A stretch of 13,559 nucleotides of DNA, taken from Nitrospirota bacterium (GTDB taxonomy: Bacteria > Nitrospirota > Thermodesulfovibrionia > Thermodesulfovibrionales > Dissulfurispiraceae). Below, piece after piece: positions 1-13,559 of the stretch (the stretch's first letter is position 1; each line of letters opens with the position of its first letter). The DNA lies in contig JBFMCP010000056.1 in NCBI GenBank assembly GCA_040754455.1, positions 1-13,559 on the forward strand, given 5' to 3'. The position numbers and the translations under genes were made by a program. The notes under the pieces are model-generated. The model saw only the letters and a list, made by a program, of their open reading frames with translations, was not told the origin of the DNA and ran no database searches.

Positions 1-1
1 C

Positions 2-980
2 GGGAGTGTCCGCCTAACTGTGTAAGTTAGAATTTCTAACCAAACACAGGAGGTGGACTAGGGGGAAGAAAAAGGCTTCCCGGCCAGAGGAAGTAAGGGC
101 CCGCATCAAGCAACTCGTTCAGCTCCCGCAACGGTTACGGAGAGAAGACCGTCAGCACTGACCTGGGAGACGTTGAGCTCAAAGTTCCTGGCGACCGCCA
201 GAGCGATTTCGAGCCCCGGCTTCTAAGGAAGCGTCAGACCGTCCTTGACGATCGTGAGGACAAGATAGTGGCTCTGTATGCCAAGGGCATGACCACGCGG
301 GACATACAGGACATCCTCGGCGACATGTAAGGAACTGCTGGGCTTCTGGAGAGATAAGACCGAGAGCAAGGGGTTCTGGCTCGGAGTGCTCAACGACCTG
401 AAGAGCCGAGGAGTAAAGGATGTGCTCATCTTCAGCGTTGACGGGCTAACCGGTATCGAGGATGCAATCCGCGCCGCATACCCAAAGGCCGACCTCCAGA
501 GGTGCATCGTGCATCAGATAAGGAACTCTTTACGGTATATTTCGTGGAAGGACCGAAAGGAGCTTGTGAAAGACCTCAAGGCCGTCTATGGGGCTGCGCC
601 CCTCGGAGAGGCCGAGTCGCAGATGCAGAGGTTCGAGCAGCGCTGGCTCCGGCAGTATCCCCACGTCGTAAAATCCTGGTGGGCGAACTGGGACCCTCTC
701 ACGACCTTCTTCCGCTACCCGGTGGAGATCCGGAAGGTCATGTACACCACCAACATCATCGAAAGCGTTAACAGCAAGTTCAGGAAGGTCACAGATGCCC
801 GCCGGGCCTTCCCCTCGGACGAGGCGGTGCTGAAGTCCCTCTACATGGCTGCGCTTGAGCTTGAAAGGAAATGGAGCAAACCTATCAAGGATTGGGCTAT
901 AATCTATGCACAGCTCGTCGTCCTCTTCGAGGACAGGCTGTTATGAGGAAACTGATTTACACAGTTGGCGAGACAGTCCC
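2..980 (+). mobile_element. IS256-family insertion sequence, internally deleted (979 bp)
   Basis: Left end GGGAGTGTCCGCCTAACTGTGTAA (2-25) matches the reverse complement of 957-980 (GGGACTGTCTCGCCAACTGTGTAA) at 19/24 positions. IS256 transposase motifs lie between them. The element is shorter than the ~1.3-1.5 kb usual for the family. Confidence 0.93.
60..946 (+). pseudogene. IS256-family (mutator-type DDE) transposase pseudogene in three frames
   Basis: RBS AGGAGG (48-53) is followed by AGG at 60-62 where ATG is expected, then GKKKASRPEEVRARIKQLV. A second frame (121-327) reads SRNGYGEKTVSTDLGDVELKVPGDRQSDFEP...LYAKGMTTRDIQDILGDM and ends in TAA at 328-330. A third frame (329-946) reads KELLGFW...FWLGVLNDLKSRGV...VDGL...QRCIVH...YTTNIIES. 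The segment carrying the first catalytic Asp is absent. Confidence 0.9.
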
Positions 981-1132
981 AATTATATCATAGAAAAAAA
1001 GGGGCATAAGAGATTCAGTTGCCTTTTACGTTATCGTGCATTTCTCGGTGCTCCTCGTTCCGGCAGTGTTTTCAGGCTATTATGTGAATATGGAAGTAGT
1101 ACGATAGCAACAGAACATGCAGTGGTGCAGGG

Positions 1133-1603
1133 TTACTTCCTGCAGGGGCTTTTCGGTAAGAGAGATTTTTTTTGCAGCGGCTTTTTGCAGACCGTCTTAT
1201 AAAGCACTTCACTCGCACCGTCCGGAGTTATATAATCCCAGCTCCCTGTACGCAGATCGTCTTCGATACGATAGTCGCTGTAGGTCTTCAGGACCTTAAG
1301 GATACGAAGCTTTTTCTTGGGGCACTTTACTTCAATGAGGGCAAGGACAACAGCGGGAAGTGCGGTAGTGTAGGCAGCGACAGGAATGGTTGTTTTTGTC
1401 CAGACCCTGATCGTGCCGTCGGGTTCCCGGACCATGCTCTCAGTATCATAGTAATTATTGATCGAGCCTCTCTCTAATATCGTCGAGCGTTGAGTAACCG
1501 CATACTTTTTATAAAGCTTCCACGTAGCCGCTTCCGCAGACGAGTAGCTGCAGAAAGCGAACAGAACAGGAAGAATAATTGAGACCAGCCGGTACAGGTG
1601 CAT
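1133..1603 (-). CDS. Secreted surface-adhesin protein E-like protein (paralog 1)
   Basis: AAGGAG RBS; signal peptide ending AEA; pattern W...YYD..S....DG.IRVW.K...EVKC..KKLR......W..I.P.G....LY..VC, which I recognise as typical of the family. Confidence 0.7.
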   Translation of the reverse strand: MHLYRLVSIILPVLFAFCSYSSAEAATWKLYKKYAVTQRSTILERGSINNYYDTESMVREPDGTIRVWTKTTIPVAAYTTALPAVVLALIEVKCPKKKLRILKVLKTYSDYRIEDDLRTGSWDYITPDGASEVLYKTVCKKPLQKKSLLPKSPCRK

Positions 1604-1651
1604 GGAGAGCCGCTCCTTGATCGTGAAATGCTGTTTCAGACGATTACCTTA

Positions 1652-1678
1652 TTATCGGCGAGCCCTGATAAAAATAAA
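1652..1678 (-). promoter_or_regulatory. Candidate sigma28 (FliA) promoter for the 1603 gene
   Basis: Minus strand reads TTTATTTT-N11-GCCGATAA against the consensus TAAAGTTT-N11-GCCGATAA. The -10 is perfect and the -35 matches 5/8. It lies 48 bp upstream of the ATG. Confidence 0.5.
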
Positions 1679-1756
1679 TCCTCTATCCTTTTTATTATAT
1701 TTCAAGGGATTTGTCAACAAAAACGCAACGTGCTGCGAGGAGTGCCGTGAGTATTT

Positions 1757-2479
1757 TCATTTCTCTTGAAGGAGATCTCTCATTTTCTGCAACCTGGTAT
1801 CGAGCGAGGGATGTGTATCAAACAGATTGCCTCCAAGGCTGTCGCCGTTTTTGAGTGCTGATTCCTGGAGTTTGAGCAGAACATGCAAACATGCCTCCGG
1901 GGGCCTGCCGAGACTCCTCACAGCCCTGACCGACTCGATATCCGCCTCTATTTCATGCGCTCTCGAGAATGATTTAAAGGCAGCAGGCTTGAATATCATG
2001 GAGAGTATGTTGGCATCCGGGTCATGATGCTCGGACTTCTGGAACAGGAGATCCCTGGACCGAGAGGCCCTCGTCTTTTTTTGGTAATGCTCCAACGAGA
2101 CATGGGCGATCTCATGGGCGAGAATACACATCAGTTCATCATCATTGAAGGTTTTTAATACCCCGCTATGGATAACTATCGTATAACCGGTTACATAGGC
2201 GTTCAATGCCGTGTCTTCAACGATAAGGAATTGATACTCCTTTTTATTCACGACGTCCATTGCCGCGACAAGAGGAGCCAGGAGTCTCACGGTCCTGGTG
2301 TAGGCGGCAGAGTCCTCATCGAGAGTAATGATTCTCGTCTCATGGACAGCGCAGGCATTGACACCGAGCGTGATCGTCAAAAAGAAAAATGCATGCACAC
2401 CATGTTTTGCAAAGAGAGGATAAATCCGCTGGGCGATAAAATTATTTTTTCTTTGAGGGCTGCGTGCATACCAGTTCAT
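1757..2479 (-). CDS. M48 (Ste24/HtpX/BepA-like) zinc metallopeptidase, probably exported or a lipoprotein
   Basis: Motifs LNAY...IVIHSGVL, HEIAH (HExxH), FSRAHEIEAD (third-ligand Glu) and THP...R. A hydrophobic segment ends in GVNAC (lipobox-like). The start is uncertain because it overlaps the upstream gene by 38 bp, but GGAG precedes it. Confidence 0.88.
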   Translation of the reverse strand: MNWYARSPQRKNNFIAQRIYPLFAKHGVHAFFFLTITLGVNACAVHETRIITLDEDSAAYTRTVRLLAPLVAAMDVVNKKEYQFLIVEDTALNAYVTGYTIVIHSGVLKTFNDDELMCILAHEIAHVSLEHYQKKTRASRSRDLLFQKSEHHDPDANILSMIFKPAAFKSFSRAHEIEADIESVRAVRSLGRPPEACLHVLLKLQESALKNGDSLGGNLFDTHPSLDTRLQKMRDLLQEK

Positions 2480-2873
2480 GCAGGCTCTCCATCATTGATC
2501 CTGCAGGAACATCTGACCACTCCGAAGGCTTATCGAGTGTACTCGATGTCCCGTCTTTCTTTTTGGTGTATGCAGTGATGCCGCGGAATTTCTTCTTTGA
2601 GCAGTCGATCTCCCAAAGGAGCTGCGCTTCTTCAAGGCCCGCCTTTTTTTCCGAATATTCCGCTTTCACCCATACCTTAATCGTTTTATCCGCGGTGCGC
2701 TGGACGGTACCCGGATCATAGGAGTAGCTGTTCCCTTCCTCATCAGAGCCGAAAGATTTCCACACATGCTTTGTATCGGCAGGCTTTGAGGATACTGCTC
2801 CAAAGGTAAGAGTGAAAAAAGCAATAACCGAAACGACAGGGAAAAGGACAGCATAGAATGAACTTCTCATCAC
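2442..2873 (-). CDS. Secreted surface-adhesin protein E-like protein (paralog 2)
   Basis: AGGAGG RBS; signal peptide; motifs WKSFG...YSYD..TV.R..D..IKVWVK...EIDC.KKKFR...SEW..VPAGS..E.L..LVC. Same motif order and two Cys as 1133-1603. The start is GTG 2873 or ATG 2870. Confidence 0.75.
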   Translation of the reverse strand: MMRSSFYAVLFPVVSVIAFFTLTFGAVSSKPADTKHVWKSFGSDEEGNSYSYDPGTVQRTADKTIKVWVKAEYSEKKAGLEEAQLLWEIDCSKKKFRGITAYTKKKDGTSSTLDKPSEWSDVPAGSMMESLHELVCTQPSKKK

Positions 2874-3116
2874 AACCCTCCTGAATAAATTTGCCGCAGT
2901 TGATTTTTGATTATACGTGTGTTGTTTCCCTCATGGCAAGCACACATCATCGATGCATTTGTGCTGTATTGCGGTGCCGGGCAGGAATGGCATCAGGCAT
3001 GGATATGCATAATGCTATAACAAATGCTCATAGGGTGAAATGCCGCCGTTGCTGGGTGATTTACACCCAGGGGCCGGATCAAAATGAATGCCGAGGAGTT
3101 CAAAATGAACACATCA

Positions 3117-3132
3117 TGTGACGAAGCTCACA
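3117..3132. promoter_or_regulatory. Perfect CRP/FNR-superfamily-type dyad TGTGA-N6-TCACA (also fits TGT-N10-ACA enhancer)
   Basis: TGTGACGAAGCTCACA in the divergent intergenic region 2874-3352. Confidence 0.5.
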
Positions 3133-3299
3133 GTTCCTGTACAGGAGCTGTGCAGGCAGGTGGATGGTCGCATCGGCGTTTCAGCAGTAAAAATGAAAGA
3201 CCGGGGCTGCGCACTTGATTGAAATAAGCAAGAAATACAGGATGATATCTGAGCAAATGATTTGAAGAAAACAATAACTATGCCTGCCTTTAAGTAATT

Positions 3300-3316
3300 C
3301 TGGCACGCAATTTGAA
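3300..3316 (+). promoter_or_regulatory. Candidate sigma54 (-24/-12) promoter
   Basis: CTGGCACGCAATTTGAA against the consensus YTGGCACGRNNNTTGCW. The -24 box and spacing are exact, but the -12 is GA instead of GC. It lies 36 bp upstream of an ATG with a strong RBS. Confidence 0.55.
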
Positions 3317-3352
3317 ATGGTAAAAGTACCAAACAGCGAGGAGGTGACCGAA

Positions 3353-3541
3353 ATGAGCAAGTCTAAAACAAAAAAACTTGTCTCAATATTAATGGAATCA
3401 CCACTGTATCTGACACTGTCGGTCAAGCAGCGGCAAACATTGCTCGACCAATTGGCAGCACAGTATCCTCATCTCCAGGATACGAGAGAAGAGGAGCGGG
3501 AAGTCGGATACGAGTCGAGCTGGTCCGGGGCCATCCACTAG
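3353..3541 (+). CDS. Small hypothetical protein (62 aa)
   Basis: GAGGAGGTGA RBS at 3338-3347 selects ATG 3353 rather than 3317. The product reads MSKSKTKKLVSILMESPLYLTLSVKQRQTLLDQLAAQYP..., helical with an acidic C-terminal part. Confidence 0.7.
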   Translation: MSKSKTKKLVSILMESPLYLTLSVKQRQTLLDQLAAQYPHLQDTREEEREVGYESSWSGAIH

Positions 3542-3693
3542 TCATCAACGCTCGAGATCGCGACATATCTTTTTCATTGAGGAAGAGCATATGCACGGTC
3601 GCACACTTCATACCGACCGCACCACAACAGGCAGGTAGTTTACCACCTGAATAAGCAGTAAGACGGCTGTTTCGTCTTAAAAGGAGTTCAGCC

Positions 3694-3972
3694 ATGGTAC
3701 AGATCAAAAAATATTACATGATACTCATCGTTCTATCGATTCCGGTCACGTTTATCTGGGGATGGGTTTTGGGCGTCAATGACGGCGTCAATACCGGGTA
3801 CAATGTTGCCTACCAGGAAATGAACAATCTTCTGAAACAGGGTGTCGAAGGCGGACTTAACTTTACCATCAACGGTGTGAACGCACGGTTTGTTCCACGA
3901 CAGGATAAATCGATTGCCTACAAAGTCTCTGCCGATGTCGGCGGAAAGAAATCAAGAAATCATAGAATGTAA
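3694..3972 (+). CDS. Hypothetical single-pass membrane protein (92 aa)
   Basis: AAGGAG RBS at 3681-3686; N-terminal TM helix followed by a Gly-periodic stretch GxxxGxxxGxxxGY. Confidence 0.7.
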   Translation: MVQIKKYYMILIVLSIPVTFIWGWVLGVNDGVNTGYNVAYQEMNNLLKQGVEGGLNFTINGVNARFVPRQDKSIAYKVSADVGGKKSRNHRM

Positions 3973-4038
3973 CAGTACATCCAATTGACCGAAGATGCGC
4001 TCTACTGATGCATCGCTTCGTGAGTGATGAAGCACGGC

Positions 4039-4076
4039 AAAAAAAGAGCCGTGCGGTGAGCGGCTCGCACGGCCTC
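4039..4076 (-). terminator. Rho-independent terminator (minus strand)
   Basis: Minus strand: GAG-GCCGTGCG-loop10-CGCACGGC-TC followed by T7. Confidence 0.8.
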
Positions 4077-4096
4077 GGAGAAAAGAGTATGTCATT
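4039..4096 (-). ncRNA. Candidate ~58-nt small RNA with anti-RBS/anti-AUG seed
   Basis: Bounded by a near-consensus promoter (4130-4103) and the terminator above, with no credible protein-coding ORF. The 5' single-stranded part is AAUGACAUACUCUUUUCUCC. The start site is inferred from -10 spacing. Confidence 0.55.
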
Positions 4097-4102
4097 AGTT
4101 CA

Positions 4103-4130
4103 ATGATACCAGACGGAAATGTCCTGTCAA
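4103..4130 (-). promoter_or_regulatory. Sigma70 promoter
   Basis: Minus strand TTGACA (4130-4125)-N16-TATCAT (4108-4103), with an extended -10 TGn. Confidence 0.7.
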
Positions 4131-4204
4131 GTGTTTATGTGAGGGGTCCTATGCAGAGCAAAACGGTAAGGCACCAGGCGCGGGCGGCACGAGGTCGTCC
4201 GGCG

Positions 4205-4522
4205 CTATTGATCGCGGAGAGGGTACGGTTGTACCTCTGCTATAGAGAGTTTATAAATCTTTTCTTCGCCCGGCTTGCTGACGATGAGATGCTTCACGAC
4301 CCTGTAGCTTTTTTGATCGATGTGACTGCTGTCGCACACTTCCCTCACGTTGTATACGGTATCACGATAGAGCACCTTGCCGGTCCTGTGGACGCTCTCC
4401 ATGACCTCGTCGAGCATCCGTTGTCTCTTTGTAGTGCGCGTCTTTCTGATGAAAGCGACCGCGCCATACAGCACGAGCGCAATGGCCAATACATAGTGAG
4501 CGATCGACAAAAAATCTTTCAT
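4205..4522 (-). CDS. Hypothetical membrane-anchored protein (105 aa)
   Basis: N-terminal hydrophobic helix followed by a basic stretch; weak AAGG RBS; fills the gap divergently from the transglycosylase gene. Confidence 0.7.
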   Translation of the reverse strand: MKDFLSIAHYVLAIALVLYGAVAFIRKTRTTKRQRMLDEVMESVHRTGKVLYRDTVYNVREVCDSSHIDQKSYRVVKHLIVSKPGEEKIYKLSIAEVQPYPLRDQ

Positions 4523-4676
4523 GAAACCTTACCAAAGAGGCAGTTTATGACATTTTACCGCATAACCCGTGCCAATGCGCAAGTAAATAGTAACATCCTG
4601 AAATGCAACGGAACCCTGTTATTTCTCAAAAGAAAACACGGGAAGATATTTTTCTGAGGAAAAATTTTCCTTTTCT

Positions 4677-4684
4677 GCCGATAA
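4677..4684 (+). promoter_or_regulatory. Sigma28-type -10 box GCCGATAA upstream of the transglycosylase
   Basis: Exact GCCGATAA 21 bp upstream of ATG 4706. The -35 match is poor, only A/T-rich. Confidence 0.4.
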
Positions 4685-4705
4685 ATAGATAAGGAGGAGC
4701 CACGT

Positions 4706-5512
4706 ATGAAAGGACAGAGCGGTGGAGACACTCAAACCTTGAATATGCGTATCTCAGCGTGGTATCATTTATCAATGATTGCGATACTGATTTTTATGGT
4801 TTTTTTATTTGCCGGGACCGCGGCCGAAGCTGATATTTACCAATCGGTTGCAACCGATGGGTCACTCCATTTTACCAACACCCCTGTTGACAGGAGCGGC
4901 AAGATGGTGCTCAAGGAGGAGTCGCCTGCCAAGGAACAGCAGAATGCCGTCAAAGAGCAGCAAAAGGGGTATCGGCGCGCGGCCGCGTTTTACGATACAG
5001 GCGACTACCAGAGCATCATCGAGGAGAAGGCCCGCCAGCATAATATGGACCCTCAATTGATCAAGGCGGTGATAAAGACCGAATCGAACTGGAATGCCAA
5101 TGCCGTCTCGCCCAAAGGCGCCTGCGGCCTCATGCAGCTGATGCCGACGACCGCCTCGCTTCTGGGAGTTGCCGATATCTTCGATCCCGAAGAAAATATC
5201 GACGGGGGCACCAGGTACCTGAAGTACCTCCTCGGTAAATTCGACGGCAATGTCACCCTGGCCCTTGCCGCATATAATGCCGGGCCAAAGCGGGTGGAAA
5301 GAAAAGGCGGGATTCCCTCCATTCCCGAAACAGTGGCGTACGTCAAGAAGGTCTTGGGCTATTACAACGGAAATACGATGATCAATATAAATTCACAGGA
5401 AATACAGAGAGAGATCAAGAAGGAGTTCAACCGTATCAAGAAACTCATCATGGAGGACGGTACCGTACTCTTTACCAATTCTTATCTCGCCAATTCCTAT
5501 CTGAAAAAGTAA
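4706..5512 (+). CDS. Lytic transglycosylase (SLT domain) with N-terminal DUF4124-like domain
   Basis: AAGGAGGAG RBS; signal peptide ending AEA; DIYQSVATDGSLHFTNTP (DUF4124-like); SLT motifs IKTES (catalytic Glu), SPKGACGLMQLMP and ALAAYNAG, then ET..YV.KV. Confidence 0.92.
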   Translation: MKGQSGGDTQTLNMRISAWYHLSMIAILIFMVFLFAGTAAEADIYQSVATDGSLHFTNTPVDRSGKMVLKEESPAKEQQNAVKEQQKGYRRAAAFYDTGDYQSIIEEKARQHNMDPQLIKAVIKTESNWNANAVSPKGACGLMQLMPTTASLLGVADIFDPEENIDGGTRYLKYLLGKFDGNVTLALAAYNAGPKRVERKGGIPSIPETVAYVKKVLGYYNGNTMININSQEIQREIKKEFNRIKKLIMEDGTVLFTNSYLANSYLKK

Positions 5513-5521
5513 GGCCCGTTG

Positions 5522-6508
5522 ATGTCTGTTGCGATCGAGACGATTCAGGAAGAGATACTAAAGCTCAAGCAGGAGCGCAAGGCGATTATCCTCGCGCACA
5601 ATTACCAGCGCGACGAGGTGCAGGATATCGCTGACTTCATCGGCGACTCCCTCGAGTTGTCGCGTAAGGCATCGACCATGGATTGCGAAGTGATTGTTTT
5701 CTGCGGCGTTCACTTCATGGCTGAAAGCGCTTCGATCCTCTCTCCTGAAAAGACCGTCCTGCTGCCCGAGCCGGGCGCCACGTGTCCTATGGCGGAGATG
5801 ATTCAGGTGAGCGCGCGGCGCCAGGTCTGGAAAACGTTCCCCGGTTATGCAGTGCAGCCGGCCTTTGTGTTCCCCCATGAGTTCACCTTGAGAGACATAA
5901 AAGCCAAATATCCCGGCGTTCCTGTCGTCGCCTATGTCAATACGACTGCGGAGGTAAAGGCGGAGAGCGACATCTGCTGCACCTCTGCCAATGTAGTGAA
6001 GGTCATCGAATCGCTTCCTGACGAGCGGGTGATCTGCATCCCCGACCGTAATCTCTCGATGTGGGCGGCAAAGAATACGAAAAAGCAGATCATTGCCTGG
6101 GACGGTTTTTGCCACGTTCACGACAGGGTAACAAAAGAAGATGTCATCAATGCCCGTCGAAAGCACCCTCATGCTCTTGTCATGGCCCACCCTGAGTGTA
6201 GGCTCGAGGTGCTTGAGCTTGCCGATCATGTAACCAGCACGTCGGGCATGCTGCGCTTTGTCCATGCTTCTGATGCAAAAGAATTTATTGTGGGTACTGA
6301 ACTGGGATTGATGCACCGGCTGAAGCTGGGGAATCCCGGAAAAGTTTTCCATCCGCTCAGGACCGATATGATCTGCCCCAATATGAAAAAGACCACCCTG
6401 AAGAGCGTTCTTACCGCTCTGAAAGAGATGAAGCATGTCATCAAGGTTCCAGAGGATATCCGTATCCCCGCCAAAAGGGCACTGGACAGAATGCTCGAAA
6501 TCAAATAG
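5522..6508 (+). CDS. nadA: Quinolinate synthase A
   Basis: Motifs ILAHNYQ, GDSLELS, FCGVHFMAE, YVNTTAEVKAESDICCTS and AHPEC, plus three Fe-S Cys (CPMA, CHVH, CPNMK). The start is ATG 5522 or TTG 5519. Confidence 0.97.
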   Translation: MSVAIETIQEEILKLKQERKAIILAHNYQRDEVQDIADFIGDSLELSRKASTMDCEVIVFCGVHFMAESASILSPEKTVLLPEPGATCPMAEMIQVSARRQVWKTFPGYAVQPAFVFPHEFTLRDIKAKYPGVPVVAYVNTTAEVKAESDICCTSANVVKVIESLPDERVICIPDRNLSMWAAKNTKKQIIAWDGFCHVHDRVTKEDVINARRKHPHALVMAHPECRLEVLELADHVTSTSGMLRFVHASDAKEFIVGTELGLMHRLKLGNPGKVFHPLRTDMICPNMKKTTLKSVLTALKEMKHVIKVPEDIRIPAKRALDRMLEIK

Positions 6509-6550
6509 TTCTCTTTAAAATGACGGTAACTACCTGACATTCACGCACTT

Positions 6551-6710
6551 GAGGCAGGAAGGGGTACGGAAAGAAGCTTTATTGCGCTTCCTTAGATTCC
6601 ACAAAGGAAACAAACTCTCTTAATAACGACTCTTTTAATGAATAAGTGATGCAGATCTATCCAAATAAATTGCGCATGAGAAAGCTTCTTGTAGTGCCCC
6701 TTCCTGCCTC
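6551..6710. repeat. 160-bp intergenic element bounded by 30-bp inverted repeats (MITE-like or long RNA hairpin)
   Basis: 6551-6580 pairs with 6681-6710 with 26 Watson-Crick and 2 G-U pairs out of 30, and the outer 14 bp are perfect. The 100-nt interior is AT-rich. CTT flanks both sides. Confidence 0.75.
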
Positions 6711-6731
6711 CTTGCGTAGGTCCAGAAATAT

Positions 6732-7847
6732 ATGAACTCGCTTAAACAGAAAATCATCGACAAGATTTCTTCGGAAGGGCCGATCAGTTTCGAGACCTTT
6801 ATGGAGATGGCACTCTACGATCCGGGGCTCGGCTACTATGCAAAGGAATCGACCGTGATCGGTAAGGCAGGCGACTTTTACACCAGTCCCCACCTCCATG
6901 CCATCTTCGGCGCCATGCTGGGCAGACAGATGGAAGAGATGTGGCTTCTTATGGAAAGGCCGGACTGCTTTCAGATCGTCGAGATGGGAGCGGGCATGGG
7001 CTATCTTGCAAAAGACATGCTCGATTATCTAAAGGGAAAAGATATTTTCGATCACCTCACCTATACCATTATCGAACTGAACCCGAATATAAAGGCCCGG
7101 CAACAGACGCTTCTGGCAGACCTCAGGGCGAAGGTGACGTGGACATCCGGGCTTAATGAATTAGGCCCCGTGCAAGGATGTTTTCTCTCCAACGAATTGC
7201 TCGATGCCTTTCCGGTCAGGCTGGTTGAGATGGATGATGAGGTTAATGAAGTGTATGTAGCGCATTCCGGTGCGAGTGGTCTTGCCGAAGTGAAACGGCC
7301 CTGCAGCAGCGAGATAAAAGATTATTTCAATGCCTTTTCGATCCGGCTTGAAAAAGGGTACAAGACCGAGGTCAATCTGAGAATCAAGGACTGGTTGAGA
7401 GAGATAAGCAGCCGTCTCTCCGAGGGGTTCATCCTGACGATCGACTATGGCTATTCCGCACAGGAATATTACAGTGAAGAACGGAAGAGGGGAACACTCC
7501 TCTGCTATTACCGGCACCAGATCAGTGATGATCCCTACCAGCATATCGGAGAGCAGGACATAACCGCCCATGTTAACTTTTCATCTTTAAAGAAATGGGG
7601 AGAAGAGCTCGGTATTGCTGCGATCGGGTTCTGTCCCCAGGGGACATATCTCGTCTCTCTCGGCATCGATGAGGTCATCAGAGAGCGCTACGGCGATGCT
7701 CCCGATCCGTTCGAGATGGCGAAGATCAAAGGATTGCTTTTCCCTCAGGGGATGGGTGAATCACATAGCATAATGATCCAGTATAAAGGCGGACGGCAGC
7801 CGGTATTACGCGGGTTCAGCGTCAGGAATCGGGTGAAGAGGCTGTAG
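6732..7847 (+). CDS. SAM-dependent methyltransferase, MidA/NDUFAF7 family
   Basis: Motifs FMEMALY.P.LGYY, GDFYTSP, EMGAGMGYLA.D.L, SNELLDAFP, IDYGY and QDITAHVNF. Confidence 0.93.
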   Translation: MNSLKQKIIDKISSEGPISFETFMEMALYDPGLGYYAKESTVIGKAGDFYTSPHLHAIFGAMLGRQMEEMWLLMERPDCFQIVEMGAGMGYLAKDMLDYLKGKDIFDHLTYTIIELNPNIKARQQTLLADLRAKVTWTSGLNELGPVQGCFLSNELLDAFPVRLVEMDDEVNEVYVAHSGASGLAEVKRPCSSEIKDYFNAFSIRLEKGYKTEVNLRIKDWLREISSRLSEGFILTIDYGYSAQEYYSEERKRGTLLCYYRHQISDDPYQHIGEQDITAHVNFSSLKKWGEELGIAAIGFCPQGTYLVSLGIDEVIRERYGDAPDPFEMAKIKGLLFPQGMGESHSIMIQYKGGRQPVLRGFSVRNRVKRL

Positions 7848-7853
7848 GGCTGT

Positions 7854-8621
7854 TTATCGGAGCTTCTGGAGCAATCCTTTGAGGCGATCCATACTTTTCA
7901 CTACCCGCTCAGGGGTATGTGCCTCAATAGTGTAGATGCATTCCCTGTCGTGCAATTCCGAAAAGAGTGTGATGAAATCGATCGTACCGTCGCCGAGGGG
8001 AAGGTGCTGGTCGGCGCTCTTGTCGTTATCATGGAGATGGAGCTCGATAATATAAGACTTGAGCTCCTTCAACCAGGCGGTAAGGGGAAGCGGAGAGAAG
8101 AGATTGCAGTGCCCTGCATCGAAGCAGATCCCGAACGTATCGGAGTCCATGCGCTCCATGAGCATTCTAAGGTTTGAGGGTTCGTCTTCGAAGATATTTT
8201 CGATGGCGATTTTTACTCCGAGGCCTTTCGCCCTCTCGTGAAGCGGCTGCCAGGTCGCAAGACTTTTCTCAAGCCAGAGCGCTACATTGAAGGCATACTT
8301 CCATTTCTCGTACCCCGAATGAAACACGATGCACTGCGGGGCGAGCACCTCGGCAATGTCCAGAACCTTATTGAAGCGCTCCATGGTGGCTGCCCGCACT
8401 TTTGTATCGACCGCGCCCGGTGAGAGGTCCATGAAAGGGGCGTGAAAAGTAAGAGCGGGTGCATGGGCAAAGCTGCTCTTTAAAGCGTCAAGGGATGCCG
8501 CATCGAGGGAATCGAGGCTCTGTCCGTTGAAATAGATTTCAAGGTCGAGCCTATGCCGGAGAATGAAATCCCGATGTTCCTCTATCTTGTCATAGGGGAC
8601 GTGCACATGGGGACGGATCAT
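7854..8621 (-). CDS. Sugar phosphate isomerase/epimerase family (xylose isomerase/AP-endonuclease-2 TIM barrel) protein
   Basis: Motifs [33 protein letters not shown]....[12 protein letters not shown] and TIEAH. Its ATG overlaps the upstream stop codon (ATGA). Confidence 0.88.
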
Positions 8622-8923
8622 TCGCTTTTTGGAGAGGCGGTATTTTTGGCGGCATTCGATGCGGTCGCTGCCTTGGATTCTGATGCGGCTGCCGGCTTCG
8701 CAGTATCTTTCTTGTTGGAACTCTCTTTTGCAGAGCTATCGGATTTGCGTGCGTAGTCGGTAATGTACCAGCCGCTCCCTTTGAGGACAAAAGAGGTGTT
8801 TGAAATGAGCTTTTTCAATTCGCCGCCGCATTCAGGACATGCGGTCAGAGGTGCGTCACTGAATTTCTGCATGAGCTCATGGTTCTTTCCGCACTGGAGA
8901 CATTCGTATTCATAGATGGGCAT
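8618..8923 (-). CDS. FmdB-family zinc-ribbon putative regulatory protein (101 aa)
   Basis: [10 protein letters not shown]...E......CPECGG.LKKLIS...F.LKGSGWY.TDY plus an Ala/Ser/Lys-rich tail. The AGGAGG RBS selects ATG 8923 rather than 8986. Confidence 0.92.
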
Positions 8924-8956
8924 AGTGGTACCTCCTGAAAAAAACGTTATCGTATA

Positions 8957-8986
8957 ACTATACCCAAGCAAAATCGGCGAGGTCAA
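8957..8986 (-). promoter_or_regulatory. Candidate sigma70 promoter for the zinc-ribbon/isomerase operon
   Basis: Minus strand TTGACC-N18-TATAGT. Confidence 0.5.
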
Positions 8987-9025
8987 GGAGACGCGCCTTT
9001 TTTTATTGAGAACTGATTAAAATTA

Positions 9026-9055
9026 TTGACTTTATTCTGAGAATTCTGTTTTAAT
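9026..9055 (+). promoter_or_regulatory. Candidate sigma70 promoter for rplU-rpmA
   Basis: TTGACT-N18-TTTAAT with TGn extension and AT-rich upstream sequence. Confidence 0.5.
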
Positions 9056-9090
9056 AATAGTTCGAAATTCATCGGGAGGTATAATTGGAT

Positions 9091-9405
9091 ATGTATGCGA
9101 TAGTCGAAGCAGGCGGCAGTCAGATCAGAGTGGCCGCTGGAGATACGGTACGCGTCGAGAGAATGAGCGGCGACGTGAATAGTGAAGTCGTTATGGATAA
9201 AGTCCTGATGATTGCCGGCGAAGGCAAGACGGTGGTGGGGAAGCCCTACGTTGATGGAGCAAAGGTGAAGGCCGAAATCATCGGTAATGGCAGGATGGAT
9301 AAGGTGCTTGTATTAAGGACCACCCCGAAGAAGGCCCACAACAAGGTGCGGGGACATAGGCAGCACTATACTACATTGAAAATCAAGGAAATTATTGGAG
9401 GTTAA
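9091..9405 (+). CDS. rplU: 50S ribosomal protein L21
   Basis: [15 protein letters not shown]...VE...GKPYV.GAKV.AEI...GHRQ.YT.LKI..I; GGAGG RBS. TTG 9085 is an alternative start. Confidence 0.97.
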
Positions 9406-9407
9406 CC

Positions 9408-9689
9408 ATGGCACATAAAAAAGGTGTTGGAAGCTCAAGGAACGGACGTGACAGCGAGTCAAAACGGCTTGGGGTAAAGAGATTCGGTGGACAGTTTGTC
9501 CGTGCGGGCAATATTCTTGTCAGGCAGCGCGGCACACAGTTCCACAAGGGCGCAAACGTCGGGATCGGCACTGACCATACCCTCTTTGCGCTGATCGACG
9601 GTGTCGTGAAGTTCGAGAGAAAAGACAAGACCAGAACGAAGATCAGTGTTTACCCGGTCACCGAGGCTCCTGCTGCACCTGTAGCGTAG
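9408..9689 (+). CDS. rpmA: 50S ribosomal protein L27
   Basis: [24 protein letters not shown]...[10 protein letters not shown]...DHTLFAL.DG.VKFE. Confidence 0.99.
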
Positions 9690-9709
9690 TAAAAGCATTT
9701 ATTAAAAAG

Positions 9710-9742
9710 AAAGGCGGTCTGCTTCCGTAGACTGCCTTTTTT
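9710..9742 (+). terminator. Rho-independent terminator after rpmA
   Basis: AAGGCGGTCTGC-TTCC-GTAGACTGCCTT forms a 12-bp stem (2 G-U) running into T6. Confidence 0.85.
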
Positions 9743-9754
9743 GTTATCGACATT

Positions 9755-12031
<2,277 letters not shown>

Positions 12032-12060
12032 GAGGGCAAGGGAACATGACGGTGCCATAG

Positions 12061-13332
12061 TCAGGCGCATACCTTGTTCTTCCCTGCCCGTTTGGCCTCG
12101 TAGAGCTTATCGTCGGCCGTTTTGATCAACTGCTCTATGGAGCGTTCGTTCTCGGGCGAGTAATCGGCGATGCCGAAGCTCGCGGTGATCCTCTGTGCAG
12201 TCCCTTCGCAATTAAAATCATAGCCTGCTATCTTCTCCCGTACCTTTTCAGCGATGAAGGCGGCCCTCTCGTTATCCACACCGTCGAGTATGATCAACAG
12301 CTCTTCACCACCGTACCTGAACCCGTAGTCGGAGCCCCTGATGCTCTCTTTTATAATCGCTCCTATGTGCCGCAGCACACAGTCTCCGGCAAGATGACCG
12401 TACGTGTCATTGATCGTTTTGAAGTCGTCAATATCCAAAAGTACAATTGAGAACTTCCGGTCGGTCAGGCGCGATATCTTGATCTTTTGCTTTAAGAGTT
12501 GGTCAAGCGCCTTGCGGCTGTAGAGACCGGTGAGCGGATCTTTGACCAGCTCGCGCATGGTGCGCTCCGTGGTGAGGATGGTCAGAAGGTTGTTCAGAAT
12601 GAAGAGAAGCTTATGGTTATTGATATAGGTAGAGAGGACTTCGGTGTAGTAGGCATTGTTGATAAAATAGAAGATGCTCTGCGCATCGGCGTAGAGCCGC
12701 TTGTGGAGGTCGTACAGGTACGCCCTGTTTTCCGGGCGTATGAACTCTTCCGAGTACTCGCTGATGAGCCACTTGAAGAACTCCGATTTATCCGTATCCA
12801 GGTCCGGGAGCAGTTCCTCATCTTCGAGTTCGATCGCCTTGATGATCTGCTTCAGCCAGACCAGCTGCGCCTTGATGAGGTCGGATTCCAGCTCCTTGCA
12901 CTTCTTGACCTCATCGAGAAGGTTGGTGATATCTTTTTTGTCGCGCTCGATCATGCAGCTCAGGTAGCCCTTTGCCATGAAGCGCTTCATGGTCCTGAAG
13001 ACCCCAAGGATAGAATAATCCAGAGCGACGCTCCTGCATGTCTTTACGAACTCCTCATAGAGCAGTTCAACCCCGATGACAAAACTGGTGTAGGGTATCG
13101 ACCCCTCGTAATGGACCTTCCCCAGCTTTATATAACGTTCCTTGACGCGGTCTTCAGATTCGAAGAGCGACTGCTTGAAGCTCTCTTTCTGCCTGTCCAC
13201 CAGCGACTTGATCAGTGCCGCATCATTGGAGAATATCGAGGAAAAGTGACGGTCGGAAAGGAGACGCTCATAGAAACTCTGAAAAACGTCGTCGAGGTAG
13301 GGGCACAGGGATTGTAGATGTTCGTTGCTCAA
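12061..13332 (-). CDS. Diguanylate cyclase: protoglobin-like sensor + CZB-like domain + GGDEF
   Basis: C-terminal DPLTGL.SR, DIDDFK.INDTYGH.AGD, RGSD.....GGEEL (GGEEL at 12312-12298) and ADDKLYEAK.AGKN. N-terminal globin pattern FY..L......IF...LVDRQK...LGKVHY (His at 13113-13111). The start is uncertain: TTG 13332 after GAAAGG is preferred because ATG 13392 lies in the -10 box and TTG 13440 lies inside the IS tip. Confidence 0.9.
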   Translation of the reverse strand: MSNEHLQSLCPYLDDVFQSFYERLLSDRHFSSIFSNDAALIKSLVDRQKESFKQSLFESEDRVKERYIKLGKVHYEGSIPYTSFVIGVELLYEEFVKTCRSVALDYSILGVFRTMKRFMAKGYLSCMIERDKKDITNLLDEVKKCKELESDLIKAQLVWLKQIIKAIELEDEELLPDLDTDKSEFFKWLISEYSEEFIRPENRAYLYDLHKRLYADAQSIFYFINNAYYTEVLSTYINNHKLLFILNNLLTILTTERTMRELVKDPLTGLYSRKALDQLLKQKIKISRLTDRKFSIVLLDIDDFKTINDTYGHLAGDCVLRHIGAIIKESIRGSDYGFRYGGEELLIILDGVDNERAAFIAEKVREKIAGYDFNCEGTAQRITASFGIADYSPENERSIEQLIKTADDKLYEAKRAGKNKVCA

Positions 13333-13387
13333 TTTCTGCCTTTCGTTGGCAAACGCTGTTCTCGTAGCATCTTGAGAACTGAGGTCT

Positions 13388-13416
13388 AACATACCAGAAA
13401 TCAAGGAGAATGTCAA
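13388..13416 (-). promoter_or_regulatory. Sigma70 promoter for the diguanylate cyclase
   Basis: Minus strand TTGACA (13416-13411)-N17-TATGTT (13393-13388), with an extended -10 TGn. Confidence 0.65.
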
Positions 13417-13434
13417 AGGACGGCAGGGGAATTT

Positions 13435-13559
13435 TGTCAAGCCAATTTAGAAATGTCCTGTTTTTACCAAAATAGAAATGTCCGGTTTATGCCGCCGCCG
13501 TCTGCGGGGCTTTTCGCTTGTCGCGGTTGATGTTGAACTTCCGCCAAGGATGATCCTTA
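13435..13559 (-). mobile_element. Downstream end of an IS1202-like (ISNCY/IS481-related) insertion sequence, truncated by the window edge
   Basis: The tip begins TGT. Two 17-bp repeats, CCAATTTAGAAATGTCC (13442-13458) and CCAAAATAGAAATGTCC (13467-13483), resemble transposase-binding sites. An adjacent ORF tail carries the DHPWR motif. Confidence 0.8.
13487..13558 (-). CDS. C-terminal fragment of an IS1202-like transposase (partial, not in the ORF track)
   Basis: Minus strand translates as KDHPWRKFNINRDKRKAPQTAAA-stop, ending 3 bp before the inner terminal repeat. HPWR is a C-terminal motif I recognise from this transposase group. Confidence 0.72.
   Translation of the reverse strand, partial: KDHPWRKFNINRDKRKAPQTAAA

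Follow-up and report, generated by a model that had tools for sequence, protein, structure and literature searches.

We conclude that the minus strand between positions 4130 and 4039 very probably carries a real transcription unit and that its predicted product is plausibly a base-pairing sRNA. These positions lie in the window, the stretch of 13,559 nucleotides that we analysed, which is the whole of one contig (G000:C56) in a 3.27-Mb assembly. The explanation that we favor, at a rough probability of 0.6, is that a small unit, lying in the 3′ region of a gene for a 105-aa protein, is transcribed independently and yields a trans-acting RNA. The parts of the unit and the genes around it are as follows.

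4130..4125, minus strand: −35 hexamer TTGACA, from the promoter scan.
4111..4109 and 4108..4103, minus strand: TGn followed by TATCAT, the extended −10 element, from the promoter scan; the sister species (G001) has TGn followed by TACCAT.
4096, minus strand: putative transcription start, an A, the seventh base past the −10 element, placed by the usual distance from −10 to start.
4094..4077, minus strand: CU-rich unpaired head of 18 nt, the putative seed, a mirror of GGAG-N8-AUG-UCA.
4074..4047, minus strand: terminator hairpin of 9 pairs (8 and one G-U) with a 10-nt loop, seen in the folds.
4074..4066, 4065..4056 and 4055..4047, minus strand: 5′ arm, loop and 3′ arm of the hairpin, followed by one C and then U7.
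4045..4039, minus strand: U7 tail, read from the sequence; in the sister species, a U5 run within a U/C-rich tail.
4039..4096, minus strand: predicted RNA of ~57 nt, the sum of these parts.
4089-4106, plus strand: mini-ORF MSLVQ-stop, five codons before the stop, judged incidental.
4522-4205, minus strand: gene for the 105-aa membrane-anchored protein, upstream of the unit and co-oriented with it.
3694-3972, plus strand: gene for a 92-aa membrane protein, the second gene of a two-gene cassette.
3317/3353-3541 and 3694-3972, plus strand: the convergent cassette of two small-protein genes, inverted relative to the sister species.

The initial annotation had described TTGACA-N16-TATCAT with a TGn extension on the minus strand, and the promoter scan recovered this site at 4130..4103, with 11 of 12 positions matched, a spacer of 16 and TG before the −10 element. 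When sites with at least 11 of 12 matches and a spacing of 16-18 were counted on both strands of the 3.27-Mb genome, we obtained 100, compared with 28, 29 and 22 in three block-shuffled genomes. With TGn in addition, 10 sites were left in 6.5 Mb (both strands), against 0, 3 and 1 in the shuffled controls, and the site at 4130..4103 is one of these 10. This promoter site is exceptional in the genome. We also screened promoter sites of at least 10/12, 596 in number, for a hairpin with a T run behind them, and 21 had such a terminator within 260 nt; in 8 of these units the terminator lay within 160 nt of the −10 element, and the unit at 4130..4039 is the shortest of the 8. A tRNA gene (Rfam 64 bits) and a TPP riboswitch (Rfam 70.5 bits) were also among the 8, each with the same promoter model directly in front, which indicates that a sigma-70-type model is valid in this genome.

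Two orphan pairs of promoter and terminator were found elsewhere in the genome (G000:C19:33489-33598 and G000:C9:80289-80413, both on the minus strand; ~65 and 75 nt). Their promoters read TTGAAA-N18-TATAAT and TTGACA-N18-TATGGT with TGn, and neither unit has an Rfam match. Both may be regarded as further sRNA candidates in this genome.

The hairpin at 4074..4047 was absent from our terminator scan because that scan had a loop limit of 8, and the loop here has 10 nt. Folding of 4098..4036 gave −17.2 kcal/mol with the head mostly unpaired, and 4 of 200 shuffled sequences folded equally well. In the sister species, hairpin and tail fold with −17.1 kcal/mol (z = −5.6), and the head is unpaired in both species (centroid fold in G000, MFE fold in G001). 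A hairpin followed by T7 at about 26 nt past the −10 element had been noted before; hairpin and tail stand as described, and the distance is corrected to 28 nt. It had likewise been noted that the unpaired head mirrors GGAG-N8-AUG, and the plus-strand complement of the head (4077-4094) indeed reads GGAG-N8-ATG.

From these elements we infer the production of an RNA, its start position, its pairing, the help of Hfq and the identity of any target. A near-consensus extended −10 sigma-70 promoter would start the RNA at ~4096, and the hairpin with U7 would end it at ~4040, giving a primary transcript of ~57 nt. This transcript would consist of a single-stranded CU-rich 5′ head of 22 nt, the unpaired stretch from A4096 to 4075, and a terminator stem-loop that ends in a run of U. 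Hfq usually binds at a 3′ module of this kind, and an hfq gene is present in the genome (G000:C4:41020-41205, 108 bits). Most likely, the head would pair in trans with the region from the Shine-Dalgarno sequence (SD) to the start codon of one or more mRNAs and would block ribosome entry. A search for RNA sequencing runs with 3700-4700 returned none, which counts neither for nor against the RNA.

A BLAST search of 3600-4800 against 40 relatives returned a match only in the sister species, which is the one other species of the genus. One piece of the match covered a part of the 92-aa gene (72% identity), the other positions 4041-4113 of the window (80% identity). Within the unit, the −35 hexamer is identical at 6/6 positions, the −10 element at 5/6 with the TGn kept, the putative start A at 1/1, the head at 18/18 and the two stem arms at 8/9 and 7/9 with all nine pairs kept. 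The six bases past the −10 element are identical at 4/6 positions, the promoter spacer at 7/16 with its length of 16 kept, and the loop at 5/10. As a neutral yardstick we used the adjoining slt gene, in which 30 of 70 four-fold sites and 111 of 247 third codon positions are identical between the two species; the four-fold value places the spacer and the loop at the neutral level. As judged by this comparison, purifying selection acts on promoter, head and stem but not on spacer and loop. Conserved hexamers, a conserved head and conserved stem pairing, together with a drifted spacer and a drifted loop, are the partition expected of a minus-strand unit of promoter, seed and terminator.

Between the two species, the stem differs at two pairs, one GC/GU and one with a compensatory change from CG to UA; the other 7 pairs are invariant, and 18 of 18 cells are paired. 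The expectation set out beforehand, that relatives would keep the seed and the promoter along with a covarying stem, was borne out in the one relative that could be compared. With the unit present in just two genomes, the covariation itself counts for nothing statistically: in 252 of 500 shuffles the observed values were reached.

An Rfam scan had been proposed for the RNA, and a search of the whole window on both strands with 4227 families gave 0 matches at E ≤ 1. Among 68 genomes of the family, the 18-mer of the head occurs with at most 2 mismatches in 21 genomes, at 22 places, and the hairpin adjoins it only in G000 and G001. In public collections the exact 18-mer was found at 26 genome-contig loci and 52 metagenome-contig loci, most of which look like an ordinary ribosome-binding site (RBS) and start codon; the viral contigs searched gave 0 matches. 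Scored with a covariance model of the unit (R1), all 78 public loci reached 19.2-28.7 bits, compared with 80.6 bits for G000 and 87.6 bits for G001. When R1 was run against the 68 family genomes, the next best score was 34 bits, and nothing convincing was found. The 8 weaker family matches that we inspected are generic terminators or other sequence, with neither promoter nor head, and the one extra match in a 151-genome sample of the order (28.1 bits) is a generic terminator. No homologue of the unit was found outside the genus in the family, the order sample or the public contigs, and as far as these searches reach the unit appears to be restricted to the genus.

One recurring gene start in the public collections has the identical 18-mer for its RBS and start codon and is preceded by a conserved leader. 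It belongs to one contig group (metagenome loci L092, L095, L105, L121, L129, L130, L132, L134 and L142; genome locus L053, labelled Gammaproteobacteria) and is unrelated to the RNA unit.

The interval that holds the unit, 3973-4204, separates the 92-aa gene from the 105-aa gene, and past the 105-aa gene lie an SLT/DUF4124 transglycosylase gene (slt) and nadA. Neither the 92-aa nor the 105-aa protein has a Pfam or NCBIfam match. Homologues of the 105-aa protein occur in the sister species (44% identity) and in G080 (39%); 5 of the 68 family genomes match, two of them weakly, as do 2 of 401 genomes in a sample of the phylum, and viral contigs gave no match. The G080 homologue adjoins a convergent gene, with no RNA unit beside it. 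In the sister species, the 105-aa homologue, the RNA unit and the cassette's 83-aa ORF and 96-aa homologue follow one another on one strand, with 264 nt from the terminator to the 83-aa ORF. The G000 cassette has the opposite orientation and runs toward the unit (window 3317-3972, corresponding to 556-1236 of G001 locus L004), and one breakpoint lies just past the RNA's terminator. The first cassette genes of the two species share 34 of 61 residues (E = 2e-23). The RNA unit is intact and beside the 105-aa gene in both arrangements.

The 92-aa protein has a paralogue at G000:C2:61129-61212. The motif TGGCACG-N4-TTGA stands before the cassette in both species (window 3300-3315, plus strand; G001 L004 ~1245-1262, minus strand), and we take it to resemble a sigma-54 promoter. 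A 184-aa ORF at 4103-4657 on the plus strand, antisense to the conserved 105-aa gene, matches no family and is probably spurious.

One alternative explanation is that the hairpin does no more than end transcription of the 105-aa gene, as its intrinsic terminator, that there is no separate RNA, and that the 18-nt block is a cis element of the mRNA 3′ UTR, such as a protein- or RNA-binding site or a stability element. The 105-aa gene needs a terminator anyway, and no other was found from its stop codon at 4205 to the hairpin. Since none was found between that stop codon and the −35 element in G000, the 105-aa mRNA probably ends at the same hairpin, and the terminator sharing proposed by the initial annotation is plausible. 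The −35 element begins 74 nt past the stop codon in G000 and only 6 nt past that of the homologue in G001, and the block would be part of the mRNA 3′ end in both species. However, a terminator with a cis element leaves unexplained why the −35 hexamer, the TGn and the −10 element are conserved with an unchanged spacing of 16 nt over a spacer that agrees at only 7/16 positions, and why the site is among the 10 best promoter matches of the genome. We consider this explanation unlikely, if not strikingly so.

The 18-nt block can also be read on the plus strand, where selection might act on the RBS and start codon of a micro-ORF of 5-6 codons, with the minus-strand RNA as its cis-antisense controller in the manner of a type I toxin-antitoxin system or a uORF. 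The block reads GGAG-N8-ATG-TCA, a short ORF stands at it in both species, and the public 18-mers mostly front apparent real gene starts. The mini-ORF MSLVQ-stop was confirmed where the initial annotation had placed it, and its counterpart in the sister species reads MSVIKW-stop; however, both are too short for a membrane toxin, they differ in length (5 and 6 residues), and past Met-Ser all 3 common positions differ. What the two ORFs share is only the RBS, the ATG and the TCA, all of which lie inside the 18-nt block. The plus-strand upstream context differs between the species because of the cassette inversion, and downstream on the plus strand there is only the antisense of the 105-aa gene. 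The likeness to type I antitoxins that had been drawn for the RNA breaks down at this cis ORF, which has 5 or 6 codons and is not conserved. We regard selection for the plus-strand reading as very unlikely.

If the arrangement of the sister species is taken as the guide, the unit might be a 5′ leader whose attenuator terminator controls the downstream small-protein cassette, since unit and cassette are co-oriented there and 264 nt apart. In G000, however, the cassette is inverted and convergent and no co-oriented gene follows the unit, so that the co-oriented gene past the terminator by which riboswitches and attenuators are recognized is present only in G001. The inversion of the cassette beside an unchanged unit argues against a leader or attenuator. 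In both species the cassette has a separate motif just upstream of it that resembles a sigma-54 promoter, and the head, with 22 nt, is too short to act as a leader that senses a ligand. A leader function is highly improbable.

A chance promoter match beside a terminator, conserved only through the closeness of two genomes, would accord with the presence of the unit in only two genomes and with a loose-threshold promoter scan of the 1.3-kb region that gave 2 sites against 1.7 expected, but this reading is scarcely credible and already disfavored, because the genomes are far apart at neutral sites, spacer and loop have drifted, and with 30/70 four-fold identity the 18/18 plus 6/6 identical columns are very unlikely to have arisen by chance.

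For the trans-acting RNA that we favor, we searched for targets over all start regions, as the initial annotation had suggested. Among 13,855 candidate start regions, the real head reached a minimum of −27.6 kcal/mol and had 25 sites at or below −24, compared with minima of −24.7 to −28.6 and 1 to 26 such sites for 8 control sequences over the same start regions; this genome-wide prediction thus gave no excess over shuffled controls. GU-tolerant matches to the 18-mer with at most 2 mismatches numbered 25+16 in G000 against 26+25 for a reversed control, and 28+28 against 30+26 in G001. The best site genome-wide was a hairpin past dnaK (20 pairs including 4 G-U, −31.8 kcal/mol; ten controls −27.2 to −30.8). 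This terminator-like hairpin lies at G000:C1:61831-61887 on the minus strand, ~130 nt downstream of dnaK, with the complement of the head partly in its loop. It was rejected as a target because the dnaK-dnaJ spacer of the sister species lacks the site.

Other candidate targets were rejected as well. The slt leader had been put forward as a possible partner, but it pairs weakly, with −12.9 kcal/mol in G000 and −11.2 in G001, near the average of all candidate start regions (−12.2), and the pairing is not kept in G001. The start regions of the 105-aa gene, the 92-aa gene and the cassette gave −9.5 to −16.7 kcal/mol, and prs reached −25.8 kcal/mol in G000 but −15.4 in G001, where the site is not kept.

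The best target lead, and it is a lead only, came from close matches to the head itself. Apart from the unit, 4 sites in G000 match the head at 17/18 or better, and only one of these is a true gene start; two others were set aside as not being gene starts. The true gene start belongs to a gene for a 419-aa HdrA-like protein directly after aprA, the latter assigned by TIGR02061 (677 bits, above the cut-off), and by gene order we take the HdrA-like gene to be probably qmoA. Its start region matches the head at 17/18 positions (GU allowed) in both species, the site being identical in G001, and cofolding puts the head on this region with a ΔΔG of −17.2 kcal/mol in G000 and −22.0 kcal/mol in G001. 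The site ranks only 37th by duplex energy, and conservation between the two species extends over the entire start region in any case.

On the strength of this lead, the RNA might be a lineage-specific riboregulator of dissimilatory sulfur metabolism, whose head would clamp the qmoA mRNA from SD to start codon and so throttle electron delivery to APS reductase. The host would be an uncultured sulfate-reducing genus of Nitrospirota in which qmoA is the first gene after aprBA, and the RNA would be expressed in two forms, as a separate transcript and at the tail of the mRNA for a small membrane protein. The sulfur genes confirmed in G000 are aprA and the qmoA-like gene. We hold this specific role to be distinctly unlikely; if true, it would tie an sRNA to the core pathway of sulfate respiration. 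A search of the literature brought up no paper about sRNAs of the phylum and none about qmo regulation by an sRNA.

The 5′ UTR of the qmoA-like gene (G000:C2:138431-138592; L007 1351-1512) contains a long conserved AT-rich hairpin with 13-bp arms beginning TAGTTTATAATGT. It is also found in the sister species (G001:C44, L073) and lies past the terminator-like hairpin that follows aprA. This AT-rich hairpin may have a regulatory role at the junction of apr and qmo.

Overall, the unit makes a sound but ordinary sRNA prediction, with an architecture of known kind. To our knowledge, uncultured sulfate-reducing Nitrospirota have hardly been examined for regulatory RNAs, and a compact candidate of ~57 nt with partitioned conservation would be a good first case of riboregulation for that group. 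Its promoter is near enough to consensus for a trial in E. coli.

Among known systems, type I toxin-antitoxin antisense RNAs share with the candidate a short antisense RNA over the start region of a plus-strand ORF; unlike them, the candidate faces an ORF of 5-6 codons that is not hydrophobic, and the defining toxin is missing. With a length of 57 nt, the predicted RNA is shorter than most primary sRNAs and nearer in size to the processed 3′ UTR RNAs, of which CpxQ and ArcZ are examples. Classical intergenic Hfq-dependent sRNAs are reported to occlude ribosome-binding sites (PMC5861419), and the candidate resembles them in its CU-rich unpaired region complementary to SD and AUG, its U-tailed terminator and the genomic hfq. 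A further group of sRNAs is transcribed from a separate promoter located where a protein gene ends and shares that gene's terminator, namely Salmonella DapZ, E. coli MicL, V. cholerae MicX and Lactococcus ArgX (~66 nt), as described in a review (PMC9438474). The candidate differs from these four in having neither sequence nor Rfam kinship with them, a promoter past the stop codon rather than before it, one hairpin only, and a range of one genus of an uncultured lineage. It is like them in the placing of its promoter at or just past the end of an ORF, a shared Rho-independent terminator, a short (here predicted) transcript and a conserved single-stranded region.
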